NCBI GenBank assembly: GCA_043771175.1
Contig: JAYVHO010000012.1
Span: 1 to 57,487 of the forward strand
Length of the DNA stretch: 57,487 nucleotides
Source of the DNA: a bacterium
Lineage (GTDB): Bacteria > Patescibacteriota > Minisyncoccia > Phycocordibacterales > UBA1006
Direction: 5' to 3'
Part shown: positions 1 through 57,487 of the stretch, piece by piece
Layout of the letters: each line of letters begins with the position of its first letter
How positions within the stretch are numbered: position 1 is the first letter of the stretch
Notes under the pieces: generated by a model
What the model saw: the letters and a program-made list of their open reading frames with translations, nothing else
Told to the model about the DNA's origin: nothing
The model's database searches: none
Translations under genes and position numbers: made by a program

Positions 1-31
1 AAAAGAGCGGCGCCGTAGGCGCCGCTCTTTT
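1..31. terminator. Intrinsic terminator-like hairpin downstream of cysS
   Basis: aaaagagcggcgcc-gta-ggcgccgctctttt, a perfect 14-bp stem including the A/T tracts. Confidence 0.8.
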
Positions 32-38
32 AATCTTC

Positions 39-1463
39 TTATTCCAAAGTAACTCCAAAAATATGTTTTATAAAATAAACACTTTCATCTTTTCCATCAT
101 TAACACTAATGTTGTGTTTTAATAGTTCATCACGTAAGCGGTCTGATTCTCTATAGTTTTTTAATTCACGAGCCAATTTACGCTGTGTAATAAGATCTTT
201 TACTGCATGTTGAGAAAATGTATCTTGTGATACTTTATGGACGGTACTAAACCCAAGACCAAATAATTCATCAAATGCTAACAGTAGTTCTACTTTTTGT
301 GTTACTTCAATATCATGATGCTTCATCATAAGAGAAAAGGCCAGTGCAGTATTTAAATCATCTTCATACGCTGCAGTAATATCTTGATGTATTGTTCGCA
401 GGGTATTAATAGTTTGTGTATCAAATGATCCATGTAAAAATACATATTTTGAAATAATTTTATATAATCCAGATAATAAATGAGTGGTTGCTTCAAGTGA
501 TTCAAAAGAAAAGTCCATCACGGAACGATAATGGGTTTGAAGGAATAACATCCGCAGAGCCATAGGCGAAACACCTTGGTTTATAATATCTCCCAAGTTA
601 TACATATTTCCAAATGATTTTGACATTTTTTCTGACGCAACATTTAAAAATTCACCATGCATCCAATAGTTACAAAAGTTTCCTCCATATGCTGCGCATG
701 ACTGAGCTATTTCGTTATTGTGATGAATCATCTTTAGATCCATTCCACCGGTATGAAAATCAAATTCATTACCAAGCAAGGCGGTGCTCATAGCTGAACA
801 TTCTATATGCCAACCGGGAAATCCTTTTCCAAGTTCACTTTCAAATCCATGATCTGAATTAAATTTCCACAATGCAAAGTCTTTTCGGTTATGTTTTTGA
901 ATATGAGTTATTCTTTCATGTAATTCTCCATCTTTACCGCCAGATGCGTCTCCTAAGGCTCCATATAATTCATATTTACTGGTGTCAAAATAAATACCAT
1001 CAGACAACGTATAAGTATAGTTTTTTTCTATAAGAATTTTAATAAGTTCTATTTGCTGAGTAATATATTCAGATGCGCGTGGCATATGGTGTGGCGTTAA
1101 AATATTGAGCTTAAGAAGGTCGCCCTTAAATTCATAAATAATTTCTGCACAAGCAGACAGCATATTTTCAAGAGAAACTTCAAGATCTTTTCTTTTCAAA
1201 AGTTTCATCATTTTGTCATCGCCATGATCACTATCACCAGAAAGGTGACCAATATCGGTAATATTCATGACTTGCTTAACGGGAATATTTTTAAATTCAT
1301 AATATCTACGTAGAATATCACCCAATAAAAATGAACGTAGATTTCCAATATGTACTCGATCATAGACCGTTGGTCCACAATGATACATGGTAACAATATT
1401 TTTATTTATTAATGTGACAGGTTCTTTTGATTTTGTGAGTGAATTATAAACGTGAAGAGACAT
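39..1463 (-). CDS. cysS: Cysteine--tRNA ligase
   Basis: CGPTVY, HIGN (HIGH-like), PGWHIECSAM and KMSKS motifs. Start moved to MSLHVYNS (1463) from the longer track ORF. Confidence 0.97.
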   Translation of the reverse strand: MSLHVYNSLTKSKEPVTLINKNIVTMYHCGPTVYDRVHIGNLRSFLLGDILRRYYEFKNIPVKQVMNITDIGHLSGDSDHGDDKMMKLLKRKDLEVSLENMLSACAEIIYEFKGDLLKLNILTPHHMPRASEYITQQIELIKILIEKNYTYTLSDGIYFDTSKYELYGALGDASGGKDGELHERITHIQKHNRKDFALWKFNSDHGFESELGKGFPGWHIECSAMSTALLGNEFDFHTGGMDLKMIHHNNEIAQSCAAYGGNFCNYWMHGEFLNVASEKMSKSFGNMYNLGDIINQGVSPMALRMLFLQTHYRSVMDFSFESLEATTHLLSGLYKIISKYVFLHGSFDTQTINTLRTIHQDITAAYEDDLNTALAFSLMMKHHDIEVTQKVELLLAFDELFGLGFSTVHKVSQDTFSQHAVKDLITQRKLARELKNYRESDRLRDELLKHNISVNDGKDESVYFIKHIFGVTLE

Positions 1464-2382
1464 AAGCGTGCTTTGACTTCTTTTTCGTGAAGTACGTAAA
1501 TAACAGTATACTGGCAAGCCCTGCAAAAGCAAGTAAGAGATAAATCCCTAATGTGGTATCAAAAAAAGTATCATTAAAAAGTCCAGAGGCAATTACCGCA
1601 CACATGGTGGCAATTGGGGTAGACAAACATGCAATAGAGGTAATAACATAAAAAGATTTTGCAGAGCCAAGCTGAACTAGTAAAAATCCTGTTTCGCGTA
1701 GGTCGTCAAGAATCAGTTTGGTGTTTTCTACCTGAGATTCCAAATAGTGATATTGGGTATGGAGGTCTTCAATGTATTCAATAAAACTTTCATCAGAGAA
1801 TACATGCTTTTTAATTAAAATGGTTTCAAATAATTGAGCATGGTTTTTTAAGGTTCTGTTACATGACAAAATAATTCTATTTACTGACGCTAGTGTATAC
1901 ACCATATATTCTTCTTCACCCGAGAAAATTTTATCTTCAACCTTCTTAAGATCTCCGGAAACATTATGAATTTCTTCAGAAATAATTCCATAGAGAAGCT
2001 TGAGAAGTGATGTAAATAATACATAGCCGCTGAGATTGGCTGTTTTCTTTTGAATCAAATATTGAGTTTCTAATTTTTTTTCAAATTCCAAAAGTCCATC
2101 AAGTGGGCTGTTGTGTGCGGTAATCAGCGTTGAGCCAAATACCATAATGTCCAATTTTGTTTCCCATAAGGTGGTATTGTCATAGCGGTCAGTAGGGAAA
2201 TACATAGTCAGATGGATATAATGAGGCAATACACGTGCGCGTGAGTATTCTGTTTGATTAATGAGATCTTTGGTGCTTATGGAATCTAAAGAAAATTCAT
2301 CAGCCACTGAAATAATTTCATCATATGATGGGTTTTCAAGGTCAATCCACGTGGTGGTTCCATAGATAAATTCTTTCCGCAT
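1444..2382 (-). CDS. corA: CorA-family Mg2+/Co2+ transporter-like protein
   Basis: N-terminal 'TTWIDLENPSYDEI', long helical stalk and two C-terminal TM segments. The canonical GMN motif is degenerate. Confidence 0.8.
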   Translation of the reverse strand: MRKEFIYGTTTWIDLENPSYDEIISVADEFSLDSISTKDLINQTEYSRARVLPHYIHLTMYFPTDRYDNTTLWETKLDIMVFGSTLITAHNSPLDGLLEFEKKLETQYLIQKKTANLSGYVLFTSLLKLLYGIISEEIHNVSGDLKKVEDKIFSGEEEYMVYTLASVNRIILSCNRTLKNHAQLFETILIKKHVFSDESFIEYIEDLHTQYHYLESQVENTKLILDDLRETGFLLVQLGSAKSFYVITSIACLSTPIATMCAVIASGLFNDTFFDTTLGIYLLLAFAGLASILLFTYFTKKKSKHAYVSSRL

Positions 2383-2435
2383 GATTACATTGTATCACTT
2401 GCAAAAAACACAAAAGTAGGTATACTGGTACCACT

Positions 2436-2771
2436 ATGGAAAAAACCACCGAAAATCTATTTGCGATCATTATTGCAGGAGGAAAACAACATAAAGTTAC
2501 CCCTGGAATGACACTAAAGGTAGAAAAAATGAATGATGAAATTACTACCGGTCAAAAAATCACCTTTGATCAAGTTACCCTTATTTCACGAGACGGAAAC
2601 GTTACTGTTGGGGCTCCAACTGTTGCGGGTTCAACCGTTACGGCAGAATTTGTAGAAACTACCAAAGACAAGAAAATTCGTGTTGCAAAGTTCCGCGCTA
2701 AGTCTAACTACCATAAAGTATACGGACACCGCCAACCACACAGCTACGTTAAAATCATTGAGATTAAATAA
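2436..2771 (+). CDS. rplU: 50S ribosomal protein L21
   Basis: FAIIIAGGKQHKV and GHRQPHS motifs. Confidence 0.98.
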   Translation: MEKTTENLFAIIIAGGKQHKVTPGMTLKVEKMNDEITTGQKITFDQVTLISRDGNVTVGAPTVAGSTVTAEFVETTKDKKIRVAKFRAKSNYHKVYGHRQPHSYVKIIEIK

Positions 2772-2775
2772 TAAC

Positions 2776-2797
2776 AGCCCCAAACGGGGCTTTTATT
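2776..2797 (+). terminator. Intrinsic terminator after rplU
   Basis: agcccc-aaac-ggggct followed by tttatt. Confidence 0.75.
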
Positions 2798-2852
2798 ATG
2801 CCACAAGAGGTGATATAGTAGAAAAAATATTTATCAACTAAATACTATCAAT

Positions 2853-3401
2853 ATGAAAATAGTTGTCTGTTCACAGTCGCCATCAAAGTTGGAATCAACA
2901 TTAGGGGCTTTTGAAACGTTGTTTCCATCAATGGAAAAAGAATATTTTATCCATGATTCGCAATCTAAAATAATGTATCAGCCAATTGGTATCGAAACCA
3001 CCATGGCGGGTGCAAAAAATAGAATTATCTCTGCAAGAAAAGCGTTCAAGGATAATTCAATTGATTATTTTGTTGCCATTGAATCAGGAATTGATTTATT
3101 TCAAGGAGAAAAAACAATTGTTTGCTTTTCTGCTGTCTCAATTTTTTCGACAAAACATAAATATTCTAAACGCGCTCTGACTGGAACCATTGAATTACCT
3201 TACAAGATTTATTTCAAAAAGATATTTCAGGAAATGAAAGGAGTTGGTGAAATTACCGACAGTTATTTTAAGAAAAAAGATACTAAATTAAGTAAAGGTG
3301 CTTTTTATTTATTAACAGAAGGGAAAATTGCACGAGAAGATGATGACCGCCAAGCAGTTGTGCGTGCACTCATACCATTTGTTTCAAAGTATTACCTATA
3401 A
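2853..3401 (+). CDS. yjjX: Inosine/xanthosine triphosphatase (YjjX/DUF84 family)
   Basis: S..P.K, QPIG.E.T..GA.NR, AIESG, and the C-terminal GAFYLLT.G...R pattern. Confidence 0.85.
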   Translation: MKIVVCSQSPSKLESTLGAFETLFPSMEKEYFIHDSQSKIMYQPIGIETTMAGAKNRIISARKAFKDNSIDYFVAIESGIDLFQGEKTIVCFSAVSIFSTKHKYSKRALTGTIELPYKIYFKKIFQEMKGVGEITDSYFKKKDTKLSKGAFYLLTEGKIAREDDDRQAVVRALIPFVSKYYL

Positions 3402-3438
3402 TTACCAAAATCACCTTACGACAATCGTAAGGTGATTT

Positions 3439-4074
3439 TTATTTCCGTCCTTCAAGTGCGGAACTGATGGTGGATCTATCCAAATATTCAAGTTCACTAC
3501 CGGTAGAAATTCCACGGCCCAGTGTAGAAATTCTAAAAGAATAAAAAGGAATTTCTGTTTCTATAATGTCTTTAATTTTATTCATGGTCATGTCGCCCTC
3601 TAAAGATGGAGAAAGTGCAAAGATAATTTCTTTTAATACTGATTGGTTTTCAAGAATTTTTACACGTTCAATGAGTTCGGGAATTCTTGAATAGAGTTTT
3701 TTCTTTTTCTGGATCAGTGGTTCCAAATTTCCAATCACAAAATATTTTCCAATATACACAGAAGATTCTTCTACTGCTTTTAAATCTGAATCTTTTTCCA
3801 CAATCATGAGAAGGCTGCTGTCACGGTGTTCATCACGTTCAATTGGTGACAGTCCTGTTTTATCATACGTATCAAAATATATCTGAAAACTTTGTTTGCA
3901 GACTTTCATATTGCCACGGACTTCCTTAATTAAATCAGAAAAACGAGTGATTTCATCACCTGACATTTTCATGAGAGAAAAGATAAATCGTTCTGCTTGA
4001 CGTGGTCCCACACCAGGAAGTGCTTTAAAATAATCAATGAGTTCTTCTTTAACTGACATACTAAAATTCATCAA
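3439..4074 (-). CDS. recR: Recombination mediator RecR
   Basis: LPGVGPRQAERF HhH, TOPRIM region (IVEK..D; EIIFAL....EGD.T) and LGRGISTGSELEYLD. Confidence 0.95.
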   Translation of the reverse strand: MMNFSMSVKEELIDYFKALPGVGPRQAERFIFSLMKMSGDEITRFSDLIKEVRGNMKVCKQSFQIYFDTYDKTGLSPIERDEHRDSSLLMIVEKDSDLKAVEESSVYIGKYFVIGNLEPLIQKKKKLYSRIPELIERVKILENQSVLKEIIFALSPSLEGDMTMNKIKDIIETEIPFYSFRISTLGRGISTGSELEYLDRSTISSALEGRK

Positions 4075-5506
4075 AGTCTACACCAACGCCGCTATGTCCG
4101 CCACCGCCTGTATCTTCATATCCTCGGTCACGAATAATATCTTCAAAGGTGGTGTTTTTACCATTAAAGTACAGTTCTACCATTCCCGTAGGACCATTTC
4201 TATGTTTTTCAATAAGAATTTCTGCGATGTTGGTACGTTCTGATTCATCTTTTGACTTATCTTCACGGTGAATAAACATAACCACGTCGGCGTCTTGCTC
4301 GATTGATCCTGAATCACGAAGGTCTGATAGACGTGGTTTTCCTCCACGACTTTCCACTTGACGTGACAACTGTGACAGTGCCACAACCGGAACATCTAAT
4401 TCACGTGCTAATTCTTTTAATGAACGAGAAATTTCTGTCACTTGTTGCACTACGTTGTCGGTTTTTCTTTCCGGGTTAATAAGTTGAAGGTAATCAACGA
4501 TAATGAGATCCAGGCCATGTTCACGTTTTAATCGTCTGGCCGCAGAACGCATATTTAAAATAGTATTACCGGGTTGGTCTTCAATAAATATTGGTGCTTT
4601 TGAAAGTACTGCCATGGCTTCTTGGATTTTCTCATAATCATCAGGTGAAAGATTTCCATTTCTGATTTTCCACCCATCAACCTTTGACTGAGACGATAGC
4701 ATTCTGTTAATAAGTTGTTCTGATGACATTTCTAGTGAAAAAATTCCCACAGAAGCACCGGCATTTACCGCAGCGTTGCGGGCGATATCCATTGCAAGTG
4801 TGGTCTTTCCAACTGACGGACGCGCTGCCAAAATAATGAGATCAGAACGTTGAAGTCCGGATAGTTTTAAATCAAGTGCCGCAAATCCGGTCGATACTCC
4901 ACGCATGGCATCAGGGGATTCCGATAAACGTTCCAGTGCCGCAAATGCTTCCGGAAGAATATCACTGATTCCAATGAATTTATGTTTTACGTGATTTGAT
5001 TCAACCGATTGTGAAAATATTTTTTCTGCATCATTGATGGTTTCACCCAGTGTTTTGTCTTCAATAAATCCCAGTTCGGTGATTTGTGCGCCAGCTTCAA
5101 TAAGATTTCTGTGAGTTGCTTTTTCAGCAACAATTTTTGCGTAATGTTCAATATGGGCAGATGAGTGAGTTGATTCGGTAAGTTTTGAAAGATAATGAGT
5201 TCCACCAACAAATTCAAGCACGCCCAAATCTTTTAGTTTGGCGGTAATGGTCAAAAGGTCGATTGGCTCATGGTTGGTCATGAGGGTTTTCATGGTGGTG
5301 AAAATGAGAGAGTTTTTTTCTGAGTAAAATGAGTCAGATTTGATGAGATCGACAATATCAAACAACGCCTGTGGACGCAAGAGGATTCCACCGAGGACTG
5401 CCTCTTCTGCCTCCAAATTCTGAGGAGGAAGGCGGTTTCTGTACAAATTATCCAGAGAAATCTCGGGTTTTTTGAATGTGCTGTTTTTATTGTCCGTTTT
5501 GGCCAT
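4061..5506 (-). CDS. dnaB: Replicative DNA helicase
   Basis: PPQNLEAEEAVLG, Walker A ARPSVGKT, IIVDYLQL, and LSDLRDSGSIEQDAD. Confidence 0.99.
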   Translation of the reverse strand: MAKTDNKNSTFKKPEISLDNLYRNRLPPQNLEAEEAVLGGILLRPQALFDIVDLIKSDSFYSEKNSLIFTTMKTLMTNHEPIDLLTITAKLKDLGVLEFVGGTHYLSKLTESTHSSAHIEHYAKIVAEKATHRNLIEAGAQITELGFIEDKTLGETINDAEKIFSQSVESNHVKHKFIGISDILPEAFAALERLSESPDAMRGVSTGFAALDLKLSGLQRSDLIILAARPSVGKTTLAMDIARNAAVNAGASVGIFSLEMSSEQLINRMLSSQSKVDGWKIRNGNLSPDDYEKIQEAMAVLSKAPIFIEDQPGNTILNMRSAARRLKREHGLDLIIVDYLQLINPERKTDNVVQQVTEISRSLKELARELDVPVVALSQLSRQVESRGGKPRLSDLRDSGSIEQDADVVMFIHREDKSKDESERTNIAEILIEKHRNGPTGMVELYFNGKNTTFEDIIRDRGYEDTGGGGHSGVGVDFDEF

Positions 5507-5613
5507 GTTGGTAGTAGTATAGCATTTTGATAAGAATAATTAGAATTTACTTGACTTTTTCCTTATTATATGTGATAATAAATTCATATTTTTTAACATA
5601 AAACCAATCAGAA

Positions 5614-6327
5614 ATGAAAAATTTTAGTGATTTCACTGAACAAGATTTAGAAAATCTTGTCGAGTCATGTGGTGGTCCTGAAAATGCATGGGCTCAAGTT
5701 CAAGAATTTTTAGCCAAAAAAGCAAACAACGCTACAAATCTACAAAAAGTAGATGAAAGTATTGAAGTCAAAAAGCAAAAAACAATCACATTCTGGAAAA
5801 CACAATTTAATACTGATATTCCAGAAACAGACATCATCCCACCTCAACCAGAGCATTTGTCCTATCTTAGTTGGTCACCAGAAAAATCTTTACGTAATTG
5901 TGATGAAGTATTACAAAAATACAAAGAACAATTCGGTGAAGATAATATATATTGTTACTATGATTCAATTGATGAGTCAATTCAGACACAACAAGACCGC
6001 ACAGAAGAAAGTTACTGGTACTGGCATAAGGGAGAGGAAGAACCAGATAAAAGACACCGAGGTAAATCGTACGATGTATTTTCAAAAGAAGAAACAAAGT
6101 ACATGATTCCTTTTGAAGGTATAGTGTTTGCCTATGAATATAGACTTAGCACAGGCAAAATGTTAGATATTGATGGTGTTACCTATTTTCACGCTCTGTA
6201 TTCTGGCGGCAACGTCATCCTCATGTGCGAGAACGATAGCGAATTCTACTTCGACTACAATTACCGCAATCGCAGTAATGACAAGTACGGACCCCGTGAG
6301 ATCAGTTTTAAAACTTTTCTCTTGTAA
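5614..6327 (+). CDS. DGR target protein with a C-terminal variable region (probable C-type lectin-like fold)
   Basis: The last ~45 codons contain a VR matching the downstream TR with adenine-specific differences. The fold is inferred from known DGR targets. Confidence 0.9.
   Translation: MKNFSDFTEQDLENLVESCGGPENAWAQVQEFLAKKANNATNLQKVDESIEVKKQKTITFWKTQFNTDIPETDIIPPQPEHLSYLSWSPEKSLRNCDEVLQKYKEQFGEDNIYCYYDSIDESIQTQQDRTEESYWYWHKGEEEPDKRHRGKSYDVFSKEETKYMIPFEGIVFAYEYRLSTGKMLDIDGVTYFHALYSGGNVILMCENDSEFYFDYNYRNRSNDKYGPREISFKTFLL
6193..6301 (+). repeat. DGR variable repeat (VR)
   Basis: 109-nt ungapped match to 6569-6677 with 16 mismatches; the last 28 nt are identical (IMH side). Confidence 0.97.
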
Positions 6328-6332
6328 CTTTT

Positions 6333-6365
6333 AACCCTTGCGCTTGTAAAAGTGTGAGGGTTTTT
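6333..6365 (+). promoter_or_regulatory. Hairpin 3' of VR (DGR target-recognition hairpin and/or terminator)
   Basis: aacccttgcgctt-gtaa-aagtgtgagggtt, a 13-bp stem with 3 G:T pairs and a GTAA loop, followed by a T run. Confidence 0.7.
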
Positions 6366-6568
6366 GTAATATATTAATATGGTTATTAAACTGGTTTGTG
6401 TATACAAATAGCAGTTTGCCACATTTTAAAAACTGCCTATGCTGACGTGCGTATAATAATGTATACGAAATAATGATAATGATCTTATCAAATGGATATA
6501 TAGCAGAGTATCCTCAACCCTTGGTTGCGACTGGGTGTGGTGAATAGATGTGTCAGTATAGAAACGGG

Positions 6569-6677
6569 GCTCTGAATTCTGACGACAACGTCATCAACAT
6601 GTACAAGAACAATGGCAAATTCAACATCAACTACAATAACCGCAATAACAGTAATGACAAGTACGGACCCCGTGAGA
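6569..6677 (+). ncRNA. DGR template repeat (TR)
   Basis: Non-coding copy of VR with 44 adenines and 12 AAY codons in the VR frame; 15 of 16 differences fall at TR adenines. Confidence 0.97.
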
Positions 6678-6683
6678 AGTTTT

Positions 6684-6706
6684 AACCCGCTATAGATGCG
6701 GGTTTT
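6684..6706 (+). terminator. Hairpin 3' of TR
   Basis: aacccgc-tatagat-gcgggtt followed by tt. It overlaps the avd stop codon on the other strand. Confidence 0.6.
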
Positions 6707-7068
6707 CTGCTACGGATTTATACCAACCATGTGCCATAATAGAAATTTTTTGGAGTTCCTGAATAATTTTTAAATAAAATTCTGAAGTAATAATATTAAG
6801 TTCATATTCTGTTCTTATTATATGTTTTGAAACTTCGATATTTCTACGAAGTGAAAGAATATATGGTAGTTTTTCTTTCTTATTAAGTAATCCTGCTTGA
6901 ATACTTTGCTCAAGTGTTTTTAAAATAGAGGTAAGTAGTTGGCTATGAATACCTAATTTGTCTTGCTTTGAAAGTTTACTGCTTGCTCTATAGGTATTTT
7001 TATATACACTTTCTATATGATGAACAATAGGAATTGCAAGGAAGTTTTCTCGGGGGGGTACTATTCAT
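6690..7068 (-). pseudogene. avd: DGR accessory variability determinant (Avd, four-helix bundle), frameshifted at the C7 tract
   Basis: Hand translation gives ...LAIPIVHHIESVYKNTYRASSKLSKQDKLGIHSQLL...LRRNIEVSKHIIRTEYELNII...ELQKISIMAHGWYKSVAENPHL*, matching the Avd E.G.M..GW-type C-terminus. The ATG at 7068 is one base out of frame (379 nt = 126 codons + 1). Confidence 0.85.
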
Positions 7069-8043
7069 AGTAATTTATTTAATAGTATAACATCGCTTGA
7101 AAATATATTAGATGCATGGAATAAATTCAAGATACAAAAACTTAAAAAATTTGGAGTGCAAGAATTTAGATATAATTTAGAAATAAATTTATTACAAATT
7201 CATAAAAAACTTATAAGTAAGAAATACATCCCAGACCCATATAAACCATTTTGTATTCAAGATCCTAAAAAACGCTTAATTCATAAAGCAGAAGTGTCTG
7301 ACAGGGTCGTGCATCAAGCAATCATTAATATTATTGAACCAATTTTTGATAAAAGTTTTATAAACGATTCTTTTTCTTGCAGAAAAGGTAAAGGAACACA
7401 CAAGGCTGTTAAAAGATTTAAATATTTTTTACAAAAAGTAAGTAAAAATAACACTCAGCAAACATGGATATTGAAGTGTGATGTTAAAAGATTTTTTGAT
7501 TCTATAAATCACGATATTTTAAAAGAACTTTTACATAAAAAAATTGAATGTTCTGAAACAATAAACCTTTTGAATATAATTATAGACAGTTTTGAAAAAT
7601 CAGAAAATACTGGATTACCACTTGGAAACTTAACAAGCCAATTTTTTGGAAATATATATTTACACGAATTAGATTTTTTTATTAAACATAGTTTGAAGGT
7701 AAAATATTATCTCAGATATTGTGATGATATGATTTTGGTAAGTAATAGTAAAATTGAACTTCAAAGTTGGCTTAAAACTATAACTGAATTTTTATACAAA
7801 AATTTGAAACTTGAAATCCATCCATCCAAGATATTTTTTAGAAAATATACCCAAGGAATGGATTTTTTAGGATATATAACATTTCCGAATTATACAATTT
7901 TAAGAAAAAGTACTAAACAAAGAATTATTAAAAAATGGTCTGGTTTGAATAATGATCAAAAAAATTCATATTACGGCGTTTTGAAATATTCAAAAAGTTT
8001 TAAAATAAAGAAAATTCTAAATAAAGAAGAAACAAATATATAA
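7017..8043 (+). CDS. DGR reverse transcriptase; 5' end frameshifted at G7 (track ORF 7156..8043 is the in-frame part)
   Basis: GLPLGNLTSQ (DGR-type SQ), YLRYCDD, RKGKGTH, and LKCDVKRFFDSI motifs. The RT frame stays open upstream to 7024 and encodes the conserved ITSLENILDAW segment, but has no ATG/GTG/TTG before 7156. Confidence 0.93.
7052..7058. repeat. G7/C7 homopolymer inside the overlapping 5' ends of RT (+) and avd (-)
   Basis: cgggggggta at 7051-7060. It is the longest G/C run I noticed in the window. Confidence 0.95.
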
Positions 8044-8141
8044 TTTATTGACATATATAATTAAATAATGTATTTTGTTGATATCTTGTTTAACTAATAG
8101 TTAATCGTTCACAATCTTAAGATGAAAAGGAGGTGTAAAAA

Positions 8142-8423
8142 ATGGAAGACCCAAATAATCAATCATCAACTAATTCTGATATAGTAACAATTGCTGAAAT
8201 AGCTGATAAAGTTGATGCAAGTTCTAATAATGGTTGGAATGAGAAAGATGAAGCTGAAGCAACAGGTCAATAATCGAGTAATGTTTCAAATACCTGGCAT
8301 TCTGTTCGAGATGATGCACAAGAGTCAGGTGAATTACCAGAAAGAATGTTTACAAAAGAAGACTCACAAGATGGCGGAAATGGTTCTGGCATTTTTAGTT
8401 TTCTGAGTGGCATATTTGATTAG
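8142..8423 (+). pseudogene. Small acidic hypothetical protein with an internal in-frame TAA (8271-8273)
   Basis: Strong SD (aggaggt) before ATG 8142. MEDPNNQ...EATGQ*SSNVSNTWHSVRDDAQESGELPER...FD* continues in one frame through the stop. Confidence 0.6.
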
Positions 8424-8491
8424 TATTTTAAACATAAAACTCTTACCATTTATTTGTGGTGAGAGTTTTTTAGGCTGTACTCATAGTTAGT

Positions 8492-8815
8492 ATGAAAAAC
8501 TTTAAAGAAATTACACCAATTCCATATACTCTTGAAGAAGATTTAGAGTTAATAAAAACAGAAAACTTTACAAATAAAAAATTAATTGAAAAATATTCAT
8601 TTTATCCAACTCTGATACTTATGGATTATCAATTTGAATATTTTTACTTTAGAGATTCTGTGATTGAAAAAATCACCACCGAACTTCTTCAATACGCTAA
8701 ATACTATCATGAGTATTCTACAGAACTTAATGAGTCACTTTATCAAAAATTACAAAAATTTACCGAAGAGTTGATGGTAAAATATATCGTTGAAGAAAAA
8801 GCAAGAAAGATATAA
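8492..8815 (+). CDS. Hypothetical protein
   Basis: 107-aa ORF with normal codon usage; no recognised motif. Confidence 0.6.
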   Translation: MKNFKEITPIPYTLEEDLELIKTENFTNKKLIEKYSFYPTLILMDYQFEYFYFRDSVIEKITTELLQYAKYYHEYSTELNESLYQKLQKFTEELMVKYIVEEKARKI

Positions 8816-8854
8816 TTTGTATACACATTTAAAATTTCTCTGTATAATAGACAC

Positions 8855-9868
8855 ATGTCAGAATTCGCTCCAAAAACAAACATATCTGTGAAACGAATTA
8901 TAACCGGAATTAGGCCTACTGCGACGCTAACCATCGCTAATCTCATAGGAGCTGCGGTTCCCTTATTAGAACTACAAAATACTACTGAAGGGCAGGTCTT
9001 GGTATTTGTTGCGACAATGCATGGACTTACTGACCATGAAGCAATTCAATTAAACACAGAAGAGATTGTTAAAGACTATCTTGCACTAGGTCTAGATCCA
9101 AAAAAAGTAATCATTTTTGATCAAAAAGATATTAGAAAAGAGGTTGCTCTTTTGAAAATGTATCTTGAGCGTCATCTTACGGTTGCTCGTGCTTGTCGAG
9201 TTCCAACGCTCAAGGATAAACTTCGACAAGGACAGAAACCAGAAGAAGCGAATGTTCTACTGATGAACTACCCAGTAATGATGGCAGCTGATATTTTTTT
9301 GCAAGATGCTGATGTTGTTCCAGTTGGTAAAGATCAGTATTCACATATGGAGCTTATGCGAGAACTTGCCGATTCAGTAAATGAAAAATATGGAAAAGAC
9401 AAAAAAATTCTTGTTCGAGCTGAAACCATGAATCGTGATGAACCTATCAATATTTTGTCACTCAATGGTGAAGGTAAGATGTCAAAATCAAAACCAGAAG
9501 GTGCAATATTTTTAACAGATAGCCCAGAAGTTATTACAAAAAAAATGAAGCGAGCTGAAACTGCAATTGAAGGCGATATGAGTGATAAACTTAATAATCT
9601 TATTAAAATCGCAGATGCTTTGGCTCCTGAATACAATAAAGAAATTGAGTCAATAATAGCTCGTCATATGTCAGGAGAGAAAGTAATGGGTGAGCTTAAA
9701 AAGCTTCTCACAGAAATACTTATTAATTTTACAAAAGCATTTCAGGTAAGACGTGCTGAAATTACTCATGAACAGGTCTCAATTATTTTGAGTGAAGGTT
9801 CAGTGATTGCAAAAACAAATGCTAATATTGTGCTCGAAAGATTAGAGAAAGCTATGGGTTTAATATAA
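8855..9868 (+). CDS. trpS: Tryptophan--tRNA ligase
   Basis: TGIRPT, TIAN (HIGH-like), YPVMMAADI, VPVGKDQ and KMSKS motifs. Confidence 0.96.
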   Translation: MSEFAPKTNISVKRIITGIRPTATLTIANLIGAAVPLLELQNTTEGQVLVFVATMHGLTDHEAIQLNTEEIVKDYLALGLDPKKVIIFDQKDIRKEVALLKMYLERHLTVARACRVPTLKDKLRQGQKPEEANVLLMNYPVMMAADIFLQDADVVPVGKDQYSHMELMRELADSVNEKYGKDKKILVRAETMNRDEPINILSLNGEGKMSKSKPEGAIFLTDSPEVITKKMKRAETAIEGDMSDKLNNLIKIADALAPEYNKEIESIIARHMSGEKVMGELKKLLTEILINFTKAFQVRRAEITHEQVSIILSEGSVIAKTNANIVLERLEKAMGLI

Positions 9869-9879
9869 ATTATCAAGTT

Positions 9880-10422
9880 TTATTCTTCAAACGGATTTGG
9901 AGAAATATCTGCCACCTTCATCAGTGTTATTTCGTGGCTCAAGTTAAACTTTTCGCGTAGAAATAAAATGAATTCTTCAATAGGATTTTTGGTAACCCAC
10001 ACGCCGCTACGCATTTGTTCACACCCCACAGAAACCAAGGCTTTACGCACATCGTCACGTATTTTGCGGTCTTCGTCCGTAAAATCGAGCATAATCACGC
10101 GGTAAAACCCATCAAATCCAAAGTCTGGATGGTGAGCAATTGGGTTGTCTAAAGGGCGACTTTTAACGTGGTCACGTCCAATGGTGGTAAGAGAAATTGA
10201 ACATTCAGAATCGGTGTAGTCAAACGACACAAATCCTCGTTCCTCAAGACGCTTGAGGGTGCGTGAAATCAAATATTCTGGCTTAAAACTGCGTTCTTCT
10301 AATGATTTGAGAGTTACTGAGTCTGATACCCTAAACATGGCTTCTGGGACGATATCTTCTTTTGAAAGAAACCCCTTTTCCTCCAGGATTTCCATAATGA
10401 TGTACTGCAGACTCTTTTTCAT
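9880..10422 (-). CDS. PaaX-like transcriptional regulator (wHTH plus PaaX/Cas2-like central domain)
   Basis: ISRTLKRLEERGFV...ISLTTIG wHTH, then FDGFYRVIMLDF...R...R..L...G...M..GVWV. Start taken at MKKSLQY. Confidence 0.75.
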   Translation of the reverse strand: MKKSLQYIIMEILEEKGFLSKEDIVPEAMFRVSDSVTLKSLEERSFKPEYLISRTLKRLEERGFVSFDYTDSECSISLTTIGRDHVKSRPLDNPIAHHPDFGFDGFYRVIMLDFTDEDRKIRDDVRKALVSVGCEQMRSGVWVTKNPIEEFILFLREKFNLSHEITLMKVADISPNPFEE

Positions 10423-10501
10423 AAATCTATAGTAACATATTTGACAAATATTGCAATGTATGTCAATATGTTGTAAACATTCATTAAAACAAAAAATAAA
10501 A

Positions 10502-11257
10502 ATGGAAATCAAAACAATTGTATTGAGTGTAATTGCCCTGAGAAATCTTCTTATTGAAATTCAGCAAGAAATTTCACAAGTGCAAAAATATGGTGCAGGT
10601 GCTGCCAAGCATGCCAATGATAAATTTTCAGAAATTATCACAGGATATGACAAATTTCTGGATGATTTAAAAACAGGATTTCTGGCAGAAGTTCAAAGCA
10701 CTGGAGTAACACCACATCAATTTATAGTGAAGTACGGTATTTGTGACTACACTAAAGATGGTGGTGGAATTTCAGGAATTAATGTTGAAAATTTTTCTTT
10801 TAAAAAGCAGAAAGAACTTTTTGTTGGAAAAAGAAAAGGTGAAATCATTCGCTCTTTTGGCTCATTGCAGATTGCAATTTTTAAGTCTGTACAATCAAAG
10901 CAAAAAGTACTGAAGTTTCAATTCCCATGGCCAAAATGGGTTGAAAAAAATGAACTTGACTCATGGTTGAGTTTATATCAAGAGAGCCACATGTATAGTA
11001 TGATTACGGGTGCGCCATGTGAATTTGGTTTAAATAAATCAAAAGAATATGCCACAAAGATTCCAGACATAAGACTGTTTATCGGCAAAGAATATGGTTC
11101 ATTTGATGAAAATGCACCGTTTCAGGAACCATTATCCAAAACTTTGACAACAAAATCCTATGGATGGAAACGCAAAGAATCATTTTTGGTTCTTGAATCA
11201 AATTTTATAGTAGAGTTTCTTAACGATGTTTTATTAAAAAGTTTACTTCCTGAGTAA
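10502..11257 (+). CDS. Hypothetical protein
   Basis: Long ORF; start taken at MEIKTIV after an A-rich leader. Confidence 0.7.
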   Translation: MEIKTIVLSVIALRNLLIEIQQEISQVQKYGAGAAKHANDKFSEIITGYDKFLDDLKTGFLAEVQSTGVTPHQFIVKYGICDYTKDGGGISGINVENFSFKKQKELFVGKRKGEIIRSFGSLQIAIFKSVQSKQKVLKFQFPWPKWVEKNELDSWLSLYQESHMYSMITGAPCEFGLNKSKEYATKIPDIRLFIGKEYGSFDENAPFQEPLSKTLTTKSYGWKRKESFLVLESNFIVEFLNDVLLKSLLPE

Positions 11258-11398
11258 ATCAAAGACTGTTGCGTATTATGCGTAACAGTCTTTTCATTTG
11301 TATTATTACTTGACATTTATGTTATTTCATGATATATTTTAATTCAATTGTATTTTTAAAACCAAACCAAAAGTCCTGCTACCTCAGGCATCTAAGAC

Positions 11399-11878
11399 AT
11401 GAAAAAAGTGTTTTTTCACCTTGCTATTATTATCTTTACTGTTATTGCATTAATACTGACGATTGGAAAATCACCGGTATTTGCAAACAAGCCACCGGCA
11501 CCAAAAACACCAATTACAGATATCTTGAAAAAGAATTATTCTGCAGAAGTACTCAAAGTCGGTGGTGTGGAGTATTTGGCGATTAAACCAAATCACCATC
11601 ATTTCCCTGGCGCAGCGTATGCATATCTGGAGTATATGCTTTATAAATATGCAGTTCCTGCGAATGAGAGAAAGATCCTCGAAGTGTTTGGTAATAACCC
11701 AAAGTACATGACCGAAGGTCTTGAGTTTTGGTTTCCATATTCTCGGGAAAGTGCCGAGAGACCATACCTATGGAAAGTGACTTCTTTAGCAAAAAATAAC
11801 CTTGGTATGGTAGGTAACTTAGTAGATCTAAAATATAATTGCCATCCAAAAACTCGTTTTTTGTTTGTACTCAGGTAA
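11399..11878 (+). CDS. Hypothetical secreted or membrane-anchored protein
   Basis: N-terminal hydrophobic signal-like segment; TTGACA-17-TATATT promoter at 11310-11338. Confidence 0.7.
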   Translation: MKKVFFHLAIIIFTVIALILTIGKSPVFANKPPAPKTPITDILKKNYSAEVLKVGGVEYLAIKPNHHHFPGAAYAYLEYMLYKYAVPANERKILEVFGNNPKYMTEGLEFWFPYSRESAERPYLWKVTSLAKNNLGMVGNLVDLKYNCHPKTRFLFVLR

Positions 11879-11900
11879 ACTTGCCAATTTTTGGTAAGCA

Positions 11901-11937
11901 AAAAGCCGGAAAATTCTTTCAGAATTTTCCGGCTTTT
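11901..11937. terminator. Bidirectional terminator-like hairpin
   Basis: aaaagccggaaaattct-ttc-agaattttccggctttt, a perfect 17-bp stem between convergent units. Confidence 0.85.
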
Positions 11938-11954
11938 ATACTGCCTGTTTTTTG

Positions 11955-12035
<81 letters not shown>

Positions 12036-12050
12036 ATGTGATTTATGATA

Positions 12051-12974
12051 TCACTTATGCATTGATTTGAACAGATCTTCTAATGCTTTTATACCATCAC
12101 CAGCAGCAATGTTATTTTGATGATATAAAATATTGGTACAATCTCCTGCGGCCCAAATTCGCGAGTGAGATGTTTTACCAGTTAATGGATCAATTTTGAT
12201 AGATCCAAATTCAGAAAGTTCTACCAACTCTTTAATAATTTCTGTAGTGGGGATTTGTCCAATTTCACAAAATATTCCAGACACGGGAAGGGTTTGAGTT
12301 TCTTGAGTAATGGTATTTTTAATAGTTATACCAGTAACGGCAGTATCTCCAATAATTTCAACTGGTTCAGTATTTATAAGGAGCGTGAAATTTGGATGTT
12401 TAAGAATATTTTGAACCGTTACCGCATCTGCTCTGGGTTCACTACTTCTGTTAATCAGGGTTACATTGGGGCAATAGGCAAGTAGTTCAAAAGCTGACTC
12501 AAACCCTGCATTTCCTCCACCAATCACTACGGCATTTTTACCAGCATATAATGGTCCATCACAAGATGCGCAATACACAACGCCTTTGGCATCAAATTCT
12601 TCCACTCCTTTAATGCTAAGTTTTTTCCTGGATGATCCAGCCGTATAGAGAATTTTTTTTGCGATTATAACTTCAGAAGATGAAAGAATGATAGAAAAAT
12701 TCTCACCGTCATCCGTAATTGTAGTAACTTTAAAATATTCTTTAATAATAGCTGTTTCTGTCACATTTGCTTTTGCATGTGTTTTAAACTTTTCTGCGAG
12801 GTCAGAACCGCTGATGTGTGATTCTCCAATCCAGTTTTTAATATCGCTTGAAACGATAGATTGTCCTCCAAAACTTTCCGTAATAAGTACTGTTTTTAAA
12901 CCTTTTCGTGAAGCATACACAAATGCAGCGGTTCCTGCAGGGCCAGCTCCAATAATTGCTACATCAAATATCAT
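12051..12974 (-). CDS. trxB: Thioredoxin reductase/AhpF-like FAD-dependent oxidoreductase
   Basis: IIGAGPAG FAD motif, CASCD redox pair, VIGGGNAG NADPH motif, and AAGD. Confidence 0.85.
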   Translation of the reverse strand: MIFDVAIIGAGPAGTAAFVYASRKGLKTVLITESFGGQSIVSSDIKNWIGESHISGSDLAEKFKTHAKANVTETAIIKEYFKVTTITDDGENFSIILSSSEVIIAKKILYTAGSSRKKLSIKGVEEFDAKGVVYCASCDGPLYAGKNAVVIGGGNAGFESAFELLAYCPNVTLINRSSEPRADAVTVQNILKHPNFTLLINTEPVEIIGDTAVTGITIKNTITQETQTLPVSGIFCEIGQIPTTEIIKELVELSEFGSIKIDPLTGKTSHSRIWAAGDCTNILYHQNNIAAGDGIKALEDLFKSMHK

Positions 12975-12985
12975 AGAATAATTTA

Positions 12986-14227
12986 TTAATCGTTATTAAA
13001 AGGTTTGCGGCGAAGAAGTGGGGGAAGCTTACCACCAAAGCGAGATTGTGTTGGTGCATTATGTGAAATTGGTTCTTCTACTACAATTTCTGTTACTTCT
13101 GCGCGTTGTACACGTGGCTGAGCATACGTTGGTGCCGGTGCTTCCTCATGGGTTACTTCATGTATTTTAACCGGTTCTGTATTGTGATGATTTTCATTAT
13201 TTTTTGAAAGAATAATAGGTTCTTCACGTTTAGTATGTGATTCTTTTATTTTTGCAGTATCAAAACCAGCAGCAATAACGGTGACTTTAATTTCACCTTC
13301 TTTTATTTCTTTCATATGGTCTGGTGAATGCATAATTTGACCATAAATAACACGAGCATTTGGATCTATTGATTCAGTAATAATTTGTGAAATTTTATTA
13401 AGCTCTGACATTTTAAAGTCTTGACCCGAGGTAATGCAATACAAAACATTTTTAGCACCAGTAACTGACATATTAAGAAGAGGAGTATTAATAGCTTTTT
13501 TAGCAGCTTCTACTGCACGGTTTTCTCCACTGGCAAATCCAATTCCAATAAACGCAGATCCAGCACCCGTTAAAATAGCTTGAAAATCGCGGAAGTCTGT
13601 ATTGATTTTACCTGGTGTAGTTATAATATTTGAAATACCTTCAACGGTTTGGCGGAGAATTTCATCGCACATTTCGAAAGCTTCATTCAGAGTTTTCTCT
13701 TCATCAATGACTTCAAGAATTTGGTCATTTGGAATAACAATAATTGCATCAACTTCTTTACGAAGATCTTCGACACCTTTAATAGCAATAGCATTGCGTT
13801 GCTTTTGTTCAAACATGAATGGGGTGGTAACAACAGCAATGGTTAAAATTCCTTGCTCTCGTGCCTCTCTGGCAACTACTGGCGAGGCACCTGTTCCGGT
13901 TCCTCCTCCCATACCACAGGCAATAAATACCATGTCTGCACCTTTTAACACTTCTTGGATTTCAGAACGAGTTTCTTCTGCGGCGTCACGTCCAATTTCT
14001 GGATTCATTCCGGTGCCTTTACCGCTGGTAAGGTTTCTTCCCAGATGAATTTTGGTGCTGGCAAGTGATTTGTGCAAATCTTGTGAATCAGTGTTCATTC
14101 CAATAAATTCAACTCCTTCAATTCCTGATCTTATCATGTGATTAATGGCATTTAATCCTGATCCACCAATACCAATTACCTTGATATTGGCTATAGTTTG
14201 TGGTTCTCGTTCAATGATTCTTGGCAT
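12986..14227 (-). CDS. ftsZ: Cell division protein FtsZ
   Basis: IKVIGIGGSG and the GMGGGTGTG tubulin signature. Confidence 0.99.
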   Translation of the reverse strand: MPRIIEREPQTIANIKVIGIGGSGLNAINHMIRSGIEGVEFIGMNTDSQDLHKSLASTKIHLGRNLTSGKGTGMNPEIGRDAAEETRSEIQEVLKGADMVFIACGMGGGTGTGASPVVAREAREQGILTIAVVTTPFMFEQKQRNAIAIKGVEDLRKEVDAIIVIPNDQILEVIDEEKTLNEAFEMCDEILRQTVEGISNIITTPGKINTDFRDFQAILTGAGSAFIGIGFASGENRAVEAAKKAINTPLLNMSVTGAKNVLYCITSGQDFKMSELNKISQIITESIDPNARVIYGQIMHSPDHMKEIKEGEIKVTVIAAGFDTAKIKESHTKREEPIILSKNNENHHNTEPVKIHEVTHEEAPAPTYAQPRVQRAEVTEIVVEEPISHNAPTQSRFGGKLPPLLRRKPFNND

Positions 14228-14275
14228 AATTAATGTTATTATATCACAAAAGAAAAATATGAGGCTTTACTGTCT

Positions 14276-14350
14276 GTCATCCCGTTGCATAACGGGATCT
14301 AGATTGTTAATTGCATGATTCGCCTGGGTCACGTTATGTAAGGGGATGAC
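14276..14350. repeat. REP/MITE-like palindromic element (copy 1)
   Basis: 8-bp terminal inverted repeat gtcatccc...gggatgac with an internal hairpin atcccgtt-gcat-aacgggat. Confidence 0.55.
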
Positions 14351-14358
14351 GCGTAGTG

Positions 14359-15531
14359 TTATGGTATTAATTTTTTTAACACCTTTGTAACAAAAACCTT
14401 AACCGAGTTTAAAATATCCTTTGGAGAAATGGTAAATTCATTATACTCGCTGGCCAAAAGACATGTTCCATACGGAGTAGCCCATGATGTCTCACGAATT
14501 CTGGTTCTGGTATTAATCGGCAAATCAATTGTTGAAACAAATGCGGGAAGTTCAAAATATGCTTTGGCACTTTGGTCGATTTTTGAAAGTTGAGATCCTC
14601 CTCCCATAATAATAATTCCCGCTGGAAATTGTGAATCTTTATGATGATTTTCAAGGTGAAAAGAAATAGTATCAAAAATAGCAGACAAACGTGATTGAAC
14701 AATCGTGGAAACACGATCTTTTGAAATAGGATGAAGAAGTTTATCAAATTCTCCTTTTTTTGCTTTCTCTGCTTCTTCAAGTGAAATCTGAAGGTGAATA
14801 GCAATGTCATTGGTGATGTCACTAGATCCCGTTTCGTATACTTTTAAAGATGATAAAACCCCTTCTTCATAAACAGAGATAGTGAGTGTTTCTGCACCCA
14901 AATCAACAAAAATACATCCAGAAATTTTTTGACGTTCCGTTAATATTGCGCGAGCTGAGGCTTGGGGTGCAGCTAATATTCCATGAACTTCAATTTCGAG
15001 ATTTGAAAATACGTCGGTGATATCTGCAAGATGATGTTCTGGATATAAAATATATACCACTGATGCAGAAATGGTTTCTCCCAACAGTCCCAGCGGTTTA
15101 CCCATAATTGGTTTTTGATCAAGTAAATACCGTTTGGTGACGCTGTCGATAATATGATAGTTGGGCTGATAATGGTCCACATAGTCTCGTCCTTTTTGGT
15201 GGAGCGCTTTAATATCATCTGATGAAATAGATTTACGCTGTGTTAGTGTGGTACTGGCGGTCAAAGAAAATGAAGTAAGGCCAATGCCACCAAGTGACAC
15301 GTAACAAGATTTTATAGGAATTTGAACATCTTTTTGAGCTTTAGTGATGGCTTCTTCTATGGAACGAGAAATTTCCTTTTTATTGATAATGTATCCACTG
15401 CGCATTCCTCGTGACGGTGCCTCACCTATAGAAATAATTTTTGGAGCCGATCCATCACTTTTAACTTCACATACAATCACACGTACGTGTGAAGTTCCAA
15501 GGTCGATTGATGTGATCAGGGCGGTTCTCAT
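14359..15531 (-). CDS. ftsA: Cell division protein FtsA
   Basis: SIDLGTS, VDLGAET, GIIIMGGGSQL and WATPYG motifs; directly upstream of ftsZ. Confidence 0.95.
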   Translation of the reverse strand: MRTALITSIDLGTSHVRVIVCEVKSDGSAPKIISIGEAPSRGMRSGYIINKKEISRSIEEAITKAQKDVQIPIKSCYVSLGGIGLTSFSLTASTTLTQRKSISSDDIKALHQKGRDYVDHYQPNYHIIDSVTKRYLLDQKPIMGKPLGLLGETISASVVYILYPEHHLADITDVFSNLEIEVHGILAAPQASARAILTERQKISGCIFVDLGAETLTISVYEEGVLSSLKVYETGSSDITNDIAIHLQISLEEAEKAKKGEFDKLLHPISKDRVSTIVQSRLSAIFDTISFHLENHHKDSQFPAGIIIMGGGSQLSKIDQSAKAYFELPAFVSTIDLPINTRTRIRETSWATPYGTCLLASEYNEFTISPKDILNSVKVFVTKVLKKLIP

Positions 15532-15638
15532 AAAATAAAGTATATCATGGACATAAAATGAAAGGAAAACAAGGATTGATTGTTGACAATTTTTTAATAC
15601 CGTGTAATCTGTTCAAGAACAAATTAACAAAAATATAT

Positions 15639-16055
15639 ATGAACTTAAAAACAATAGTAATTGCAGGTAATGAATTTTCTTACCAGAACAACGCACTGTA
15701 TGTAGCCATGACAAATGGTGTTGGGGTTTGGACAGCTCGTGGTACCTTTGAGGAAAATCCAAAAATAATCCCAAAAGCAACATCAAGTAATTTGCAAGAT
15801 GCTTCTGCAGAGTATATTAAAAAAACATATGACATTAAAAAGTTGTATGAAAATATGACACAGTTACCAGAGTATTCTAAATCGCGTACCCATTTATTTT
15901 TGATTGATTTTGAAAATAAGCGGATTTATTCTCATTCAAATAGTGCAGAAGATATAGCTCGGAATCATTTGGAAAAATTTGGCGTCGAGAATCTTCACGA
16001 ATTCTCTGTAATGAATATTGAATGGTATTTTGCTGAAAGTCTAATATGTTATTAA
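15639..16055 (+). CDS. Hypothetical protein
   Basis: ORF with its own TTGACA-16-TAATCT promoter (15583-15610) and terminator. Confidence 0.65.
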   Translation: MNLKTIVIAGNEFSYQNNALYVAMTNGVGVWTARGTFEENPKIIPKATSSNLQDASAEYIKKTYDIKKLYENMTQLPEYSKSRTHLFLIDFENKRIYSHSNSAEDIARNHLEKFGVENLHEFSVMNIEWYFAESLICY

Positions 16056-16062
16056 ATCTATC

Positions 16063-16097
16063 AAAAAGCCGAACATGCGTAGCATGTTCGGCTTTTT
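16063..16097. terminator. Bidirectional terminator-like hairpin
   Basis: aaaaagccgaacatgc-gta-gcatgttcggcttttt. Confidence 0.85.
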
Positions 16098-16099
16098 AT

Positions 16100-16501
16100 T
16101 TATATCTGCGATAGATATTTTTTATAATAAATCTTTTCTTGTTGTTCCATGGCATGACCATGAGTGTATCCTTTTAAATGAAGACACCCATGAATACATA
16201 TAAAAAGCAGGTGTTCCACATAGGTTCTGTTGTATGATGGAGCCTTTTTTCTAATTGAAGGAAGATGAAGAATAATTTCACCAGAGTCTGTTTCAAGCGG
16301 AAAACTTAAAATATCTGCTGGACCATCCTTGTGTTTAAATTGGATATGTAATGCTTCTGATTTTTTTGCCATGATACAGGCAACAGATAAAATATAGTTT
16401 TTACCTAAAATATCATTTTTTATATCAAACAAAGGAAGCTTTGGAAAGCTTCCTTTGTGGAATACGTGAACAGAAAGAGTACTTTCAGATTCCGTAGTCA
16501 T
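16100..16501 (-). CDS. ybeY: rRNA maturation endoribonuclease YbeY
   Basis: DILSFPL and the HGCLHLKGYTH metal-binding motif. Confidence 0.93.
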   Translation of the reverse strand: MTTESESTLSVHVFHKGSFPKLPLFDIKNDILGKNYILSVACIMAKKSEALHIQFKHKDGPADILSFPLETDSGEIILHLPSIRKKAPSYNRTYVEHLLFICIHGCLHLKGYTHGHAMEQQEKIYYKKYLSQI

Positions 16502-16505
16502 AGAA

Positions 16506-16739
16506 TTATTGACGAACAGCAACTTTTCCAAGCTTTTCAAGCTTAGCTTTTTCTTCAGTTCGTTTAATGCGTACTAGCGCTCCTTCTTTACGGCGGAGTG
16601 TAGACTTTGAACGCTTGAAGTATCGGTCGTCCTTTATTTCTGAAACGTATCCAGCTGCGCGAACTTTACGAGAAAATCGTCGTAGGAGTCCTACTGCTGG
16701 TTCTGCTCCGTGTTTGGTTACAATTACTTGAAATGGCAT
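16506..16739 (-). CDS. rpsU: 30S ribosomal protein S21
   Basis: LLRRFSRKVRAAG...RYFKR; small basic protein. Confidence 0.85.
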   Translation of the reverse strand: MPFQVIVTKHGAEPAVGLLRRFSRKVRAAGYVSEIKDDRYFKRSKSTLRRKEGALVRIKRTEEKAKLEKLGKVAVRQ

Positions 16740-16779
16740 ATGTAACAATATAGTACCATGAATTTTCTTATTTGCAATT

Positions 16780-18267
16780 TTAAATCACAAGTGCCTCTTG
16801 TAATAAATCTTCTGGTGTTGGGGCAAGAGTAGGGTCTTCTGAAATTAAGTAAAGTTCAGAAGTTTTTAAAAACATGAGTGAAAGCATTTTCGCCATGGGG
16901 AGGGTGCCAGAAGAAAATACTAATCGATCATAATCAAATATATATAAAGCATCATACGTTTGAGCAGAAGATAAAAATGCTTTTAAGCTTCCCAGAATAA
17001 TTCCACCTGACAAAGAAACATCTTCAATTAATGTACTTACCTTCTTGGGTGATAGTTTATCTTCTGTTTCTTTAAATGCATCAAGTCTAAAAATTTTTAC
17101 CTGCTCGAAATATGCTAAAAGATATTCTTCTAATTGGCCAGTACCAAGACCCAGTTCAATAAGCGAAAGGGCACTACAGTATTGACATGCATCCCATGGT
17201 ATAAAAACTTTTTTTTCAGCGTGACACATATAGGTGATTTTTGAACCATTTTTATGTTTGTGAACTTTGGCATCACAACTGGAACATCTGGCTACTTTTT
17301 TACAGGTAGTACAAAATATTGCACTGCTGTAGCTGGTTTGAAGAGAAAATATGCCAATAGTTTTATGAGCTTTGATGTCTTTACTGAGCAGTCCTAAAAC
17401 TTTTTTTGGAATTACTGCGTGAGCTGTTGAAACGTATTCTGTTTTCTTATCTTCTTTTGAAGAAATTATATAGGTATCGTTTGATGATATACATATATCT
17501 GCTGTTAAACCATATACAACAACAGGTTGTGATGACGTTTGAAGCAGTAAATCTATGTGTGAAAACTTAAGATCATTATCATGATGAAAAATATTTTCAG
17601 GTTCAATAACACGAACAATACATAAATGTGTTGGAATAGATGGAATAAAACTTGATGTGGTCAGAATAATAAGACGCTGAGTGTTTTGATTATGTAAAAA
17701 TTCTTCATATGTTTTTTTATCATGAGCGTTTGAGCCTCCGTACATGTTTATAATTTCTATTTCATCATCATATAATGACAATAGTTTATGATGAAGCGTT
17801 AAAAGATATAACACAGAAGGACAAATAATTATCTGGCTTTGTTCGTATTCTTCAAGAATATCACCATGTAAAAGTGTTATATTTTTATATTCATGATCAT
17901 AACTTACAAATGGTGTTTCAACCCATAGAGAAATTTCTGACATGTGGCGTTCGATAATTTTTTTTGAAATAATTTGATGAAGAGGAATATTATATTTTTT
18001 TGATTCCGACATAAAAACATCAAGCGCTGCTGGTGAAATAATTCCATGTGGAGTTTGAAGAGGAATCGGCTTTAACTCAAAGTCACTGCTTTTAATAGAA
18101 AGCTTACGTTCTCTGATATGTGATGAGGAAAGTACCAAAAAAAATACATCGGCAGATCGTAGAGAAACGGTGATTATTGAGCCATTTTCAAACTGTTGCG
18201 TAGAGCGAAAAGAAAGCAGGGGATTTGGTAGATTTCTATATAAAACAATTCCTTCAACGATGTACAT
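16780..18267 (-). CDS. priA: Primosomal protein N' (degenerate helicase)
   Basis: 3'-DNA-binding N-terminus, Cys-rich zinc region, GLGTGQLEE and RLD motifs; Walker A is absent. Confidence 0.8.
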   Translation of the reverse strand: MYIVEGIVLYRNLPNPLLSFRSTQQFENGSIITVSLRSADVFFLVLSSSHIRERKLSIKSSDFELKPIPLQTPHGIISPAALDVFMSESKKYNIPLHQIISKKIIERHMSEISLWVETPFVSYDHEYKNITLLHGDILEEYEQSQIIICPSVLYLLTLHHKLLSLYDDEIEIINMYGGSNAHDKKTYEEFLHNQNTQRLIILTTSSFIPSIPTHLCIVRVIEPENIFHHDNDLKFSHIDLLLQTSSQPVVVYGLTADICISSNDTYIISSKEDKKTEYVSTAHAVIPKKVLGLLSKDIKAHKTIGIFSLQTSYSSAIFCTTCKKVARCSSCDAKVHKHKNGSKITYMCHAEKKVFIPWDACQYCSALSLIELGLGTGQLEEYLLAYFEQVKIFRLDAFKETEDKLSPKKVSTLIEDVSLSGGIILGSLKAFLSSAQTYDALYIFDYDRLVFSSGTLPMAKMLSLMFLKTSELYLISEDPTLAPTPEDLLQEALVI

Positions 18268-18359
18268 AGGTGTATTGTACGATATAAAAAACATATAGCG
18301 AAGTAAGGTTGGGTGTGGTAGAATTTGCCCTCATGATACAAAAGCGTATACTTAATTTT

Positions 18360-19379
18360 ATGGCATCCTTGTTAGTAAAAAAACTTGGAATTGATATTGG
18401 AAGTTCGTATACGCGAATATATATTCCAAATAAAGGGATAGTTTTAGAAGAACCAACCCTAGTAGCATTGTCTAAAAAAACCGGAGAAATTGTTGCAGTT
18501 GGAAAAGACGCAGAAGTAATGCTGGGGAAAAATCCAGAAATAATAGAAGTGTATGCACCTATTTCTCATGGTGTACCTATTCATTTACCACTCCTTGAAG
18601 TGATGATCAATGAATATATTCACAGTGTGGTAAGTTCTTATTCTTTAGTAAAACCAGAAGTGGTGCTTTCTGTTCCCACAGATATTTCTTCAACAGAAAA
18701 GCGTGCTATTGTAGAATCTCTTTTAAAAGCAAATGTAAAATCGGTCTTTGTGGTAAAACAACCCGTCCTGGCGGCCTATGGCGCACAAATAAACACTGAT
18801 CATGCAAAGGGTTCTATGATGGTGACTATTGGTGGAGGAACCACAGAAATTGCAATCACATCACTGGGATCTACGGTGTCTGGCAGATCTCTTAAAATTG
18901 GAGGAAAAGATATTGATGCAAAAATTAAAGAATATGTCAGTACCTATAAAAATTTAGAAATTTCACCTAAAAATGCAGAAGATATTAAAATTGCAGTTGC
19001 CAGTGCTGTATTTGAAGAAGATGAAGAATATGTTGTAACCGTACGTGGACGAGATATATTTTCTGGACTTCCAGCAAGTTTTGACATTACATCAAATGAA
19101 ATTTACCCAATTATTAAAGATTTTTTAGAAGAAGTATGTGAAGGAATCCGATTAGTTCTTTCTACTACGCCACCAGAAATTGTGGTTGATATTATGGATC
19201 AAGGAATTCATTTGGCAGGAGGTGGTGCACAGATTACCAATATTACAGAATTTATTTTTAGAAAAACGGGAGTACGTTCTTTATTAGTTCAAAATCCAAC
19301 TCATGTGGTAATTTTGGGAACTGAAAAAGCACTTTCAAAATTACAGGATTTTAGAGATAGTGAAAAAATTTCACGATAA
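18360..19379 (+). CDS. mreB: Rod shape-determining protein MreB/Mbl
   Basis: LGIDIGSS, IGGGTTEIA, and GIHLAGGGA motifs. Confidence 0.95.
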   Translation: MASLLVKKLGIDIGSSYTRIYIPNKGIVLEEPTLVALSKKTGEIVAVGKDAEVMLGKNPEIIEVYAPISHGVPIHLPLLEVMINEYIHSVVSSYSLVKPEVVLSVPTDISSTEKRAIVESLLKANVKSVFVVKQPVLAAYGAQINTDHAKGSMMVTIGGGTTEIAITSLGSTVSGRSLKIGGKDIDAKIKEYVSTYKNLEISPKNAEDIKIAVASAVFEEDEEYVVTVRGRDIFSGLPASFDITSNEIYPIIKDFLEEVCEGIRLVLSTTPPEIVVDIMDQGIHLAGGGAQITNITEFIFRKTGVRSLLVQNPTHVVILGTEKALSKLQDFRDSEKISR

Positions 19380-19388
19380 AAAAGTGTT

Positions 19389-19443
19389 TTGTCATTCCGC
19401 AACAAGCGCAGTCCAGCTGGATCCCGCTAATGGCGGGACGACA
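19389..19443. repeat. REP/MITE-like palindromic element (copy 2)
   Basis: tgtcattcc...gggacgaca ends and an internal hairpin tcccgc-taatg-gcggga. It shares the 17-nt core agcgcagtccagctgga with 56622-56638 (inverted). Confidence 0.65.
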
Positions 19444-19470
19444 GGAAAGGTTTTATGTTAAAATACCCCT

Positions 19471-20094
19471 ATGAATATTCCTGGATTTTATCTTGTTTGT
19501 ATTGATACTCAAGATTTAGTGAGTAGAATTTTACCTCACAACATAAAAGAAATATTATATTCTTGCGGAGTATTAAAAAATGAAGAAATTCAAACAATGT
19601 TTTTTGAGAGAATGTCCATTGATGAAGCTAGAACTCTGCGTAGTCAGGTTTCTTTGGTTATGCAAAAAGGCATTATTTGTGTAGTGGTTGATAGAATGCC
19701 ATTTGATGCCCAGCAATCTTTGTTAAAAATATTAGAAGAATTACCACGTGGAATATCACTGTATTTATGTGTTTCGCCTGATATTGAAATTCTGCCAACT
19801 ATTTTATCTCGAACAGTGAGAAAGTTTTTTAAGAAAGTTGTATTGCCTGAATCAACAGAAATTACCGAACAACTTCTGGAAAAACTTCATAAAAAAGATC
19901 CAGAACTGTATAAAAAAAAGATTCAAGAATTGGGACATGCTATTTTGCAAACAATTACGTTCAGTAAAAAAATGCCACAAACCTCAAAAGAAAAAACATA
20001 TCAACACGTACTGACATTGATAGAAACAGTTCCTGTTTCTCGATCCGCCAAGATAATAGGTGATTTTTTCCTCAATGTGAGAAGGATTTTTTAA
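19471..20094 (+). CDS. DNA polymerase III delta' subunit-like protein (truncated clamp-loader fold)
   Basis: IDEARTLR, DAQQSLLKILEE, and LPTILSR motifs typical of HolB. Confidence 0.75.
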   Translation: MNIPGFYLVCIDTQDLVSRILPHNIKEILYSCGVLKNEEIQTMFFERMSIDEARTLRSQVSLVMQKGIICVVVDRMPFDAQQSLLKILEELPRGISLYLCVSPDIEILPTILSRTVRKFFKKVVLPESTEITEQLLEKLHKKDPELYKKKIQELGHAILQTITFSKKMPQTSKEKTYQHVLTLIETVPVSRSAKIIGDFFLNVRRIF

Positions 20095-20135
20095 AGTATG
20101 TTGCAAAAAAAATGAGGTATGGTATAGTGATTGTC

Positions 20136-20384
20136 ATGAAAAAAGGTATTCACCCACAATCACAAAACGTCGTGTTTAAGGACGTAGGAAGCAGTGAAAT
20201 GTACGTAATTTCAACTACTATGAAGACTTCAAAAACCGTTTCTTTTAATGGTTCAGAAATGCCACTTATAGAAGTAGAAACATCAAGTTCTTCACACCCT
20301 TTCTATACCGGTGACACCAAAGTTTTGGATACTGCTGGACGCGCTGAAAAATTCCGCAACCGTGCAGTTAAGGCATCTAAATAA
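20136..20384 (+). CDS. rpmE2: 50S ribosomal protein L31 type B
   Basis: MKKGIHP, IEVETSSSSHPFYTG, and GRAEKF; no Cys zinc motif. Confidence 0.95.
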   Translation: MKKGIHPQSQNVVFKDVGSSEMYVISTTMKTSKTVSFNGSEMPLIEVETSSSSHPFYTGDTKVLDTAGRAEKFRNRAVKASK

Positions 20385-20429
20385 ATGTTTTGTTAGAAAC
20401 ACTTCAGAAATGAAGTGTTTTTGACGTTA

Positions 20430-21419
20430 ATGAAATATATGAACAAAGAACAACTTGAAGAATATAAAAAAGATCCACGATTTACCTACACCATCAAAGA
20501 TATTGAAGGTTTTTATAAGCGTATTACAGAAAGTGAATCACTATTAGATGATCCAGAACTCGGACCCATGGTTAACGATGAAATTGAATCACTAAAACTT
20601 CAAATTGTGGAATTAGAAGATTATATTAAAAATATTTTGAAACAAGATGAACTTGCTGAGGAGTTTCCTAATGAACTTATTATGGAAATCAGAGCAGGTG
20701 CAGGAGGGGATGAGGCTTCTTTATTTGCATTTGAGTTGGCCCAAATGTATCAACGATACGCCGAAATAAAAGGATATTATTGTAAAGTTATTGATGAATC
20801 AGCAAATGAAGTAGGCGGGTATAAAGAAGTTTCCATTGAATTTAAAGCGCCAGAAATTTTTAAATATTTGCGTTTTGAAACGGGTATTCATCGTGTGCAG
20901 CGTATTCCTGCAACAGAAAAACAAGGACGTATTCATACCTCAACAGCATCAGTGGTAATCATGCCTATCCGCAAAAAGTTTACCGTAGAATTAAATCCTT
21001 CAGATCTTGAATTTGAAACGTCTCGTTCAGGTGGAGCAGGAGGACAAAATGTTAACAAGGTAGAAACCGCCGTGCGTGTAATTCATAAACCGTCAGGACT
21101 TTGGGTTAGATCTACATCTGAACGTATGCAGCAAAAAAATAAAGATAAAGCTATGGAAATTTTGCGCAATAAATTACAAGACATTGCCGATGAAGAGTCA
21201 GCAGCAAAAGATGCCAGTATGCGTTCTGGGCAAGTAGGAAGAATGGATAGATCTGAAAAAATTCGCACCTACAATTTTCCTCAAGACCGCATAACGGACC
21301 ATCGCATCAGACAATCATGGAGCAATATTCCAAAAATAATGTTGGGATATATTGACGGCATTATTTCTTCTCTTCAAGAAGCCGGTGAAACAGGGTTTAG
21401 TCATGATGATTTTGAATAA
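20430..21419 (+). CDS. prfA: Peptide chain release factor 1
   Basis: GGQNVNK, PAT anticodon-like motif, and RSEKIRTYNFPQDR. Confidence 0.96.
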   Translation: MKYMNKEQLEEYKKDPRFTYTIKDIEGFYKRITESESLLDDPELGPMVNDEIESLKLQIVELEDYIKNILKQDELAEEFPNELIMEIRAGAGGDEASLFAFELAQMYQRYAEIKGYYCKVIDESANEVGGYKEVSIEFKAPEIFKYLRFETGIHRVQRIPATEKQGRIHTSTASVVIMPIRKKFTVELNPSDLEFETSRSGGAGGQNVNKVETAVRVIHKPSGLWVRSTSERMQQKNKDKAMEILRNKLQDIADEESAAKDASMRSGQVGRMDRSEKIRTYNFPQDRITDHRIRQSWSNIPKIMLGYIDGIISSLQEAGETGFSHDDFE

Positions 21420-21580
21420 AAGAGATTTTGAGTTTTCCAAGAAAGTACATTTTATGTTCTGTGGAAATCTATTGACAATATCAATTTAATTTGCTACTAT
21501 CAACTTCACACAATTTTTTTAAAATAATGTTCATCGCGAACCTATTTTTGTTCGCAAATTTGTCAAAAAACTAAAAAGTT

Positions 21581-21805
21581 ATGAAAAAAAGGAATTTCCA
21601 ATCTACACAACGGGTTCGTTTGGTAGTTATGGAAAAAAATGAAAATGATGCAAAACTTAGTAGAGCTTATGGCTTAACTGAGTTTAATCGCATGAAAAGG
21701 GAGTCGCCTGAAGCTCTCCAAATCCAGTTACGTCAAAGTGACGAGTTGGAAAAGGGGAGATTTTTTGAACCGCATGGTGGTAGATCGAATGGAGTCCGCA
21801 CGTGA
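21581..21805 (+). CDS. Hypothetical protein
   Basis: 74-aa ORF after a TTGACA-17-TACTAT promoter (21472-21500), followed by a hairpin at ~21809-21843. Confidence 0.45.
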   Translation: MKKRNFQSTQRVRLVVMEKNENDAKLSRAYGLTEFNRMKRESPEALQIQLRQSDELEKGRFFEPHGGRSNGVRT

Positions 21806-21902
21806 TGTTAGCCGCTTGTTATATTGAGATATAATAAGCGGTTTTTATTTTAGATTTTTTTTGTTATACTAAAAATCAAACTCAACATTAAAAACTTGTA
21901 TT

Positions 21903-22376
21903 ATGGAAACATTAGAGAAAAAAGCCGTCAAAACGGTGATTGATATCAAGGATACTATTAATAAATATTCAAAGATTTTAGTAAAAGAAAGAGACGCAGA
22001 TGGTAGGAGAATTTTTATCTCCAGTTCTCTTCGGTATATCATGCATAGTAGTATTGCTGCGCAGCAATCCGTATGTCTTTTTAAGTATGAGGTGATTGAC
22101 TTGGCTCCAAATTTCAAAAAAATTATTCCATTTTCTGAAAGTGAAATTGGATTTATTATTATGTATTGTGTCGTTCAAATGTGGAAAAAAGATGCCAATA
22201 TTCAACAACCAAGTACGATGCTGACTTTTATTTCTGAAAATGGCACCATGTATATTGAAATTAGCACCAATAGTAATGATTTTAATATCAACATATCATG
22301 TAGCTATGAAGAACCTAATCTTATAGAATATGATAGATTTAATTTTGAATATAATATTTATTCAAAAGTATCGTAG
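21903..22376 (+). CDS. Hypothetical protein
   Basis: 157-aa ORF with an A-rich leader. Confidence 0.6.
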   Translation: METLEKKAVKTVIDIKDTINKYSKILVKERDADGRRIFISSSLRYIMHSSIAAQQSVCLFKYEVIDLAPNFKKIIPFSESEIGFIIMYCVVQMWKKDANIQQPSTMLTFISENGTMYIEISTNSNDFNINISCSYEEPNLIEYDRFNFEYNIYSKVS

Positions 22377-22486
22377 TCATACAAAAGCCGGACGCGCCCT
22401 AAACTTTGTATATTTACAAAGCAGGGTTGCGCGTCCGGCTTTTTTGTTGTAAAAATTGCCCAAATACGCTATTATGGTGGTACGTT

Positions 22487-24277
22487 ATGAATTCCTCAAA
22501 TATAAGAAACTTCAGTATTATTGCTCATATTGATCATGGAAAATCAACCTTGGCTGATAGAATGATAGAACTCACTCAAACCATAGAAAAGCGCGTCATG
22601 AAAGACCAAGTATTGGATTCTATGGAACTTGAACGTGAACGAGGTATCACCATTAAAATGCAGCCAGTTCGTATGAATTTCAAAAAAGGCAGCGATGAGT
22701 ATATTTTAAATTTGATTGATACTCCTGGTCACATTGATTTTTCTTACGAAGTTTCAAGAGCTTTACGAGCAGTAGAGGGAACACTTCTGTTAGTGGATTC
22801 AACTCAAGGAATGCAAGCACAAACACTAACCGTTTTAGATATGGCGCTGGAACTGGGGATTAAAATTATTCCGGTGGTTACTAAAACTGATTCACCTTTA
22901 GCACGGATTTCAGAAGTTAAGAAAGAAATTTCTGATTATCTTTTGTGCGATGAATCAGAAATTTTGGAAGTCTCAGGAAAAACTGGCGCGGGAGTTCATG
23001 ATCTTTTGGATCAAATAATCGAACAAATTCCTGCACCTGCTGTACAAGTAGAAAATCCGCCCGTACAAGGGCTTGTATTTGATTATGCATATTCTGGACA
23101 CCGAGGAATTATTATCTATCTACGTCTTATTGCAGGATCTGTTAAAAAGGGAGATGAACTGACACTTTTGGGTGCGGGAGTTTCTTTTATTGCTACGGAA
23201 GTGGGATTTTTTGCTCCCAAAGAAACACCCTCTGATATTTTGGAAGAAGGAATGATTGGATATATTGTTACAGGATTCAAAGAGGCAGGAATCGCGTCCG
23301 TTGGAGACACCGTCACCACCAAGGCTCGTAAAGGAGAAATGCTTTCTGGATATGGCAAACCAACACCTATGGTATTCGCATCATTGTATCCTGAATCACA
23401 AGATGATTTTCCAGCTCTTACCACCGCACTTAAACGTCTTGCTTTGTCTGACTCGTCATTTACGTTTGAAGAAGAAACTTCTGGGATTTTGGGGCGAGGG
23501 TATCGAAGTGGATTTTTGGGAATGCTTCACCTTGAAATTATTACAGAACGTCTTCATAGAGAACACAATTTGGAATTAATTATTACACAACCCAGTGTGA
23601 CATACAGGATTACCACCAAAAATTCTGAAGTATTAACTATTTATTCTCCCATCCAATTTCCTGACTACGGGAATATTAAAGAAGTAGAAGAACCTTGGGT
23701 GATAACCACATTAATGTTCCCTCAAGAATTCATGAGTGGTGTTATGAAATTGCTTCATGAACATGAAGGAGAAATTACCTCTACGGAAACATTGTTAGAT
23801 GGTCGTGTAAAGATTGTGGTAAATATGCCGCTGCGTGAACTGATGAGAAATTTCTTTGATGAATTAAAATCAACCTCTTCAGGTTATGCATCGGTTTCAT
23901 ATAAAGAGTCAGAATATCGAACAGCCGACGTAGTACGTCTTGATATTTTACTTGCGGAAGAACTTGTTATTGCACTGACAAAAATTGTCGCTAGAAGACG
24001 ACTTGAGGAAGAAGCAGAAAAATTTGTAAAAAAACTTGCTGACACATTGCCTCGTCAACAGATTGTGGTAAAAATTCAAGCTAAAGCAATTGGACGAATT
24101 ATTTCGTCAGAAACGTTAAAATCATTTCGTAAAGATGTTACAGGATATTTATACGGAGGAGACATTACAAGAAAAATGAAACTTCTTGAAAAGCAAAAAA
24201 AGGGAAAGAAGAAGATGCAACAAACAGGGAAAGTTAATTTGGATCATGATGTGTTTATTAAAATCATGAAAGGATAA
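22487..24277 (+). CDS. lepA: Elongation factor 4 (LepA)
   Basis: IRNFSIIAHIDHGKSTL, DTPGHIDF, and RKDVTGYLYGGDITRK. Start moved to MNSSNIRNF. Confidence 0.99.
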   Translation: MNSSNIRNFSIIAHIDHGKSTLADRMIELTQTIEKRVMKDQVLDSMELERERGITIKMQPVRMNFKKGSDEYILNLIDTPGHIDFSYEVSRALRAVEGTLLLVDSTQGMQAQTLTVLDMALELGIKIIPVVTKTDSPLARISEVKKEISDYLLCDESEILEVSGKTGAGVHDLLDQIIEQIPAPAVQVENPPVQGLVFDYAYSGHRGIIIYLRLIAGSVKKGDELTLLGAGVSFIATEVGFFAPKETPSDILEEGMIGYIVTGFKEAGIASVGDTVTTKARKGEMLSGYGKPTPMVFASLYPESQDDFPALTTALKRLALSDSSFTFEEETSGILGRGYRSGFLGMLHLEIITERLHREHNLELIITQPSVTYRITTKNSEVLTIYSPIQFPDYGNIKEVEEPWVITTLMFPQEFMSGVMKLLHEHEGEITSTETLLDGRVKIVVNMPLRELMRNFFDELKSTSSGYASVSYKESEYRTADVVRLDILLAEELVIALTKIVARRRLEEEAEKFVKKLADTLPRQQIVVKIQAKAIGRIISSETLKSFRKDVTGYLYGGDITRKMKLLEKQKKGKKKMQQTGKVNLDHDVFIKIMKG

Positions 24278-24316
24278 ATGGGGCATAAAAAAAGAGCTTG
24301 AAAATTCAAGCTCTTT

Positions 24317-24393
24317 TGGCTGGGGCAGTAGGATTCGAACCTACGTAGTCCAAACCAAAATTGGAAGCACTGGGCCATCTGTGCTATACCCCT
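24317..24393 (-). tRNA. tRNA-Gln(TTG), atypical
   Basis: Anticodon arm tccaa-ttTTGgt-ttgga, T arm gtagg-ttcgaat-cctac, encoded CCA. It has an A1:A72 mismatch and an unusual D loop. Confidence 0.8.
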
Positions 24394-24441
24394 AATTTGG
24401 ATTTTTAGTATAGCAAAGGTTTTTATAAAGTCAAACTTTAA

Positions 24442-24558
24442 TTACATGCCAAAAATACCAGCATATGCACCCAGCATTGAAATGATAATTAAAATTGCAA
24501 TTACGCTGAAAATGGCAGTAATTTTCTTTTTGTGTTTTGGGTGAAAGATAGAACTCAT
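24442..24558 (-). CDS. Small single-pass membrane protein (38 aa), not in the ORF track
   Basis: MSSIFHPKHKKKITAIFSVIAILIIISMLGAYAGIFGM*: basic N-terminus followed by one TM helix. Confidence 0.6.
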   Translation of the reverse strand: MSSIFHPKHKKKITAIFSVIAILIIISMLGAYAGIFGM

Positions 24559-24599
24559 AATGAACAGAATTTATATATTATAATGTAAGTATATCGCCT

Positions 24600-25022
24600 A
24601 TGCCTCAATTAGCAAGTGGAATTCCTAAAAGAAAACGTCTCAAAATATACAACAAGAAAAGAATTTTTTTGACTCTTTTTGTGGTGCTACTGTTGTTAAC
24701 TTTGACGATACATTTTACGGTAAAAATGCGAAGGGTTTATTTGCGTTCACAAGTTATGTATGAAAAACAAGCATCAGCCCTGCAAGGCTTGCAAGATAAA
24801 AGTAAAGAATTAGATGATCAATTAAAAATTTATGATTCACCCGTGGGGCAAGAAAGACTCCTTCGTGAACGATATAACTTTGCCAAAGAAGGTGAGCATG
24901 AAATTATCATAGAAGACACCAGCATAAAAACTCAAACACCACCGGTCAAAAAAAACAGTCTATGGACGATTATCAAAAAGTTTTTAGGATTGTATGAAAA
25001 CACACCATCATCTAATTACTAA
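24600..25022 (+). CDS. Septum formation initiator (FtsB/DivIC-like)
   Basis: Basic N-terminus, TM helix, coiled coil, and ERLLRERYNFAKEGEHEIII. Confidence 0.8.
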   Translation: MPQLASGIPKRKRLKIYNKKRIFLTLFVVLLLLTLTIHFTVKMRRVYLRSQVMYEKQASALQGLQDKSKELDDQLKIYDSPVGQERLLRERYNFAKEGEHEIIIEDTSIKTQTPPVKKNSLWTIIKKFLGLYENTPSSNY

Positions 25023-25689
25023 TTTTTTCAATAGATGGTTTTGTTTGGTAAAGTTTTACAAACGTTGAAGCAGTAAGATAGGAAATAACTATTAATAGTG
25101 GCAAAATTATAATAAAGAAAATAAGAGAAAATGATCCATCAGAAAGTGTTGAAGATGAATAAATAAATAAGAATTGATTAATAGCAAAAAGTATAAAAAA
25201 TCCTAAATGTTCTTTGGTGAGGCGTGATGTTTTTGTAAATGAAGATTTGTACGCTTCCTTAAGTGACATGTTTTCAATACTTATTTCTGTTGTCATAAAC
25301 ATACTACGGATAATAAACAACAATCCAGGAATAATTAAAAATATCAAAGAAGCAGCAGTTCCAATAATCAAACTGATAACTGGTAAAAGAAGTTGTATAA
25401 AAAGTTTTGGAAAAGATTGAGCAGTTTCTATAAGATACTTTGTTTCCAGTGGATTTTTGATTGAACGTGAAATAGTAATAATTCCAATATTTCCAATAAC
25501 TACCAAACACATTACATAGATAAATGATGTACTCAGACTAACAATCTGTGATAATGATCCAATATAATTTAACAAAGCATCGCACAATAAAGCTACTGAT
25601 ATAAGAACAGCAAAAAAACCAAGTTGGAAACGTTTTGAGTACACAAAGTTTTTGGCTGTGTGCGTGTGTGCAATAATGTTATTTTTCAT
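25012..25689 (-). CDS. Hypothetical multi-pass membrane protein
   Basis: About 5 hydrophobic segments; IIPGLLFIIR...SLKEAYKSS pattern. Confidence 0.7.
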   Translation of the reverse strand: MKNNIIAHTHTAKNFVYSKRFQLGFFAVLISVALLCDALLNYIGSLSQIVSLSTSFIYVMCLVVIGNIGIITISRSIKNPLETKYLIETAQSFPKLFIQLLLPVISLIIGTAASLIFLIIPGLLFIIRSMFMTTEISIENMSLKEAYKSSFTKTSRLTKEHLGFFILFAINQFLFIYSSSTLSDGSFSLIFFIIILPLLIVISYLTASTFVKLYQTKPSIEKISN

Positions 25690-25697
25690 ATCTCATG

Positions 25698-25771
25698 TGC
25701 CGAAAGGCGGACTCGAACCGCCGACCTATCGCTCTTCAGGCGAGCGCTCTAACCAACTGAGCTACTTCGGC
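25698..25771 (-). tRNA. tRNA-Phe(GAA)
   Basis: gccgaagtagctcagttggttagagcg...ctGAAga...ggttcgagtcc...ttcggca. Confidence 0.97.
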
Positions 25772-25876
25772 AACTGTGGTTCAATGATATCATACAATTT
25801 TCTGTTCGTCACGATAAAAAATTGACAAATAATTAATATGTGTGTATGTTAAGTTAAACTTAAAATATACATTACA

Positions 25877-26430
25877 ATGAAGAAAATAATAATGTTCGTA
25901 ATTTGTTTAGCAGGTAATGGTAATGATCTTTATGGTCAATCTACAACTATTTTACCAAGTGGTAGCACACAATCAGTATTACAGATTGGTACACAGTCAT
26001 TTGCACTAGGTCGATATTCATCATCGTTTGGATTGGATATCAGCGCTCGATCGTATGCAAGTTCTGCATTTGGTAGGTTTTAGATCAAGGTTCATCCACT
26101 GTCTGGGTGCCTACTGATCCAATTTTTACCATTGGAATTGGTACATCGGATATTTTAAGAAATAATGCATTTACTGTTTTAAAAAATGGAGATGTATTTT
26201 TTGGCAATGCTACATTTAGTTTTTCTAAAAATCAATTACAAATCAAAAATTTAGTGGTAGAAAATGTGTATTTAGATATTAGTAAAGATACCGTCGCAAC
26301 GCAAACGGTTAAAACTCTTGATGGCTATTCTCTTGGTGCTGGTGAGATTTCTATTACTGAAACAATTCTTTATTTATTAAAAGAAGTAAAATCTTTAAAA
26401 AATGAGATAGAAATTCTCAAAAAAAAGTAA
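25877..26430 (+). pseudogene. Frameshifted secreted adhesin-head/tail-fibre-like protein (track ORFs 25877..26083 and 26107..26430)
   Basis: Adding one base at ggtttta (~26078-26082) fuses SSAFGRF to DQGSSTVWVPTDPIFTIGIGTSDILRNNAFTVLKNG. The product ends in a coiled coil (LLKEVKSLKNEIEILKKK). Confidence 0.65.
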
Positions 26431-26432
26431 TT

Positions 26433-26462
26433 AAGCCCTGCCGATATATCGGCAGGGCTTTT
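26433..26462. terminator. Perfect 28-bp palindrome/terminator
   Basis: aagccctgccgata|tatcggcagggctt followed by tt. Confidence 0.7.
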
Positions 26463-26499
26463 GACTTATTAAATATTTTATGGTAAGAGTAGATTACAT

Positions 26500-29400
26500 A
26501 TGAAAAAACCATTATGGTATAAGCAATTAACAGTACTGCTCATATGCTCACTGTTAATGCAAAACTTATTTGCTTTCACTTTGGTACACGCTCAAGAAGA
26601 AGTTGTGATAGAAACACCTCTCACAAATTCATCCTCGGTCGATGTACCTTTTTTAATACCTCAAGAAGTTATCTCTGGTGAATTACCAAATAGAACACAG
26701 GATGTTTTGCCATCTGAAGTCTTGAAAGTAGAAATACCTACTGAAACACCAAAACCACAATTATCAGATTCAGCGCCTGACATTGCACCAGATACCACAA
26801 ATTTAAATCCAGATACCACAAATTCTCTTGCCGCAGTAGCAGAAAAAGAACAAACAGGGCGTAATGCACCATCAATAACATCAGCAACTGAACCATTTCA
26901 ACAAACAGCAGTTCTTCAAAAGCCTCAGTATGTTGCTAAGCCTGATGTTGATAATACTACCGGTGCTATGAGTTTTGATATTCCTTTTGAAATTCCAATC
27001 CCAGAAATGATTGACCAAAAACTCGTTCCTCAACTTTCTCTGTCATATAATTCAAGTAATACTGCTAAAAATACCCCTTTTGCATATGGTTGGAACTTTG
27101 ATATACCAAGTATTTATCGAATTAATGAGCGTGGAACTGATAAGATGTACCAGTATAGTACAAGCCTCATGTCTTCAAAATATGGAATTATTCGATATAT
27201 AAATGATGGATATTCTGTATATAATGCTGATGTAATTCCGCAAGAAATTAAATCTAAAAACATGAATGCATATCCAAAAGAACTTGAATTCGGGTATCAA
27301 AAAGATATAACGAAAGAAACCTATCAATTATTTGCAAAGCCAAATAATGAATCGGTTAAAGAAAGTACGATAGCTGGTGATGTTGCGAATGATATTACGA
27401 GCTCGGTTATCGTTGTGGATACTACTACCGAAAATTCATTTTCTTCGTCAAATCAAGCAAAGCAAGTTTTTACACCTGCCATTGAGGTACCATCAACAAA
27501 TATAAATCCAACCGCACCAGTTTCTCAAAATGCGATGGTTCCCATTATTGATAACGGAACGCAAACAGAAATAATTTTAAATAGTGCAACCTATATTGAG
27601 CGTAGTTCCGACGGGTATATGTATTATTATGGATATGATGACAGTTCACGACAAAATTCGGCAACTGATCCATATAAAATTTATAAATGGGCACTATCCA
27701 AAATAATTAGCCCAAAAGGTGATAGGACAGAATATTATTATATTGAGTCAAATGGACAATTGTATATTTCAAATATTAAGTATGGTTTAAATACTACTAC
27801 CGACACAGGTGCCTATTCCATCGACTTTACCTACAACATGATTACACCATTTAAAGCATATGATACGGGCTTTGAGGTAGTAACGGATCGCTTGCTTTCT
27901 GAAGTGGTGGTAAAATCTATGATTACCAATCAAGTGGTATATAAATATCAACTCAATTACTCAATTGATAGCAGTTTTTCTTACAATTTATTAAATTCAG
28001 TAAATAAGATTTCTGCAACAAATTCAGAATCTCTCTACTCATTTGGTTACACAACGGGGGGTGGACAGTTTTCTACAACGGGTATTCCGATGACAACAGC
28101 AAGCGGAGGACAAAATGCAAACTGTAGTATTCAGGATTCAATTGATGGATTATGCCGTCAATTGCTTGATTTAAATGGTGATGGTTTGACTGATTATTAC
28201 ACTATTGATAATACATATGGTTATTTAACCGTAAAATGGTATATAAATAATGGTGTTGAATTTGTATATTATTCAAATTCTCAAATATCATTAAACAATA
28301 CTGGAGGTTCATATAATATGGTATTTGATGTGAACGGAGATAATATGCCGGATCTCATTACTCATGAATTAAATGGTTCTAAAAATGTTTTTATCAATAA
28401 CGGAGAAAAATGGCAATACCGATATGATTGGATAGCACCACCATTTAGTTTGCGAAATTTTTCTCTGCGGTCAGATGTCAAAAATTTTGGTGTTACCTAT
28501 TCTGATGGGTGTTGGACAGGAGAATGGAATTGTTCTGTATTTAAAGGGTTCATTTTTGATATCAATAAAGATGGATTAAATGATATTTTTAGACTTAAAG
28601 GTGCTCAAGATCAAGAGTTGTGGATAAATAATGGAAGTGGTTGGACTCTTGATACTTCAGGTAATTTTAAAATTTCATTTACGAGCTATGAAACATTTAG
28701 CACGATTATGAGCGATAATGTTAAATATAGTTTGGTTGATATTAATGGTGATGGATATGAAGATTTCTTTAAACAATCATCAGAAAATAGTACCAGCTAT
28801 ATGGCATATCTGTATAATCCAAGTAACTTGCAATGGTATTATGTTGGTGCTTTTTCGCCTTCATTTAATGTATGTGGATTGTATTCAAGCTGTCCATTTT
28901 CAATGAGTGATTTAAATAATGATGGACTGATTGATATTTTTACCAATTCTCGTATTTATCTTAACAAGGGATATGACTTTTCGCTGGTGTTTGATAGAGA
29001 TCCAAATACTGGTCAAGTAAATGTTAATAATGGGTTTTCTATGGCATCGGTGCCACATAATAACATTGCCGCATTTTCATCATTTTCTGGTAATGGTTCT
29101 GTTGATGTGTATACCACCAACAATTCCGTTCAATATACAAGTAATGGAAAAGATGGTTTTGCTACTTTAAACGGATGGAATGCTAATGAGGCATATCAGC
29201 AAAAGTTTATTGATATGAATGGTGATACTATGACGGATAAGGTTACTCAAAATGCTGTGTATTTAAATCAAGCCACAACTCCAGGATTACTCAATTCAAT
29301 TAAAAACAAATACGGTGGTGTAGCTCAAGTGAATTACAAAACATCAACTGCATATACAACGCACCAAGGATATACTGCGCCAATCAAAACTGTTGCGAGT

Positions 29401-32400
29401 ATTAATTTTATTTCATGTGCAATTACCGGTAGTAATGCATTTCAGGATACCTGTACGGAAAATGGAAAAGTTGAGTATGCCTATGATGGTGGTGTTTTTG
29501 GTTTAGATATATTTGGTAAGTCATACAATTTTTCTGGATTTAGAACAGTAAAGAAGAAAACGTATAATCAAAATAATCAGCTTTTGGATAATGCGGTATA
29601 CACCTATAACGTAAACGAAAGTACCTATCCTGATTATTATAGAAATGCCATAAATAAGTCATTGCAAGGTATCGAATATTACGGATCAAATGGAAATATT
29701 ATTAAATCATCCTATTATTCATATTATGTATTTAACCAAGATCATATAACAACGAAGCAAGAATTTAAATCGATTCGTCCATCATATGAATTTAATAGTG
29801 TTTCAAGCTCATCATCTACCATTGAGCTTGATAACAAGATATATTTTTATAATTCAACAAAGCAATTAGCTAAAGTGTGCTACGGCACTAATAATCATAT
29901 AACTGGTGATGTGAATGCGTGCGGGCTTAAAAATGATGTTTTTTTCTATACGAGTCCATACTGGGGAGAGATATTTAAAACAGAAACATATAATTCAGCG
30001 GGGTTTAAAGTAAAATCAAATGAATTTTACTATGATAATTTGGCCCTTGGTTTAACTTCGGCTGCACGCAACCTTACTCAAACGGTTGAATCAGTTGATG
30101 ATTCCAGTTTAAAAAATGAAACCTATGAATATAATTCGAAAGGAAGATTAACTAAAAAAATATTCCACGGAGGTAGAAGTATTACGTATGCATATGAACC
30201 AAATCAATTGTTTGTTACATCAGAAACGGATCAATTAGGTTACATTACTACAAACACCTGGAACTATGGTTTTGCTAAGCCACAAACTAAAACACTACCT
30301 GATGGGGGAATTATTAGTTATACCTATGATGGGCTTGGGACTCCAACGCAAACTATGCTTGCGTATGGTGTTAAGAAAAGAATCAGTCAGGTGATTGAAT
30401 ATCCATGCCAATCAGTATGTGCATCATGGCTTTCATATAGAATAGTAAGTTCATCAAATAATACCAGTAACGGTGAGAATATGTCAGAAGAATCGTATCA
30501 ATTATTAGATGGATGGGGTGAAGTAGTTTCTGAAAGAATCAATAAAGGGATTGCAAAAGGGGTTGCGTCATATGTATATTCACATACCGTGCGTGATGTT
30601 CTGGGAAGAATAATAAAAAAATCAATTCCAACGAGTTCAACCACGAAACTTTCACAAGATTATACGACAACAACATATGACACATTGTCTCGTCCCGTGC
30701 AAGTAGAAAATACACTAGGAATAGTGACCAATATCTATGATGGTATGTATGTTACCACTACAAAACCAAGCGGTAATAAAAAGATGGTGAGATACAATAC
30801 GTCAGGAGGAATCGCTGCTGTTTATGAATACCTTACACCAACATCAACACCGTTTGTCACTTCATATTGGTATGACCACAATAACAATATAAAAGGTATT
30901 ACTAATGCGGCAGGACAATCAAAATTCTTTACCTATAATCATATAGGACAATTGACATATGTTACTGATTTTAAGTCGTCAAATGACACTACCTATATGT
31001 CAAATTCGATCATATATTATATTTCATCGGGTGCAGTGTTTCAGTCAAAAGATGATGTTCCAGGTACCTCTACGTGGAATTATGTGGATAATTTAGGTCG
31101 TAGTACGATGTTGTTTTATCAAAACCCTGCACTCACAGGAAGTGCATCATTTGAAAATCGGTATTCGTACACGTATGATACTTGTGTTGGTGGTATCAGA
31201 AAAGTTTGTTCAGTAACAAGTAATAAAAATAACTATAAAGATGAATATACCTATGGAGCATTCGGGCAGATTACTACTTTTAAAAGAACACTCCTCGCAC
31301 CAAAACCAGGTGCAGCTGCGTCAGCGATCGCGTACAGCGTTTCATATGAATATAATCAACGTGGTGCTGTTTCAAAAATTATTTACCCAAACAATTCATA
31401 TGTCAGATATACGTATGGTGACTTTGAAAAGGTAGAAAATGTTTATTACTTTTCACCTATCACCAATCAAGAACTTTTAATTGGAACATATACATACAAT
31501 GCACTTGGGCAACCAGTGACGGTTGCAACTCGCCAAGGAACATATACTAATCAATACAACTCAAATAAGCTTAATCAATTATCAACAAAAACATTTAAGC
31601 GTCGTGGTGATTCAAAATCACTACTATCAACTAGTTTTATTTATGATAGTGATGGAAATTTAGTATTCATAAATGATGCACCACAAGTAGGTGATGCTAC
31701 TATGAAGACGTACCAATATGATGGCCTTGGAAGACTTACTCAATCAGGGTACAGCAATAATAATCCATCTGTTCCAAATACTACCGACACGTACACATAT
31801 GCTTCAACCGGTGTGTTAATGCAAAAAAATCTGACAACCGTAAATAAATCTCCTAGCACCACCACTACGGTAGTTACCAATTACCAATACGGTGGCACCA
31901 GTTATGAAAGCCCCTATGCACCAACACAAATTGGAGACACAACCCTTACCTATGATACCTATGGAAACGTAATTCGATATAACACCATCGGTCCAGACAA
32001 AGGAACAGAAATAACATACAACGGCTTGCGCCAAATTGAAACCGTTAAAGATTATTCAGGAGTTCAAAAAACTAAAGCGTCAACCATTACAGTATTTCCA
32101 GATGTACAAGTTAATTCACCAAGTGTTCCTTATACGTTCACTGACGAGGAGGGATCATTAGTTAATTCATTAGCAGAAGTTGACACGGCAGGTGTAATTG
32201 AACCTCAGTCAACGGTACCTGCTCCTGTGGTATCTGCAGGTGGGGGAGGAGGAGGCGGTGGTGGCGGTGGTTCACCAGGTCCAGTACCAGTACAAAAAGT
32301 TGCCGGAACTTCAGTGGTTGTTATTGATGATTATTGTCAATTGATAGAACTTGGCACTACTAATTCAAAATCACTCACATCAAATATCCTTACATTGGAA

Positions 32401-33939
32401 TCAATTTTGGTAAATAAATTGTTCCTTTCAAAAAAATACCGTGATGGAAAATGGGATATACAAACAACACGTGCAATGAAACGACTTCAATCAAAGATGA
32501 GGGTCAAGCAAACGGGGGTGTTTGATATCACAACCAAAAAAGCAGTTTCAAAAAATCTATGTAATAAGAAAGAATTAAAGAATAGTACCTTATTAAAACT
32601 ATTCTCTGAAATTAAAGTAGCGTTTGAGCCAAAGAAAGCCTATGCAGAAGTAGTCATGAAACCAGGTACTAAAATAACCGGCCCCGTATCAATCCGCCAA
32701 GGAGCGTCCCGCGGAGTCTATCAAGGAACCATCACCGGCCCCTGCACCATTGTTGGTGCCTACACCACCTGTACCACCAAATCTCTCCCTCATGCTCAAA
32801 TGACCTATGATGACAGTGGTCAAAGAATCCAATACATAACTCCAGATTCTATAGAAACCACTATAGTCCCAGAATACGTAGTAAAAAACAACAAACCAAC
32901 GCTTACTATTACCATAGAAGGAATCCCCCTCATCATCATAGAAGACTCCGCAAACACCTATCCGGTAGTAGATTACCAAAACTCTCCCAAACTCCTTCTC
33001 AACCAATACTCTCAACGTATAGAAGAACGAGACTACACTGACTACGGATCAGAAAGATACACCAGATCTACCACTCCATCATCTAAAACAGATAAAACCT
33101 ACACTAACCACCAATTAGATAATGAAATACGGTTTCAGTACTTAGGTGCACGGTACTATGACCCTGAACTATCTATCTTTCTAACGATGGATCCTGCTAC
33201 AACATACGTTCCTCAAGATATATTAAATCCTCAATCATTTAATACGTATGGGTATGCAGAGGGGAATCCGGTGATGAAGGTGGATCCGGATGGAGAAAAT
33301 GCCGTTGATGTATCTGTTGGAATAGGTACTGGAATATATGGAACCACCGTAGGTACTATACAAACAGTATGGATAATCATGGCAAGTCCATATTCAAAAG
33401 CTGCTGCCGAACAGTATCAAGAATTAACAAGTCAAACAGCTGATTTCTATATTGATGCTGGTAAAGGAGCTGCATATCTTGCTCAAGATCCACAAGGATT
33501 TACTAATGATCTTGTTACCTTAACCAAGGCAGATGGTGGTGCTGCAATAGGTCAAGCTATTGGTGCGGGGATAGGAGCAGGGATTGTGACTGCTGGGGTG
33601 GGGAGGATAAGCACAGCGGGGAGTGTGGCAAAAGTTTCGACAACTGCCGAAGTGGGAACTTATTCAACATACCGTGGATTTGATGCTAATACTGGAGCTG
33701 TAAAATATACCGGTATAACAAGCAGAAATCCAATTATAAGATTTAATGAGCATTTAAAGTCAGCAGGAACTGGAAAAGAAAATTTAAGATATAGGGTAAC
33801 AGAAGCAAATATTACAAAGAATGCAGCCAAGAAAATTGAACAAGCTGATATAAATAAATTTGGTCTTCAAAAAAATGGTGGACAATTGTTGAACAAGATA
33901 AATTCGATTGGCAAAAAGATTATAAAAAAGCTAAAATAA
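26500..33939 (+). CDS. RHS/YD-repeat polymorphic toxin (signal peptide, SpvB-like, FG-GAP/VCBS repeats, YD repeats, RHS core, GIY-YIG-like C-terminal toxin)
   Basis: Signal peptide ending VHA; VDNTTGAMSFDIPF...QLSLSYNSS...GWNF (SpvB-like); repeated DxNGDGxxD; core RYYDPELSIFLTMDP...GNPVMKVDPDG; tip YTGITSRNPIIRFNEH...IEQ...GGQLLNKINSI. Confidence 0.93.
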   Translation: MKKPLWYKQLTVLLICSLLMQNLFAFTLVHAQEEVVIETPLTNSSSVDVPFLIPQEVISGELPNRTQDVLPSEVLKVEIPTETPKPQLSDSAPDIAPDTTNLNPDTTNSLAAVAEKEQTGRNAPSITSATEPFQQTAVLQKPQYVAKPDVDNTTGAMSFDIPFEIPIPEMIDQKLVPQLSLSYNSSNTAKNTPFAYGWNFDIPSIYRINERGTDKMYQYSTSLMSSKYGIIRYINDGYSVYNADVIPQEIKSKNMNAYPKELEFGYQKDITKETYQLFAKPNNESVKESTIAGDVANDITSSVIVVDTTTENSFSSSNQAKQVFTPAIEVPSTNINPTAPVSQNAMVPIIDNGTQTEIILNSATYIERSSDGYMYYYGYDDSSRQNSATDPYKIYKWALSKIISPKGDRTEYYYIESNGQLYISNIKYGLNTTTDTGAYSIDFTYNMITPFKAYDTGFEVVTDRLLSEVVVKSMITNQVVYKYQLNYSIDSSFSYNLLNSVNKISATNSESLYSFGYTTGGGQFSTTGIPMTTASGGQNANCSIQDSIDGLCRQLLDLNGDGLTDYYTIDNTYGYLTVKWYINNGVEFVYYSNSQISLNNTGGSYNMVFDVNGDNMPDLITHELNGSKNVFINNGEKWQYRYDWIAPPFSLRNFSLRSDVKNFGVTYSDGCWTGEWNCSVFKGFIFDINKDGLNDIFRLKGAQDQELWINNGSGWTLDTSGNFKISFTSYETFSTIMSDNVKYSLVDINGDGYEDFFKQSSENSTSYMAYLYNPSNLQWYYVGAFSPSFNVCGLYSSCPFSMSDLNNDGLIDIFTNSRIYLNKGYDFSLVFDRDPNTGQVNVNNGFSMASVPHNNIAAFSSFSGNGSVDVYTTNNSVQYTSNGKDGFATLNGWNANEAYQQKFIDMNGDTMTDKVTQNAVYLNQATTPGLLNSIKNKYGGVAQVNYKTSTAYTTHQGYTAPIKTVASINFISCAITGSNAFQDTCTENGKVEYAYDGGVFGLDIFGKSYNFSGFRTVKKKTYNQNNQLLDNAVYTYNVNESTYPDYYRNAINKSLQGIEYYGSNGNIIKSSYYSYYVFNQDHITTKQEFKSIRPSYEFNSVSSSSSTIELDNKIYFYNSTKQLAKVCYGTNNHITGDVNACGLKNDVFFYTSPYWGEIFKTETYNSAGFKVKSNEFYYDNLALGLTSAARNLTQTVESVDDSSLKNETYEYNSKGRLTKKIFHGGRSITYAYEPNQLFVTSETDQLGYITTNTWNYGFAKPQTKTLPDGGIISYTYDGLGTPTQTMLAYGVKKRISQVIEYPCQSVCASWLSYRIVSSSNNTSNGENMSEESYQLLDGWGEVVSERINKGIAKGVASYVYSHTVRDVLGRIIKKSIPTSSTTKLSQDYTTTTYDTLSRPVQVENTLGIVTNIYDGMYVTTTKPSGNKKMVRYNTSGGIAAVYEYLTPTSTPFVTSYWYDHNNNIKGITNAAGQSKFFTYNHIGQLTYVTDFKSSNDTTYMSNSIIYYISSGAVFQSKDDVPGTSTWNYVDNLGRSTMLFYQNPALTGSASFENRYSYTYDTCVGGIRKVCSVTSNKNNYKDEYTYGAFGQITTFKRTLLAPKPGAAASAIAYSVSYEYNQRGAVSKIIYPNNSYVRYTYGDFEKVENVYYFSPITNQELLIGTYTYNALGQPVTVATRQGTYTNQYNSNKLNQLSTKTFKRRGDSKSLLSTSFIYDSDGNLVFINDAPQVGDATMKTYQYDGLGRLTQSGYSNNNPSVPNTTDTYTYASTGVLMQKNLTTVNKSPSTTTTVVTNYQYGGTSYESPYAPTQIGDTTLTYDTYGNVIRYNTIGPDKGTEITYNGLRQIETVKDYSGVQKTKASTITVFPDVQVNSPSVPYTFTDEEGSLVNSLAEVDTAGVIEPQSTVPAPVVSAGGGGGGGGGGGSPGPVPVQKVAGTSVVVIDDYCQLIELGTTNSKSLTSNILTLESILVNKLFLSKKYRDGKWDIQTTRAMKRLQSKMRVKQTGVFDITTKKAVSKNLCNKKELKNSTLLKLFSEIKVAFEPKKAYAEVVMKPGTKITGPVSIRQGASRGVYQGTITGPCTIVGAYTTCTTKSLPHAQMTYDDSGQRIQYITPDSIETTIVPEYVVKNNKPTLTITIEGIPLIIIEDSANTYPVVDYQNSPKLLLNQYSQRIEERDYTDYGSERYTRSTTPSSKTDKTYTNHQLDNEIRFQYLGARYYDPELSIFLTMDPATTYVPQDILNPQSFNTYGYAEGNPVMKVDPDGENAVDVSVGIGTGIYGTTVGTIQTVWIIMASPYSKAAAEQYQELTSQTADFYIDAGKGAAYLAQDPQGFTNDLVTLTKADGGAAIGQAIGAGIGAGIVTAGVGRISTAGSVAKVSTTAEVGTYSTYRGFDANTGAVKYTGITSRNPIIRFNEHLKSAGTGKENLRYRVTEANITKNAAKKIEQADINKFGLQKNGGQLLNKINSIGKKIIKKLK

Positions 33940-33940
33940 T

Positions 33941-34471
33941 ATGATGAATATACTCAAAAGATACAAACCAAAAATTGGAGATTATTACGTAATCCCAATA
34001 CATGAAAGAAATACAAAATATTACTTCCAAATAGTAGGAGTAGATGAAATACAATTGGGAAGTGAAGTAATTGTAATTCTTGATAAAGAATATAAGATGC
34101 AAGAAAATCCAACAACTGAAGAGTTAGATTCACATGCAATGTTGTTCTATACACATGTATTTGTTCCCGTCGGTGTAAAACATAAAGTTTGGGAATATTC
34201 AGGTATAAATAGTAAATTAAACGATAGATATTTAAAAGAAGAATTTAAATTCAAAGGATCTAGTGATAGTGGTGAATTAAATTATCAACTTTCTTCAGAT
34301 TGGAAAATATGGAAACTTGGTGACAAAGAATGGGCTAGTGTTGTAAAAATTCCAAAAGACTTTGTTGATTCTGAAAACGATTTAGTCTTTACACCATTAG
34401 ATGTAAAAGACAGAATTGCAAATGGTAGTTATAAAATAGACTGGTATCCTCTCTTCGAAATCGAAGAATAA
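33941..34471 (+). CDS. Immunity protein, Imm26-like
   Basis: Starts 2 nt after the toxin stop; KIGDYYVIPI...YFQIVG N-terminal pattern resembles Imm26. Confidence 0.7.
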   Translation: MMNILKRYKPKIGDYYVIPIHERNTKYYFQIVGVDEIQLGSEVIVILDKEYKMQENPTTEELDSHAMLFYTHVFVPVGVKHKVWEYSGINSKLNDRYLKEEFKFKGSSDSGELNYQLSSDWKIWKLGDKEWASVVKIPKDFVDSENDLVFTPLDVKDRIANGSYKIDWYPLFEIEE

Positions 34472-34499
34472 ACATTATTAAATTAATCAAAATAACTAT

Positions 34500-34688
34500 A
34501 TGAAATATATACAAAACATAAAATCAATCATAACGGTAATCGGATTACTTATCGTGTATATGATTTTCGAATTCATAGCTCCAAATGTTACTTCTGATAC
34601 CATAGATACGCTATTTGGAAATCTTATTGGTATTGGACTTGTTGTGGCTTTGATTATTGACTTGATGAGATATTTGAAGAAAAAGTAA
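34500..34688 (+). CDS. Small two-TM hypothetical protein
   Basis: 62 aa with two hydrophobic helices, in the toxin operon orientation. Confidence 0.55.
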   Translation: MKYIQNIKSIITVIGLLIVYMIFEFIAPNVTSDTIDTLFGNLIGIGLVVALIIDLMRYLKKK

Positions 34689-34689
34689 A

Positions 34690-35643
34690 ATCATTACCAT
34701 AGAAGACTCCGCAAACACCTATCCGGTAGTAGATTACCAAAACTCTCCCAAACTCCTTCTCAATCAATACTCTCAACGTATAGAAGAACGAGACTACACA
34801 GACTACGGATCAGAACGATACACCAGATCTACCACTACATCATCTAAAACAGATAAAACCTACACTAATCACATATTAGATAATGAAATACGTTTCCAGT
34901 ACTTAGGTGCTAGATACTATGATCCTGAATTATCTATCTTTCTGACGATGGATCCTGCTACAACATACGTTCCACAAGATATATTAAATCCTCAATCATT
35001 TAATACGTATGGGTATGCGGAGGGGAATCCGGTGATGAAGGTGGATCCGGATGGGAAGGAGCCAAAACAAGGTCAACTTGCAACATTATCTCAAGTTGTT
35101 GAATATATAACCTATAAAAACATAAGTAATTATCAAAATCAAATTAGTTTCGGAGAACTAGCAAAAGCATTTGGGGATAATGTGAAATGGGATAAAAATA
35201 TTGGTGGTGGGTACGTTATGATTCAATCTGGCTCACCAAGATATATTTATACCGAAAATTCAGGATGGATTGATATGCAGCATTTCTTTGGCTCAGCCGA
35301 ATATACACAAAAATATGGTAAAAACATAACTTTAGTAGGTGGTTATTTGTTTGAATTACTTCAAGAACAAGTCTTGAAAGGACAAAAGGCATCAGGTTTT
35401 TCATACGAAGACATAACCTCAAATTATTATGGTGCTCAATTTTCAAAACAGTATTCATTAAAAATTAAAAATGGTGATATTACAGTACAAGATGCAATAT
35501 ATGAGTTTTTTAATATGATGGAACCTAAAAAACCAATTGAATCACCAAATATTGATAAAATCCCGTTTCAAACAAATAAATCCGGGCCATCTCAAAAATC
35601 AAACACTGTAAAAAAGAAAAATAATAAAAAGAAAAATAAATAG
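34690..35643 (+). pseudogene. Orphan RHS core plus alternative C-terminal toxin cassette (no native start)
   Basis: The frame is open from 34678 with no ATG until the internal Met at 34948. After DPDG comes an unrelated tip containing RYIYTENSGWIDMQHFF...FSYEDITSNYYG. Confidence 0.88.
34698..35054 (+). repeat. Direct repeat of the RHS core (copy of 32937-33293)
   Basis: 357 bp, ungapped at offset 1761, with about 17 substitutions by hand count (~95% identity); it ends exactly at the DPDG codons. Confidence 0.95.
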
Positions 35644-35660
35644 TAGAATATAATTATTAT

Positions 35661-36239
35661 ATGAAAAATACTTCAAAAATAAAAAACATAGTTTTGTTCT
35701 CGCTAGGGTTTGTAATTTCTACGCTCATTATTAATACTCTTCAGCTAATTCCTATTAATGAGATCACACCTTTTGTGGCGTGTATAAAAAATGCATTAAG
35801 TGTCATGCTGGCTATAGGCGTAGCGCTAAGTGTTTTTTTTGCATTTTTTGTACTATGGTTAATTATTCAAAAAAAGCTTAATTTGGTATTAAAAAAATAT
35901 AATTTAGTTCTTCTTTCTAAAATAGTATATATAGTAATTACTGGAATAGGTGTTATATATTTCACGGTATCTATTTTATCTATTTTTGATAGATTAGATT
36001 CAAAATATCTCAGTAGTAAAATGGCTAGAGGTGTTTTTGGGAATACCATTGGCCATGAATTGATGTTATCGGACACCAGCGAGAGAGTATACTATAAAAT
36101 GATGATGGGCGATCGTCTTTATTATGAAAAAGGCTCGACGATATTGTATTGTGGATTAGAAAACTATAAAAAATGTGTTCAAGATACTGTCGAGTATAAA
36201 TTTATTAATCAAGATGTATATATTGAATATAATTTGTAA
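35661..36239 (+). CDS. Putative membrane immunity protein for the orphan toxin
   Basis: Directly follows the orphan tip and has three N-terminal TM segments. The role is inferred from position. Confidence 0.55.
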   Translation: MKNTSKIKNIVLFSLGFVISTLIINTLQLIPINEITPFVACIKNALSVMLAIGVALSVFFAFFVLWLIIQKKLNLVLKKYNLVLLSKIVYIVITGIGVIYFTVSILSIFDRLDSKYLSSKMARGVFGNTIGHELMLSDTSERVYYKMMMGDRLYYEKGSTILYCGLENYKKCVQDTVEYKFINQDVYIEYNL

Positions 36240-36257
36240 TTAAATAATGGATGATAT

Positions 36258-36732
36258 ATGAAAGCAAGTAACGAAACAAAAATATGGGTTGCAATAGTAT
36301 TTGTAATTATTGTCTTAATAACAATTAGAATCATATATACCAAAAATGAGACAAAATTTGAAAGAAAACTAACCAATCTTGTACAATCAAAATAACTATA
36401 TTGTTGATGCAAATAATATAATTGATGAAGATTGGGATTATGTGCTTGTGGGTAGAGGAGTTGATTATAATAATGTAGAAATGAAAGATGTTGTTGATTA
36501 TGATAATTTCAAACTTCAAGCATTAGACGGTAACGTTTTGGTATTTTATAAAAATAACAAGATTATACAGATGTCAAACTTTCAAGTTTTGATTGAGGGA
36601 TATAAGCAAAATGAAATATGGATTAATACATCAGATAAAATAATAAAAGTAAATTACGGACATCTCAATTTTATAACAAAGATTATAGATTATGATAAAT
36701 CCGTAATTGAACTTACTTTGTTTTCTAACTAA
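36258..36732 (+). pseudogene. Frameshifted membrane-anchored, immunity-like protein
   Basis: MKASNETKIWVAIVFVIIVLITIRII...LVQSK* joins ...NNYIVDANNIIDEDWDYVLV... if one base is removed, for example from the A4 at 36389-36392. Confidence 0.6.
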
Positions 36733-36734
36733 AA

Positions 36735-36892
36735 ATCACCGGCCCCTGCACCATTGTTGGTGCCTACACCACCTGTACCACCAAATCTCTCCCTCATGCT
36801 CAAATGACGTACGATGACAGTGGTCAACGAATCCAATATATAACACCAGATTCTATAGAAACCACCATCGTTTCAGAATACGTAGTAAAAAA
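36735..36892 (+). repeat. Truncated third copy of the RHS pre-core segment (copy of 32731-32888)
   Basis: 158 bp, ungapped at offset 4004, with mostly third-position changes. It is not followed by a core or a tip. Confidence 0.92.
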
Positions 36893-37081
36893 TCAACACT
36901 TACAATTTTTGAATAAATGGCTATAACCGCATGGTAAATACATGAGATACCATGTACTTTACAAAATATGTAATATATGTTATTATAAGTTTGTCGTGTT
37001 AGAGAACAAGCACGTAAATCCTTGCAGGTGTAAGGTGGTCAGACGTAAAACTGATCGTTCATAACTTAAAAATTAAAAAAG

Positions 37082-37798
37082 ATGACAAAGATTAAAGTAG
37101 GAATTTCGCTTGCGTTCGTTATCCTTATGGGATGTTTCATGTTCGGATTTACCGAATTTATGGGGATATTGTTTAATCCCATTGTTAATTTTCTTTTTGT
37201 GAAGGTACCTGTGTGGTTTAATCTTTTGGAAATCATAGTGGTGTTGATAGTTTATTTTGCATATAACAAGGCAGTTAATAGACAACATCAGCCAGATACA
37301 CTTTCCAGGTCAAGAGAGCTTTTAAAAGAAGCTTTGGCGATTCAACAAAACCCTGCAGAATATGCAAATATTGAAGAACTCAAAAAATTCGAAAAGTTTA
37401 CTCGACACAAAGAAACTACCGATGGCTTTAAAAAAATTTCACAATCTACGGTAAATGCAATTCTTCGACACTTTGATTATAAAACCGTTTTTCATATTAA
37501 TTATGCAGATGGAACTATAAACTGGAATCCCGAAGAAGCTCGAATATTGTGCGGAGCCCTCCAGCAGTGTGAAATGATTGCCGGTTCTGATATTGCTTAT
37601 TCAGTTAAACATAATTTACGTAAATTTTTACGTCAAATTATCGAGCTTGATGACAAGATTTTTAAGAAATCAGGTAGCAAGAAAGCACTGATTTTGTACT
37701 TACAGGAAAATCTAGATATTTATCGAAGAAAATACATAGATTGTGAATTTTTCTTTGGGGTAAAATTTAGTAAAAAAAAGTTAGTTGCCACTATGTAA
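37082..37798 (+). CDS. Hypothetical membrane-anchored protein
   Basis: Two N-terminal TM segments followed by a soluble helical domain. Confidence 0.7.
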   Translation: MTKIKVGISLAFVILMGCFMFGFTEFMGILFNPIVNFLFVKVPVWFNLLEIIVVLIVYFAYNKAVNRQHQPDTLSRSRELLKEALAIQQNPAEYANIEELKKFEKFTRHKETTDGFKKISQSTVNAILRHFDYKTVFHINYADGTINWNPEEARILCGALQQCEMIAGSDIAYSVKHNLRKFLRQIIELDDKIFKKSGSKKALILYLQENLDIYRRKYIDCEFFFGVKFSKKKLVATM

Positions 37799-37849
37799 AA
37801 AAAATAGTGTTTAATTTCTAAAAATCCGCATCGGAATGATGCGGATTTT

Positions 37850-38368
37850 TTATTGCACGCGGACGCGGTTTTGGCGTTCTTTATCTATCTTTGGCATCTT
37901 AATGGTGAGAAGTCCAAATTCTTCTTTGGCGTCAGTGTTGTCAATATCTACTTCGTCAGGAAGTTCAATAACTCTTTCAAAATCTCCCCATACCAGTTCA
38001 CTGACATGACGGGTTTCTCGGTAACTGTTGGTAGTTGGTTCTTGGCGATTGATGTTAATAGTCAAGGCACTGCGAGTGAGAGAAATCTGAACATCGTTTT
38101 TACGCGCACCTGACGTGAAGGCTGTGACAAAGATAGCATCATGAGTTTCAATTAAATCAATGGGTAGAACTTGAACAGGTTCTTCAATAATTTCTTCTAT
38201 AATGGGAAGATTCTTTATTTTCACGGTACCGAGGTTTTGAATAGAAAGATCGTCCGAATCTTCTTCAAGTTCTAGTTGGTCGTCATATTCTTCATCATAC
38301 TCAACATATGATCCACCAAAGTTAAAAAGGTCTTTTACTTTTTGCCAAAATGATTGCTTCTCGTACAT
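37850..38368 (-). CDS. Hsp20/alpha-crystallin small heat-shock protein
   Basis: PIDLIET...WGDFERVIELPDEVD...AKEEFGLLTIKMPK. Confidence 0.93.
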   Translation of the reverse strand: MYEKQSFWQKVKDLFNFGGSYVEYDEEYDDQLELEEDSDDLSIQNLGTVKIKNLPIIEEIIEEPVQVLPIDLIETHDAIFVTAFTSGARKNDVQISLTRSALTININRQEPTTNSYRETRHVSELVWGDFERVIELPDEVDIDNTDAKEEFGLLTIKMPKIDKERQNRVRVQ

Positions 38369-38369
38369 A

Positions 38370-39095
38370 TTATTTCTTGATTGTTTTTTTCTTTTGCGCG
38401 ACTGACTTCATATTACCTAATTGTAACACCCCGTGAATGAGCAAATACACAGCAATGAACAATATCCACGAAATCACTAATGATGCATACGTTGAAATAT
38501 TTGGTGGTGTGGCAATAATAATAGCAAAAACTCCGCCAATAGCTGCAGCTCCAACCCAACCAAGAATATGAAGAATATGACTGATATGAATATTTTTCTC
38601 TACTGATGCATAGGCAAACAGTGAACCAAATACACATCCGCACAATGAAAAAATGAGTGAAGAAATAAGTGGGGAAGAAGAACCAAGATATAAAGGCAAA
38701 GAAGAAAATAGAGATGATCCTGGCAAAATACTTGAAAATGTATGAGCCATTACGCCAAACCCCAAAATAGCTGTGGTGTAATAAACGATGTAGTCATATG
38801 GTTCGTCAAGCGTTTGAAGGATTGATTGAGAAAGTTCTATCATGATAAATAATATTAAGAAGGTGAGGAGGAGAAAAAAGAAAAGTTCTAAAATTGGGGA
38901 CGTGAAAGAAAAAAGGCCTAACGAGGTAATTGCTTCGAGCGCAAAGTAAGAAGTCATTCCTCCAACAAAGGTAACCAGCAATGCACTTTTTGGTTCACGG
39001 TGTTTATCTTGAGAAAGAAATACCAATAACCAAATAAGGGTAGGAATTAAAATAGCCCCGGCAGTGGTTAATGAGGAAGAATAAAACGGCATCAT
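38370..39095 (-). CDS. PrsW-like intramembrane protein (catalytic motifs degenerate)
   Basis: PTLIWLLVF..QDKHREP N-terminal signature and YDYIVY.TTAILGFG; no EExxK motif. Confidence 0.6.
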   Translation of the reverse strand: MMPFYSSSLTTAGAILIPTLIWLLVFLSQDKHREPKSALLVTFVGGMTSYFALEAITSLGLFSFTSPILELFFFLLLTFLILFIMIELSQSILQTLDEPYDYIVYYTTAILGFGVMAHTFSSILPGSSLFSSLPLYLGSSSPLISSLIFSLCGCVFGSLFAYASVEKNIHISHILHILGWVGAAAIGGVFAIIIATPPNISTYASLVISWILFIAVYLLIHGVLQLGNMKSVAQKKKTIKK

Positions 39096-39162
39096 ACATA
39101 TATGATACCGTTTTATTTTTTGCTATTTTATTGTTGTACACAACTACTACTGTCTATCGTCT

Positions 39163-41364
39163 TTATTCCCACTTTTTAATTGCTAAAAACTTTTCAAGAT
39201 TTGGATTCAGAACACGGAGATCTTTCCAAATACGTTCCGTAATAAATGGCATAAATACGTGATTGATAACAAGAATTTGTTCAATCATAAGAGAAATACA
39301 TGCACATACCTCTTCATACTGTGGGTGTTCTGGTTGAGAAAGAATCTCCTTGGTTCCTTCTATAATAGTATCCGCAAAGGTGTGCCATGTGTAGTGATAC
39401 GCCGCGTCAGCTGAAAGATATAATTTACTACCCATGATATTATTTGCAACATCTTTTTTAACTTCCAAAAGCTCTTTAATATATGTTGTAAATATTTCAG
39501 AGGTAACTTCTGAAATATTTGCAGGTTTATAATAGGAAATACAAAACCTTGCAATATTCCATAATTTGTTGGTGTATTTTTTATAGGCACCAACTTTATT
39601 GATTCCAAGATTAAGATTATTTCCTGCAGGGTTTCCAACGGTGAGTGCCATGCGTAGGGCATCTATTCCATGAGTCTCGCGGATTTCTAGAGGATCAATT
39701 CCATTACCAAGAGATTTTGAAATTTTCTTTCCATCTTCTGCATATACGGTTCCATGATAGTACACTTGCTTAAAAGGGATTTGCCCAATTAATGTGGTTG
39801 AAAATAGAATCATACGAGCAACCCAAAAGAAAATAATATCAGGGCCAGTTTCAAGTATTGAAGTGGGGTGATATGTTTTTAAGTCGTCTGTCTGTGCTGG
39901 CCAACCAAGCGTTGAAAATGCCCACAGACCTGATGAAAACCATGTGTCTAAGGTGTCTGGATCTTGTTCCCATAATGGATCTGTTTGATCAGGTGAAAAC
40001 CGTGATATGGTAAGAGGCTTGGTTGGGTGAGTCCATACGGGAATTCTGTGTCCGTAAATAATTTGACGAGAAATACACCAATCGCGAAGATTATCTATCC
40101 AGTTAAAATATACATTTTCAAATCGCTCAGGCGTCATTTGTATTTGATGGCTGCGCACCGTATGTTGCATGAGAGATTTTAAGGTAACGGTATCACCAGT
40201 AGTGATTCCTTCAATTTCACTGTGTGGAATTTTAAATTCTTTATTTACATTAATAAACCATTGCTTCATGACTTGTGGTTCAATAATACATTCACTGCGT
40301 TCTGCGGTGGCAATGTTATGAGTATATGGTTCCTCTTTAGTAACCAAACCTTTTGATTTTAATTTTTCAATAATTTTTACTCGAGTTTCTGAGATTTTCA
40401 TGCCAGCAAATTCTCCAGCAATAGGAAGAAGTTTGGCATATTTATCAATAATTTGTTCTCCTTCTAGATTGTGACGCTGTGCGATTTCAAAGTCTTCTTT
40501 ACTGTGGTACGGAGTAATAGTCATGGCTCCTGTTCCAAATTCCATGTCAATAATTGCATCCTTAATAACCGTTGCGGTAATGGGGCCGTTGATCCATTCG
40601 CACTCAAAGGTGTCGCCGTGGCTAAATTGAGCATATCGAGCATCTTCTGGGTGAACTACCACATATTTATCACCAAACTTTGTTTCTGGTCTGGCGGTGG
40701 CAATAACAAATGGACCATATTGAAGTTCATAAAAAACTGACTGTTCTTCTTTGTGTACAATTTCATCATCAGAAATTACCGTTTGACCTTTGGGATCCCA
40801 ATTAACAATGCGTTCACCTTGGTAAATAAGCCCAAGGTCATAGAAACGTTTAAATGCTTCTATGACGCCAATTTGACGAGTTTCATCTAAGGTGAATGCT
40901 TCACGCGACCAGTCAAGCGAAGAACCCATAGCGCGAAGTTGTGATTGAATGGTTGATTTTGAATCCATTGCAAATTCTTGAATTTTTGCAAATAATTCTT
41001 CTCGCGGCATTTGGCGAGGTTTTTCTCCTTTTTTCTCAAGAAGTTTTTCTACTTTTGACTGCGTGGCGATAGCTGCATGATCTGCACCAGGGATCCATAA
41101 GGTACGATAGCCGTTCATACGGTGAAATCGTGTAAATACATCTTCAACGGTACACATCAGTGCATGTCCCGTATGTAGAACTCCCGTCACGTTTGGTGGA
41201 GGCAGGATCATAGAAAACACCGGTGCGTTGGGTGCCGTAATTCCATCTTTGATATTTTGTTCAGGATTAAAAATGTTGGCAGATTCCCACTCTGTATACA
41301 AGACGGATTCATGTTCTTTGGCGTTATATCCGCTCAAATAATGATCTGGTGGGTTTTGTTTCAT
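39163..41364 (-). CDS. valS: Valine--tRNA ligase (short form)
   Basis: PPPNVTGVLHTGH, DWCISRQ, DTLDTWFSS and KISKS motifs; the C-terminal coiled-coil arm is missing. Confidence 0.97.
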   Translation of the reverse strand: MKQNPPDHYLSGYNAKEHESVLYTEWESANIFNPEQNIKDGITAPNAPVFSMILPPPNVTGVLHTGHALMCTVEDVFTRFHRMNGYRTLWIPGADHAAIATQSKVEKLLEKKGEKPRQMPREELFAKIQEFAMDSKSTIQSQLRAMGSSLDWSREAFTLDETRQIGVIEAFKRFYDLGLIYQGERIVNWDPKGQTVISDDEIVHKEEQSVFYELQYGPFVIATARPETKFGDKYVVVHPEDARYAQFSHGDTFECEWINGPITATVIKDAIIDMEFGTGAMTITPYHSKEDFEIAQRHNLEGEQIIDKYAKLLPIAGEFAGMKISETRVKIIEKLKSKGLVTKEEPYTHNIATAERSECIIEPQVMKQWFINVNKEFKIPHSEIEGITTGDTVTLKSLMQHTVRSHQIQMTPERFENVYFNWIDNLRDWCISRQIIYGHRIPVWTHPTKPLTISRFSPDQTDPLWEQDPDTLDTWFSSGLWAFSTLGWPAQTDDLKTYHPTSILETGPDIIFFWVARMILFSTTLIGQIPFKQVYYHGTVYAEDGKKISKSLGNGIDPLEIRETHGIDALRMALTVGNPAGNNLNLGINKVGAYKKYTNKLWNIARFCISYYKPANISEVTSEIFTTYIKELLEVKKDVANNIMGSKLYLSADAAYHYTWHTFADTIIEGTKEILSQPEHPQYEEVCACISLMIEQILVINHVFMPFITERIWKDLRVLNPNLEKFLAIKKWE

Positions 41365-41415
41365 AGAAATCTAGTATATATAAAAAAAGACGTTTATTCA
41401 ACGTCTTTTCAAAGA

Positions 41416-41913
41416 TCAGGCAAGATCTCGGGTAATCTTTTCTAGTGTTTTGGGTAATGCGCACAACAACCATGACCATATGAGCATGTATATAATAATC
41501 AAAGGACTCATAAAAAAAATAGGGATGTTCACAATATATGGAAGTGCCACAAAGAAAATAATATGGATACCAAATACTTGAAATGTTACAACGAGAAAAT
41601 ATGCCACCAGAACAGCAATCGCATCAAAATTAACATCAGAATGAGAGTTTACTGAGCTTGCAAGTATTGAAGATATGAAAAGAATAAACAATACCACCAG
41701 TAAAAATAATAATGAATACAAAATTACTAAGAATACTTCCTGAAATAAATCAATACACATACGTATATAATTTACCTGCGAAGTAATCACCAGCGCAATA
41801 CTGATAATCAGTAATGCTGTTGAAAGCACTAATAGGAAATTTTTCATGAGATTAATATTAAGGTTGTAAATAAAATTCTGAGTATATTGTGCAGTAAAAT
41901 AAAAAAAAGTCAA
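41416..41913 (-). CDS. Hypothetical membrane protein
   Basis: Four to five hydrophobic segments. Confidence 0.55.
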   Translation of the reverse strand: MTFFYFTAQYTQNFIYNLNINLMKNFLLVLSTALLIISIALVITSQVNYIRMCIDLFQEVFLVILYSLLFLLVVLFILFISSILASSVNSHSDVNFDAIAVLVAYFLVVTFQVFGIHIIFFVALPYIVNIPIFFMSPLIIIYMLIWSWLLCALPKTLEKITRDLA

Positions 41914-41992
41914 ATATTATAGACAATATAAGAAATATATAGTAATGTAGAGGAAATAAATTATTTAAAATAACCTAAATATATAGAAAAAA

Positions 41993-43210
41993 ATGAGCTC
42001 ACTTAAGCAGACACTCATAGGTTGGAAGGAATATGACCAGCAAGAGTTTAATATTGAAGTAAAAACATTAGATGGAATATTGAAAGAATATTCCATTGGT
42101 GAACAAGTTAATAACTTTTATCGTAATTTTCATAATGCTAATATACAACAAGAAGAAGTTAATGTTATTTTCCTTTTGTTTTCTTTAACATTTAGTAAAT
42201 TATACATAACGGCACCTTCCGTTCATAAACTATACCAAGAACTGTACAAAGTTTTTATCTGTGACGAATCTGGTATTCAAGCATTTGCTGTATACATGAA
42301 AAAAACTCCCGAACAAAAAAGTTTTTCTTTTGATGCATATATATGTCAAACACTTTTATATATAAATGAACATGAAAAGATTAGCCTTGATGATGACTTG
42401 CATGTTTTGTGTAAGAAAGTAAAAAACCTTAAAGCTCCTGCTCATTTTTACCTTTTAGAAGAAGTAATTATGAAGGATTATTCTGAGAAATATGGAAAAG
42501 AATTTGTAAAAAATGTTTATTCAGAAAGAGAACTTGGATTACTTTGTGAAATTATGAATGATATTGATTTTTTATTAACATGGTCTCGTTCAAGAACAGA
42601 AAAAGTGATTAATTACACCATTGGTATGATGTGTATGATGGGGGTTAAAAATCATAATTTAGATTTTATGCTGGTGATAAAAATTGTTGAATATGTAGAA
42701 TTTCTTAAAAAAAATTACAAAAATGTAATTACTGTTCATCTTACAGATTTATATGAGCCAACATTAAATTCAATTGTTCATTTCACTGAAGAGGGTGAGG
42801 TGGTTACTTTTCTTGAATTGAGTATCTATGAAAAGGTGCAAGCACTCAGTGTGATTGCGCAAGACTGCGATATTTGGAATATTATCTTAAATCCAAAAAA
42901 TAATTTTGTGAATATGATAGCTGTATGGAAAGAATTTAAAATTTACGAAACGATGATTCATCGGTTTGCAAAATTCTTTTGCATTTTTGAATATCATGTT
43001 GAAAATTCTGGTAATAGTCAAATAATAAAAAAGAGATATGATCAGTTTATTGAAGCATTCTCAGTTCCAAAAAAAGAACTTAACGCGGACTATATTTATT
43101 TTGAAAGTTTGGTAGAAAAATTCAAGAATGAGTTGTCAGAAAATGAAAAGAAGCAACCGCCGCTATATATGGTTGGAGCTCTAACATTACACCAAAAAAC
43201 TTTAGTATAG
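41993..43210 (+). CDS. Hypothetical protein (AT-rich ORFan)
   Basis: 405-aa ORF with no recognised motif. Confidence 0.7.
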   Translation: MSSLKQTLIGWKEYDQQEFNIEVKTLDGILKEYSIGEQVNNFYRNFHNANIQQEEVNVIFLLFSLTFSKLYITAPSVHKLYQELYKVFICDESGIQAFAVYMKKTPEQKSFSFDAYICQTLLYINEHEKISLDDDLHVLCKKVKNLKAPAHFYLLEEVIMKDYSEKYGKEFVKNVYSERELGLLCEIMNDIDFLLTWSRSRTEKVINYTIGMMCMMGVKNHNLDFMLVIKIVEYVEFLKKNYKNVITVHLTDLYEPTLNSIVHFTEEGEVVTFLELSIYEKVQALSVIAQDCDIWNIILNPKNNFVNMIAVWKEFKIYETMIHRFAKFFCIFEYHVENSGNSQIIKKRYDQFIEAFSVPKKELNADYIYFESLVEKFKNELSENEKKQPPLYMVGALTLHQKTLV

Positions 43211-43253
43211 ACAGTTAATTTATGTAAAATCCCTTCTTTTTAAGAGGGGTTTT

Positions 43254-44471
43254 TTATAAACTCATATTTCCTTGTGCAACAATATCGGAAATTACCGCAT
43301 CAGGTGCTATTAAAGATGCAACACCAATCATGACCGCGTTGTCGGTTGCTAAAATACCAACAGGAAAAGAAACTTTACAATTCAAACCATATTTTAATAT
43401 TCCTTCTTGTATTTTTTCGCGTAGGCGTGGGCTGGCGGCTACGCCGCCAGCCACTATTAATTCTTCACAATCATGACTTTGTAAATATAAAAATAATTTA
43501 TACAAAATAGTTTCCAGCGCTGCCTCTTGAAATTCATATGCAATGTACGAATGATCAACTGTTGGGTTTTTTTCTATATAATACTTTACAGAAGTTTTAA
43601 GCCCAGAATAAGAAACATCATAGCCAACAGTAGTTTTCATAGGACGAGGAAATACATTATCAGAAATTATATTTGGTTGTGTTTCAATATATTCTTGTGC
43701 AAGTTTCCCAATTTCAGGACCTCCAGGATAGGGAAGTCCTAACATGCGGGCAGCTTTATCAAAACTTTCACCCAGTGCATCATCTAATGTTTTTCCAATT
43801 TTTTCATACCCATGTTCTGTAATTGCAATAATTTCTGTGTGCCCACCAGAAACCAAAAGTGCCACAGACGGTATTGTGTGTGGTGTTAAGGTAAAGGCAG
43901 ATAAGGTGCTTTGTACAGAAAGTAAATGTCCCATCATATGATTCACGGGACGCACAGGAATATTCCAAATCATTCCCAATACCTTGGCGGTGTTTACTCC
44001 AACCCACAGTGCGGGCATCAGTCCTGGGCCGGTGGTTATGGCAATATATGTCAGACTTGGTTTTGGTGTAGTTTGTATAAATTCTATGAGCATATCCGCA
44101 AAGCCATCTTCATGTTTGCAGGTTTCAATAATGTATTGTTTTTGTTCATCAGAAAGGTGAATAGTCACGCCATAAAAATCATCCATTTCTTCTAATGTTT
44201 CCAAGGTTTCTTTGATTAAAGGTAGTATGTTTCTTATATGTTCTCGTTTCGCCATATTTGGAAATACTCCACCAAACGGACGATGGATTTCTATTTGAGA
44301 TTGAATTTTATGACTCAAAATGTCACCAGACCATGAATTTTGACGGGATTCCGCTAATGGTGGGATGACGGAAGTAGGGTTATCATTTTGTATTTGTGTA
44401 GCACTTAACAGCGCAATAGCGGTCTCGTCGCAGCTGGTTTCTATGGCCAAAATAAAAGAGTTGAACTTCAT
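43254..44471 (-). CDS. tsaD: tRNA N6-threonylcarbamoyladenosine synthase subunit TsaD
   Basis: ILAIETSCDET, HMMGH, LLVSGGHTE, DDALGESFDKAARMLGL, and TDNAVMI; contains an insertion of about 45 aa. Confidence 0.97.
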   Translation of the reverse strand: MKFNSFILAIETSCDETAIALLSATQIQNDNPTSVIPPLAESRQNSWSGDILSHKIQSQIEIHRPFGGVFPNMAKREHIRNILPLIKETLETLEEMDDFYGVTIHLSDEQKQYIIETCKHEDGFADMLIEFIQTTPKPSLTYIAITTGPGLMPALWVGVNTAKVLGMIWNIPVRPVNHMMGHLLSVQSTLSAFTLTPHTIPSVALLVSGGHTEIIAITEHGYEKIGKTLDDALGESFDKAARMLGLPYPGGPEIGKLAQEYIETQPNIISDNVFPRPMKTTVGYDVSYSGLKTSVKYYIEKNPTVDHSYIAYEFQEAALETILYKLFLYLQSHDCEELIVAGGVAASPRLREKIQEGILKYGLNCKVSFPVGILATDNAVMIGVASLIAPDAVISDIVAQGNMSL

Positions 44472-44533
44472 AAATATTATGTTATACTATCGCACAGAAA
44501 AGTGTGTTCGTCGAGAGGGGAATTACTTTTTAC

Positions 44534-44605
44534 GGCCTCATCGTCTATCGGTTAGGACACAGGATTTTCATTCCTGGAAGCGGAGTTCGATTCTCCGTGA
44601 GGTCA
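44534..44605 (+). tRNA. tRNA-Glu(TTC)
   Basis: ggcctcatcgtctatcggttaggac...ttTTCat...gttcgattc...tgaggtca. Confidence 0.96.
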
Positions 44606-44700
44606 CACAAGTCAAATAAGACCTATTATAGTGAGCCTTAAAGCTCCTGTTATAGTCACTAACAAAAAATCACCAATTTATTGGTGATTTTTTGTTGATA

Positions 44701-45114
44701 TTATTTTGGCATTTTGCTCATATCCATATAAAATGGCTCCCATATATGACCATCAAGGTCTTCAACTTCATAACCAAACATAAAATCAGTTTCTTTGTTT
44801 ACATCTGACATGTAATAATTGCCACCTTGCTCTTTGGCTATATCTGCAAATTTTTGAACTAGTTCTTTTGAATCCAATGAGAGAGCAAGAAGTGCACCTG
44901 AAGTTTTATGAGTATCAGCAATACTTTTTTCTTGTATAAAATTGGAGTAGAAAGAATGAATTAATAGCATCACGATAATATTATCTGACCAAACCATTGC
45001 ACTTGCAGTTTCACTTGAAAACATTGGGTTTTTAACAAAACCCAGAGCCTCATAAAAAGCAGTTGCTTTCCCAAGGTCTTTTACGGGCAAATTTATGTAT
45101 ACTTCTTTTTTCAT
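44701..45114 (-). CDS. VOC/glyoxalase family protein
   Basis: YINLPVKDL.KA..FYEALGF and EDLDGHIWEPF. Confidence 0.9.
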   Translation of the reverse strand: MKKEVYINLPVKDLGKATAFYEALGFVKNPMFSSETASAMVWSDNIIVMLLIHSFYSNFIQEKSIADTHKTSGALLALSLDSKELVQKFADIAKEQGGNYYMSDVNKETDFMFGYEVEDLDGHIWEPFYMDMSKMPK

Positions 45115-45242
45115 ATAAAAATCATACCATAATAAAAAGAGTCAGGTACCATTACTCCTTAAACCCTATCAAGATCTTGATAGAAAGAGAGTAATATGAG
45201 GGTCTGACCCCATTTATTCATCTATGATATGATAAATATACT

Positions 45243-46046
45243 ATGGCATTTTGGGATAAAATAACTTCACGAGGAAACGTTGACGACAGACGAGGGTCTT
45301 CTGGTGGAATGCGTAATATTGGATTTGCAGGAATTATTATGGTGGGGCTGATTACTTATTTTAGCGGAGGAGGTGTTGGTGAATTTTTTAATAACTTACA
45401 ATCCATGTCCGGTCCAACAGTAACAGAAGAACAAAAAGCGGCTTATCAAGGAAAAGATGAATATGAAGTATTTGTATCAACGGTGATCGGTACTATTAAT
45501 GATATGTATAAAACACAATTTTCACTGCTTGGTAAAACATATACTGAACCAACATTGGTGCTGTTTCGTGGTTCAACTCAATCATTATGTGGTGGGGCAT
45601 ACAGCAGTTCTGGTCCACATTATTGCCCGGCTGATCAAACAATTTACTTAGATGAAACATTTTTTGAACAGTTAACAAATACTCTGGGTGCACATGGTGG
45701 TGATGTTGCACAAGCATATGTTATTGCTCATGAAGCAGGGCATCATGCTCAGCATTTATTGGGATTACTGAGTGATTCAAAATCAAATTCGCAATCCATT
45801 AAAGATGAACTGCAAGCAGATTGTTTTGCAGGAGTGTGGGCACATTCATTAAAAGATCAGCAAGTATTTGAACTCAATGAAATATCAGAAGCAATTGACG
45901 CAGCAAAAGCAGTAGGGGACGATGCAATACAACAAAAAATAGAAGGGCGTATCACACCTGAAGATTGGACACATGGTAGTAGTATGGCACGTATGAATGC
46001 ATTTACTGGTGGATACGAAAAGGGAGCACTGAATCAATGTAAATAA
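45243..46046 (+). CDS. Neutral zinc metallopeptidase, YpfJ family
   Basis: GPHYCPADQTIYLD, AHEAGHH, ELQADC.AG, and WTHGSS. Confidence 0.92.
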   Translation: MAFWDKITSRGNVDDRRGSSGGMRNIGFAGIIMVGLITYFSGGGVGEFFNNLQSMSGPTVTEEQKAAYQGKDEYEVFVSTVIGTINDMYKTQFSLLGKTYTEPTLVLFRGSTQSLCGGAYSSSGPHYCPADQTIYLDETFFEQLTNTLGAHGGDVAQAYVIAHEAGHHAQHLLGLLSDSKSNSQSIKDELQADCFAGVWAHSLKDQQVFELNEISEAIDAAKAVGDDAIQQKIEGRITPEDWTHGSSMARMNAFTGGYEKGALNQCK

Positions 46047-46134
46047 TTTATATGAATAGCTGATTTTTATTTTTTGCTTTGGATTATATTTCAAAGATGT
46101 GTCTATTTCTTGGGGAAATAGTATAATTAATATT

Positions 46135-46641
46135 ATGATAACTCGCAGTCACACCCATAATGGAAAACAATATTTGTTTGAATACACTGAATGTGATTCC
46201 TTTGATCATTTGATTGATTATCCTATTAGACAAGTCCGCAGTGTTACTGTTTGTGATGATAAATTTGTAATTGTTTTAAATAAAAATAAAAGCTACGGAC
46301 ACCCTGGAGGAACTCTTGAAAAAGATGAGACTGTGGCGTTGGCGCTGAAACGTGAGCTTTTAGAAGAAACAAGCTGCAGTTTAATATGGTGGAAGCCACT
46401 TGGTGTACAAAAAGTGACTGAAATAGAAAATGGCAAAATTTATTATCAAGTACGTGTTGTTTCTGAGGTAGCATTTGCAGAATTTACCGGTGATCCTGAT
46501 GATGGAATTATTGCTTGTGAACATGTAAATTTTAAAGAAATGAATAAAAAAGTTAATTGGTATAAAATTGGTGATAAAATACTTGAAAAAAGTTTGAAAT
46601 TATTAAAAGAAAATAAAAATGATATTGATTTGCTAAAGTAA
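46135..46641 (+). CDS. NUDIX hydrolase
   Basis: Nudix box GGTLEKDETVALALKRELLEET. Confidence 0.9.
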   Translation: MITRSHTHNGKQYLFEYTECDSFDHLIDYPIRQVRSVTVCDDKFVIVLNKNKSYGHPGGTLEKDETVALALKRELLEETSCSLIWWKPLGVQKVTEIENGKIYYQVRVVSEVAFAEFTGDPDDGIIACEHVNFKEMNKKVNWYKIGDKILEKSLKLLKENKNDIDLLK

Positions 46642-46743
46642 GCAAAAAATATTTTGCTGGTGTATTGTGGTTACTTTTGAAATAATGAGGAGTATACTAT
46701 CTATATGGTCGAACTTTCTACTTTATAATTAGAGATTAAAATT

Positions 46744-46908
46744 ATGTTAATAACTATAACTGTGATACTGGTTGCACTATGGCTGCTGGGTATTATTACT
46801 TCAACTACACTTGGAGGATATATTCACTTGTTACTGATAATTGCCGTCATTGTATTTCTTATTAGAATTATTCAAGGAAAAAATCCTATCAAGGAACTTG
46901 AAGATTAA
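46744..46908 (+). CDS. lmo0937-family small membrane protein (54 aa), not in the ORF track
   Basis: MLITITVILVALWLLGIITSTTLGGYIHLLLIIAVIVFLIRIIQGKNP... matches the family pattern LWLLG...GG.IH.LL..A. Confidence 0.85.
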   Translation: MLITITVILVALWLLGIITSTTLGGYIHLLLIIAVIVFLIRIIQGKNPIKELED

Positions 46909-46933
46909 AAGCGCCGAAAGGCGCTTTTTTATG

Positions 46934-47428
46934 TTATCTATTATTTTCAATAATGTTATATGCCAAAATATCAGAATCAAAATTTTTGCGTTCTTCTAAG
47001 CATTCTGACTGTTGTGGATTGTCATAGTTCATACATTCTGTAGACTGAAGAGTAAAGGTGGTAGAAAGAGTTTTTTCTCCTGCGGCAGACGAATAGATAT
47101 AGGTACGGTAGGTGCTTCCTGCAGCGCCTTCGTTTGTTACCGTGACACAATAAGGAACTCCTTGAATTTCTTTCAGAGTTGTTGTTCCGCGCTCTTGGGA
47201 TGTTAGTGGTGACTCTTTGCAAATAAATGCAGATTCTATGGTAGTTACAGCAGGGGGCCACACATCACCAACTTTTTTAATATATGTTGTTGACAGTGAC
47301 GTGTCATAATTTTTTACAACAGGAGAAGATGGTATTTGAGAAATTTCAGGTTGAGAATTTTTATAAATCCATAAAGCACTCATAACAATAATAATAAGGA
47401 CAACGGTGGTAATTATTTTCTTTATCAT
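46934..47428 (-). CDS. Hypothetical membrane-anchored protein with Cys pairs
   Basis: N-terminal TM helix and four Cys in the soluble domain. Confidence 0.7.
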   Translation of the reverse strand: MIKKIITTVVLIIIVMSALWIYKNSQPEISQIPSSPVVKNYDTSLSTTYIKKVGDVWPPAVTTIESAFICKESPLTSQERGTTTLKEIQGVPYCVTVTNEGAAGSTYRTYIYSSAAGEKTLSTTFTLQSTECMNYDNPQQSECLEERKNFDSDILAYNIIENNR

Positions 47429-47478
47429 ACCGTCAGCATACCATGGAAAACAATGTCAAGATATGATAAGGTAAGTAT

Positions 47479-48006
47479 ATGGAAAAACCAACGTATTGTG
47501 ATTATGTAAAAAATCTACCAATAGATAATGTTCACAAAATTTATCATGACACTATGTATGGATTTAAAATAGATTCTGATCATGAATTATTTGAACGTTT
47601 GATTTTAGAAATTAATCAAGCGGGTTTAAGTTGGGATACTATTTTAAAAAAGCAAAAAAATTTTAAACAAGCGTATGCACAATTTGATATTGAAAAAGTT
47701 GCACAGTTTAATGAATTTGATTTTGAACGATTGATGAATGATGCTGGAATTATTAGAAATAAATTAAAGATTTTGGCAGCTATTTCTAATGCTCAGGTTA
47801 TAATGGAAATTCAAAAAGAATATGGCTCTTTTAAGAAATGGATAGAATTTCATGATCCTCTTGATAAAACGCAGTGGGTAAAGTTATTCAAAAAAACGTT
47901 CAAATTTACTGGCGGAGAAATAGTGAATGAGTTTTTAATGAGTACCGGATATTTAGAAGGCGCACACCATGCCGATTGTGTAGTTGGGAAAAAGTTAAAA
48001 AAGTAA
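47479..48006 (+). CDS. tag: DNA-3-methyladenine glycosylase I
   Basis: YHD..YG, LEINQAGLSWDTILKK, IIRNKLKI, and GAH. Confidence 0.95.
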   Translation: MEKPTYCDYVKNLPIDNVHKIYHDTMYGFKIDSDHELFERLILEINQAGLSWDTILKKQKNFKQAYAQFDIEKVAQFNEFDFERLMNDAGIIRNKLKILAAISNAQVIMEIQKEYGSFKKWIEFHDPLDKTQWVKLFKKTFKFTGGEIVNEFLMSTGYLEGAHHADCVVGKKLKK

Positions 48007-48008
48007 AT

Positions 48009-48578
48009 TTATTTCTTTATATTTTTCAGTTCCTCTTGAATTTCCGCTAAAAGTTTTTCTATTTTTGAGAAACGTTCATCACTTCCATGAGTTTCTACTT
48101 CATCGTCACTAAATTCTTCTTCAATATCCTCTTGAATTTCCTCAATATCAGCAGTAACTTCTTCTATATCTTCCTGCATTTCATCAACATCTTTTTGAAT
48201 TTCTTCAATATCGTCACTGACTTCTTCAATATCTTCTTGGATACCTTCAATGTCGTCGTGGATTTCTTCTACATCTTCTTGAATTTCTTCGATATCTTCA
48301 TGAATTTCTTCAATATCATCACTTACATCTTCTAGTTTTGATTGCGCACGATTTACTGACATTTGAATAAAAATAGAAAGATAAATTGCTTCTAAGGAAA
48401 CGATAGTCGTTAAAAATAGTAAAATTTTATCCACCTCAAATCCAAACATGATAAGCACAAAAAAAGCAATAAACATTATAGTGTGCAGAATAAGTGAGGG
48501 GATTGAACCAATAAATTTTGTGGCAGAGATTGAAAAATTCTCAAGTGCTTGAGTAGTTTTGTGTGGAGTTGGTTCCAT
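48009..48578 (-). CDS. DUF1003-like membrane protein with an acidic heptad-repeat coiled coil
   Basis: LTTIVSLEAIYLSIFIQMSVNR followed by about 10 (D-I/V-E-E-I/V-x-x) heptads. Confidence 0.8.
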   Translation of the reverse strand: MEPTPHKTTQALENFSISATKFIGSIPSLILHTIMFIAFFVLIMFGFEVDKILLFLTTIVSLEAIYLSIFIQMSVNRAQSKLEDVSDDIEEIHEDIEEIQEDVEEIHDDIEGIQEDIEEVSDDIEEIQKDVDEMQEDIEEVTADIEEIQEDIEEEFSDDEVETHGSDERFSKIEKLLAEIQEELKNIKK

Positions 48579-48582
48579 ATAA

Positions 48583-50913
48583 TTATTTTACTTTTTCATA
48601 CGCTATTAATTCCGCAGGTTCTGCTGTTAATGGGTTTACTGAATCTGGTAAGTAAATTCTCTTCAAACCTTTTTGAAAAAATACTCCTTGTTTACCTTGT
48701 AATAATCTCATTTCTTTTTTAGTTTTTGGGTGGACAAATTCACGAACAAGCGTTGCGCCTTTTGGAAGTGCCTTGGGAGTGTTTAAAAGTTCTAGAGCTC
48801 GTTCAAAGGTAATTGTTTCTAGAGAATCTATTTTTTTAATTGGTCGGAATGTTTTGCCCATACCAACATATGGACCATATCGTCCATCATTGGCAAAAAC
48901 ATCTTCTCCACTGGCTTCATCTTTTCCAAGAATTTTTGGATATACCAGTGCGGCAAGAGCTTTTTCAAGCGTGACTTGATCCGGTGGTGTCCTTCCTAGT
49001 GATGCTTTTTTAACTTCTGTTTCTTTTTCACCAATCGTTACATAGGTTCCATAACGTCCTTCATATAAATAAATGGGAAGTTTGGTTGCTGGGTCTTCTC
49101 CCAGTATGGTTCCTTGTCCAATAGGTAAGCCACTGACCGTCAGCGCACCCATACATTCTGGGTACCGTGAACAAGAAATAAACTTTCCTGTTTTTCCAAT
49201 TTTAATAATCATAGATGATCCACATAAAGGACAGATATATGACGCGTCTGCTTCTCCCAGATTTGAAATTCTTTCAATTGATTCTTTTGAAAGAATTGCA
49301 GCATGAAGTGGTTTATACATTTCATCAATGGTTTCAATATATTGTGCAGAACCGTCAGTAATGTCGTCCAATTTTTCTTCCATGTGGGCGGTAAATGTGT
49401 CGCTGGTATATTCTAAAAAGTGTTCACGTAAAAATTTACTCACAATCATTCCCGTGTCAGTTGGTTTTAAGGAGCGACCCAACTTTTCTACATACGCACG
49501 TTCCACTAATGTTGAAATAGTACTGGCATAGGTTGAAGGCCGGCCGATGCCACGTTTTTCAAGTTCTTTTACCAGTCCTGCTTCTGAATATCGTGCAGGT
49601 GGTTCCGTATGTTTTTCTAAACAACTAATAGATTCTTTTAAAATTGTTTGACCTTGTGAAAGTAGTGGAAGTGGTTTATCAGTTGATTCACCATAGGTAT
49701 CACATTTCATATATCCAGCATTTACAATCACACTTCCCGTCGTTGAAAAATTATAGGTTTCTTTTTCAAAATCTATTGAAATGGTCGCGGTAGTTCGTTT
49801 GGTAATTGCAGGAATCATTTGTGAAGAAATAGTTCGCTTCCAAATTAAATCGTATAAACGTTTTTCTTCTTCCGTAGTTCCGCGCCCAGGATTTGAAACA
49901 TCCGTTGGACGAATCGCCTCATGGGCTTCTTGGGCATTTTTTGATTTAGATTTAAATTGTCGTGATTCGTGAAAATCTGCACCATATAATTTAACTACAA
50001 CATCTTTGATAGATGCCAAAGAATCAATTGAAAGATTTGGCGAGTCCGTACGCATATAAGTAATAAATCCTTGTTCATATAACTTTTGAGCCACCATCAT
50101 GGTTTTTGAAGGAGAAAATCCCAAATAGTTTGAAGCAGCTTGTTGAAGTGAAGAGGTGGTAAATGGAATCTTTGGTTTTTTTTCAACATCGGTTACATTG
50201 ATTTTTGAAATGGTAAATTGTGAGTGTGAATCAAGGTGTGTGGTAAAAGATTCAGAAAATTCTTTTGAATCAAAATCTTTGGTTGCAGAAAACAGTAAAC
50301 TTGGTGATTTAGTGTGGATAGCAAGTTCATAAAATGTAGTACTATTAAATTTTTCAATTTCTTCTTCTCGTTCAACTAATATATGAAGAGCAGGAGATTG
50401 AACACGCCCAGCAGATAATCCATAGCGAAGTTTTTTCCACAGCAGGCCAGATAAATCATATCCCACTAAGCGGTCTAATACTCTGCGGGCTTCCTGTGCT
50501 TCTACTAATTGCATATCAATATCGCGAGGCTGTGCAATAGCTGCAATGATGGCTTTTTGAGTAATTTCATTAAACGTGATTCTACGCATGATAGGAAGTT
50601 TTTTAACTTTTTCTGTCAGTACTTCTTTAATATGCCAAGAAATTGCTTCACCTTCGCGGTCGGGGTCGGTTGCTAAATAAACCATGTCGGCTTCTTTGGT
50701 AAGGCGTGCAAGTTCAGAAATGACCGCAGATTTTCCGGCAGACATTTCATAGTGAGGTTTATAACCACCTTCAATATCAATAGCATTTTTGCTTGATTTT
50801 GGGAGATCGCGAATATGTCCTACGCTGGCACGTACTATATAATCTCCTTCAGATTTAAGGTATTTTTCAATGGTTTTAGCTTTTGATGGGGACTCAACGA
50901 TTACTAGTTTCAT
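48583..50913 (-). CDS. topA: DNA topoisomerase I
   Basis: IVESPSKAKTI, DPDREGE, ITYMRTD, EAHEAIRP, a zinc ribbon, and GRYG C-terminal repeats. Start moved to MKLVIVES. Confidence 0.98.
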   Translation of the reverse strand: MKLVIVESPSKAKTIEKYLKSEGDYIVRASVGHIRDLPKSSKNAIDIEGGYKPHYEMSAGKSAVISELARLTKEADMVYLATDPDREGEAISWHIKEVLTEKVKKLPIMRRITFNEITQKAIIAAIAQPRDIDMQLVEAQEARRVLDRLVGYDLSGLLWKKLRYGLSAGRVQSPALHILVEREEEIEKFNSTTFYELAIHTKSPSLLFSATKDFDSKEFSESFTTHLDSHSQFTISKINVTDVEKKPKIPFTTSSLQQAASNYLGFSPSKTMMVAQKLYEQGFITYMRTDSPNLSIDSLASIKDVVVKLYGADFHESRQFKSKSKNAQEAHEAIRPTDVSNPGRGTTEEEKRLYDLIWKRTISSQMIPAITKRTTATISIDFEKETYNFSTTGSVIVNAGYMKCDTYGESTDKPLPLLSQGQTILKESISCLEKHTEPPARYSEAGLVKELEKRGIGRPSTYASTISTLVERAYVEKLGRSLKPTDTGMIVSKFLREHFLEYTSDTFTAHMEEKLDDITDGSAQYIETIDEMYKPLHAAILSKESIERISNLGEADASYICPLCGSSMIIKIGKTGKFISCSRYPECMGALTVSGLPIGQGTILGEDPATKLPIYLYEGRYGTYVTIGEKETEVKKASLGRTPPDQVTLEKALAALVYPKILGKDEASGEDVFANDGRYGPYVGMGKTFRPIKKIDSLETITFERALELLNTPKALPKGATLVREFVHPKTKKEMRLLQGKQGVFFQKGLKRIYLPDSVNPLTAEPAELIAYEKVK

Positions 50914-51047
50914 ACGCTCTAACGTAACATACATACATATATACGTAAAGCAGTGGAAAACAAATTTTCTCATAACAACAATATTTGTTGCAAAAAAAAG
51001 AGTTTTCTGGTTTAATAAAGAAAAATTAAAAACTAAAAATAAAAATT

Positions 51048-51479
51048 ATGGAAACGCACAGCAAGTATGATATCTTGGGATTAATTCCAGGAAAACAAAA
51101 CCATGTTAAGCCAAAAAATATTATGGATGCAAACTACAAATTATTGGGGCCAATTAGCAATTATCCTGACTTTGTAAAAACATCACTGTATTACTTGGTC
51201 AGCTTCCTAAAAAGTGGAAGCGGAAACAAAAATGAAAATGGAGATTGGCGAGGGTTTACGCTATCAGAATATTTTTTATATGCTGAAACAGAACTAAAAC
51301 TTCGTGGTAAAGTGCTGCAAAAAAGTATGTCAGTTTTACTGGGTAAAATTTATCATACTGATGTAAATGGAAAAGAGAAAATTTATGATGCAACATTTGA
51401 GCCATTTTTTATTTTTAATGCTGAAGATGGAAAGTTTTACGCAACTACTAATATTCAAAAAATGTGTAAATTAAATTAG
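51048..51479 (+). CDS. Hypothetical protein
   Basis: 143-aa ORF followed by a terminator at ~51488-51517. Confidence 0.6.
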   Translation: METHSKYDILGLIPGKQNHVKPKNIMDANYKLLGPISNYPDFVKTSLYYLVSFLKSGSGNKNENGDWRGFTLSEYFLYAETELKLRGKVLQKSMSVLLGKIYHTDVNGKEKIYDATFEPFFIFNAEDGKFYATTNIQKMCKLN

Positions 51480-51575
51480 AACAATCAAAAAAGCCTCAAA
51501 AATATTTTGAGGCTTTTGTGATAACTTATTTTGCGTATCTTTGCTATTTTGTCAATATTTTGCTAGGATAGCACT

Positions 51576-52817
51576 ATGAAAAAGATTTACGACGTATGTG
51601 TGGTTGGTGGTGGGGCATCTGGAATGATGGCTGCTATTTCTGCTGCACGAAATGGCAAGAAGGTTTTGATCCTTGAAAAAAATCAAAAGCTCGGAGCTAA
51701 GCTTTCTATCTCTGGTGGTGGGCGTTGTAATATTACCAATGCAACATATGATATTCGTGTCATGCTTGCTCATTATGGCGAATCTCACAAATATTTATTT
51801 AGTACATTTAATCAATTTGGCGTACAAGATACGTTTGATTTTTTCCATGCTCTTCGCCTGCCATTGGTAGTTGAAGCCAGAAATCGCGCGTTTCCATTTA
51901 CTCAAAAATCAGTAACAGTAACAGCAGCGCTTGAAAAAGAATTATATCAACTTAATGTTGATGTAGTGGCGGGTCAAGCAGTAAAAAAAATTAACACAGG
52001 TGCTGGAATGATTTTGAGTGTTGATGCTGGAGCAGAAAATTATATGGCTGATCATTTTATTTTTGCAACAGGTGGTATGTCTCATCCTGAAACAGGATCT
52101 ACTGGAGACGGATACCGCTGGCTTAAAAATTTGGGACACACCGTCATTGACCCAACTCCGTCATTGGTGCCGCTTGCTTGTTCTGACACATGGATTCATG
52201 AACTTTCTGGAACGGCATTTGAAAATGTTCGTATAACTTTTTTTGTTGATGAAAAACGTTCATTTGCAAAAGTGGGGAAAATTTTGTGTACTCATTTTGG
52301 TTTGTCTGGTCCTCAAATTTTGAATATGTCAAAGAAAGTTGCAGACTTACTGCATGAAGGAAATGTTACCGCGACAATAAATTTGTACCCAGATTTGAAT
52401 GAAAAACAACTCGATGAAAAGTTTTTAAAACTTTTTGATAATCATAAAAATAAAATGTTTAAAACGGTTATTAAAGATATTCTTCCTGAGGGATTTTATG
52501 AGACATTCAAAAAGAATTTTATTACCGAAGAAGAAATGCAAACACCAGTACATAGTGTTTCTGTTGTGATGCGAAAAAAGTTTGTTAAATTGTTACAGGC
52601 ACTACCAGTGGTTATATCTGGACTGATGGGGTATGACCGCGCCATTGTTGCTGATGGAGGAATACCTCTGGAAGAAGTTGATATGCGTACCATGAAGTCT
52701 CTTAAGATTTCTAATCTTTCCGTGACAGGAGATTTGCTTCATATTATGCGTCCATCTGGTGGGTTTTCTTTACAACTTTGTTGGAGTACGGGGTATGTGG
52801 CAGGGAAGAATGTATAA
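51576..52817 (+). CDS. HI0933/BaiN/YhiN-family flavoprotein
   Basis: VVGGGASG, KLSISGGGRCNITN, TGSTGDGY, LCTHFGLSGP, and GGFSLQ.CWSTG. Confidence 0.93.
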   Translation: MKKIYDVCVVGGGASGMMAAISAARNGKKVLILEKNQKLGAKLSISGGGRCNITNATYDIRVMLAHYGESHKYLFSTFNQFGVQDTFDFFHALRLPLVVEARNRAFPFTQKSVTVTAALEKELYQLNVDVVAGQAVKKINTGAGMILSVDAGAENYMADHFIFATGGMSHPETGSTGDGYRWLKNLGHTVIDPTPSLVPLACSDTWIHELSGTAFENVRITFFVDEKRSFAKVGKILCTHFGLSGPQILNMSKKVADLLHEGNVTATINLYPDLNEKQLDEKFLKLFDNHKNKMFKTVIKDILPEGFYETFKKNFITEEEMQTPVHSVSVVMRKKFVKLLQALPVVISGLMGYDRAIVADGGIPLEEVDMRTMKSLKISNLSVTGDLLHIMRPSGGFSLQLCWSTGYVAGKNV

Positions 52818-52847
52818 AACTTTGCTATACTGTACAGACATAATATT

Positions 52848-54536
52848 ATGGTAAAAAAACTCTTTTCTGTGGTGAATAAGGAAATTTCGTCCTTTTATCA
52901 GTCTGCTCTTATCTTGGGTGCTTTTACCTTGTTGGCTCAGTTTATTGGTCTTTTTAGGGATCGTCTTTTGGTACAAGTAGTGGGGCTTGGAAATGATTTG
53001 GATGTCTATAACGCATCATTTAAAGTTCCCGACATTATGTTTGCGTTAGGAGCTTCACTGATTTCTGTAAATATTTTAATACCATATTTACGATCAAAAA
53101 AACAAAATTTAAAAGAAGGAGAGAGCGAATACGGTTTTTTGTACAGTGTTTTGTTAACATTCGGAGTTTTTATGGTGGGGGTTTCCGTTATTCTATTTGT
53201 AGCCATACCATTCTTGACGCCACTGTTGGTGCCTGGGTTTACTGATATTCAAGTTGATCATTATGTTCATATGGTAAGAATTATTCTACTGTCGCCAATC
53301 TTAATGGGACTTGCTTCAAAGTTTTCTGCAATTTTACAGTATGAGCATAAAATTTTACCCGTTGCCATGGCTCCTGTTTTGTATAATCTTGGAATTATTT
53401 TTGGAACACTCGTTCTTTATCCCATAATGGGTCCAATAGGGCTTTCAATGGGAGTTATATGTGGAGCTCTTTTTTCTTTCACGTTTCAAGGAATTATCTC
53501 CTATTCATCACTTAAGAAGATTTTTGCCAAACGAGTTTTTATAATACAAGATGTAAGGTCAATTTTTGCTTCATCAATCCCACGAACGCTGGCTCTGATG
53601 ATGTCTACTATTACCTTTACTGGTTTGACGGCTTTGGCTTCTGTTATTGCGCCAGGGTCAATTTCACGCCTTCAATTGGCATATATTTTACAAGGTGTAC
53701 CACTTTCATTGGTTGGAATCAGTTTTGCGGTAGCGGCTTTTCCACGACTTTCAGAATATTTCAGTGATCATAAAATGCCAGAGTTTGGAAAGCTTCTTTC
53801 AAATGTGGTGTCTTCTATTATTGTATGGATTTCACCAATGATGGTGCTCATGATTTTACTGCGTGCCCATATTGTAAGACTCATCTTTGGAGTTTCTAAT
53901 GTATCATGGACATCAACGCGAATCATTGCAGCAGCACTGGGGCTTTTTAGTATTTCACTGCTGGCGCAAGGAATTTTACAACTTGCACTGCGTACGTATT
54001 ATGCAATTGGAGAAACCAAGCGTCCATTTATTCAAGCAGTTATTTCTTCTATTATCACCCTTGCATCAGGTGCAGGAATGTTTTTTCTTGCAAAATCAAA
54101 CGCACCATTGTGGAGAGAATTTACACAATTTATAAAAATACCGGCAACCAGCGAATCCTACATTGTACTTTTGGCACTGGCGTTTTCTTTTGGATCACTT
54201 ATCAACATGATGATTGCATGGTTGCCGCTGGTGGGCCGTTTTATGCCAGAATTTGATGAAAAATTTTCACAAGTATGTATGCATGTGGCACTGGCTTTGA
54301 CGGGGGCAGTGGCATCTGCTAGTATTGTGCTTCATTTAATTGGATCAATTGTGACATTAGATACGGGATTTGCGGTACTGCTTCATGGTGGTGCTGCTGG
54401 TCTTACCGCAATTGCAATATATATGCTTATTATGGTGCTTCTTGAAAATGAAGAGGTGTTAAATATGATAAAATCTGTTCGTCAGAAGTTTGGATTTAAA
54501 GATACGGATTATATTGAAGAACAGGGGATTGAATAG
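52848..54536 (+). CDS. murJ: Lipid II flippase MurJ (MviN)
   Basis: GLFRDRLL, DVYNASFKVPD, APVLYNLGII, and FAVAAFPRLS; about 14 TM segments. Confidence 0.93.
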   Translation: MVKKLFSVVNKEISSFYQSALILGAFTLLAQFIGLFRDRLLVQVVGLGNDLDVYNASFKVPDIMFALGASLISVNILIPYLRSKKQNLKEGESEYGFLYSVLLTFGVFMVGVSVILFVAIPFLTPLLVPGFTDIQVDHYVHMVRIILLSPILMGLASKFSAILQYEHKILPVAMAPVLYNLGIIFGTLVLYPIMGPIGLSMGVICGALFSFTFQGIISYSSLKKIFAKRVFIIQDVRSIFASSIPRTLALMMSTITFTGLTALASVIAPGSISRLQLAYILQGVPLSLVGISFAVAAFPRLSEYFSDHKMPEFGKLLSNVVSSIIVWISPMMVLMILLRAHIVRLIFGVSNVSWTSTRIIAAALGLFSISLLAQGILQLALRTYYAIGETKRPFIQAVISSIITLASGAGMFFLAKSNAPLWREFTQFIKIPATSESYIVLLALAFSFGSLINMMIAWLPLVGRFMPEFDEKFSQVCMHVALALTGAVASASIVLHLIGSIVTLDTGFAVLLHGGAAGLTAIAIYMLIMVLLENEEVLNMIKSVRQKFGFKDTDYIEEQGIE

Positions 54537-54767
54537 ATAAATTTAAAAACCAACGTTTGCGTTGGTTTTTTAATAACATATATTTTATTTGAAGAATGAA
54601 ACAACTTTTTTAACAGAGAGTAGGCTTAAATCTGATGCTGTGTCAATCTTGCTGTAATCATCAATTGCTTGTTCGACACTGGGTGATAGTTCAATCATCT
54701 TTTTGGCAGCACAATAAAATTGTGGTGAGGCTTCGTATGAACTTTTAAAGAGTCTTGTTGCATCCTC

Positions 54768-54810
54768 TCAGAAAGAGCCCGAGGCGCTGCGCGCCTCGGG
54801 CTCTTTCTGA
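54768..54810. terminator. 43-nt palindrome downstream of thrS
   Basis: tcagaaagagcccgaggcgc-tgc-gcgcctcgggctctttctga, a perfect 20-bp stem. Confidence 0.75.
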
Positions 54811-54827
54811 TATAAGTATATATTTTT

Positions 54828-56570
54828 TTATGAAGCATCCAAACTTCGTTCTTTGATTTCAGTTAAAACTTTTTGAGTAAAGTCTTCAAGGCTCATTTCA
54901 AATTTTACGTCGTTGCGTCCTTCTATTGTTAAAATTCCTGATTCCATTTCTTTATCACCAATGACAATAGCGTATGGTTCTTTGCTTACTTTCCATCCTC
55001 GTATTCTTTTACCGAGAGATTCTTGCATCATTACTTTAGCGCGAATATTTACATCATCAAGTTTGTCTTGAATATCTTTTGCAAATGCTTCATGTTTTTC
55101 AAGAACAGGAATGACCGTAACTTGGTTTGGTGACATCCATACTGGAAACGATCCTCCAAAGTGCTCAATCATAACACCAATAAATCGTTCCAGTGAACCA
55201 GAAACAGCGCGGTGGATTACTACGGGGCGTTCTTTTTGACCTTCTTTATTAACAAATGAAAGATCAAATCGTTCAGGAAGATTAAAGTCAACTTGAACAG
55301 TTGCTAATTGATGTTCTCGGCCAATAGCATCTTTAAACATAAAATCAAGTTTTGGTCCATAAAATGCAGCTTCACCAGGTCCTTCAAAATATGGTAATTT
55401 TTGTTCTTTACAAAGTTCGGTAAGTGCTCCTTCTGCTTTGTCCCATACTTCATCTCCTCCTAAGTAATCATCTTTGTTTTCTCCACGAAGTGAAAGGCGA
55501 ACGCGATAATTATGTATCATTCCAACGGTGGTATAGAATTTTTTAATAATCTCAACCACGGTTCCAATTTCTTGTTTCAAAAGATCAACAGGAACAAACA
55601 AGTGTCCGTCATCTTGAGTAATAGAACGAACACGGGTAAGTCCAGAAAGTTGTCCTGTTTTTTCATCACGATAAATAGTTGCTGGTTCAAAATACCTCAC
55701 TGGCATATCACGGTAACTCCATGGAGTATCTGCAAAGATTTGCATGTGGTGTGGGCAGCTCATTGGTTTTAAATAGAAATCTTCTTTTGAAGTTCCACCA
55801 TGAACCTTAAACATATCATCCATATAATGTGAGCTATGCCCAGACGTTTTGTATAATGCTTCTTTTGCAATATGAGGAGTCCATACACGCTGGTAACCCT
55901 TTTTTTTATGAAGTTCCCAGAGGAAGTTTTCAAGTTCACGCCGAATAATAACACCATTTGGTTTAAAAAGAGGAAGTCCAGATCCAACCAATTCTGAAAT
56001 GGTAAACAAATCAAGTTCCTTCCCAAGTTTGCGATGGTCGCGTTTTAATCCTTCTTCAATTTGATATAGGTATTGTGTAAGTTCATCTTTAGTATCAAAC
56101 GCAATTCCATACACGCGGGTAAGCATCGTACTTGCTTGATCACCACGCCAATATGCACCAGAAAGTTTTTCAAGTTTCCATGAACCTTCTTCTATTTCAT
56201 TCATATTTTCAACATGGCCACCGCGGCACAAATCAGTAAATTCACCTGATGTATAGGTAGTAATTTCTTCACCTTTTGTGGAGATTTCTGATATAAGTTC
56301 AAGTTTATATGGATTGACCGCAAAAAGTTTTTTTGCTTCATCTTCAGAAATAGTATTTTTTATAAACGATGACCAGGTAGAAATAGTGGTTTTCATAATC
56401 TCTGTAAGGGCTGGAAGATCATCTAGAGAAAGGGTTTCTCCCTGCAAATCAACGTCATAGTAAAATCCGTGTTCAACTGCTGGCCCAATGGTTAATAGTG
56501 CAGAAGGTTTAAGTTTAACAATGGCGTCCCCAAGCAAATGGGCAAGTGAGTGGCGTTTTTCTGTGATCAT
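54828..56570 (-). CDS. thrS: Threonine--tRNA ligase
   Basis: RHSLAHL, DLCRGGH, RDHRKLG, LKPMSCPHH, EAAFYGPKLD, and IHRAVSGSLERF. Confidence 0.99.
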   Translation of the reverse strand: MITEKRHSLAHLLGDAIVKLKPSALLTIGPAVEHGFYYDVDLQGETLSLDDLPALTEIMKTTISTWSSFIKNTISEDEAKKLFAVNPYKLELISEISTKGEEITTYTSGEFTDLCRGGHVENMNEIEEGSWKLEKLSGAYWRGDQASTMLTRVYGIAFDTKDELTQYLYQIEEGLKRDHRKLGKELDLFTISELVGSGLPLFKPNGVIIRRELENFLWELHKKKGYQRVWTPHIAKEALYKTSGHSSHYMDDMFKVHGGTSKEDFYLKPMSCPHHMQIFADTPWSYRDMPVRYFEPATIYRDEKTGQLSGLTRVRSITQDDGHLFVPVDLLKQEIGTVVEIIKKFYTTVGMIHNYRVRLSLRGENKDDYLGGDEVWDKAEGALTELCKEQKLPYFEGPGEAAFYGPKLDFMFKDAIGREHQLATVQVDFNLPERFDLSFVNKEGQKERPVVIHRAVSGSLERFIGVMIEHFGGSFPVWMSPNQVTVIPVLEKHEAFAKDIQDKLDDVNIRAKVMMQESLGKRIRGWKVSKEPYAIVIGDKEMESGILTIEGRNDVKFEMSLEDFTQKVLTEIKERSLDAS

Positions 56571-56617
56571 AATATGTGTAGTATAACGTAGAATGGTAAA
56601 AAATTCTAGAACAAGAA

Positions 56618-56653
56618 GGGGTCCAGCTGGACTGCGCTAGGGCGCAGTGACAA
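56618..56653 (-). repeat. REP/MITE-like element (copy 3, truncated, inverted relative to copy 2)
   Basis: Reverse complement ttgtcactgcgccctagcgcagtccagctggacccc aligns with 19389-19425 (ttgtcattccgcaacaagcgcagtccagctggatccc). Confidence 0.7.
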
Positions 56654-56753
56654 GTACTGTTCCTTTACAAATCACCAAAAACGTGATATTTTCTACATAA
56701 CAAAAAATTAACATATTTTGGAACAATTAATCATAATTTAAACAGCTAGCCAA

Positions 56754-57284
56754 ATGAACAAAATTTCATTTTACGAAGATAAACATTATTATCTTTCAAA
56801 TTTCTCTTCTTTTGAAGTAAAAGTGCGTGGCTTTGTATTTAAAACTTCAGAGCATGCATACCAGGCACTTCGGTTTAATAGTAAGTCACCGGTGTTTACT
56901 AAAATATTTCAAGCACGTTCAGCATATGAAGCAAAAAGCATTGCACATACACATCTTCACTTGCAGTTAGAAATATATAATACACCAGACAAGAGATTGC
57001 CACTGATGTTTGAGATACTCATTGAAAAGGTACTGTATGACCAAACAGGATATGTTAAACGCAATCTTATGAATACGGGTGATTCATATATATATGAAAA
57101 TTCTCCCTATGATTTTTTTTGGGGAATAGGAGCAGATAAATCAGGAGAAAACTGGCTTGGAAAGCTATGGATGATAGTACGTTACCGACTTAACGCAAAT
57201 ATGGGAAACATTGGTGTTCGCAATATTGCTGTTAATAAAACAGCCTTTATTAATCAATACTCACGGTTGTGGAATATGGAATAA
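56754..57284 (+). CDS. NADAR (YbiA-like) family protein
   Basis: FYE...YLSNF, SEHAYQA, ENSPYDFFWGIG, and GENWLGKLWMIVR. Confidence 0.92.
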   Translation: MNKISFYEDKHYYLSNFSSFEVKVRGFVFKTSEHAYQALRFNSKSPVFTKIFQARSAYEAKSIAHTHLHLQLEIYNTPDKRLPLMFEILIEKVLYDQTGYVKRNLMNTGDSYIYENSPYDFFWGIGADKSGENWLGKLWMIVRYRLNANMGNIGVRNIAVNKTAFINQYSRLWNME

Positions 57285-57330
57285 TATTTTAAGGGGTCAG
57301 ATCCCAAAATAAGAGTTTAAAATAAATGTA

Positions 57331-57357
57331 AAAAGCCGCAAAAATGCGGCTTTTTTT
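57331..57357. terminator. Bidirectional terminator-like hairpin
   Basis: aaaagccgca-aaaa-tgcggctttt followed by a T run. Confidence 0.75.
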
Positions 57358-57487
57358 ATTCTCCAAAAGAATTTAATTTAAACGTGAAAAATGGAACATG
57401 TTTTACTCGTCGCTTTTTCAAAATATTGTGACGAATGTCAGAAATATTTCTTTGAAGAAACAGTAACGCTTCATCTGATTTACTTTC

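Follow-up and report, generated by a model that had tools for sequence, protein, structure and literature searches.

How and when diversity-generating retroelements (DGRs) turn on is poorly understood. The locus studied here poses this question directly: at positions 5614 to 8043 of a contig of 57,487 nt (JAYVHO010000012.1, assembly GCA_043771175.1; the whole stretch is called the window below), a DGR with all its parts has both its reverse transcriptase (RT) gene and its avd gene out of frame, and one may ask whether such a copy has decayed or has been switched off.

We recovered the complete cassette that the original prediction had described, namely a target gene with its VR, a TR, an antisense avd and an RT gene, and it lies, as proposed, between dnaB (4061-5506, minus strand) and a TrpS-like gene (8855-9868, plus strand). 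The target gene, an open reading frame of 237 codons (5614-6327, plus strand), is followed by the TR (6569-6677, plus strand), which is A-rich and has the same sense as the RT gene; avd is encoded on the minus strand (6696-7068) and overlaps the RT gene (7017-8043, plus strand) head to head over 52 nt. By its coordinates and the definition of Wu et al. (2018), this TR-(reverse-strand avd)-RT layout is architecture B3, which makes up 90% of their CPR set (PMC5758913), and we found the same order with A-biased TR/VR pairs in 123 of 181 related loci. Gene order and orientation are identical to those of the CPR/DPANN B3 DGRs (Wu et al., 2018, PMC5758913; DGR clade 2 of Roux et al., 2021, PMC8144416), and the target is of unknown family, as are most CPR targets. 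The element is a genuine, complete chromosomal DGR and, in itself, an ordinary further member of this published layout. Its host genome has 0.67 Mb and 35% GC, and the relatives of the RT come nearly all from Patescibacteria MAGs. A genome-wide search returned a single RT and a single VR; the only other TR match in the genome, a weak one (C23:16587-16625, E 6e-4), sits in an unrelated membrane-protein-like ORF and was taken as chance. The Rfam search of positions 5400 to 8500 returned no RNA family.

The VR (6193-6301, plus strand), delimited by repeat alignment, covers codons 194-230 of the target ORF. Realignment with the TR reproduced the predicted 16 mismatches in 109 nt without indels; one is a TR-G to VR-A change, and the others affect TR adenines (A>G 8, A>T 5, A>C 2, 15 in all). 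With 44 A among the 109 nt of the TR, so strong a concentration on A sites (15 or more of 16 mismatches) has P=1.2e-5 by chance, and the signature of adenine-specific mutagenic retrohoming claimed earlier was thus retained. In the target frame all 16 mismatches hit the first or second codon position, and together they alter 14 residues (196-220); 42 of the 44 TR adenines occupy these same two positions, and 12 of 37 TR codons are AAY in the VR frame. Divergence begins after the sequence GAGA, and the final 30 nt of the TR, an IMH-like part, are identical to the VR despite holding 9 A. The repeat also contains a small ACGG/CCGT inverted repeat, and a terminator-like hairpin with a T-run, found by sequence scan (6333-6362, plus strand), closes the target gene 32 nt past the VR. 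These A-site changes show past mutagenic homing, so that the VR has already been diversified and the element was once active, as had been suggested. The same VR and target protein are present in all 5 public contigs.

The surroundings of the TR hold candidate signals for a separate TR transcript. Promoter-like hexamers returned by a consensus scan upstream of the TR (TTGCCA-16-TATGCT, then TGCGTATAAT; 6416-6458, plus strand) may tentatively be taken as a candidate start region for it. Directly 3' of the TR, and overlapping the avd stop, is a stem-loop (AACCCGC-TATAGAT-GCGGGTT, then TTTCT; 6683-6703, plus strand) that likely marks the end of the TR RNA, a terminator shared with the convergent avd, or both. 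A comparable hairpin follows the TR in all 18 relatives inspected, and across 119 loci the post-TR hairpin has a mean z of -1.7 against other sequence windows of the same locus. A crude terminator rule fired in just 56 of these 119 loci, and we claim the hairpin alone rather than a proven terminator.

The VR sits at the C-terminal end of a 237-aa protein with a hydrophilic N-terminus and no obvious signal peptide, in agreement with the original prediction. AF2 modelled the whole target with a pLDDT of 91.6, and of 94.5 for the C-terminal domain; the model consists of a helical N-terminal part and an alpha/beta C-terminal domain that bears the VR. While the HMMER library contained 86 homologs of the target, neither the target nor any of 17 homologous targets from related DGRs matched a Pfam family, its profile search against NCBIfam and PDB returned nothing, and a k-mer homology search recovered only the target itself. 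Foldseek searches with the whole model and with the C-terminal domain gave no significant match (best E 0.16-0.2, TM <=0.55). C-type lectins, FGE, Mtd, TvpA and TaqVP made up most of the weak matches; a C-type lectin (CLec) fold, which the model might represent, is unproven. This family of proteins of about 240 aa, with no signal peptide, no known domain and a confident, unmatched fold, constitutes a defined, uncharacterised class of diversified intracellular protein.

The RT gene was assigned from its ORF, its motifs and its identity to Brt of Bordetella phage BPP-1. Both predicted motifs, LGNLTSQ and YCDD, are present (PLGNLTSQFF and RYCDDMIL), and the protein matches RVT_1 (E 5.9e-27). It is 35% identical to Brt over 291 aa (E 8e-61), and its best PDB match is 8ub7_A (E 1.7e-49), whereas group II and retron-type RTs reach only ~1e-21. 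These values place it with the DGR-type RTs and not with those of group II introns or retrons. It is also 37-43% identical to RTs from phage records, among them those of Vibrio phage VP585 and ANMV-1, both DGR carriers, and of Bordetella phages. The gene has an ATG at 7017/7020, then the G tract, and then an open body of 327 codons that runs from 7060 in another frame.

The avd gene was identified by its frames and by Avd profile matches. It has an ATG at 7068-7066, a C7 tract, an open body of 118 codons in a different frame (7052-6699) and a stop at 6698-6696. The body covers almost the full length of two Avd profiles, PF22296 (bAvd; E 2.3e-6, profile positions 3-107 of 107) and NF033474 (DGR Avd; E 7.9e-8, 2-104 of 104), both below the curated cut-off; the homologous ORFs of relatives carry PF22296. 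Sequence comparison with solved structures gave no match.

Compared with the DGR of BPP-1 (mtd-VR, avd, TR, brt), the locus shares the (I/L)GxxxSQ and YxDD motifs of an RT with the identity given above, TR-to-VR differences that are specific to adenines and occupy the first two positions of AAY-rich codons, a 3'-terminal VR in the target gene and an Avd-type accessory gene. Unlike the BPP-1 avd, which lies upstream of the TR, the avd described here is on the opposite strand between the TR and the RT gene, and its product has no pairwise similarity to bAvd. The window's element also differs in being chromosomal and not phage-borne, in its small, cytoplasmic-looking target, which is not a tail fibre, and in having a hairpin directly after the TR and no Sp-like spacer between the TR and the RT gene. 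The remaining difference is the head-to-head overlap of avd and the RT gene, with a homopolymer in their shared 5' ends.

It is this homopolymer that accounts for the frameshifts. The RT and avd genes had been described as frameshifted, and both are indeed out of frame; they do not carry separate lesions, since a single run of seven G (C on the avd strand; 7052-7058) lies in their overlapping 5' ends. Our frame computation showed that G7 puts both genes out of frame and that either G6 or G9 restores both, the run being read as Gly codons in the RT and as Pro codons in Avd. The homopolymer, located in the 5' coding part, sets the frame of ORFs that are otherwise intact, if the upstream ATGs are the starts, as we infer. 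At G7 no start codon is joined to either body frame. Neither body frame has an in-frame ATG, GTG or TTG near its N-terminus, and for avd no canonical start occurs within 8 codons past the tract, nor any early enough for an ORF of at least 40 aa. A run of this length is not a statistical oddity of the genome (4 runs of at least 7 against 5.7 expected from composition); the argument for a switch rests on homology of position and not on rarity.

Homopolymers are error-prone and some contigs of relatives break at the tract, so we considered an assembly or sequencing error that hides a true G6 or G9 and two intact genes. Against this, G7 stands both in the MAG and in a Logan assembly made independently from SRR14689442, the two being identical across 6.9 kb, 5 contigs share the gene calls, and a run of 7 bases is short for a consensus-level mistake. 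We regard such an error as extremely improbable.

We then compared the junction between avd and the RT gene among related elements. A run of at least 6 G is present at the same position in 130 of 166 loci, with lengths from G6 to G14 and one G26 (6:2, 7:11, 8:8, 9:42, 10:40, 11:17, 12:7, 13:1, 14:1, 26:1). The length distribution is unimodal, peaks at 9-10 and lacks a 3-nt periodicity; the run is always G on the RT-sense strand, C runs being found in none of the 166 loci. An Avd ORF of at least 85 aa starts right past the tract on the opposite strand in 68 of 71 loci. In the RT tree all tract-bearing loci form one clade (SH-aLRT 100) whose end branches have a median length of 0.61 changes per site, which indicates that the run has stayed pure G across deep divergence. 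Otherwise identical strains differ in its length: one locus with G10 and another with G9 (L065 and L143) have 0 mismatches over 2601 nt, a G9 locus (L204) is identical over 3.4 kb to two G11 loci (L205 and L207), and one further set (P0034) holds three G10 and three G9 copies, with the proviso that length differences at 9 G or more could partly be sequencing or assembly noise. A relative with G8 has the same length in 10 of 10 contigs. MutS is absent from 54 of 55 genomes of the family, and MutL was not found in the genome that holds the window.

Where translation begins in these elements bears on whether the tract is coding at all. The run could instead be non-coding and act in control, for instance as a G-rich ribosome-binding site or spacer for the RT gene, with both genes starting downstream, at non-canonical codons where needed, and nothing frameshifted. 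Its constant strand would be in keeping with such a role, as would the canonical RT start (ATG, GTG or TTG) found past the tract in 49 of 119 loci, most often 14 nt downstream, and the in-frame ATT that lies 4 nt past the tract in the window. However, a canonical RT start past the tract is missing from the other 70 of the 119 loci, the one in the window among them, and class B loci do not consistently have ATT as the codon that precedes the conserved His, for which reason we rejected ATT as a general RT start. Brt itself starts only 4 residues before this His, and together with the missing post-tract starts this requires translation to start at the tract or before it. For avd, a poly-C run cannot act as a ribosome-binding site and the N-terminus of the window's Avd body lacks a canonical start codon; in 49 of 119 loci avd is without both an in-frame upstream ATG and any canonical start in the first 8 codons past the tract. 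Moreover, the Avd of tract-less relatives begins MN(E/D), resembling the MNS leader in the window, so that they use the same MN... ATG that is here located upstream of the tract; avd and the RT gene are intact in 9 of 9 contigs of these relatives. Considering all of this, a control element with intact genes is very unlikely.

At the assembled length avd is in frame in 35 of 119 loci, and both genes are in frame in 16 of 70 loci of the class to which the window's locus belongs. These proportions (~30%) are the random-phase expectation; they fit a neutral or mostly-off switch and equally fit an untranslated tract or a bypass by RNA-level slippage. We did not retain the coupling of the avd and RT frames (49 of 68, P=1e-10) as independent proof, as each ATG is antisense to the conserved His codon of the other gene. 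Slippage of the RNA polymerase or the ribosome would leave a fraction of messages in frame at any DNA length, and the tract would then hold expression of both genes constitutively low. If the DNA frame were irrelevant, one would expect what the lengths show: a single peak without periodicity and about one third of loci in frame. But the length of the DNA tract differs between otherwise identical strains, and G7 is below the usual slippage-prone length. Documented transcriptional slippage concerns mainly A/T runs. We therefore hold slippage at the RNA level to be clearly improbable.

The same comparison bears on plain decay, in which a contraction of the tract by 1-2 bases (e.g., from G9 to G7) killed both genes and left a young pseudo-DGR. 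Few tracts of the family are as short as the one in the window (13 of 130 have 7 G or fewer), its length and the VR are invariant in all 5 public contigs, and short tracts look stable, as the monomorphic G8 of the relative mentioned above illustrates. A genome of the same genus, with the order recR-dnaB-[PemK toxin]-trpS, lacks any DGR. On the other hand, the RT body of 327 codons and the Avd body of 118 codons contain no stop and no other frameshift, the catalytic motifs are all intact, and the sole lesion falls exactly in a tract that is both conserved and variable across the clade. Decay is thus an unlikely, albeit not a negligible, explanation, and the off state looks more like a setting of a built-in tract than like random decay.

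We propose that the G7 tract is probably a slipped-strand, contingency-type on/off switch for hypermutation, here in its off position, because a pure G run is kept in most relatives, because its length differs between identical strains and because the lineage is without MutS. In the DGR itself, a short plus-strand TR RNA would end at the hairpin directly after the TR, and an RT-Avd complex would copy it, misincorporating opposite adenines; the resulting cDNA would replace the VR and could rewrite up to ~20 surface codons of the cytoplasmic 237-aa protein. This copying scheme comes from work on the Bordetella phage; what the present locus shows of it is the footprint, the 15 A-site changes, all non-synonymous. 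The avd and RT genes are divergent, with first codons that overlap on opposite strands, and the length of the poly-G run sets both frames at once, so that at G7 both enzymes are out of frame and the DGR would be off; the avd and RT bodies, the TR and the VR are otherwise intact. The sequences show the anatomy, the frames, the conserved tract and its variable length in relatives. We infer from there that the upstream ATGs are the real starts of both genes, that the changes in tract length arise by replication slippage and that the switch is in use. Because short runs look more stable than long ones and G7 is among the shortest, the off state may be where this copy is parked.

The proposed switch resembles the poly-G/C contingency loci of Campylobacter jejuni, Neisseria and Haemophilus (PMC3025981, PMC5084427): the family has, as they do, a G run near the 5' end of an ORF, mostly of 8-12 and with a mode of 9-10, and the tract length varies between otherwise identical strains among the relatives, in a lineage without mismatch repair. 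In contrast to those loci, the CPR DGR tract would gate two divergent, overlapping genes at once, and what it would gate is a targeted hypermutation machine and not a surface structure; the tract in the window is, moreover, just G7 and apparently fixed. A term search of the texts of PMC5758913 and PMC8144416 found no mention of a poly-G run at the avd/RT junction, and a full-text literature search returned no paper on homopolymers, poly-G, phase variation or slippage in DGRs.

The public gene calls place no gene at avd and reduce the RT to a 295-aa product from GTG 7156, because both genes cross the homopolymer; surveys that demand intact ORFs will miscount or misjudge CPR DGRs. Whether the switch extends to the clade is, in our estimation, evenly balanced: most Patescibacteria DGRs may or may not have a built-in second-order mutator switch, in which a hypermutable poly-G in the overlapping first codons of avd and the RT gene randomly turns hypermutation on and off in a host without mismatch repair, so that a lineage could keep a useful VR variant fixed while the switch is off, its state in the window, and reopen diversification later. 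If the switch is real, it would provide a simple and directly testable genetic answer to the timing of DGR activity in a large clade, one hypermutable site controlling another.

The element is, with near certainty, a diversity-generating retroelement (DGR), and the parts named in the original prediction were all found in the predicted order: a target gene carrying the VR (5614-6327, + strand; 237 aa with a hydrophilic N-terminus), the TR, an antisense avd (body 7052-6699, − strand, a 118-codon open frame between TR and RT) and the RT (body 7060-8043, + strand). The RT body matched RVT_1 (E 5.9e-27) and does contain the LGNLTSQ and YCDD motifs. It aligned with Brt, the RT of the Bordetella phage BPP-1 DGR, at 35% identity over 291 aa (E 8e-61), and its closest solved structure was 8ub7_A (328 aa, E 1.7e-49), while group II intron and retron-type RTs reached ~1e-21. 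Its relatives in phage records were RTs of phages including Vibrio phage VP585 and ANMV-1, both DGR carriers, and Bordetella phages. Since Brt and 8ub7_A rank so far ahead and the phage RT relatives agree, the RT does not group with group II intron or retron RTs, and its assignment to the DGR type stands. For the avd frame, bAvd (PF22296) gave E 2.3e-6 and the DGR Avd model of NCBIfam gave E 7.9e-8, each a full-length match that scores under the curated cut-off. The arrangement target(VR)-TR-(avd)-RT is architecture B3, which represents 90% of the CPR set (Wu et al., 2018; PMC5758913). The same gene order and A-biased TR/VR pairs were present in 123 of the 181 related loci fetched; the DGR of the window is an ordinary addition to architecture B3.

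The VR (6193-6301) aligned to the TR (6569-6677) without gaps and with 16 mismatches over 109 positions, 15 of them at TR adenines as predicted (A>G 8, A>T 5, A>C 2; the remaining one was G>A). With 44 A in the 109-nt TR, chance would put 15 or more of the 16 mismatches on A with a probability of 1.2e-5. In the target frame, every one of the 16 changes hits the first or second position of a codon, and together they replace 14 residues (196-220). The same two codon positions hold 42 of the 44 TR adenines, and AAY makes up 12 of the 37 TR codons. Although they hold nine A, the final 30 nt of the repeat are the same in TR and VR, which is what an IMH-like 3' segment would show. The homology grows by 8 nt if a 2-nt indel is allowed (AGTTTTAA). 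Just past the VR and just past the TR (6326-6337 and 6677-6688) there is a common AA(C/G)TTTTAACCC, each copy running into an AACCC...GGGTT hairpin. We located a terminator-like hairpin at the 3' end of the target gene (6333-6362), weak promoter-like hexamers upstream of the TR (6416-6458) and, directly 3' of the TR, a stem-loop followed by TTTCT (6683-6703) that overlaps the avd stop. A comparable hairpin follows the TR in 18 of 18 relatives inspected, and the post-TR segment is more stably folded than other windows (mean z -1.7, 119 loci); the hairpin and its folding suggest that the TR may be made as a short separate transcript. The genome (0.67 Mb, 23 contigs, 35% GC, 89.65% complete) contains one RT and one VR.

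The target protein matched no family in Pfam or NCBIfam. HMMER retrieved 86 homologs of it, of 200-265 aa; a homologous target occurs in 17 of the DGR loci compared. The original prediction had proposed a structural check for a CLec fold. AlphaFold gave confident models, with pLDDT 91.6 and pTM 0.80 over the full length and pLDDT 94.5 and pTM 0.89 for residues 83-237, in which the VR forms the C-terminal strands, but Foldseek searches of the models against the PDB yielded nothing significant (best E 0.16-0.2, TM ≤0.55). The weak list consists mostly of C-type lectins, formylglycine-generating enzyme, EgtB, Mtd, TvpA and TaqVP, and a divergent CLec-like fold is a plausible candidate.

The cassette lies, as predicted, between dnaB (upstream, − strand) and a TrpS-like gene (8855-9868, + strand) that follows two small ORFs. 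In the sole other same-genus genome (G028) we found recR (80% identity), dnaB (86%), a PemK/MazF toxin gene and trpS, and no RT. Since this toxin gene (2981-3448 of locus L192; 155 aa, PemK/MazF-type, PF02452, E 1.4e-13) occupies the dnaB-trpS gap of the congener, the gap is a variable spot into which, compared with the congener, the cassette has been inserted, and it looks like a variable islet. The TrpS-like gene carries TIAN in place of the class I HIGH motif (HLGH in the same-genus genome) and keeps KMSKS; it shares 36% identity with the same-genus TrpS, though the first 7 residues agree, and no second one was found in the 89.65%-complete genome. The frame at 8142-8423 (+) holds an acidic 43-codon ORF up to an in-frame TAA (8271-8273) and stays open ~49 codons further, to a TAG near 8421; it had no family match, and we read it as a pseudogene or else as a small gene interrupted by an internal stop.

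RT and avd had been described as apparently frameshifted. Both are out of frame, but through one shared tract rather than two lesions. The RT ATGs (7017 and 7020, +) and the avd ATG (7068-7066, −) are oriented divergently, which gives the two genes an overlap of ~50 nt. From these codons both genes enter a G7/C7 run (7052-7058) and then meet stops, their long bodies lying in other frames. Either G6 or G9 would make both continuous (RT MMNNRNCKEVFSGG(G)TIHSNLF..., Avd MNSTP(PP)RENFLAIPIV...); outside the tract the two bodies are stop-free and the RT motifs intact. All searches were run on the unaltered sequence. Plain decay of the DGR, for which the short and fixed G7 speaks, is possible but unlikely. 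The Logan assembly of SRR14689442 equals the window over 6,888 nt, G7 and VR included, and we consider an assembly error in the tract extremely improbable. All five public contigs with the RT ORF encode the same target protein; their gene calls miss avd and give a truncated 295-aa RT from GTG 7156.

Three sources supplied RT relatives at 41-68% identity: the same family, a set with a single genome for each species, and metagenomes. The 200 nt ahead of the RT N-terminus hold a G run of at least 6 in 130 of the 166 loci with enough upstream sequence (78%), and a C run in none of the 166. Its lengths were 6 (2 loci), 7 (11), 8 (8), 9 (42), 10 (40), 11 (17), 12 (7), 13 (1), 14 (1) and 26 (1); the G26 of metagenome locus L114 (1453-1478, at the avd/RT junction, where 9-11 is usual) reflects either an artefact of assembly or an extreme expansion. 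We found no mention of a poly-G tract at the avd/RT junction in the literature searched, Paul et al. (2017) lying outside the search. In 68 of 71 loci the opposite strand holds an Avd-like ORF (85 aa or longer) that starts directly past the tract. A canonical RT start past the tract is present in 49 of 119 analysable loci, most commonly at a spacing of 14 nt, and lacking in 70, the window among them. Brt starts only four residues ahead of the His that follows the tract in the window, so near that initiation in the 70-locus class has to occur within the tract or upstream of it; that the tract is a non-coding control element, with the genes starting downstream at non-canonical codons, is very unlikely. 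An upstream ATG shares the Avd frame in 35 of 119 loci; of the 70 loci in the window's class, 16 have both genes in frame and 43 have both out of frame. Slippage at the RNA or ribosome level, making the DNA frame irrelevant, would fit both the single peak in tract length and the in-frame share of one third, and we regard it as distinctly unlikely. The tract shift required by RT equals that required by avd in 49 of 68 loci, an agreement that we rejected as independent evidence because each ATG is antisense to the other gene's conserved His codon.

In relatives without the tract the start codons lie side by side or overlap, and Avd opens with MN(E/D), like the leader in the window; avd and RT are intact in 9 of 9 such contigs. 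In the RT tree every tract-bearing locus falls inside one clade of 148 rows (SH-aLRT 100). Loci without a tract branch off at the base or appear as scattered losses, and the median terminal branch measures 0.61 changes per site; the tree was rooted on Brt, a long branch that makes the root unsure. Gly and Pro codons in AT-rich genomes would be expected to drift to GGA/GGT and CCA/CCT. A pure G run outlasting deep divergence in such genomes points to selection on the run itself.

Tract lengths were compared among contigs with an identical RT protein. Locus L065 (G10) and L143 (G9) differ at 0 positions over 2,601 nt, and L204 (G9) is identical over 3.4 kb to L205/L207 (G11). The L204-L208 set includes a second strain group with G10; between its strain groups the VR (columns 1-131) holds ~20 differences, many G/A, vs 9 SNPs in the other ~2.2 kb, the mark of recent mutagenic homing by the DGR of a relative that bears the tract. 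The contig set P0034 had G10 three times and G9 three times, and four further pairs showed no length difference. A G8 element kept G8 in ten assemblies and the window tract was G7 throughout; length variation was thus present at 9 G or more and none was seen at 7 or 8. This fits length-dependent slippage and also length-dependent sequencing error; a consensus difference of two on identical backgrounds argues for real alleles. One MAG (GCA_018063105.1) carries two separate DGRs of the same type (L206 and L227, tracts G10 and G9), both tracts varying in length across samples. The likeliest account, which we hold with moderate confidence, is a CPR-type DGR whose two enzymes would be gated by a shared slippage-prone tract, set in the window to off at G7.

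MutS was absent from 54 of 55 family genomes (30 of them at least 90% complete), and no MutL was found in the genome of the window. The only other G/C runs of at least 7 in that genome, two G8 and one C7 (C7:17115-17122, C18:7305-7312 and C6:67607-67613), are candidate variable sites given the MutS-less genome. Family genomes including G002, G012, G015, G016 and G026 carry a handful of runs of at least G9 each, many at DGR avd/RT junctions and several elsewhere; those at contig ends (G018:C3:1-34 and G004:C6:23-32) may be artefacts. The runs of at least G9 away from DGR junctions suggest that further genes may be homopolymer-gated in these MutS-less family genomes.

Follow-up and report, generated by a model that had tools for sequence, protein, structure and literature searches.

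The DGR in the window, by which we mean the whole 57,487-nt stretch of DNA analyzed here, raises a two-part question: whether the open frame lying on the minus strand between its template region (TR) and its RT encodes Avd, and, if so, why that gene lacks a start codon. The element is complete and is situated between dnaB and trpS, in a genome that is CPR-like in both size and composition (670 kb, 35% GC).

Components of the DGR and identity of the minus-strand frame

The plus strand carries a target gene of 237 aa (5614..6327), present in the ORF list, whose 3′ end, corresponding to the C-terminus of the protein, contains the variable region (VR; 6193..6301). A profile search found no Pfam domain in this target gene. 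The VR is 109 nt long and aligns without gaps to its repeat partner, the TR (6569..6677, plus strand), which includes 44 adenines. The two repeats differ at 16 of 109 nt, and 15 of these 16 mismatches fall at TR adenines, with A>G in eight cases, A>T in five and A>C in two. Downstream, the RT frame (7024..8043, plus strand) is open over 339 codons and matches RVT_1 with an E-value of 5.9e-27. Its translation contains LGNLTSQ and YCDD, instances of the LGxxxSQ and YxDD motifs that are diagnostic for DGR-type RTs, and its closest named homologs belong to Paceibacterota, Uhrbacteria and other Patescibacteria.

Several non-coding elements lie around these genes. The target gene is followed by a terminator-like hairpin (6333..6362, plus strand; −18.1 kcal/mol, z −5.6), which was the sole terminator-like site returned by a terminator scan. 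About 130 nt upstream of the TR there is an inverted repeat on the plus strand, GCAGTTT-N12-AAACTGC (6411..6436), which overlaps a promoter-like site, TTGCCA-16-TATGCT, at 6416–6443. This inverted repeat is kept in a related locus (L009) though the spacer around it has diverged; judged from these sequence features, it could be the promoter of the TR RNA or give the DGR RNA a structured 5′ element. Comparison of positions 6300–7200 with Rfam gave no credible match.

Between the TR and the RT, the minus strand is open from stop to stop over 124 codons (6690..7064). The frame ends in ...IQELQKISIMAHGWYKSVAENPHL and is closed by a TAG at 6692..6690, 13 nt from the TR; on its other side it adjoins the RT. 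The sequence-only reading had proposed that this frame is an unannotated avd gene, and its coordinates, C-terminal motif and stop position all proved correct. It had also ascribed the absence of the gene from the ORF list to the want of an in-frame start, and this explanation holds: the first ATG, GTG, TTG or CTG is codon 110 (6737..6735), preceded only by ATT, ATA and ATC codons, and because no start codon precedes codon 110 the gene does not appear in an ordinary ORF list.

The HMM comparison suggested with that proposal recovered both Avd profiles over their full length: NCBIfam NF033474 (Avd) with an E-value of 9.4e-8 (profile positions 2–104 of 104) and Pfam PF22296 (bAvd-like) with an E-value of 2.7e-6 (positions 3–107 of 107). 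The scores lie under the curated cut-offs of both families (32.3 versus 80 bits for NF033474; 28.3 versus 40 for PF22296), a curated cut-off being a threshold for naming rather than a structural feature. All 20 aligned relatives match NF033474, with scores forming a continuum from 34 to 88 bits, and one of these 20, from locus L031, passes the cut-off at 88.4 bits. The closest homolog, P0001 (121 aa; 64% identity, E-value 3.6e-40), was the one close match in a database of 5.8 billion proteins; its locus, L009, has the same DGR arrangement in a different genomic neighborhood. More broadly, among the 401 genomes of this class that we searched, 114 proved to contain Avd-like frames. The full-length profile match, the 64% identical homolog with the same neighbors and the 20 of 20 matching relatives together place the frame beyond chance.

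Structural comparison leads to the same assignment, in agreement with the four-helix bundle that had been anticipated. An AlphaFold2 model built from the Avd alignment (pLDDT 90.7) comprises helices at residues 12–30, 33–59, 62–88 and 94–119, and its predicted fold is the Avd bundle: the best Foldseek match, on which the model superposes, is 4DWL, the bAvd of Bordetella phage BPP-1 (TM 0.78/0.89, rmsd 1.7 Å). Foldseek also matched the model to the Avd chains in the DGR ribonucleoprotein 8UB7 and to two related four-helix proteins of the 23S-IVS kind, 2GSC and 2RLD. A sequence-profile search of the PDB with the Avd alignment gave no Avd match; it was the fold search that found 4DWL. The protein in the window thus resembles the bAvd of BPP-1 (4DWL, 8UB7) in being about 120 aa long, basic, folded as a four-helix bundle and encoded beside a DGR RT and TR, while being only about 14% identical to it in sequence. 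With Avd profiles, fold and DGR context in agreement, we take the gene to be avd, as firmly as sequence analysis can establish it. In BPP-1, Avd forms a pentamer that binds the RT and the DGR RNA and is needed for cDNA synthesis (PMC6182149). By analogy, the Avd of the window would assemble with the RT and the TR RNA in a complex yielding adenine-mutagenized cDNA; its predicted pI of 9.6 is consistent with pentamer formation and with binding of RT and RNA of this kind.

The order of elements in the window is target gene with VR, TR, hairpin, avd and RT, with avd alone on the reverse strand. [quoted passage not shown] 2018 (NAR 46:11, PMC5758913). The arrangement in the window corresponds to B3 exactly as it is described there, and the same passages make no mention of a 5′ overlap of avd and RT or of a repeat tract within it. 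The two genes are also head-to-head in all 50 related loci examined. The reverse orientation is therefore already known and typical for CPR DGRs, and it is unusual only relative to BPP-1. Taken together, the identity of avd and the B3 layout are close to certain.

As an observation apart, the related-locus search with the RT returned three loci from DPANN archaeal MAGs (L061–L063; Pacearchaeota and Woesearchaeota), and all three place the TR immediately before the RT and lack both a divergent avd and a tract. Two of these RTs (L061 and L062) are 46–48% identical to that of the window, as close as most CPR relatives, and the third (L063) is 38% identical. Such loci suggest that DGRs have passed between domains and changed their architecture in doing so.

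A homopolymer in the overlap of avd and RT

The divergent avd and RT genes overlap in their 5′ coding parts by about 52 bp (7017–7068), and this overlap contains GGGGGGG at 7052–7058 (C7 on the other strand), the sole G/C run of at least 7 nt in the 57-kb window. The RT shares the defect of avd: its first canonical in-frame start is a GTG at 7156, inside the conserved N-terminal region. Suitable start codons are nevertheless present on both sides, namely an ATG at 7068..7066 on the minus strand for avd and a tandem ATG ATG at 7017–7022 on the plus strand for RT, and each is one base out of register with its gene once the tract has been passed. With six or nine Gs, both genes gain their ATG; with seven, neither does, and with eight, not both. 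At G6 or G9, avd would read MNST(P)PRENFLAIPIVHH..., that is, MNST(P)PRENF..., and RT would read MMNNRNCKEVFSGG(G)TIHSNLFNSITSLENILDAW....

The L009 locus displays one of these lengths. Its tract is C9/G9, and both genes are in frame, as MSTPPRKNILDIPIIHH... and MMNDWNIENIFSGGGAHSIFY..., the RT reading MMNDWNIENIFSGGGAHS... in frame at G9; the ATG homologous to that of avd in the window starts the 121-aa Avd P0001 (MSTPPRKNIL...). The absence of a start codon from both avd and RT is explained by the G7 run, which puts both out of frame with their ATGs, and we hold with high confidence that this is the cause.

A second assembly of the organism (L064; Logan, SRR14689442) also has G7 and is otherwise identical to the window over 4.9 kb. 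The length is thus reproducible, and the two assemblies may share one sample. No tract length variant was seen in this organism, both assemblies having G7. The second assembly came from a look-up with the RT; look-up with DnaB and a metagenome pattern scan with the flanks of the tract gave no further assemblies.

Across the 670-kb genome, there are four G/C runs of at least 7 nt, against 9.5 expected under a first-order model. A G7 at this locus is on its own not improbable, and the case for a function rests on conservation. Two of the other three runs (G000:C6:67607-67613 and G000:C18:7305-7312) are intergenic, and each adjoins a GC-rich structured repeat of about 50 nt, GTCA..CCGC.AGCG..TGGA.CCCGC..GGCGGG.TGAC. 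There is also a G8 run, at G000:C7:17115-17122, toward the 5′ end of an open plus-strand frame of 305 codons (17006..17920), which from its sequence may be another contingency gene.

Two further features of the overlap were considered. Promoter-like hexamers face each other across it (TTGAAT-17-TATATT at 7130..7102 on the minus strand; 6897–6926 on the plus strand), but these are matches to consensus only, no denser than those in shuffled sequence, and deserve little weight. The stops just upstream of the two frames are TGA (7065–7067 on the minus strand; 7018–7023 on the plus strand), and recoding of TGA (tables 4 and 25) was therefore examined as a source of the missing starts. This was rejected, as the upstream extension of avd (7065..7199) is also without a start codon and the housekeeping genes in the window are normal under table 11.

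Tract length among relatives and its possible role

Comparison with related loci places the tract in a wider setting. Of 50 related loci, which represent many families of the class, 32 have a G/C run of 7–13 nt precisely where avd and RT meet. Nine nucleotides is the commonest length (16 loci), followed by 10 (seven), 11 (three), 7 and 13 (two each), and 8 and 12 (one each). In each 3-kb locus, the junction run is the sole run of at least 7 nt, except in L022, where the assembly is broken by Ns. Three of the 50 have (GT)n at the junction instead, and 15 have neither repeat. In these three (L036, L048 and L056), a (GT)10–13 repeat lies in the 5′ coding region of avd, upstream of the RT ATG. The occurrence of two kinds of slippery repeat at one position argues that it is mutability, and not a G-specific motif, that is under selection. 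The reading of the tract also differs between lineages: in the window's clade both avd and RT read through it, whereas the RT ATG of one sub-clade (exemplified by L033 and by the loci of P0091 and P0090) is 30–40 nt downstream, which makes the tract part of the RT leader and leaves avd as the one gene that it gates.

Length variation occurs within species. The L009 and L010 loci (both G9) and the L097 locus (G10), from different JGI samples, align over 2995 nt with no mismatches and a single 1-nt gap, which falls in the tract. At G10, a second register supplies the RT of L097 with an in-frame ATG (MIGISRIFFRGGGAHS...), and avd is left without one; across this species, two of the three tract phases keep RT on and one of the three keeps avd on. 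The P0091 set comprises 10 independent assemblies with an identical RT (NCBI, JGI, ENA and Logan), which are identical over 1381 nt except in the tract; six have G9 and four have G10, and avd is in frame with an ATG only at G10. A further 10 assemblies, which carry the RT P0090, have G9, G10 or G11, with most at G10, and full-length bAvd is called only in the two G11 assemblies, G11 being the in-frame length. In a tract-less relative taken as control (P0041, nine assemblies), the junction is constant in length, and one base substitution is the sole difference there. Within the P0091 assemblies, consensus VRs are identical between ON and OFF states, giving no link between tract state and diversification.

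We also compared 24 representative genomes, drawn among L009–L060, in which one length class gives both genes an ATG. Five are in that class, 16 are one G longer and three are one G shorter, a bias toward one G too many that could hint at recoding. In two other loci, L100 and L041, the tract is interrupted (GGGGTGGGGGG and GTGGGGTATTAACGGG, respectively), a new GTG or ATG for RT has arisen at the former tract site and avd is without an ATG; by sequence, these look like locked or decayed versions of a switch. Elsewhere, several contigs start only a few bases away from the tract, or Ns and aberrant C15/G11–13 runs are found there (L082–L084 and L022), as expected if tract heterogeneity breaks assemblies.

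The reading that we favor is that the tract is a slipped-strand contingency repeat. A single tract length would set the frame of both avd and RT, so that slippage would turn Avd, and in the window's clade the RT too, stochastically on and off, and the population sampled here, at G7, would be in the OFF state. That the tract works as an on/off switch is, on this comparative evidence, somewhat better supported than the contrary. The explanation taken as a whole—a chromosomal B3 DGR avd, disabled by a G7 frameshift and governed by a slipped-strand switch that is off in this population—we judge to be likely.

A different reading of the same start-less genes is that the DGR is dead, a fixed G7 frameshift having inactivated avd and RT and the tract having no regulatory role. 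Both genes do lack a start at G7, the two assemblies agree on that length with identical VRs, and most representative genomes are also out of frame. Against this, neither frame contains an internal stop over its 124 or 339 open codons, and in-frame and out-of-frame lengths coexist within species. A neutral G9–13 run should, moreover, decay fast at about 35% GC, yet such runs are kept in 32 of 50 diverged loci, with (GT)n in three. We consider this reading unlikely.

The 16 of 24 representatives lying exactly one G above the in-frame length speak for another possibility, in which out-of-frame lengths are expressed through RNA polymerase slippage or +1 ribosomal frameshifting on CCC-C or GGG-G and the tract tunes expression rather than switching it. 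Runs of Pro-Pro-Pro and Gly-Gly-Gly are known shift-prone contexts, which also counts in its favor. The species with many assemblies point the other way, as their out-of-frame alleles are one G short (ON at G10 and the others at G9 in P0091; ON at G11 and most at G10 in P0090), and no such frameshift mechanism is available to the (GT)n tracts found at this site; for these two reasons we rank recoding below a DNA-level switch that stands more often at OFF than at ON. G7 is in addition short for efficient transcriptional slippage. Recoding strikes us as a little less plausible again than a dead element.

An error of sequencing or assembly, with a true G6 or G9 and both genes intact, is improbable. 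Homopolymers are error-prone, and contigs of several relatives break at or near the tract (L082–L084 and L022), but the independent Logan assembly L064 (SRR14689442) has the same G7 and is identical over 4.9 kb. A consensus error would require more than half of the reads to be wrong, and a true G9 would require an error of 2 nt. Least credible of all is that avd starts at a non-canonical codon (ATA at 7064, or ATT at 7034 or 7028) with the tract irrelevant to its expression: table 11 does allow ATT, ATC and ATA, and such codons occur early in the frame, but relatives use an ATG upstream of the tract (P0001, MSTPPRKNIL; L066, MLPPPRESNN), no Shine-Dalgarno-like sequence precedes the ATA and ATT codons, and the same would have to hold independently for RT.

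Read as a contingency repeat, the tract resembles the poly-G/C loci of Campylobacter jejuni, Neisseria and Haemophilus, with which it shares a G/C homopolymer in the first codons, a length that differs among otherwise identical genomes and a frame that decides between ON and OFF. The modal length of nine at the DGR junctions is also that of the C. jejuni tracts in the passages considered of PMC3401435. Contingency loci gate genes for surface structures or restriction-modification, whereas here two enzymes of a hypermutation machine would be gated. Unlike those loci, a single DGR tract serves two divergent genes that overlap across it, one on each strand, and its hosts are uncultured CPR bacteria. 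A single repeat tract also lies between the divergent fimbrial genes hifA and hifB of Haemophilus influenzae and switches both together; there, a TA repeat changes promoter spacing. The DGR tract differs in lying within the coding sequence of both genes or, in the one sub-clade, in that of avd and the 5′ leader of RT. We found no publication describing a repeat tract at the avd/RT junction of DGRs in the full-text literature; Paul et al. 2017 lay outside this search and may mention it.

The hairpin 3′ of the TR and the biology of CPR DGRs

The gene for Avd converges on the TR, and its stop falls inside a hairpin directly 3′ of the TR, as the sequence-only reading had described. This hairpin, AACCCGC-N7-GCGGGTT (6684–6704; stems 6684–6690 and 6698–6704), occupies the junction of the TR and avd 3′ ends. 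It has a folding energy of −13.8 kcal/mol on the plus strand (z −2.9), folds on both strands and carries the avd stop codon at the border of stem and loop, with the minus-strand frame ending there beside the plus-strand TR. L009 keeps the structure, with the loop TATAGAY and compensating changes in the stem. Among related loci, a perfect hairpin of at least 6 bp is found at the junction of the TR and avd ends in 42 of 51, including 18 in which hairpin and avd stop overlap. From locus to locus the stems share no sequence relationship, and an A-run often precedes the hairpin and a T-run often follows it. We infer that the hairpin would serve as a shared bidirectional terminator keeping the TR RNA and the convergent avd mRNA apart; from its sequence and conservation, it probably ends both transcripts.

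Synonymous-codon identity at the 3′ end of avd, compared among four relatives, is 0.40–0.52 against 0.50 overall, giving no signal of an antisense RNA element, in what is a weak test. Identity rises (0.69) only where avd overlaps RT, as expected for dual coding.

A TR RNA of this form would contrast with that of BPP-1, where 20 nt of avd are required together with nearly the whole spacer 3′ of the TR (Sp, roughly 140 nt) and cDNA is primed from Sp A56 (PMC6182149). In the window, avd is on the strand opposite to the TR and RT, so that the RNA upstream of the TR is not avd sequence, and, in place of a non-coding spacer, the RNA 3′ of the TR consists of either a 21-nt hairpin or antisense avd. 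A TR RNA ending at the shared hairpin may leave no room for a spacer like that of BPP-1, and if the RNA does end there, cDNA priming would have to differ from BPP-1. The layout thus raises the question of how cDNA is primed with a hairpin or antisense avd 3′ of the TR and the BPP-1 spacer absent.

These observations can be joined in a broader proposal, to which we attach even weight for and against: a repeat in the avd/RT overlap would leave the DGR on in a random minority of cells and off in most, adding a layer of bet-hedging over targeted hypermutation, with the corollary that the TR RNA may end at the shared hairpin, lack a BPP-1-like spacer and be primed differently.

Neither the presence of avd nor its reverse orientation is out of the ordinary in a CPR DGR; the point of interest is the repeat tract behind the missing start. 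If the tract is a switch, DGR activity would be phase-variable in a very large group of uncultured bacteria, and the broken appearance of many CPR DGR genes in assemblies would be accounted for. Annotation by automated pipelines would in that case miss avd too often and shorten RT, and tract length would be a simple marker for predicting the natural populations that are actively diversifying their target protein.

Follow-up and report, generated by a model that had tools for sequence, protein, structure and literature searches.

A poly-G tract shared by the overlapping 5' ends of avd and reverse transcriptase in a Patescibacteria DGR, a probable slipped-strand switch

Introduction

The regulation of DGR mutagenesis is poorly understood. 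The prototype DGR, that of Bordetella phage BPP-1, carries avd, TR and brt in that order on one strand, and to our knowledge it has no tract of the kind described below. In Patescibacteria (CPR), architecture B3, TR-(avd)-RT, accounts for 90% of DGRs (Wu et al. 2018, PMC5758913). The locus studied here resembles these B3 elements in its target gene with a C-terminal variable repeat (VR), template repeat (TR), reverse-strand avd and reverse transcriptase (RT), and in VR/TR differences that are adenine-specific. For the avd/RT junction, Wu et al. mention neither a repeat nor a frameshift, nor that the starts overlap, and the tract is likewise unmentioned in Roux 2021. The first-pass annotation of this DNA had cautioned that such tracts might already be reported; no publication describing one was found. 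Literature searches for DGRs with homopolymers, simple-sequence repeats or phase variation, and for phase variation in CPR, returned nothing relevant within a scope that covered sources other than the principal account of DGRs in CPR, Paul et al. 2017 (Nat Microbiol).

In the poly-G/C contingency loci of Campylobacter jejuni, Neisseria, Haemophilus and Helicobacter, the opening codons of a gene contain a homopolymer, and the gene is ON or OFF according to the tract length modulo 3. Our locus is like these in that respect, and also in its AT-rich host genome without MutS-type mismatch repair, in tract length (7–12, mode 9–10) and in the conservation of the tract among relatives that differ in its phase. 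It is unlike them in that one tract lies inside two divergent, overlapping ORFs and would gate both, that the gated function is targeted hypermutation (RT plus Avd) rather than a surface structure or a restriction-modification enzyme, and that the hosts are uncultured Patescibacteria. Joint control of two divergent genes by a single simple-sequence repeat has a parallel in the hifA/hifB fimbrial switch of Haemophilus influenzae, which van Ham et al. reportedly described in 1993 as a (TA)n repeat between divergent genes. The hifA/hifB repeat occupies the −35/−10 spacer of divergent promoters that overlap, and its effect is transcriptional, whereas the tract described here lies inside both coding regions and would act through the reading frame.

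Campylobacter studies used at least 7 G/C as the cut-off for phase-variable tracts, and mutability at G7 there is possibly below 1e-5, too low for efficient switching (PMC6321876). Programmed transcriptional slippage, as in IS elements and Thermus dnaX (Baranov et al. 2005, PMC1088944), offers a different comparison; the known cases are on A/T runs and have a defined frame relation. Our locus is like such genes in having a homopolymer within the ORF, a DNA-encoded frame that appears 'wrong' and a conserved gene, and unlike them in that all three offsets occur, dinucleotides substitute for the homopolymer and the tract here is only 7 bases long.

Results

The DGR cassette

The window, that is, the whole 57,487-nt stretch of DNA that was analyzed, contained the following features.

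5614..6327, + strand: DGR target gene, 237 aa, an ORF with the VR at its C-terminus
6193..6301, + strand: variable repeat (VR), a 109-nt direct repeat of 6569–6677, 85% identical
6569..6677, + strand: template repeat (TR), directly past the avd 3' end
6684..6704, no strand given: hairpin AACCCGC-TATAGAT-GCGGGTT, adjoining the TR, read from the sequence
6690..7068, − strand: avd (accessory variability determinant), ATG 7068–7066, body open 7064–6693, stop 6692–6690
7017..8043, + strand: DGR reverse transcriptase (RT), ATG 7017, body open 7024–8040, stop 8041–8043
7017..7068, no strand given: 52 nt in which the 5' coding ends of RT and avd overlap head to head
7052..7058, no strand given: G7/C7 tract, a simple-sequence tract in both 5' ends, GGGGGGG on the + strand

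We concluded that the locus is a DGR, because a DGR-clade RT, an adenine-specific TR/VR pair and an Avd were all present. The RT matched RVT_1 (E = 6e-27), contained the LGNLTSQ and YCDD motifs in its translation, and was 40–51% identical to about 190 CPR DGR RTs. The Avd matched bAvd PF22296 (E = 2.6e-6) and NF033474 (E = 9e-8), both below the curated cut-offs, and its N-terminal layout (M...T-P-P-R...IPIVHH) agreed with that of in-frame relatives. An Avd profile built from 20 family loci, with the Avd of the window among the training sequences, had matches in reverse orientation next to the RT at about 160 additional loci.

The TR and VR differed at 16 positions, of which 15 were TR adenines and one, at 6238, was a non-adenine; this last mismatch was counted against the switch discussed below. 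The same search recovered adenine-specific TR/VR pairs in 119 related loci, beside RTs of that same 40–51% identity, with the TR likewise past the avd 3' end. The VR fell within the last 45 codons of the target gene, whose 237-aa product returned no family in a Pfam search. The avd stop codon (6690–6692, minus strand) lies inside the loop of the 6684–6704 hairpin, and an Rfam search over 5400–8400 gave no known RNA family. In the overlap, the CATCAT that encodes Avd His15-His16 forms, on the other strand, the pair of RT ATGs at 7017 and 7020, and the RT His codon CAT at 7066–7068 likewise reads as the avd ATG.

The G7 tract and the two reading frames

The tract falls within codons 12–14 of RT and codons 4–6 of avd. 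Translation from ATG 7017 on the plus strand gives MMNNRNCKEVFSGGYYS and ends at TAG 7068–7070. The RT body lies in the +1 frame, open from 7024 to 8043, where the first ATG, GTG or TTG is GTG 7156, 75 nt inside the conserved RT profile that starts at 7081. On the minus strand, ATG 7068 gives MNSTPPRKLPCNSYCSSYRKCI and then a stop; the Avd body (7064–6693) uses a different frame from this ATG and has no canonical start until a Met near its C-terminus. Removal of one G yields an RT of 341 aa and an Avd of 125 aa, and addition of two (G9) restores both frames likewise, by codon count. Relative to an in-frame length, G7 has one base in excess, or lacks two, in both genes. Because both start codons read through the tract from opposite sides, tract length modulo 3 is predicted to set both frames, and so whether Avd and RT can be read from their ATGs; the consensus in this genome is predicted to be OFF for RT and avd alike, neither being made from its ATG. 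The first-pass annotation had described this arrangement, with its 52-nt overlap, two frames broken at G7, rescue at G6 or G9, no usable start past the tract and OFF consensus, and each element was borne out, the last by the homology of both starts to those of in-frame relatives. Gene calling placed the RT start at GTG 7156 (295 aa) and left avd uncalled.

Within the 57-kb window (GC 34.8%), every other G/C run is shorter than G7. Across the 670-kb genome, four G/C runs of at least 7 were observed versus ~6 expected from composition, and we rejected the idea that G7 is an unusual run in its own genome; its other tracts include a C7 at C6:67607 and G8 runs at C7:17115 and C18:7305. Because the genome count is at the level of composition, the run by itself is not significant, and its significance comes from its position. 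The Logan assembly of run SRR14689442, possibly derived from the same reads, had the same sequence including G7; that two assemblies both read G7 was counted against a switch. The exact G6 and G9 forms of RT and Avd were absent from a 15-billion-protein collection, and a pattern of the window's flanks with a variable gap had no match in metagenome contigs. Look-ups with RT and TrpS gave one contig among the matches listed, identical to the window, and four further places that were similar by gene neighbours. The target protein and RT showed no differences among the public contigs carrying them.

A hexamer, TACACT, does lie 6 nt before ATG 7017 as first reported, but its proposed role as a promoter was not upheld: it was not among the promoters that the scan called, and the region's count of promoter-like sites was at shuffle level (8 vs 6.2 ± 2.1). 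MutS was absent from the window's genome and from 54 of the 55 genomes of its family, and MutL was not found in the window's genome.

A simple repeat at the avd/RT junction of related DGRs

We surveyed a non-redundant set of 148 DGR junctions from Patescibacteria (CPR) that share the TR-(avd)-RT layout, a comparison that the first-pass annotation had proposed. A slippage-prone simple repeat was conserved at the homologous spot in 105 of them, with its phase scrambled. Poly-G was found in 92 of these 105 loci (G6–G14, mode 9–10, with G always on the RT strand) and (CT)n, (GT)n or (GA)n in 13; G7 was the shortest common class, at 3 of the 92 poly-G loci. Runs of at least 7 numbered 91 in the 17 kb of the 148 junctions, all with G on the RT strand, versus 13 in 612 kb of flanks, a homopolymer enrichment of ~250-fold.

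Relatives whose tracts are in frame had the same head-to-head overlap (49–60 nt) and shared leaders, M-N/D-N/D-R...GGG for RT and M....PP(P) for Avd. The comparison supports ATG 7017 and ATG 7068 as the homologues of their start codons. RT must read through the tract in 50 of the 105 repeat loci, and has its own start downstream in the other 55, so only avd is gated there. The description of the tract as a master switch of both enzymes thus suits the first group and fails for the second. In those 55 loci the tract lies 13–40 nt upstream of the RT ATG, often exactly 13 nt; it is anchored to the Avd N-terminus and not to the RT start.

A coding constraint (poly-Pro in Avd, poly-Gly in RT) was considered and rejected: repeat-free loci begin directly with M-x-x-x-D-[VI]-P-I-L, and dinucleotide loci encode LSLSL or ERERE. 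Pro and Gly codons in the tract were all CCC and GGG, despite roughly 35% GC. Because four repeat types occur at one place, and repeat-free loci lack poly-Pro and poly-Gly, repetitiveness itself is kept, rather than a motif or peptide. Our best reading is that G7 is this genome's copy of a slippage-prone repeat kept in the first avd codons of most TR-(avd)-RT Patescibacteria DGRs and, for about half of these, the present one included, within the opening codons of the overlapping RT as well.

Frame state, gene integrity and turnover

An in-frame avd ATG was present in 34 of 105 repeat loci versus 42 of 43 repeat-free loci (Fisher p = 9e-15), and RT lacked any in-frame start in 22 of 105 versus 0 of 43. 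The avd ATG offsets 0, +1 and +2 occurred in the ratio 21:50:31 (n = 102), which is non-uniform (p = 0.0017) and unlike the prediction of a simple neutral random walk, a point counted against the switch. In read-through loci, the avd and RT offsets were concordant in 30 of 45 cases versus 1/3 expected (p = 5e-6); seven pairs were ON/ON, 15 were +1/+1 and eight were +2/+2. This concordance argues that the upstream ATGs are real starts. Loci L060 (G8, both genes in frame) and L065 (G9, both out) had identical ATG-to-tract distances.

Out-of-frame loci nonetheless retained their downstream ORFs, with Avd intact in 97% and RT in 99%, and non-adenine TR/VR mismatches were 3.9% in OFF loci versus 9.5% in ON loci. 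We therefore rejected the view of OFF loci as decaying pseudogenes, since their ORF integrity and TR/VR quality match those of ON loci. The first-pass annotation had asked that tract phase be compared with ORF integrity, and had named invariant in-frame tracts among homologues as an outcome that would count against a switch; relatives are mostly out of frame with intact ORFs, and their tract lengths vary.

On the RT tree, frame state changed 43 times versus 43.8 ± 2.4 in shuffles, which is no phylogenetic signal, whereas presence of the repeat was strongly inherited (15 changes versus about 37 shuffled). Scrambled phase with an inherited repeat, as mapped on this tree, indicates fast turnover of frame state. 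Locus L133 shares 2,028 nt of identical cassette with L134/L144, where (CT)10 shifts both genes by the same offset, and its VR differs from theirs at 11 sites, all TR adenines. Judged from these alignments, the VR turnover indicates DGR activity in a lineage with an OFF/OFF consensus. Loci L138 and L139 were one unit apart, (CT)23 vs (CT)22, with flanks 99.8% identical. In resampled poly-G lineages consensus lengths were constant (L038 and L114–116 all G9; L166/L167 G10; L056/L121 G10), the sole difference being G12 vs G9 at L161, at a contig end. This constancy at consensus level was also counted against a switch.

Discussion

We think it probable that the G7 tract is a contingency-locus switch on the DGR machinery, working by slipped-strand mispairing, OFF in this genome and at the short, slow end of the lengths at which such tracts occur. 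The features found are those of a contingency locus as far as sequence can tell: an in-ORF repeat just at the cut-off of at least 7, a frame predicted to be set by its length, and a conserved tract with varying phase. Replication slippage would lengthen or shorten the tract in these genomes, which are without mismatch repair, and lineages would flip stochastically and heritably between DGR-ON and DGR-OFF in contingency-locus style. With such flipping, the target gene would undergo adenine mutagenesis only in a subpopulation or during episodes. In the window's genome, one deletion (G6) or two insertions (G9) would switch both genes on, G9 being a length class present in ON relatives. Because G7 is at the short end of the range, switching here should be slow; the first-pass annotation had itself remarked that G7 is short for high-rate slippage, and this length is indeed the lower limit of the phase-variable tracts of Campylobacter (PMC6321876).

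The same tract might instead be a recoding site, at which RNA polymerase slippage or +1 ribosomal slippage on CCC/GGG throttles Avd and RT with no switch in the DNA. Such a role would account for genes that stay intact throughout although about a third of loci are in frame, and for the recent VR turnover of the OFF-consensus lineage. The excess of the 'one extra base' state (50 of 102) could also stem from a directional +1 event, and lengths peak at 9–10, about the length of the RNA–DNA hybrid, at which slippage happens on A/T runs. A slippage or frameshift site requires a fixed frame relation, however, and CPR junctions occur at offsets 0, +1 and +2; because all three are common (+2 in 31 of 102), no single directional frameshift fits. 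Moreover, the 13 dinucleotide-repeat loci show the same out-of-frame behaviour, and we know of no established elongation-phase transcriptional slippage or ribosomal slippage on dinucleotide repeats; the tract in the window is, besides, just 7 bases long. We rejected the idea that +1 frameshifting on CCC follows from a lack of TrmD and EF-P: TrmD is present in 50 of 55 family genomes and in 30 of 30 high-quality genomes, weak EF-P-like ORF matches exist, and both factors seem absent from the window's assembly because roughly 10% of the genome is missing. Loss of the suppressors of +1 slippage is thus unsupported, and we judge recoding to be unlikely. We consider it quite unlikely, too, that the tract has shrunk to a poorly mutable G7, fixing the frameshift so that the DGR is off for good and decay is beginning. 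G7 is the shortest common class, at the limit of low mutability; the VR carries one non-adenine mismatch, and the target protein and RT are invariant among public contigs. Apart from the tract, however, the ORFs are fully open over 339 and 124 codons at 35% GC, the RT motifs are intact, and 15 of the 16 VR/TR differences lie at adenines; loci of every frame state typically carry one non-adenine mismatch (mean 0.7–1.7).

It is very improbable that G7 is a sequencing or assembly error hiding a G6 or G9 tract and two intact genes. Homopolymers are error-prone, and assemblies of relatives break at the tract (Ns beside that of L093, contig ends at L161 and L142). The separate Logan assembly also has G7, albeit possibly from the same reads, and a run of 7 is short to be miscalled in a consensus; among more than 100 relatives, which come from many studies and assemblers, roughly two thirds are likewise out of frame, and the avd and RT offsets are concordant. 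Nor do we give much credence, the chance being very small, to a non-coding signal (a Shine-Dalgarno-like or polypurine element, a promoter spacer like that of hifA/hifB, or a structure in the DGR RNA), with Avd and RT starting at downstream non-canonical codons. The position of the tract 13–40 nt upstream of RT's own ATG in 55 of 105 loci would suit such a signal, and by our own reasoning poly-G could pair with the anti-Shine-Dalgarno sequence. Since (CT)n and (GT)n hold the same site, leaving no common sequence or purine content, we rejected a Shine-Dalgarno-like or polypurine element; we also rejected a divergent-promoter spacer because no hexamer pair brackets the tract, which lies inside both ORFs. 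The anchoring of the tract to the Avd N-terminus rather than the RT start, the concordant avd and RT offsets, the closeness of the tract to Avd helix 1, which leaves no space for an intervening start, the blank promoter scan around the tract and the absence of an Rfam match argue against the remaining forms of this explanation.

For Patescibacteria at large, we put at a little better than even the chance that the contingency tract underlies a two-level form of bet-hedging, in which a hypermutable repeat would keep most cells DGR-OFF, rare slippage would yield ON cells whose target protein is rewritten before they drift back to OFF, and one base would co-regulate both subunits. Metagenomic reads that already exist would allow a direct test of the switch hypothesis, through the relation of tract-length alleles to VR diversity. 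There is also a practical consequence: because gene callers truncate or miss avd and RT at tract-bearing loci, surveys of CPR DGRs may record too few avd genes and misjudge activity.

A DGR left without restraint is at risk of destroying the target it diversifies. If Avd and RT are indeed under a conserved slippage switch, this would be a simple, heritable and reversible regulator, and could explain how tiny, regulator-poor CPR genomes keep mutagenesis restricted to a minority of cells. Such a switch would also join two classic routes of localized hypermutation, contingency repeats and retroelement diversification, in one hierarchy.

Reading frames of the DGR locus

The window sequence contains GGGGGGG at 7052–7058, inside the overlap of the RT and avd starts. 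The surrounding features are as follows.

6193–6301: VR (variable repeat), at the 3' end of a 237-aa target gene
6569–6677: TR (template repeat); 15 of 16 differences from the VR fall on TR adenines
7064–6693, minus strand: open frame of the Avd body, in a frame other than that of ATG 7068 and without a canonical start
7024–8043, plus strand: open frame of the RT body (RVT_1, E = 6e-27), one base out of register with ATG 7017

The adenine-specific TR/VR differences identify the element as a genuine DGR; the sole mismatch off TR adenines pairs VR 6238 (A) with TR 6614 (G). Translation from ATG 7017 on the plus strand gives MMNNRNCKEVFSGGYYS and ends at TAG 7068–7070. The earliest canonical start of the RT body is GTG 7156, and the conserved RT profile already starts at 7081. 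On the minus strand, ATG 7068 opens a frame of just 22 codons (MNSTPPRK...). The Avd body matched bAvd (2.6e-6) and NF033474 (9e-8), both under the curated cut-offs. In the computed sequence, removal of one G yielded a 341-aa RT and a 125-aa Avd, and addition of two G's likewise restored both frames. The first-pass annotation had thus described the frame-breaking G7 and its repair accurately; its remark on promoter spacing before ATG 7017 found no backing, as a promoter scan gave nothing above shuffle level. On the opposite strand, the RT ATGs (7017 and 7020) read as Avd codons His15-His16, and the avd ATG reads as the RT His codon 7066–7068.

In public annotation the RT is called from GTG 7156 (295 aa, without the conserved N-terminus), and avd is left uncalled. 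The junction tract leads to systematic mis-annotation of the two genes.

Several hairpins were also seen. A GC-rich one (AACCCGC-TATAGAT-GCGGGTT, then TTTT; 6684–6704) adjoins the TR end and holds the avd stop codon (6690–6692, minus strand) in its loop; it could be a terminator of the avd transcript or serve as a DGR RNA element 3' of the TR. A palindrome (6298–6321) lies immediately 3' of the VR, and a terminator-like 13-pair hairpin (6333–6362) follows the target gene stop, similar to the hairpin known beside VRs in other DGRs.

Junction repeats in related loci

We collected related loci from same-family RT relatives, from Patescibacteria species-representative genomes (80 loci) and from metagenome contigs (80 loci). 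With our own Avd profile, almost all of them showed avd immediately 5' of RT and in reverse orientation, the B3 TR-(avd)-RT layout that is reported for 90% of CPR DGRs (PMC5758913). A simple repeat occupied the homologous spot in 105 of 148 non-redundant junctions. It was poly-G in 92 (G6 in 1, G7 in 3, G8 in 10, G9 in 28, G10 in 31, G11 in 14, G12 in 4, G14 in 1) and (CT)n, (GT)n or (GA)n in 13. Homopolymers of at least 7 numbered 91 in 17 kb of junction DNA versus 13 in 612 kb of flanks. In all 91 junction runs the G's lie on the sense strand of RT and the C's on that of avd, the reverse never being seen in the 148 junctions; therefore the tract always codes Gly in RT and Pro in Avd. By flank composition and profile coordinates it lies immediately upstream of Avd helix 1, at a varying distance from the RT start.

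In the 43 repeat-free loci the starts abut or overlap (CATG, CATATG), and the Avd N-terminus reads M-x-x-x-D-[VI]-P-I-L without poly-proline; Avd and RT therefore have no need of PPP or GGG. Because four repeat types share one site, a common motif cannot be the function, and an SD-like element, a polypurine tract and specific RNA pairing were excluded. Selection appears to act on repetitiveness itself.

Avd had an in-frame ATG in 34/105 repeat-bearing loci versus 42/43 repeat-free ones (Fisher p = 9e-15), and RT lacked any in-frame start in 22/105 versus 0/43 (Fisher p = 5e-4). In 55 of the 105, a start codon of RT lies 3' of the tract, so that only avd is gated; in the other 50, the window included, RT must read through. 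Offsets of the nearest upstream avd and RT ATGs were equal in 30 of 45 scorable read-through loci, against 1/3 expected (p = 5e-6); of these 30, 7 were in frame, 15 had one base too many and 8 had two. The agreement in offset identifies the upstream ATGs as the true starts, displaced by the tract alone. Across 102 repeat-bearing loci the avd ATG offsets (21:50:31) were non-uniform (chi-square p = 0.0017), with an excess (50/102) of the 'one extra base' state, the window's own. In-frame relatives have overlaps of 51–60 nt, each gene's ATG being antisense to a His codon of the other; one of them, L061, has the window's layout with MNNRDIKVVSGGGATYSLFHNIIS and MEKTISSTPPRHNFDIPVVHKM. ATG-to-tract distances are identical in L060 (G8, both genes in frame) and L065 (G9, both out of frame).

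Integrity and recent activity of out-of-frame loci

Apart from the frame, loci in the OFF state (start ATG out of frame) were intact in 97% of Avd and 99% of RT bodies. A search for TR/VR pairs succeeded in 119 loci; among the 116 pairs with a length of 80 nt or more, mismatches off adenines accounted for 3.9% of all differences in OFF, 9.5% in ON (in-frame) and 5.6% in repeat-free loci. On the RT tree (FastTree; relatives not independent), frame state changed 43 times versus 43.8 ± 2.4 when shuffled, and repeat presence 15 times versus ~37. We concluded that OFF loci are not dead, and that the repeat itself is inherited, its phase being reshuffled at a pace that outruns species divergence.

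The most informative comparison is that of L133 with L134/L144, related loci found in three metagenomes. An identical stretch of 2,028 nt, comprising TR, avd, (CT)10 and most of RT, is common to them, with avd and RT out of frame by an equal offset that one added CT unit would correct in both. Their VRs differ at 11 sites, all TR adenines; given the identical OFF cassette, the DGR therefore acted very recently in an OFF-consensus lineage. Past position 2099 the loci diverge by ~7%, possibly the edge of a recombined segment. A second pair, L138 and L139, has flanks 99.8% identical and differs in length by one CT unit. Poly-G length was constant at consensus in resampled lineages (L038 with L114-116, G9; L166/L167, G10; L056/L121, G10), the single difference being L161 (G12), at a contig end. 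For the window's own tract, the G6 and G9 protein forms of RT/Avd were absent from public protein collections, and the tract flank pattern had no match in metagenome contigs.

Mutational setting and assembly evidence

MutS (PF00488) was absent from the window's own genome and from 54/55 family genomes, and MutL was not found in the own genome. Poly-G phase variation in Campylobacter and Helicobacter is likewise accompanied by a lack of MutS/MutL. TrmD (PF01746) was also not found in the own assembly, since ~10% of this MAG is missing, and is present in 50/55 family genomes; unlike that of TrmD, the absence of MutS is family-wide. In Campylobacter, tracts are regarded as potentially phase-variable from G7 upward, with a mutability at G7 that may be <1e-5; in C. 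jejuni NCTC 11168, every poly-G/C tract of at least 8 is documented as variable (PMC6321876).

The 670-kb assembly holds 4 G/C runs of at least 7 versus ~6 expected from composition. Inside its own genome the G7 is no more than chance; the signal is comparative. The other runs, on three further contigs, are C7:17115 (G8), C18:7305 (G8) and C6:67607 (C7), those on C6 and C18 adjoining similar GC-rich palindromes; all three might be additional sites of variation or belong to a small repeated element.

Among related loci, Ns abut the G10 of L093, the contig of L161 begins 5 nt before its G12, and in L142 28 nt separate the G22 from an end of its contig. At junction tracts, assemblies are prone to breaks or loss of reliability, which fits length heterogeneity or poor read quality.

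Interpretation

The best-supported reading, which we consider probable, is that the junction tract is a contingency-locus switch on the DGR. Slippage at the RNA level or on the ribosome is an unlikely alternative: it would account for the intact OFF loci and the +1 excess, but each of the three offsets occurs often, dinucleotide repeats show the same behaviour, the window tract is just 7 bases long, and the family possesses TrmD and EF-P-like genes. We rate slightly lower still a locally fixed, decaying OFF allele, which the short tract and the one non-adenine VR/TR mismatch fit and against which both ORFs are pristine apart from the tract.

Two further explanations seem very improbable to us. 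One makes the G7 an assembly error; a Logan assembly of SRR14689442 matches the window over 9 kb including the G7, though the same reads may underlie both. The other has the tract as a non-coding signal, with both genes using non-canonical starts.

As a contingency-locus switch, the window element would work like the intragenic poly-G loci of Campylobacter and Neisseria, and the hifA/hifB (TA)n switch likewise gates two divergent genes with one repeat. Unlike these known switches, the window tract acts via coding frames that overlap, and what it gates is a targeted hypermutator. Among the papers covered by full-text search, none tied DGRs or CPR bacteria to such a repeat. The window represents an OFF/OFF case with a tract near the lower limit of the length range: the consensus of its genome is OFF for both genes, and slow flipping is expected because the tract is short. 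Replication slippage would alter tract length, which would put Avd, and in the window also RT, in or out of frame, so that DGR mutagenesis would be limited to episodes or subpopulations in the ON state.

Follow-up and report, generated by a model that had tools for sequence, protein, structure and literature searches.

The open reading frame at 26500-33939 on the forward strand of the 57,487-nt stretch analysed here (the window) very probably codes for an Rhs polymorphic toxin of the TcdB/TcaC class, the counterpart in one chain of the TcB-TcC 'BC cocoon'. This judgement applies to the identity of its parts, which are listed in Table 1 together with the neighbouring features. The frame, with its 2479 codons for amino acids, has exactly the coordinates given in the original prediction, which had described it, from the sequence alone, as a signal-bearing TcB/TcC-like RHS megaprotein in a CPR-type genome. 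A CPR origin also fits the kinship labels that the genome searches returned. Over the full length, the nearest relatives found share only 23-28% identity with the protein.

Table 1. Features of the toxin locus, with positions in the window and residue numbers of the toxin.
Feature	Position	Strand	Remarks
GC-rich hairpin	26433..26460	.	12-bp stem; between upstream gene and toxin gene
Predicted Sec signal peptide	26500..26592	+	residues 1-31; cleavage predicted between VHA and Q
Pro/Thr/Ser-rich low-complexity linker	26593..26949	+	residues 32-150
SpvB/TcaC N-terminal domain	26956..27759	+	two matched stretches
FG-GAP beta-propeller	28168..29229	+	residues 557-910; six DxNxDG motifs
TcdB_toxin_midN match	29191..29493	+	residues 898-998; 41.5 bits
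YD/RHS beta-hairpin spiral of shell	29974..32025	+	residues 1159-1842
Insert	32026..32751	+	about 240 residues: linker, poly-Gly, PG-binding domain, linker; boundaries approximate
Gly11 tether	32239..32271	+	residues 1914-1924; mixed GGN codons
Candidate PG_binding_1 domain	32335..32562	+	bracketed by Cys1946 and Cys2021
Last YD repeat and terminal shell strands	32752..33033	+	resuming after insert; placed by visual comparison with the homologue in L019, of the same order
Rhs-associated core	33034..33294	+	residues 2179-2265; both conserved Asp-Pro motifs; ends DPDG
Pre-toxin part of tip	33295..33636	+	residues 2266-2379; Gly/Ala-rich hydrophobic segments, Kyte-Doolittle peak at residues 2347-2371
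Predicted GIY-YIG (Tox-URI1-type) nuclease domain	33637..33939	+	residues 2380-2473, short basic tail, stop codon
Imm26-like immunity gene	33941..34471	+	176 aa; directly 3' of toxin gene
Small ORF	34500..34688	+	62 aa; two hydrophobic segments
Orphan cassette 1	34691..35643	+	Rhs-core copy fused to different 195-aa tip
Multi-hydrophobic-segment protein	35661..36239	+	192 aa; immunity candidate for orphan tip
ORF inside array	36379..36732	+	117 aa
Orphan fragment 2	36735..36898	+	93.9% identical to 32731-32893; stop soon after; decayed
Protein with hydrophobic N-terminal segments	37082..37798	+	238 aa; last gene of array

Export signal, shell and Rhs core

The hairpin isolates the toxin gene from the upstream gene, which makes the toxin gene a transcription unit of its own. 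A -10-like box, TAGATT, is found 4 nt 5' of the ATG, and a promoter scan, with 52 sites compared to 67 expected, was uninformative. The signal peptide, called by eye together with hydropathy, has a KK n-region and a hydrophobic core with a Kyte-Doolittle maximum of 2.0; the public gene call begins at M20, by which the charged n-region would be lost. The linker that follows contains 13% P, 11% T and 8% S. Both the export signal and the Pro/Thr-rich stretch described previously are recognised. The close cysteine pairs that had been noticed are also there: the mature chain has 18 Cys, arranged as nine sequential pairs, of which eight have a spacing of 4-14 residues while the ninth brackets the PG-binding domain. 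The tip has no cysteines at all.

The domain order of the shell was compared with profile models, whose Pfam matches exceed the cut-offs when the protein is scanned piecewise. SpvB is matched with 50 bits, FG-GAP_3 with 51.7 bits over 5 stretches (the motifs of the propeller lying at residues 557-905), and RHS_repeat with 32 bits, while Rhs_assc_core (TIGR03696) reaches 51-59 bits. The original prediction had made its case depend on an SpvB or TcdB-mid match, and both SpvB and TcdB_toxin_midN were found, in addition to the FG-GAP repeats, YD repeats and RHS core that it had named. The core carries both of the Asp-Pro motifs needed for self-cleavage, and autoproteolysis is predicted.

Modelling of the shell had been suggested as a check, and for the modelled half, which has a pLDDT of 70-95 over residues 1159-1842, the top structural match is TcdB2-TccC3, with an E-value of 5e-33 and a TMq of 0.55-0.57, followed by T6SS Rhs cores and then by teneurins. 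The suggested survey across Patescibacteria gave giant SpvB proteins in 12 of the 400 other genomes sampled.

Predicted nuclease tip, immunity gene and orphan array

The predicted toxin tip comprises 214 residues (2266-2479). It has no match of its own in Pfam or NCBIfam, and its identification came only via homologues. Its C-terminal module recurs in 539 cluster representatives at ca 50% identity, usually as the C-terminal end of carriers of all sizes, and the Pfam GIY-YIG model matches 35 of 36 aligned relatives, with a best E-value of 4e-7. In this 36-member alignment, Y, YxG, R, H, E and N form invariant columns, all of which are present here, in the motifs TYSTY (residue 2387), YTG (2403), RFNEH (2414), KKIEQ (2444) and NKINS (2465). 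The basic residue preceding the Glu, which is K here and mostly R elsewhere, is conserved in kind only. The motif list published for Tox-URI1 is Y, YxG, R, [RK]xxE and N (PMC3482391). When the profile of the alignment was compared with the PDB, a single match was obtained, the GIY-YIG-type domain of GRXS16 (E 1.5). The tip was also modelled, with a pLDDT of about 94 in the core, and each of the 19 best Foldseek matches is a GIY-YIG nuclease, among them PD-T4-3, UvrC-N (probability 1.00, TM 0.6 by target) and Slx1, although the best E-value, 4e-3, is modest. Taken from motifs and model, the tip is a predicted nuclease of the GIY-YIG / Tox-URI1 type in which all conserved catalytic positions are intact.

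A homologous ORF of 160-176 residues directly follows this tip in five loci (the present one and four others), with 27 invariant columns. A -10-like TAAAAT ends 3 nt 5' of the ATG of the immunity gene. The 176-aa protein itself scores 16.2 bits with Imm26 (PF15428), as compared to a cut-off of 23.3, and 3 of the 5 homologous ORFs are matched by this model, with a best E-value of 1e-4. Against Imm26 clusters, the protein has an Atlas feature score of 0.95 and a structural TM of 0.82; a word-based homologue search with it returned only itself. For Tox-URI1, Zhang et al. (2012, PMC3482391) give TcdB/TcaC export and Imm26.

Downstream of the immunity gene, the stretch 34691-35057 is 94.6% identical to 32930-33297 in the Rhs core, forming a 368-nt repeat, and the homology of this orphan cassette stops exactly at the junction between core and tip. 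For the orphan tip, DUF4056 gives a weak match of 16.6 bits; the Atlas points to YkzU, DUF6973 and SAA-like clusters, at 0.90-0.92 but with low recognition. The intact catalytic positions, the immunity homologues in five loci and the downstream orphan tips together give this locus the hallmarks of an active toxin system.

Predicted peptidoglycan-binding insert and proposed mode of action

An insert that is missing from insert-free homologues interrupts the shell just 5' of the Rhs core. PG_binding_1 (PF01471) matches it with 23.1 bits on a sub-piece, relative to a cut-off of 23, and with 19-21 bits on longer queries. In the same genome there are four paralogous PG_binding_1 cassettes with 32-42 bits, all of which terminate proteins with a Sec signal; Gly11 is identical in two of them (C8 and C9), and the arrangement Gly11-Cys-PG_binding_1-Cys terminates an S8-protease-like protein as well as further secreted proteins of an ordinary kind. 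PG_binding_1 occurs 11 times in this genome and is present in all 7 sampled genomes of the same order. The PG-binding domain was modelled as three helices, while the rest of the insert has a pLDDT below 50. Gly tracts of 8-16 are found in related genomes. We have also considered the poly-Gly stretch as a slippage switch, which was rejected in view of the mixed GGN codons and of the sharing of Gly11 with C8 and C9.

The search for a sortase was negative in the 670-kb genome, which is 89.65% complete, and at least four other secreted proteins end in the same cassette. For these reasons, we propose that PG_binding_1 serves in wall retention. That the candidate domain holds the cocoon on the producer's own wall is, for the tether step taken alone, an evenly balanced proposition. 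The wall-anchor insert is a modest variant on a known toxin class.

In the mechanism that we favour, the chain would be exported unfolded via Sec and would fold beyond the membrane, where the nine disulfides would form. The Rhs aspartyl protease would cleave after DPDG, leaving the Cys-free tip loose within the shell, and the PG_binding_1 domain, on its Gly11 tether in a shell loop, would bind the loaded cocoon, without a covalent link, to the producer's peptidoglycan. Contact with a neighbouring cell would then lead to release of the tip, whose Gly/Ala-rich hydrophobic segment may aid in the crossing of the membrane, and the nuclease would cut the DNA of the target. The Imm26-like protein would shield the producer and its kin, while recombination over the 368-nt repeat could swap in the orphan tip. 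VKOR was not found in the genome search.

The same insert could instead function as an address, in which case the producer would release the cocoon, which would then dock on the peptidoglycan of the cell under attack, be it a bacterial host or a competing CPR cell; the lectin-like inserts in related cocoons may act in this way. Homologues do carry other binding-type modules in shell loops of the same C-terminal third, namely DUF2341 with LamG and F5/8 type C (P0005), Ig_Rha78A_N (P0006) and a Gly-rich domain in a genome of the same order (G178), and an RHS toxin described from Saccharibacteria has PA14 and galactose-binding domains (PMC6031116). However, an identical cassette on ordinary secreted proteins fits generic retention on the own wall better than it fits a target-specific module, and we consider the address unlikely. 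Tentatively, one can also view the last-third shell loops of injector-less BC-type cocoons in CPR genomes as sockets for exchangeable positioning modules. Here, the wall anchor that this organism normally uses at C-termini, the Gly11 tether with a disulfide-stapled PG_binding_1, would have been relocated to such a loop, given that the actual C-terminus lies enclosed in the shell, and it would hold the cocoon at the cell surface, or at the wall of the neighbour, in the contact zone of an episymbiont. If this is true, the module does the positioning job that is done elsewhere by TcA or a T6SS spike.

In Tc toxins, the SpvB/propeller end is the face that docks to TcA. The presence of this end, and of 6h6e among the top structural matches, could indicate that the cocoon works with an unrecognised partner. 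This could be a TcA-like translocator of divergent sequence or some other machine at the surface, and its gene could lie in the tenth of the genome that is unassembled or belong to the giant surface proteins; the genome encodes ORFs of 9501 aa and, fibre-like, of 2583 aa. The original prediction had noted the absence of T6SS, VgrG, PAAR and TcA genes from the window, and the whole 670-kb genome is likewise negative: Phage_GPD, PAAR and WXG100 have no match, nor do TcA_TcB_BD (PF18276) and VRP1 (PF03538). These TcA negatives are weak, since both models matched in no control genome. Three large ORFs that were scanned turned out to be tail-fibre-like, helicase/restriction-type and EF-hand/dockerin proteins, none of them TcA-like, and most members of the class in other phyla are also without TcA (Zhang 2012, PMC3482391). 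Such a partner is thus improbable, and the description of the toxin as self-contained, Sec-exported and without a known injector holds for the assembled genome. Finally, the protein could act mainly as an adhesin or as a teneurin-like surface shell, with a tip that has no killing role. The structural matches include teneurins and mosquito SGS1, and wall-binding and propeller modules are typical of surface proteins. The original prediction had itself named this adhesin-only alternative. However, the tip is a predicted nuclease-type domain with a cognate immunity gene and thus speaks against a mere adhesin, and the downstream orphan tips are kept with immunity candidates of their own. We regard this last scenario as very improbable indeed.

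Relation to known systems

The architecture belongs to a class that was already catalogued in 2012, the TcdB/TcaC-class Rhs polymorphic toxins of Zhang, Aravind et al. (PMC3482391), and that recurs in CPR genomes. The signal peptide, SpvB, integrin-like propeller, RHS repeats, variable C-terminal toxin and adjacent immunity gene are all shared with it, and the combination of Tox-URI1 tips with Imm26 is also listed there. The differences are that the present lineage, CPR/Patescibacteria, is absent from the table of that study, and that a PG_binding_1 cassette is here spliced into the shell before the core. Our knowledge of the toxin class itself is unchanged by this locus.

With Photorhabdus TcdB2-TccC3 (4O9X, 6SUQ, 6H6E) and Yersinia YenB-YenC (4IGL), which are the best structural matches of the modelled shell half, the protein shares its domain order. 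It differs in being one chain instead of two, and no TcA injector was found with the available models, which lack a positive control. The TccC3 tip is an ADP-ribosyltransferase aimed at insect cells, whereas the tip here is a predicted antibacterial-type nuclease, accompanied by an immunity gene and orphan tips.

The WapA proteins of monoderm bacteria (Bacillus subtilis; Streptococcus suis, PMC12704120) are Rhs toxins that are exported by Sec and anchored to the wall. Like them, the present toxin combines Sec export, a predicted wall-binding module, a YD shell and a C-terminal toxin that is polymorphic and has its immunity gene, in the absence of an injection machine. In S. suis WapA, however, the wall-binding part is N-terminal, consists of LysM repeats and depends on the cognate sortase SrtB (PMC12704120), whereas the predicted wall-binding domain is here internal (residues 1946-2021), no sortase was found, and there is an SpvB/propeller head. 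The similarity to WapA is one of function only.

Enterobacteria carry Rhs arrays composed of a main gene and orphan tips. The order is the same here, with a full-length gene and its immunity gene followed by promoterless core fragments with alternative tips and immunity genes. Those systems are delivered by T6SS, whereas the toxin here is Sec-exported and is encoded in a 670-kb genome.

The locus provides a fully parsed example of a predicted interbacterial weapon from an ultra-small and probably episymbiotic bacterium, in which the toxin comes with an immunity gene and an orphan array and a second locus is also present, and the wall-anchor insert gives a concrete idea of how cocoon toxins without an injector could be positioned. 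The second toxin locus, which is of the same kind, is found on other contigs (C13 and C17), and since the genome is so small, the two loci occupy a noticeable share of it. This second locus, as well as the immunity gene, the orphan tip array and the PG_binding_1 insert, had all been absent from the original prediction.

The toxin gene and its shell

The toxin gene is a single unbroken frame, and at the 33–39% G+C of the region around it a chance origin of 2479 codons is impossible. In the public gene call the start is placed at M20 (26557 instead of 26500), which gives 2460 aa and loses the charged beginning of the signal peptide. We prefer M1, since the chain then opens with a charged n-region and reads as a canonical signal peptide throughout (KK, hydrophobic core, VHA followed by Q).

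The protein was scanned piecewise against Pfam, and was found to match SpvB (50 bits), FG-GAP_3 (51.7 bits, five stretches), TcdB_toxin_midN (41.5 bits) and RHS_repeat (32 bits), while the NCBIfam model Rhs_assc_core covers residues 2179–2265 with 51–59 bits. Six DxNxDG motifs lie at residues 557–905, and the mature chain has 18 cysteines, arranged as nine sequential pairs, with none in the tip (residues 2266–2479). The ORF, signal peptide, domains, motifs and cysteine pairs of the original prediction are all present, and its reading of the toxin holds up as real and correct. It overlooked the orphan array downstream. Both Asp-Pro motifs are retained in the core, which ends in DPDG, and the sequence thus makes self-cleavage plausible.

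Modelling covered residues 1075–2270 and drew on 21 homologous shells, aligned together with the four paralogous copies of the insert cassette discussed below. The predicted model contains a β-hairpin spiral at residues 1159–1834 (pLDDT 70–95) and a confidently modelled core (2154–2264). Its best structural matches are the crystal and cryo-EM structures of the TcdB2-TccC3 fusion (E 5e-33, TMq 0.55–0.57), followed by T6SS Rhs cores, teneurins and YenC.

Positions of the features (window unless a contig of the source genome or a locus is named)
Feature	Location	Strand	Remark
Hairpin, 12-bp stem	26433-26460		divides toxin gene from upstream gene
TAGATT box			4 nt upstream of toxin-gene ATG
Toxin gene	26500-33939	+	2479 codons
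Promoter-like site	33908-33937		TTGGCA-18 nt-TAAAAT
Immunity gene, 176 aa	33941-34471	+	starts 2 nt past toxin stop codon
62-aa ORF	34500-34688		two hydrophobic segments
Second Rhs core-model match	34795-35055		core copy
Orphan tip, 195 aa			directly past DPDG junction of core copy; different from main tip
192-aa protein			after orphan tip; several hydrophobic segments; candidate immunity
Second fragment	36735-36898		copy of 32731-32893, 93.9% identity, shortened by stop
Cassette-bearing proteins	C8:67918-71016; C9:16994-18979; C4:7450-9420; C4:10958-11737
Second SpvB N-terminus	C13:17751-18284		signal peptide; runs off contig end
Core-plus-tip cassettes	C17:1-3599		two
2583-aa frame	C8:1-7749		tail-fibre-like
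9501-aa open frame	C6:3-28505
AhpC/Redoxin and DsbD-type genes	L035:2523-3822		directly upstream of P0051 toxin gene

The tip, its immunity gene and the orphan array

An exhaustive HMMER search with the tip matched 539 cluster representatives. The matches cover its last ~90 residues at ~50% identity and are mostly C-terminal in proteins of 100–2900 residues, a distribution over carriers that is the hallmark of a polymorphic-toxin module. The tip has every position (Y, YxG, R, H, E, N) that is invariant across 36 aligned members; 35 of these members match Pfam GIY-YIG, and the toxin's own tip is without a match. The core of the tip model has a pLDDT of ~94, and GIY-YIG nucleases (PD-T4-3, the UvrC N-domain and Slx1) take all the top places among the structural matches of the model. 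The positions conserved in this family are those given for Tox-URI1 by Zhang et al. 2012 (PMC3482391). The tip opens with a Gly/Ala-rich, hydrophobic half that peaks at residues 2347–2371, and many relatives carry similar segments ahead of the nuclease; we infer that this half might act as a membrane-entry element.

The same survey pairs Tox-URI1 with Imm26 (PMC3482391). A second GIY-YIG tip, encoded on contig C17 of the source genome, is followed by a homologue of the 176-aa protein (30% identity, E 8e-17), and the same order was found at three unrelated loci fetched via tip homologues, one of which encodes another SpvB-RHS protein of 2490 aa. The five immunity homologues have 27 invariant columns in common, and three of them match Imm26 (best E 1e-4). 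The copy here reaches 16.2 bits, below the Imm26 cut-off of 23.3, and the Atlas groups it with Imm26 clusters (feature score 0.95, TM 0.82). The promoter-like site, a consensus match within the end of the toxin gene, ends 3 nt before the immunity ATG and would give this gene its own near-leaderless transcript.

Further downstream, 34691–35057 is 94.6% identical to 32930–33297, and the homology ends exactly at the DPDG junction. The layout is the classical one in which orphan tips follow a main Rhs gene. No convincing family match was found for the orphan tip. The 62-aa ORF, with the Imm26-like gene on one side and the orphan cassette on the other, may encode another immunity factor or be a remnant.

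The PG_binding_1 insert

The shell spans ~1110 residues here, compared to ~800–900 for its equivalent in insert-free homologues. The extra stretch (approximately residues 1843–2084) lies directly ahead of the final YD repeat and the core, and contains a Gly11 run (1914–1924, mixed GGN codons) and a PG_binding_1 match flanked by Cys1946 and Cys2021, which scores 23.1 bits on the piece (cut-off 23) and lower with longer queries. In the model the linkers are disordered (pLDDT below 50) and the helices folded at pLDDT 55–75.

Four other Sec-signal proteins of the genome, one of them S8-protease-like by its sequence motifs, end in a Cys-bracketed PG_binding_1 cassette (32–42 bits), and the VVS-Gly11 run recurs in two of them (on C8 and C9). 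In this and other genomes of the class, secreted proteins often have poly-Gly of 8–16 residues ahead of a C-terminal Cys-bracketed PG_binding_1 or dockerin-like module, which looks like a lineage-typical surface-anchoring cassette. The poly-Gly length is exactly 11 in three copies of this genome (wider series at loci L021, L024, L026 and L028–L030). PG_binding_1 has 11 matches at E <= 1e-6 in the 670-kb genome and is present in all seven sampled genomes of the order; no sortase was found in the source genome. Non-covalent peptidoglycan binding may be the organism's main route of surface retention.

We read the insert as the lineage's standard non-covalent wall anchor, placed in a shell loop because the C-terminus of an Rhs toxin is the encapsulated tip. 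The insert could instead be an address for the wall of the target cell, since relatives have other modules, namely LamG, F5/8 type C, Ig-like and Gly-rich domains, within loops in that third of their shells. The toxin belongs to an already catalogued class, whose tip/immunity pairing was listed in 2012. The putative wall-anchor cassette in its shell is a modest new variation, and it offers a testable idea on how injector-less cocoons are positioned. The identity of the toxin's parts is well supported; the mechanism past export and encapsulation is one that we infer.

Second locus, distribution and delivery

The second SpvB N-terminus and the C17 cassettes (loci L001, L002 and L005) belong to a second SpvB-RHS toxin locus, and the body of its gene is missing from the assembly. 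The C17 cassettes have candidate immunity genes, one tip being GIY-YIG with an Imm26-like gene and the other of GG.WD.K type, and the two ends of this 3.6-kb contig overlap, as a collapsed repeat array would.

Among 400 other Patescibacteria species genomes that were sampled, 12 have an SpvB match, one of them from the same order, always in open frames of 1600–2700 residues. The closest full-length relatives found are 23–28% identical, one being a protein from the uncultured-bacterium metagenome record ACD_58C. A secreted RHS toxin of 2487 aa with an immunity gene was reported from a Saccharibacterium in 2018 (PMC6031116), and WapA represents the established Sec-exported, wall-anchored Rhs toxins of monoderm bacteria (PMC12704120).

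Six-frame profile searches of the source genome (670,136 bases, 23 contigs, 89.65% complete) gave no match to TcA_TcB_BD, VRP1, Phage_GPD, PAAR or WXG100, both TcA models being without a positive control. Of three further giant ORFs that were scanned, one is tail-fibre-like with Peptidase_S74, one of helicase/restriction type and one an EF-hand/dockerin protein. The C8 frame combines DUF2793 with a C-terminal Peptidase_S74 chaperone domain, and it and the C6 frame would be very large surface proteins for a genome so small. At L035, the metagenome contig carrying the 2490-aa homologue P0051, the AhpC/Redoxin and DsbD-type genes may work as a pair that handles the disulfides of an exported giant with paired cysteines.

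Follow-up and report, generated by a model that had tools for sequence, protein, structure and literature searches.

The window analyzed here, 57,487 nt spanning positions 1 to 57,487 of contig JAYVHO010000012.1, contains an RHS polymorphic toxin gene that forms a single open frame over its entire length, with features as listed in Table 1. In order, its product comprises a signal peptide, an SpvB domain, an FG-GAP propeller, a YD-repeat shell, an insert, the Rhs core, and a C-terminal toxin. The signal peptide, recognized by eye from the translation, displays a basic n-region, a hydrophobic core, and a VHA-Q site. Pfam searches detected SpvB (PF03534, 37.5 bits) and FG-GAP_3 (PF13517, 38.5 bits), indicating that TcB-like BC features are present, as well as RHS_repeat (PF05593) at 22.3 bits against a cut-off of 22, while the Rhs core scored 51.4 bits with TIGR03696 against a cut-off of 32.5. 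No Pfam match to CWB or LysM was found in the RHS protein, leaving an internal PG_binding_1 domain (PGBD) as its sole wall-binding domain.

Reading the sequence further downstream, the DPDG junction at residues 2262-2265 is followed by a polymorphic tip, for which no Pfam match was obtained, and a 176-aa ORF occupies the place of a putative immunity gene. Two orphan copies of parts of the RHS gene were also identified in the window. The first is a copy of the Rhs core, with 96% protein identity to the main gene, joined to a different toxin tip. The second is identical to the main gene at 150 of 163 nt (89-90% at the protein level), and it begins within the tail of the insert (TGPCTIVGAYTTC...) and continues into MTYDDSGQR.

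Table 1. Coordinates of the RHS toxin gene, its parts, and the orphan fragments within the window
Feature	Position (nt)	Strand	Basis
RHS polymorphic toxin gene, 2479 aa	26500..33939	+	ORF list, translation
Sec-type signal peptide (MKKPLWYKQLTVLLICSLLMQNLFAFTLVHA/QEE)	26500..26592	+	translation, by eye
Last shell strand before insert, IETVKDY, residues 1846-1852	32035..32055	+	AF2 strand E781-787 of segment model
Linker 1, residues 1853-1913, Pro/Thr/Val-rich	32056..32238	+	translation
11 consecutive Gly codons, residues 1914-1924	32239..32271	+	translation
Linker 2, residues 1925-1945 (SPGPVPVQKVAGTSVVVIDDY)	32272..32334	+	translation
Cys-bracketed PG_binding_1 domain, C1946 to C2021	32335..32562	+	PF01471, profile, AF2, Foldseek
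Return tail, residues 2022-2100	32563..32799	+	translation
YD hairpins resuming after insert, MTYDDSGQR..., residues 2101-2109 onward	32800..33033	+	homolog alignment, AF2 strands
Rhs repeat-associated core, ends in DPDG	33034..33294	+	TIGR03696, residues 2179-2265
C-terminal polymorphic toxin tip, GIY-YIG-like motif YTGITSRNPIIRFNEH	33295..33939	+	read from translation
Orphan Rhs-core copy (main-gene nt 32930-33297) with different toxin tip	34691..35057	+	local alignment, translation
Orphan fragment, copy of main-gene nt 32731-32893	36735..36898	+	alignment, frame translation

An AF2 model of residues 1066-2265, built from a 32-sequence alignment, displayed the fold of a spiral beta-sheet shell, with pLDDT of 70-93 over residues ~1150-1850. 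Foldseek matched this model to TcdB2-TccC3 and to Rhs effectors with E about 1e-32 and TMq of 0.56-0.58, the matches 4O9X, 6H6G, 7Q97, and 8UY4 having E-values from 1e-31 to 1e-33. The protein resembles the fused TcB-TcC cocoons of Photorhabdus (TcdB2-TccC3, 4O9X, 6H6G) and Yersinia (YenB/YenC, 4IGL), which likewise carry SpvB, the FG-GAP propeller, the RHS shell, and the Rhs core in one chain, and with them the polymorphic toxins classed under the "TcdB/TcaC export pathway" (PMC3482391). It differs from the fused cocoons in bearing its own Sec signal. To our knowledge, no solved BC structure has a wall-binding domain in its shell. A search for a TcA partner with PF18276 and PF03538 gave no match in the organism's own genome, which is 89.65% complete, and control genomes were equally silent. 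We propose with moderate confidence, held jointly for this assignment and for the wall-anchor reading developed below, that this Patescibacteria (Parcubacteria/Paceibacteria-type) bacterium exports the gene product by the Sec route as a single-chain, TcB/TcC-like cocoon toxin.

The first-pass annotation of this DNA had reported that the YD repeats break off at IETVKDY and restart at MTYDDSGQR, and the translation confirmed both borders, the latter motif being encoded by nt 32800-32826. Between them lie ~248 residues over which the frame is intact for 744 nt, placing the insert in the loop that connects two hairpins near the end of the YD series, about 80 residues upstream of the Rhs core. In the alignment, the counterpart of the IETVKDY strand in homologs is NRL....S. 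Linker 1 contains a YD-like sequence, PYTFTDEEGS, terminates in a conserved PAPVVSA strand, and was modeled with pLDDT below 50. The run of 11 glycines that follows is located exactly where the first-pass annotation had placed it. A linker at the position of linker 2 is also found in paralogs and relatives, and is Pro-rich in most of them. The return tail (pLDDT 45-61) includes two ITGP repeats, a CxxxxxxxxC pair, and a direct repeat (ATAACCGGCCCC / ATCACCGGCCCC). Within the model of residues 1066-2265 the whole insert has pLDDT below 50, and neither target-site-like repeats nor a compositional break were found at its borders. An alternative placement produced by MAFFT, which set PYTFTDEEGS against the Y.YD..G.R hairpin of homologs, was rejected because MTYDDSGQRIQY...TIVPEY...ITIEG fits the following strands of the homologs far better.

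The folded part of the insert had been assigned to PG_binding_1 from its residue pattern, and Pfam, profile, AF2, and Foldseek comparisons all support its identification as a true, if diverged, member of that family. In the HMM search against PF01471 (gathering cut-off 23 bits) that the first-pass annotation had proposed, the excised domain scored 23.8-24.7 bits (E 3-5e-5), whereas in the full-length protein the score was 19.0 bits, below the cut-off, so that the match is marginal. It spans residues 1966-2015, within the stretch from NILTLESIL to TTKKAV (residues 1962-2016). All seven paralogs in the genome (7/7) matched PF01471, the best at 3.2e-11, and a profile of the paralogs searched against the PDB retrieved CtpB (3.6e-9), phiKZ gp144, and SleB. 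AF2 modeled the module with pLDDT of 86-98 over residues about 1945-2024, the main helices (positions 36-48, 63-75, and 86-96 of the segment) corresponding to the three-helix PGBD fold, and the first 12 Foldseek matches were all PGBD-containing chains, including the N-domain of SleB (TMt 0.80, rmsd 1.9 A, prob 1.00). The Foldseek E-values were weak (0.1-0.6) because the domain is small. The domain thus shares both family and fold with the PGBDs of CtpB, SleB, and phiKZ gp144 (4C2C, 6TCI, 3BKH). In the alignment it carries the motif DG.[FW]...T..A...Q....TG..D..T, with the invariant Q1997 and G2006 and the near-invariant T1989 and T2012; the canonical N-terminal G-x-G..V motif is missing from the RHS-borne copy. 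The bracketing Cys pair is retained in 25 of 29 family modules.

The first-pass annotation had also described poly-Gly followed by a PGBD as a recurrent module of CPR surface proteins, and the genome and its relatives indicate that this is the case in the present family. Only four runs of at least 8 Gly occur in the 670-kb, 35% GC genome, and since all four precede a PGBD in the same ORF (4/4), the pairing is not a matter of chance. The shared cassette consists of a hydrophobic strand ending in S-S/A, G11-13, a linker, and a PGBD bracketed by Cys residues. Beyond the RHS gene it is found behind signal peptides in an S8 protease-like protein of 1033 aa (C8), a 662-aa protein (C9), and a third protein (C16), with the PGBD forming the end of the protein in all three and present as two tandem copies in C16. 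The Gly run numbers 11 residues in the RHS insert, C8, and C9, and 13 in C16; a V-V-S-[SA] motif preceding it is common to the RHS insert, C8, C9, and the modules of a relative (G033). Identity between the RHS cassette and those of paralogs is 41% and 35%. At the level of the family, PGBDs are present in 55 of 55 genomes, with 2-20 per genome, and poly-Gly runs of at least 9 in 19 of 55. Among unselected poly-Gly sites in relatives, 7 of 20 have a PGBD further along the same ORF; this count was kept apart from 4 further sites that had been chosen because a PGBD lay nearby. A literature search on poly-glycine/PGBD anchors in CPR gave nothing relevant.

Because GGN runs are common to the four genomic loci and the genome is a 23-contig metagenome bin, we considered whether assembly might have joined the RHS gene to a poly-Gly/PGBD gene via the repeated GGN tract. 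However, the four tracts use differing codons, the RHS frame keeps its phase across both borders of the insert, such that an artefact would need two in-frame chimeric joins, and an identical 2460-aa product is encoded on three contigs of the public collection, among them a 197-kb scaffold from an ENA assembly. An artefact of this kind is thus highly improbable.

As judged from the alignments, the PGBD module is a lineage-specific insertion relative to RHS homologs. The homologs G025 and G001 span the interval from query residue 1828 to 2101/2117 with 22-53 residues only, and no ortholog with the insert was found in the collections searched. A word-indexed homolog search with residues 1780-2200 returned the query protein alone, and a contig-level search with residues 1801-2267 returned no relative. 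When residues 1925-2110 were compared by HMMER with the full set of 1.84 billion representatives, 21 weak matches were obtained, all below 48 bits, with no relative of the return tail; none of the 7 long matches scanned (1,979-3,916 aa) was an RHS protein, and 6 were phage tape-measure proteins with PGBDs. Nearby hairpins of the homologs host different inserts, including Ig-like domains in P0006, an insert of about 550 aa in P0005, and one of about 370 aa in the same shell region of the same-genus G028; Cys-rich and beta-helix-like inserts are also among those of relatives. The alignments show that the C-terminal hairpin loops of the shell can evidently tolerate whole-domain insertions, and inserts as large as those of the homologs are unlikely to fit in the lumen.

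Of the observations that the first-pass annotation had reckoned against a functional module, absence of the insertion from close homologs and disorder of the linkers in AF2 were indeed made, whereas a PGBD match and a confident fold were also obtained. The former could be taken to imply that recombination of the RHS gene with the 3' portion of a gene for a surface protein left behind a tolerated relic, disordered and without function in toxin biology, and the acceptance of many unrelated inserts in the same part of the shell is in line with this. On the other hand, the 744-nt frame is unbroken, and the PGBD retains the invariant Q and G of its family, the near-invariant T residues, and both bracketing Cys residues in a confidently modeled fold. 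Moreover, the 35-41% identity to paralogs implies an old insert and no fresh accident, and the orphan fragment copied from the RHS gene already includes the insert's tail. We accordingly regard a relic as improbable.

The reading we favor, at the same moderate level of confidence as the cocoon assignment, is that the RHS toxin is a wall-tethered contact weapon in which the anchor cassette is looped from the cocoon onto peptidoglycan, most likely the producer's own. A hairpin loop near the Rhs core would have acquired the lineage's standard cell-wall anchor cassette. The conserved Cys pair at the N- and C-termini of the PGBD probably forms a disulfide, and since this would join the two ends of the domain, the PGBD could sit in a loop with the shell undisturbed. 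The loop is predicted to leave on the outer face of the shell, where an outgoing linker of roughly 90 residues and a returning stretch of 80 residues would let the PGBD reach beyond the cocoon. It may then attach non-covalently to peptidoglycan and retain the loaded cocoon on the cell wall. The wall bound would most likely be the producer's, as with the cassette at the C-terminus of the genome's other secreted proteins, and the anchored toxin would be displayed for contact-dependent attack, by analogy with WapA.

The first-pass annotation had left open whether the module docks the toxin on host peptidoglycan or tethers it to the producer. Docking would make the embedded PGBD an aiming device that places the cocoon on exposed peptidoglycan of the host or prey of an epibiont-type bacterium. 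Adhesion domains among RHS repeats or near the toxin have been proposed to strengthen contact with the target cell (Zhang et al. 2012, PMC3482391), and a long double leash with G11 suits outward reach. Moreover, neighboring loops in homologs bear differing inserts (Ig-like, Cys-rich), as variable target-recognition parts would, and the genome search for a TcA receptor-binding partner was negative, with the controls and completeness noted above. Nevertheless, the peptidoglycan of diderm targets is unexposed, and the presence of the identical cassette at the end of an S8-type protease and of generic secreted proteins is better explained by a general self-anchor. Docking on a target wall is therefore doubtful, and tethering to the producer is the better fit, given that further secreted proteins encoded in this genome, the S8-type protease among them, terminate in the identical module.

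The first-pass annotation knew of no description of this architecture, yet in kind it is not without precedent. PGB (PGB1), LysM, and CWB are among the adhesion domains named for polymorphic toxins, along with SH3, RicinB, discoidin, and bulb-lectin, and lectin domains are embedded among RHS repeats (Zhang et al. 2012, PMC3482391), while RHS toxins of the WapA type are wall-anchored and Sec-exported (PMC12704120). The embedded domains of that survey are of the lectin type, and it neither places PGB1 inside the shell nor includes the poly-Gly and Cys-bracketed PGBD cassette or its CPR setting (PMC3482391). With WapA of Bacillus subtilis and WapA-CT1 of Streptococcus suis (PMC12704120), the protein shares a Sec signal, an RHS cocoon with an Rhs core, a polymorphic C-terminal toxin, a downstream immunity gene, orphan cassettes, and, as predicted here, a module that binds peptidoglycan or the wall non-covalently and so retains the toxin on the wall of the producer. 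In contrast, the wall-binding modules of WapA (CWB repeats or LysM) are N-terminal and outside the shell, whereas here PG_binding_1 lies in a YD-hairpin loop, and the N-terminal SpvB and FG-GAP (TcB-like) domains have no counterpart in WapA. By analogy, then, the RHS toxin would work like WapA, while by architecture it is not a member of that group. The domain belongs to the same PG_binding_1 family that forms C-terminal anchors in surface proteins of Patescibacteria, and the cassette is the one that ends the paralogous secreted proteins, except that the RHS copy is internal and rejoins the protein via an 80-residue tail for which no homolog was found.

More speculatively, and with little confidence, the final hairpin loops in Sec-exported cocoons of the TcB/TcC-like type in Patescibacteria might constitute a natural plug-in zone for surface-binding domains, a PGBD in this protein and Ig-like, Cys-rich, and beta-helix-like inserts in relatives, which would stand in for the TcA that was not found in positioning the cocoon on the envelope. 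The strictly retained strand-SS-G11 element might in that case be functional and not a mere spacer, serving for example as a hinge that spans the wall with a fixed length, or as a cleavage site for a Gly-Gly endopeptidase that would set the cocoon free.

The PGBD-bearing RHS shell is a local variant of a known theme and no new kind of system, and the current understanding of RHS toxins is unchanged by it. What it offers is a testable case of how an RHS cocoon might be displayed, via a peptidoglycan anchor built into the shell, by a cell that lacks an outer membrane and a T6SS and in which no TcA partner was found. It also defines a recurrent poly-Gly and Cys-bracketed PGBD cassette for Paceibacteria-type CPR, which aids annotation of their largely unannotated surface proteomes.

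The gene carrying the insert encodes a single product of 2479 aa, and its translation reads as a Sec-type signal peptide at the N-terminus. An AF2 model of residues 1066-2265 had a pLDDT of 70-93 across the shell, and its best PDB matches were TcdB2-TccC3 (4O9X and 6H6G; TMq 0.57-0.58, E ~1e-32) and T6SS Rhs effectors. These structural matches, together with the domain matches listed in the table, indicate that the toxin is a TcB/TcC-like RHS cocoon in one chain. No TcA-like gene was found in the organism's own genome, a weak negative, with control genomes likewise giving no signal. The public gene call is 2460 aa and starts 19 codons 3' of the first ATG (window position 26557 vs 26500), so that the signal peptide loses its n-region; of the two starts, the one giving 2479 aa is more plausible. 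The toxin tip, the ~215 residues C-terminal to the Rhs core, gave no Pfam match and contains a GIY-YIG-like motif (YTGITSRNPIIRFNEH). A 176-aa ORF beginning 2 nt past the toxin stop is presumably the immunity gene; tip and ORF lie in window region 33295-34471.

Coordinates of the RHS toxin, its insert and related loci (window positions, or residues of the toxin)
Feature	Position	Strand	Basis or remark
RHS toxin gene, single open frame, 2479 aa	window 26500-33939	+	ORF list, translation
SpvB	residues 153-215		Pfam, 37.5 bits
FG-GAP repeats	from residue 557 on		Pfam, 38.5 bits
RHS repeats			Pfam, 22.3 bits
IETVKDY, last shell strand before insert	residues 1846-1852, nt 32035-32055	+	translation
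Linker 1, Pro/Thr/Val-rich	residues 1853-1913	+	translation
11-Gly run	residues 1914-1924, nt 32239-32271	+	translation
Second linker, 21 residues	between 11-Gly run and Cys1946	+	translation
Cys-bracketed domain	Cys1946 to Cys2021	+	translation
Return tail, 79 residues, two ITGP repeats	before MTYDDSGQR	+	translation
MTYDDSGQR, shell resumes	residues 2101-2109, nt 32800-32826	+	translation
Rhs repeat-associated core TIGR03696	residues 2179-2265		NCBIfam, 51.4 bits
Orphan Rhs-core copy fused to another toxin tip	window 34691-35057		downstream of main gene
Orphan fragment	window 36735-36898		downstream of main gene; 150/163 nt identical to 32731-32893
Further signal-peptide proteins of source genome	G000:C4:7450-9423, C4:10958-11740		Cys-bracketed PGBD
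GRAYP-domain loci	L129, L130, L132, L133, L134, L136, L141		relatives G006, G007, G017, G023, G024, G026, G034

The first-pass annotation had described a gap in the YD repeats between IETVKDY and MTYDDSGQR containing 11 consecutive Gly, and had assigned a module within it to PG_binding_1 (PF01471). The translation reproduces the first observation exactly, and several lines of evidence bear out the second. PF01471 scored 19.0 bits against the whole protein, under its 23-bit cut-off, and 23.8-24.7 bits (E 3-5e-5) against the excised domain; 7/7 paralogous modules of the same genome matched it (best E 3.2e-11), and their profile matched solved peptidoglycan-binding domain (PGBD) chains of CtpB (3.6e-9), phiKZ gp144 (1.7e-7) and SleB (5e-7). 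The domain is confidently predicted to fold, as AF2 with a 29-sequence family alignment gave a mainly three-helix unit at residues ~1945-2024 (pLDDT 86-98). Foldseek ranks 1-12 were without exception PGBD-containing chains (SleB N-domain: TMt 0.80, rmsd 1.9 Å), with weak E-values owing to the small size of the domain. Q and G, both invariant in the family, and the near-invariant T residues are retained. Sequence and model together indicate a diverged peptidoglycan-binding domain, flanked on either side by long, low-complexity leashes.

The homolog search covered 55 genomes of the family. Two giant proteins (2025 aa in G025, 2053 aa in G001) align on both sides of the insert and span the gap in 53 and 22 residues, respectively, compared to ~270-290 in the RHS toxin, indicating from alignment that the module is an insertion relative to homologs. 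Residue-level alignment places it in the loop from an NRL-type strand to the next Y.YD..G.R hairpin; another placement, by MAFFT, was rejected. A same-genus homolog (G028:C2, L022:2629-9204, 2192 aa) is without the PGBD and has, two hairpins earlier, an unrelated acidic, Cys-rich insert of ~370 aa, possibly Ig-like in part; its tip is of the CdiA-CT RNase A type (PF18431, 72 bits). Among database homologs at 25-29% identity, P0006 carries Ig-like domains and P0005 a ~550-aa insert in the same C-terminal shell stretch, both unrelated to the toxin's insert, and P0012 has a Pro-rich stretch at the same hairpin. Three SpvB/FG-GAP/RHS proteins of this set (P0004, P0008 and P0009) have in common an ~80-aa insert with paired Cys and beta-helix-like repeats directly preceding the Rhs core's DHLGS motif, a further recurrent, undescribed shell insertion. 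This variety of unrelated inserts marks the C-terminal stretch of the shell as a hot zone for insertion, and since 500-700 folded residues would hardly fit the lumen, the loops there probably face outward. A word-indexed search with the insert region returned only the toxin itself, a scan of 185,579 species genomes yielded no relative, and a full HMMER scan covering 1.84 billion representatives found 21 PGBD matches, all weak, with no RHS protein among the seven long ones scanned (six being phage tape-measure proteins).

Within the source genome, only four Gly runs of at least 8 occur, in every case with a PGBD further along that ORF. Three signal-peptide proteins, namely a 1033-aa protein that resembles S8 proteases and contains Ig-like repeats (C8, G000:C8:67918-71019), a 662-aa protein (C9, G000:C9:16994-18982) and one with two tandem PGBDs (C16, G000:C16:14239-15687), share a cassette in which a hydrophobic strand ending V-V-S-S is followed by 11-13 Gly, a linker and a Cys-bracketed PGBD that forms the C-terminal end in all three. 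The toxin module is 41% identical to that of C8 and 35% to that of C9, its Gly run is exactly 11 long as in both, and the upstream strand is retained as PAPVVSA. Counting these three and two encoded on C4, five signal-peptide proteins of this genome have Cys-bracketed PGBDs at, or at most ~40 residues from, the C-terminus. PGBDs of this type occur in 55/55 family genomes (2-20 per genome), both bracket Cys being present in 25 of 29 modules, and poly-Gly runs of at least 9 in 19/55. A PGBD lies downstream in the same ORF at 7 of 20 unselected poly-Gly sites of relatives, a count that leaves aside four sites picked because a PGBD lay close by; the remaining sites connect other surface domains. 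In relatives, runs of 10-17 Gly also precede a conserved domain starting GRAYP[LF]S[RK]V..LKDGQ, so poly-Gly serves generally to link domains in the family's surface proteins. The earlier statement that CPR surface proteins commonly combine poly-Gly with a PGBD, for which we found no paper, holds for this family. Overall, these comparisons show that an RHS cocoon exported by Sec has received, in one of its hairpin loops, a lineage-specific insertion of the organism's own wall-anchor cassette.

The source genome is a 23-contig bin (670 kb, 35% GC, 89.65% complete), and its closest DnaB relatives (54-64% identity) are Patescibacteria records, confirming the CPR origin assumed in the first-pass annotation. 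These records bear a mixture of labels (Paceibacteria/Paceibacterota, Parcubacteria group, Nomurabacteria, Minisyncoccia), and many are automated MAG submissions labelled 'uncultured Candidatus Saccharibacteria'. Each of the four Gly tracts has its own codon series, the reading frame of the RHS gene stays in phase on either side of the insert, and an identical product is found on three public-collection contigs, among them a 197-kb scaffold from an ENA assembly. Homology of the orphan fragment at 36735-36898 starts inside the return tail, which dates the insert to before that duplication. The assembly across the insert is most likely correct, and an artefact is very improbable.

The Cys pair may form a disulfide joining the domain ends, which would make the domain insertable; the loop would emerge from the shell's outer face, and the PGBD would bind peptidoglycan, keeping the cocoon on a wall. 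We favor, as the probable reading, tethering to the producer's own wall, because generic secreted proteins have this same cassette as their anchor and WapA-type RHS toxins operate likewise (PMC12704120), WapA being a functional precedent for wall anchoring. The main rival, binding to the wall of a host or prey, appears unlikely, and a tolerated relic less likely still. Zhang et al. [quoted passage not shown] New here are an anchor that is a PG_binding_1 domain, its position within the shell between the last hairpins with a poly-Gly leash, and its setting in a TcB/TcC-like cocoon of a CPR bacterium. The finding would gain in interest if the insertion zone were a general site for docking modules that replace the missing TcA.
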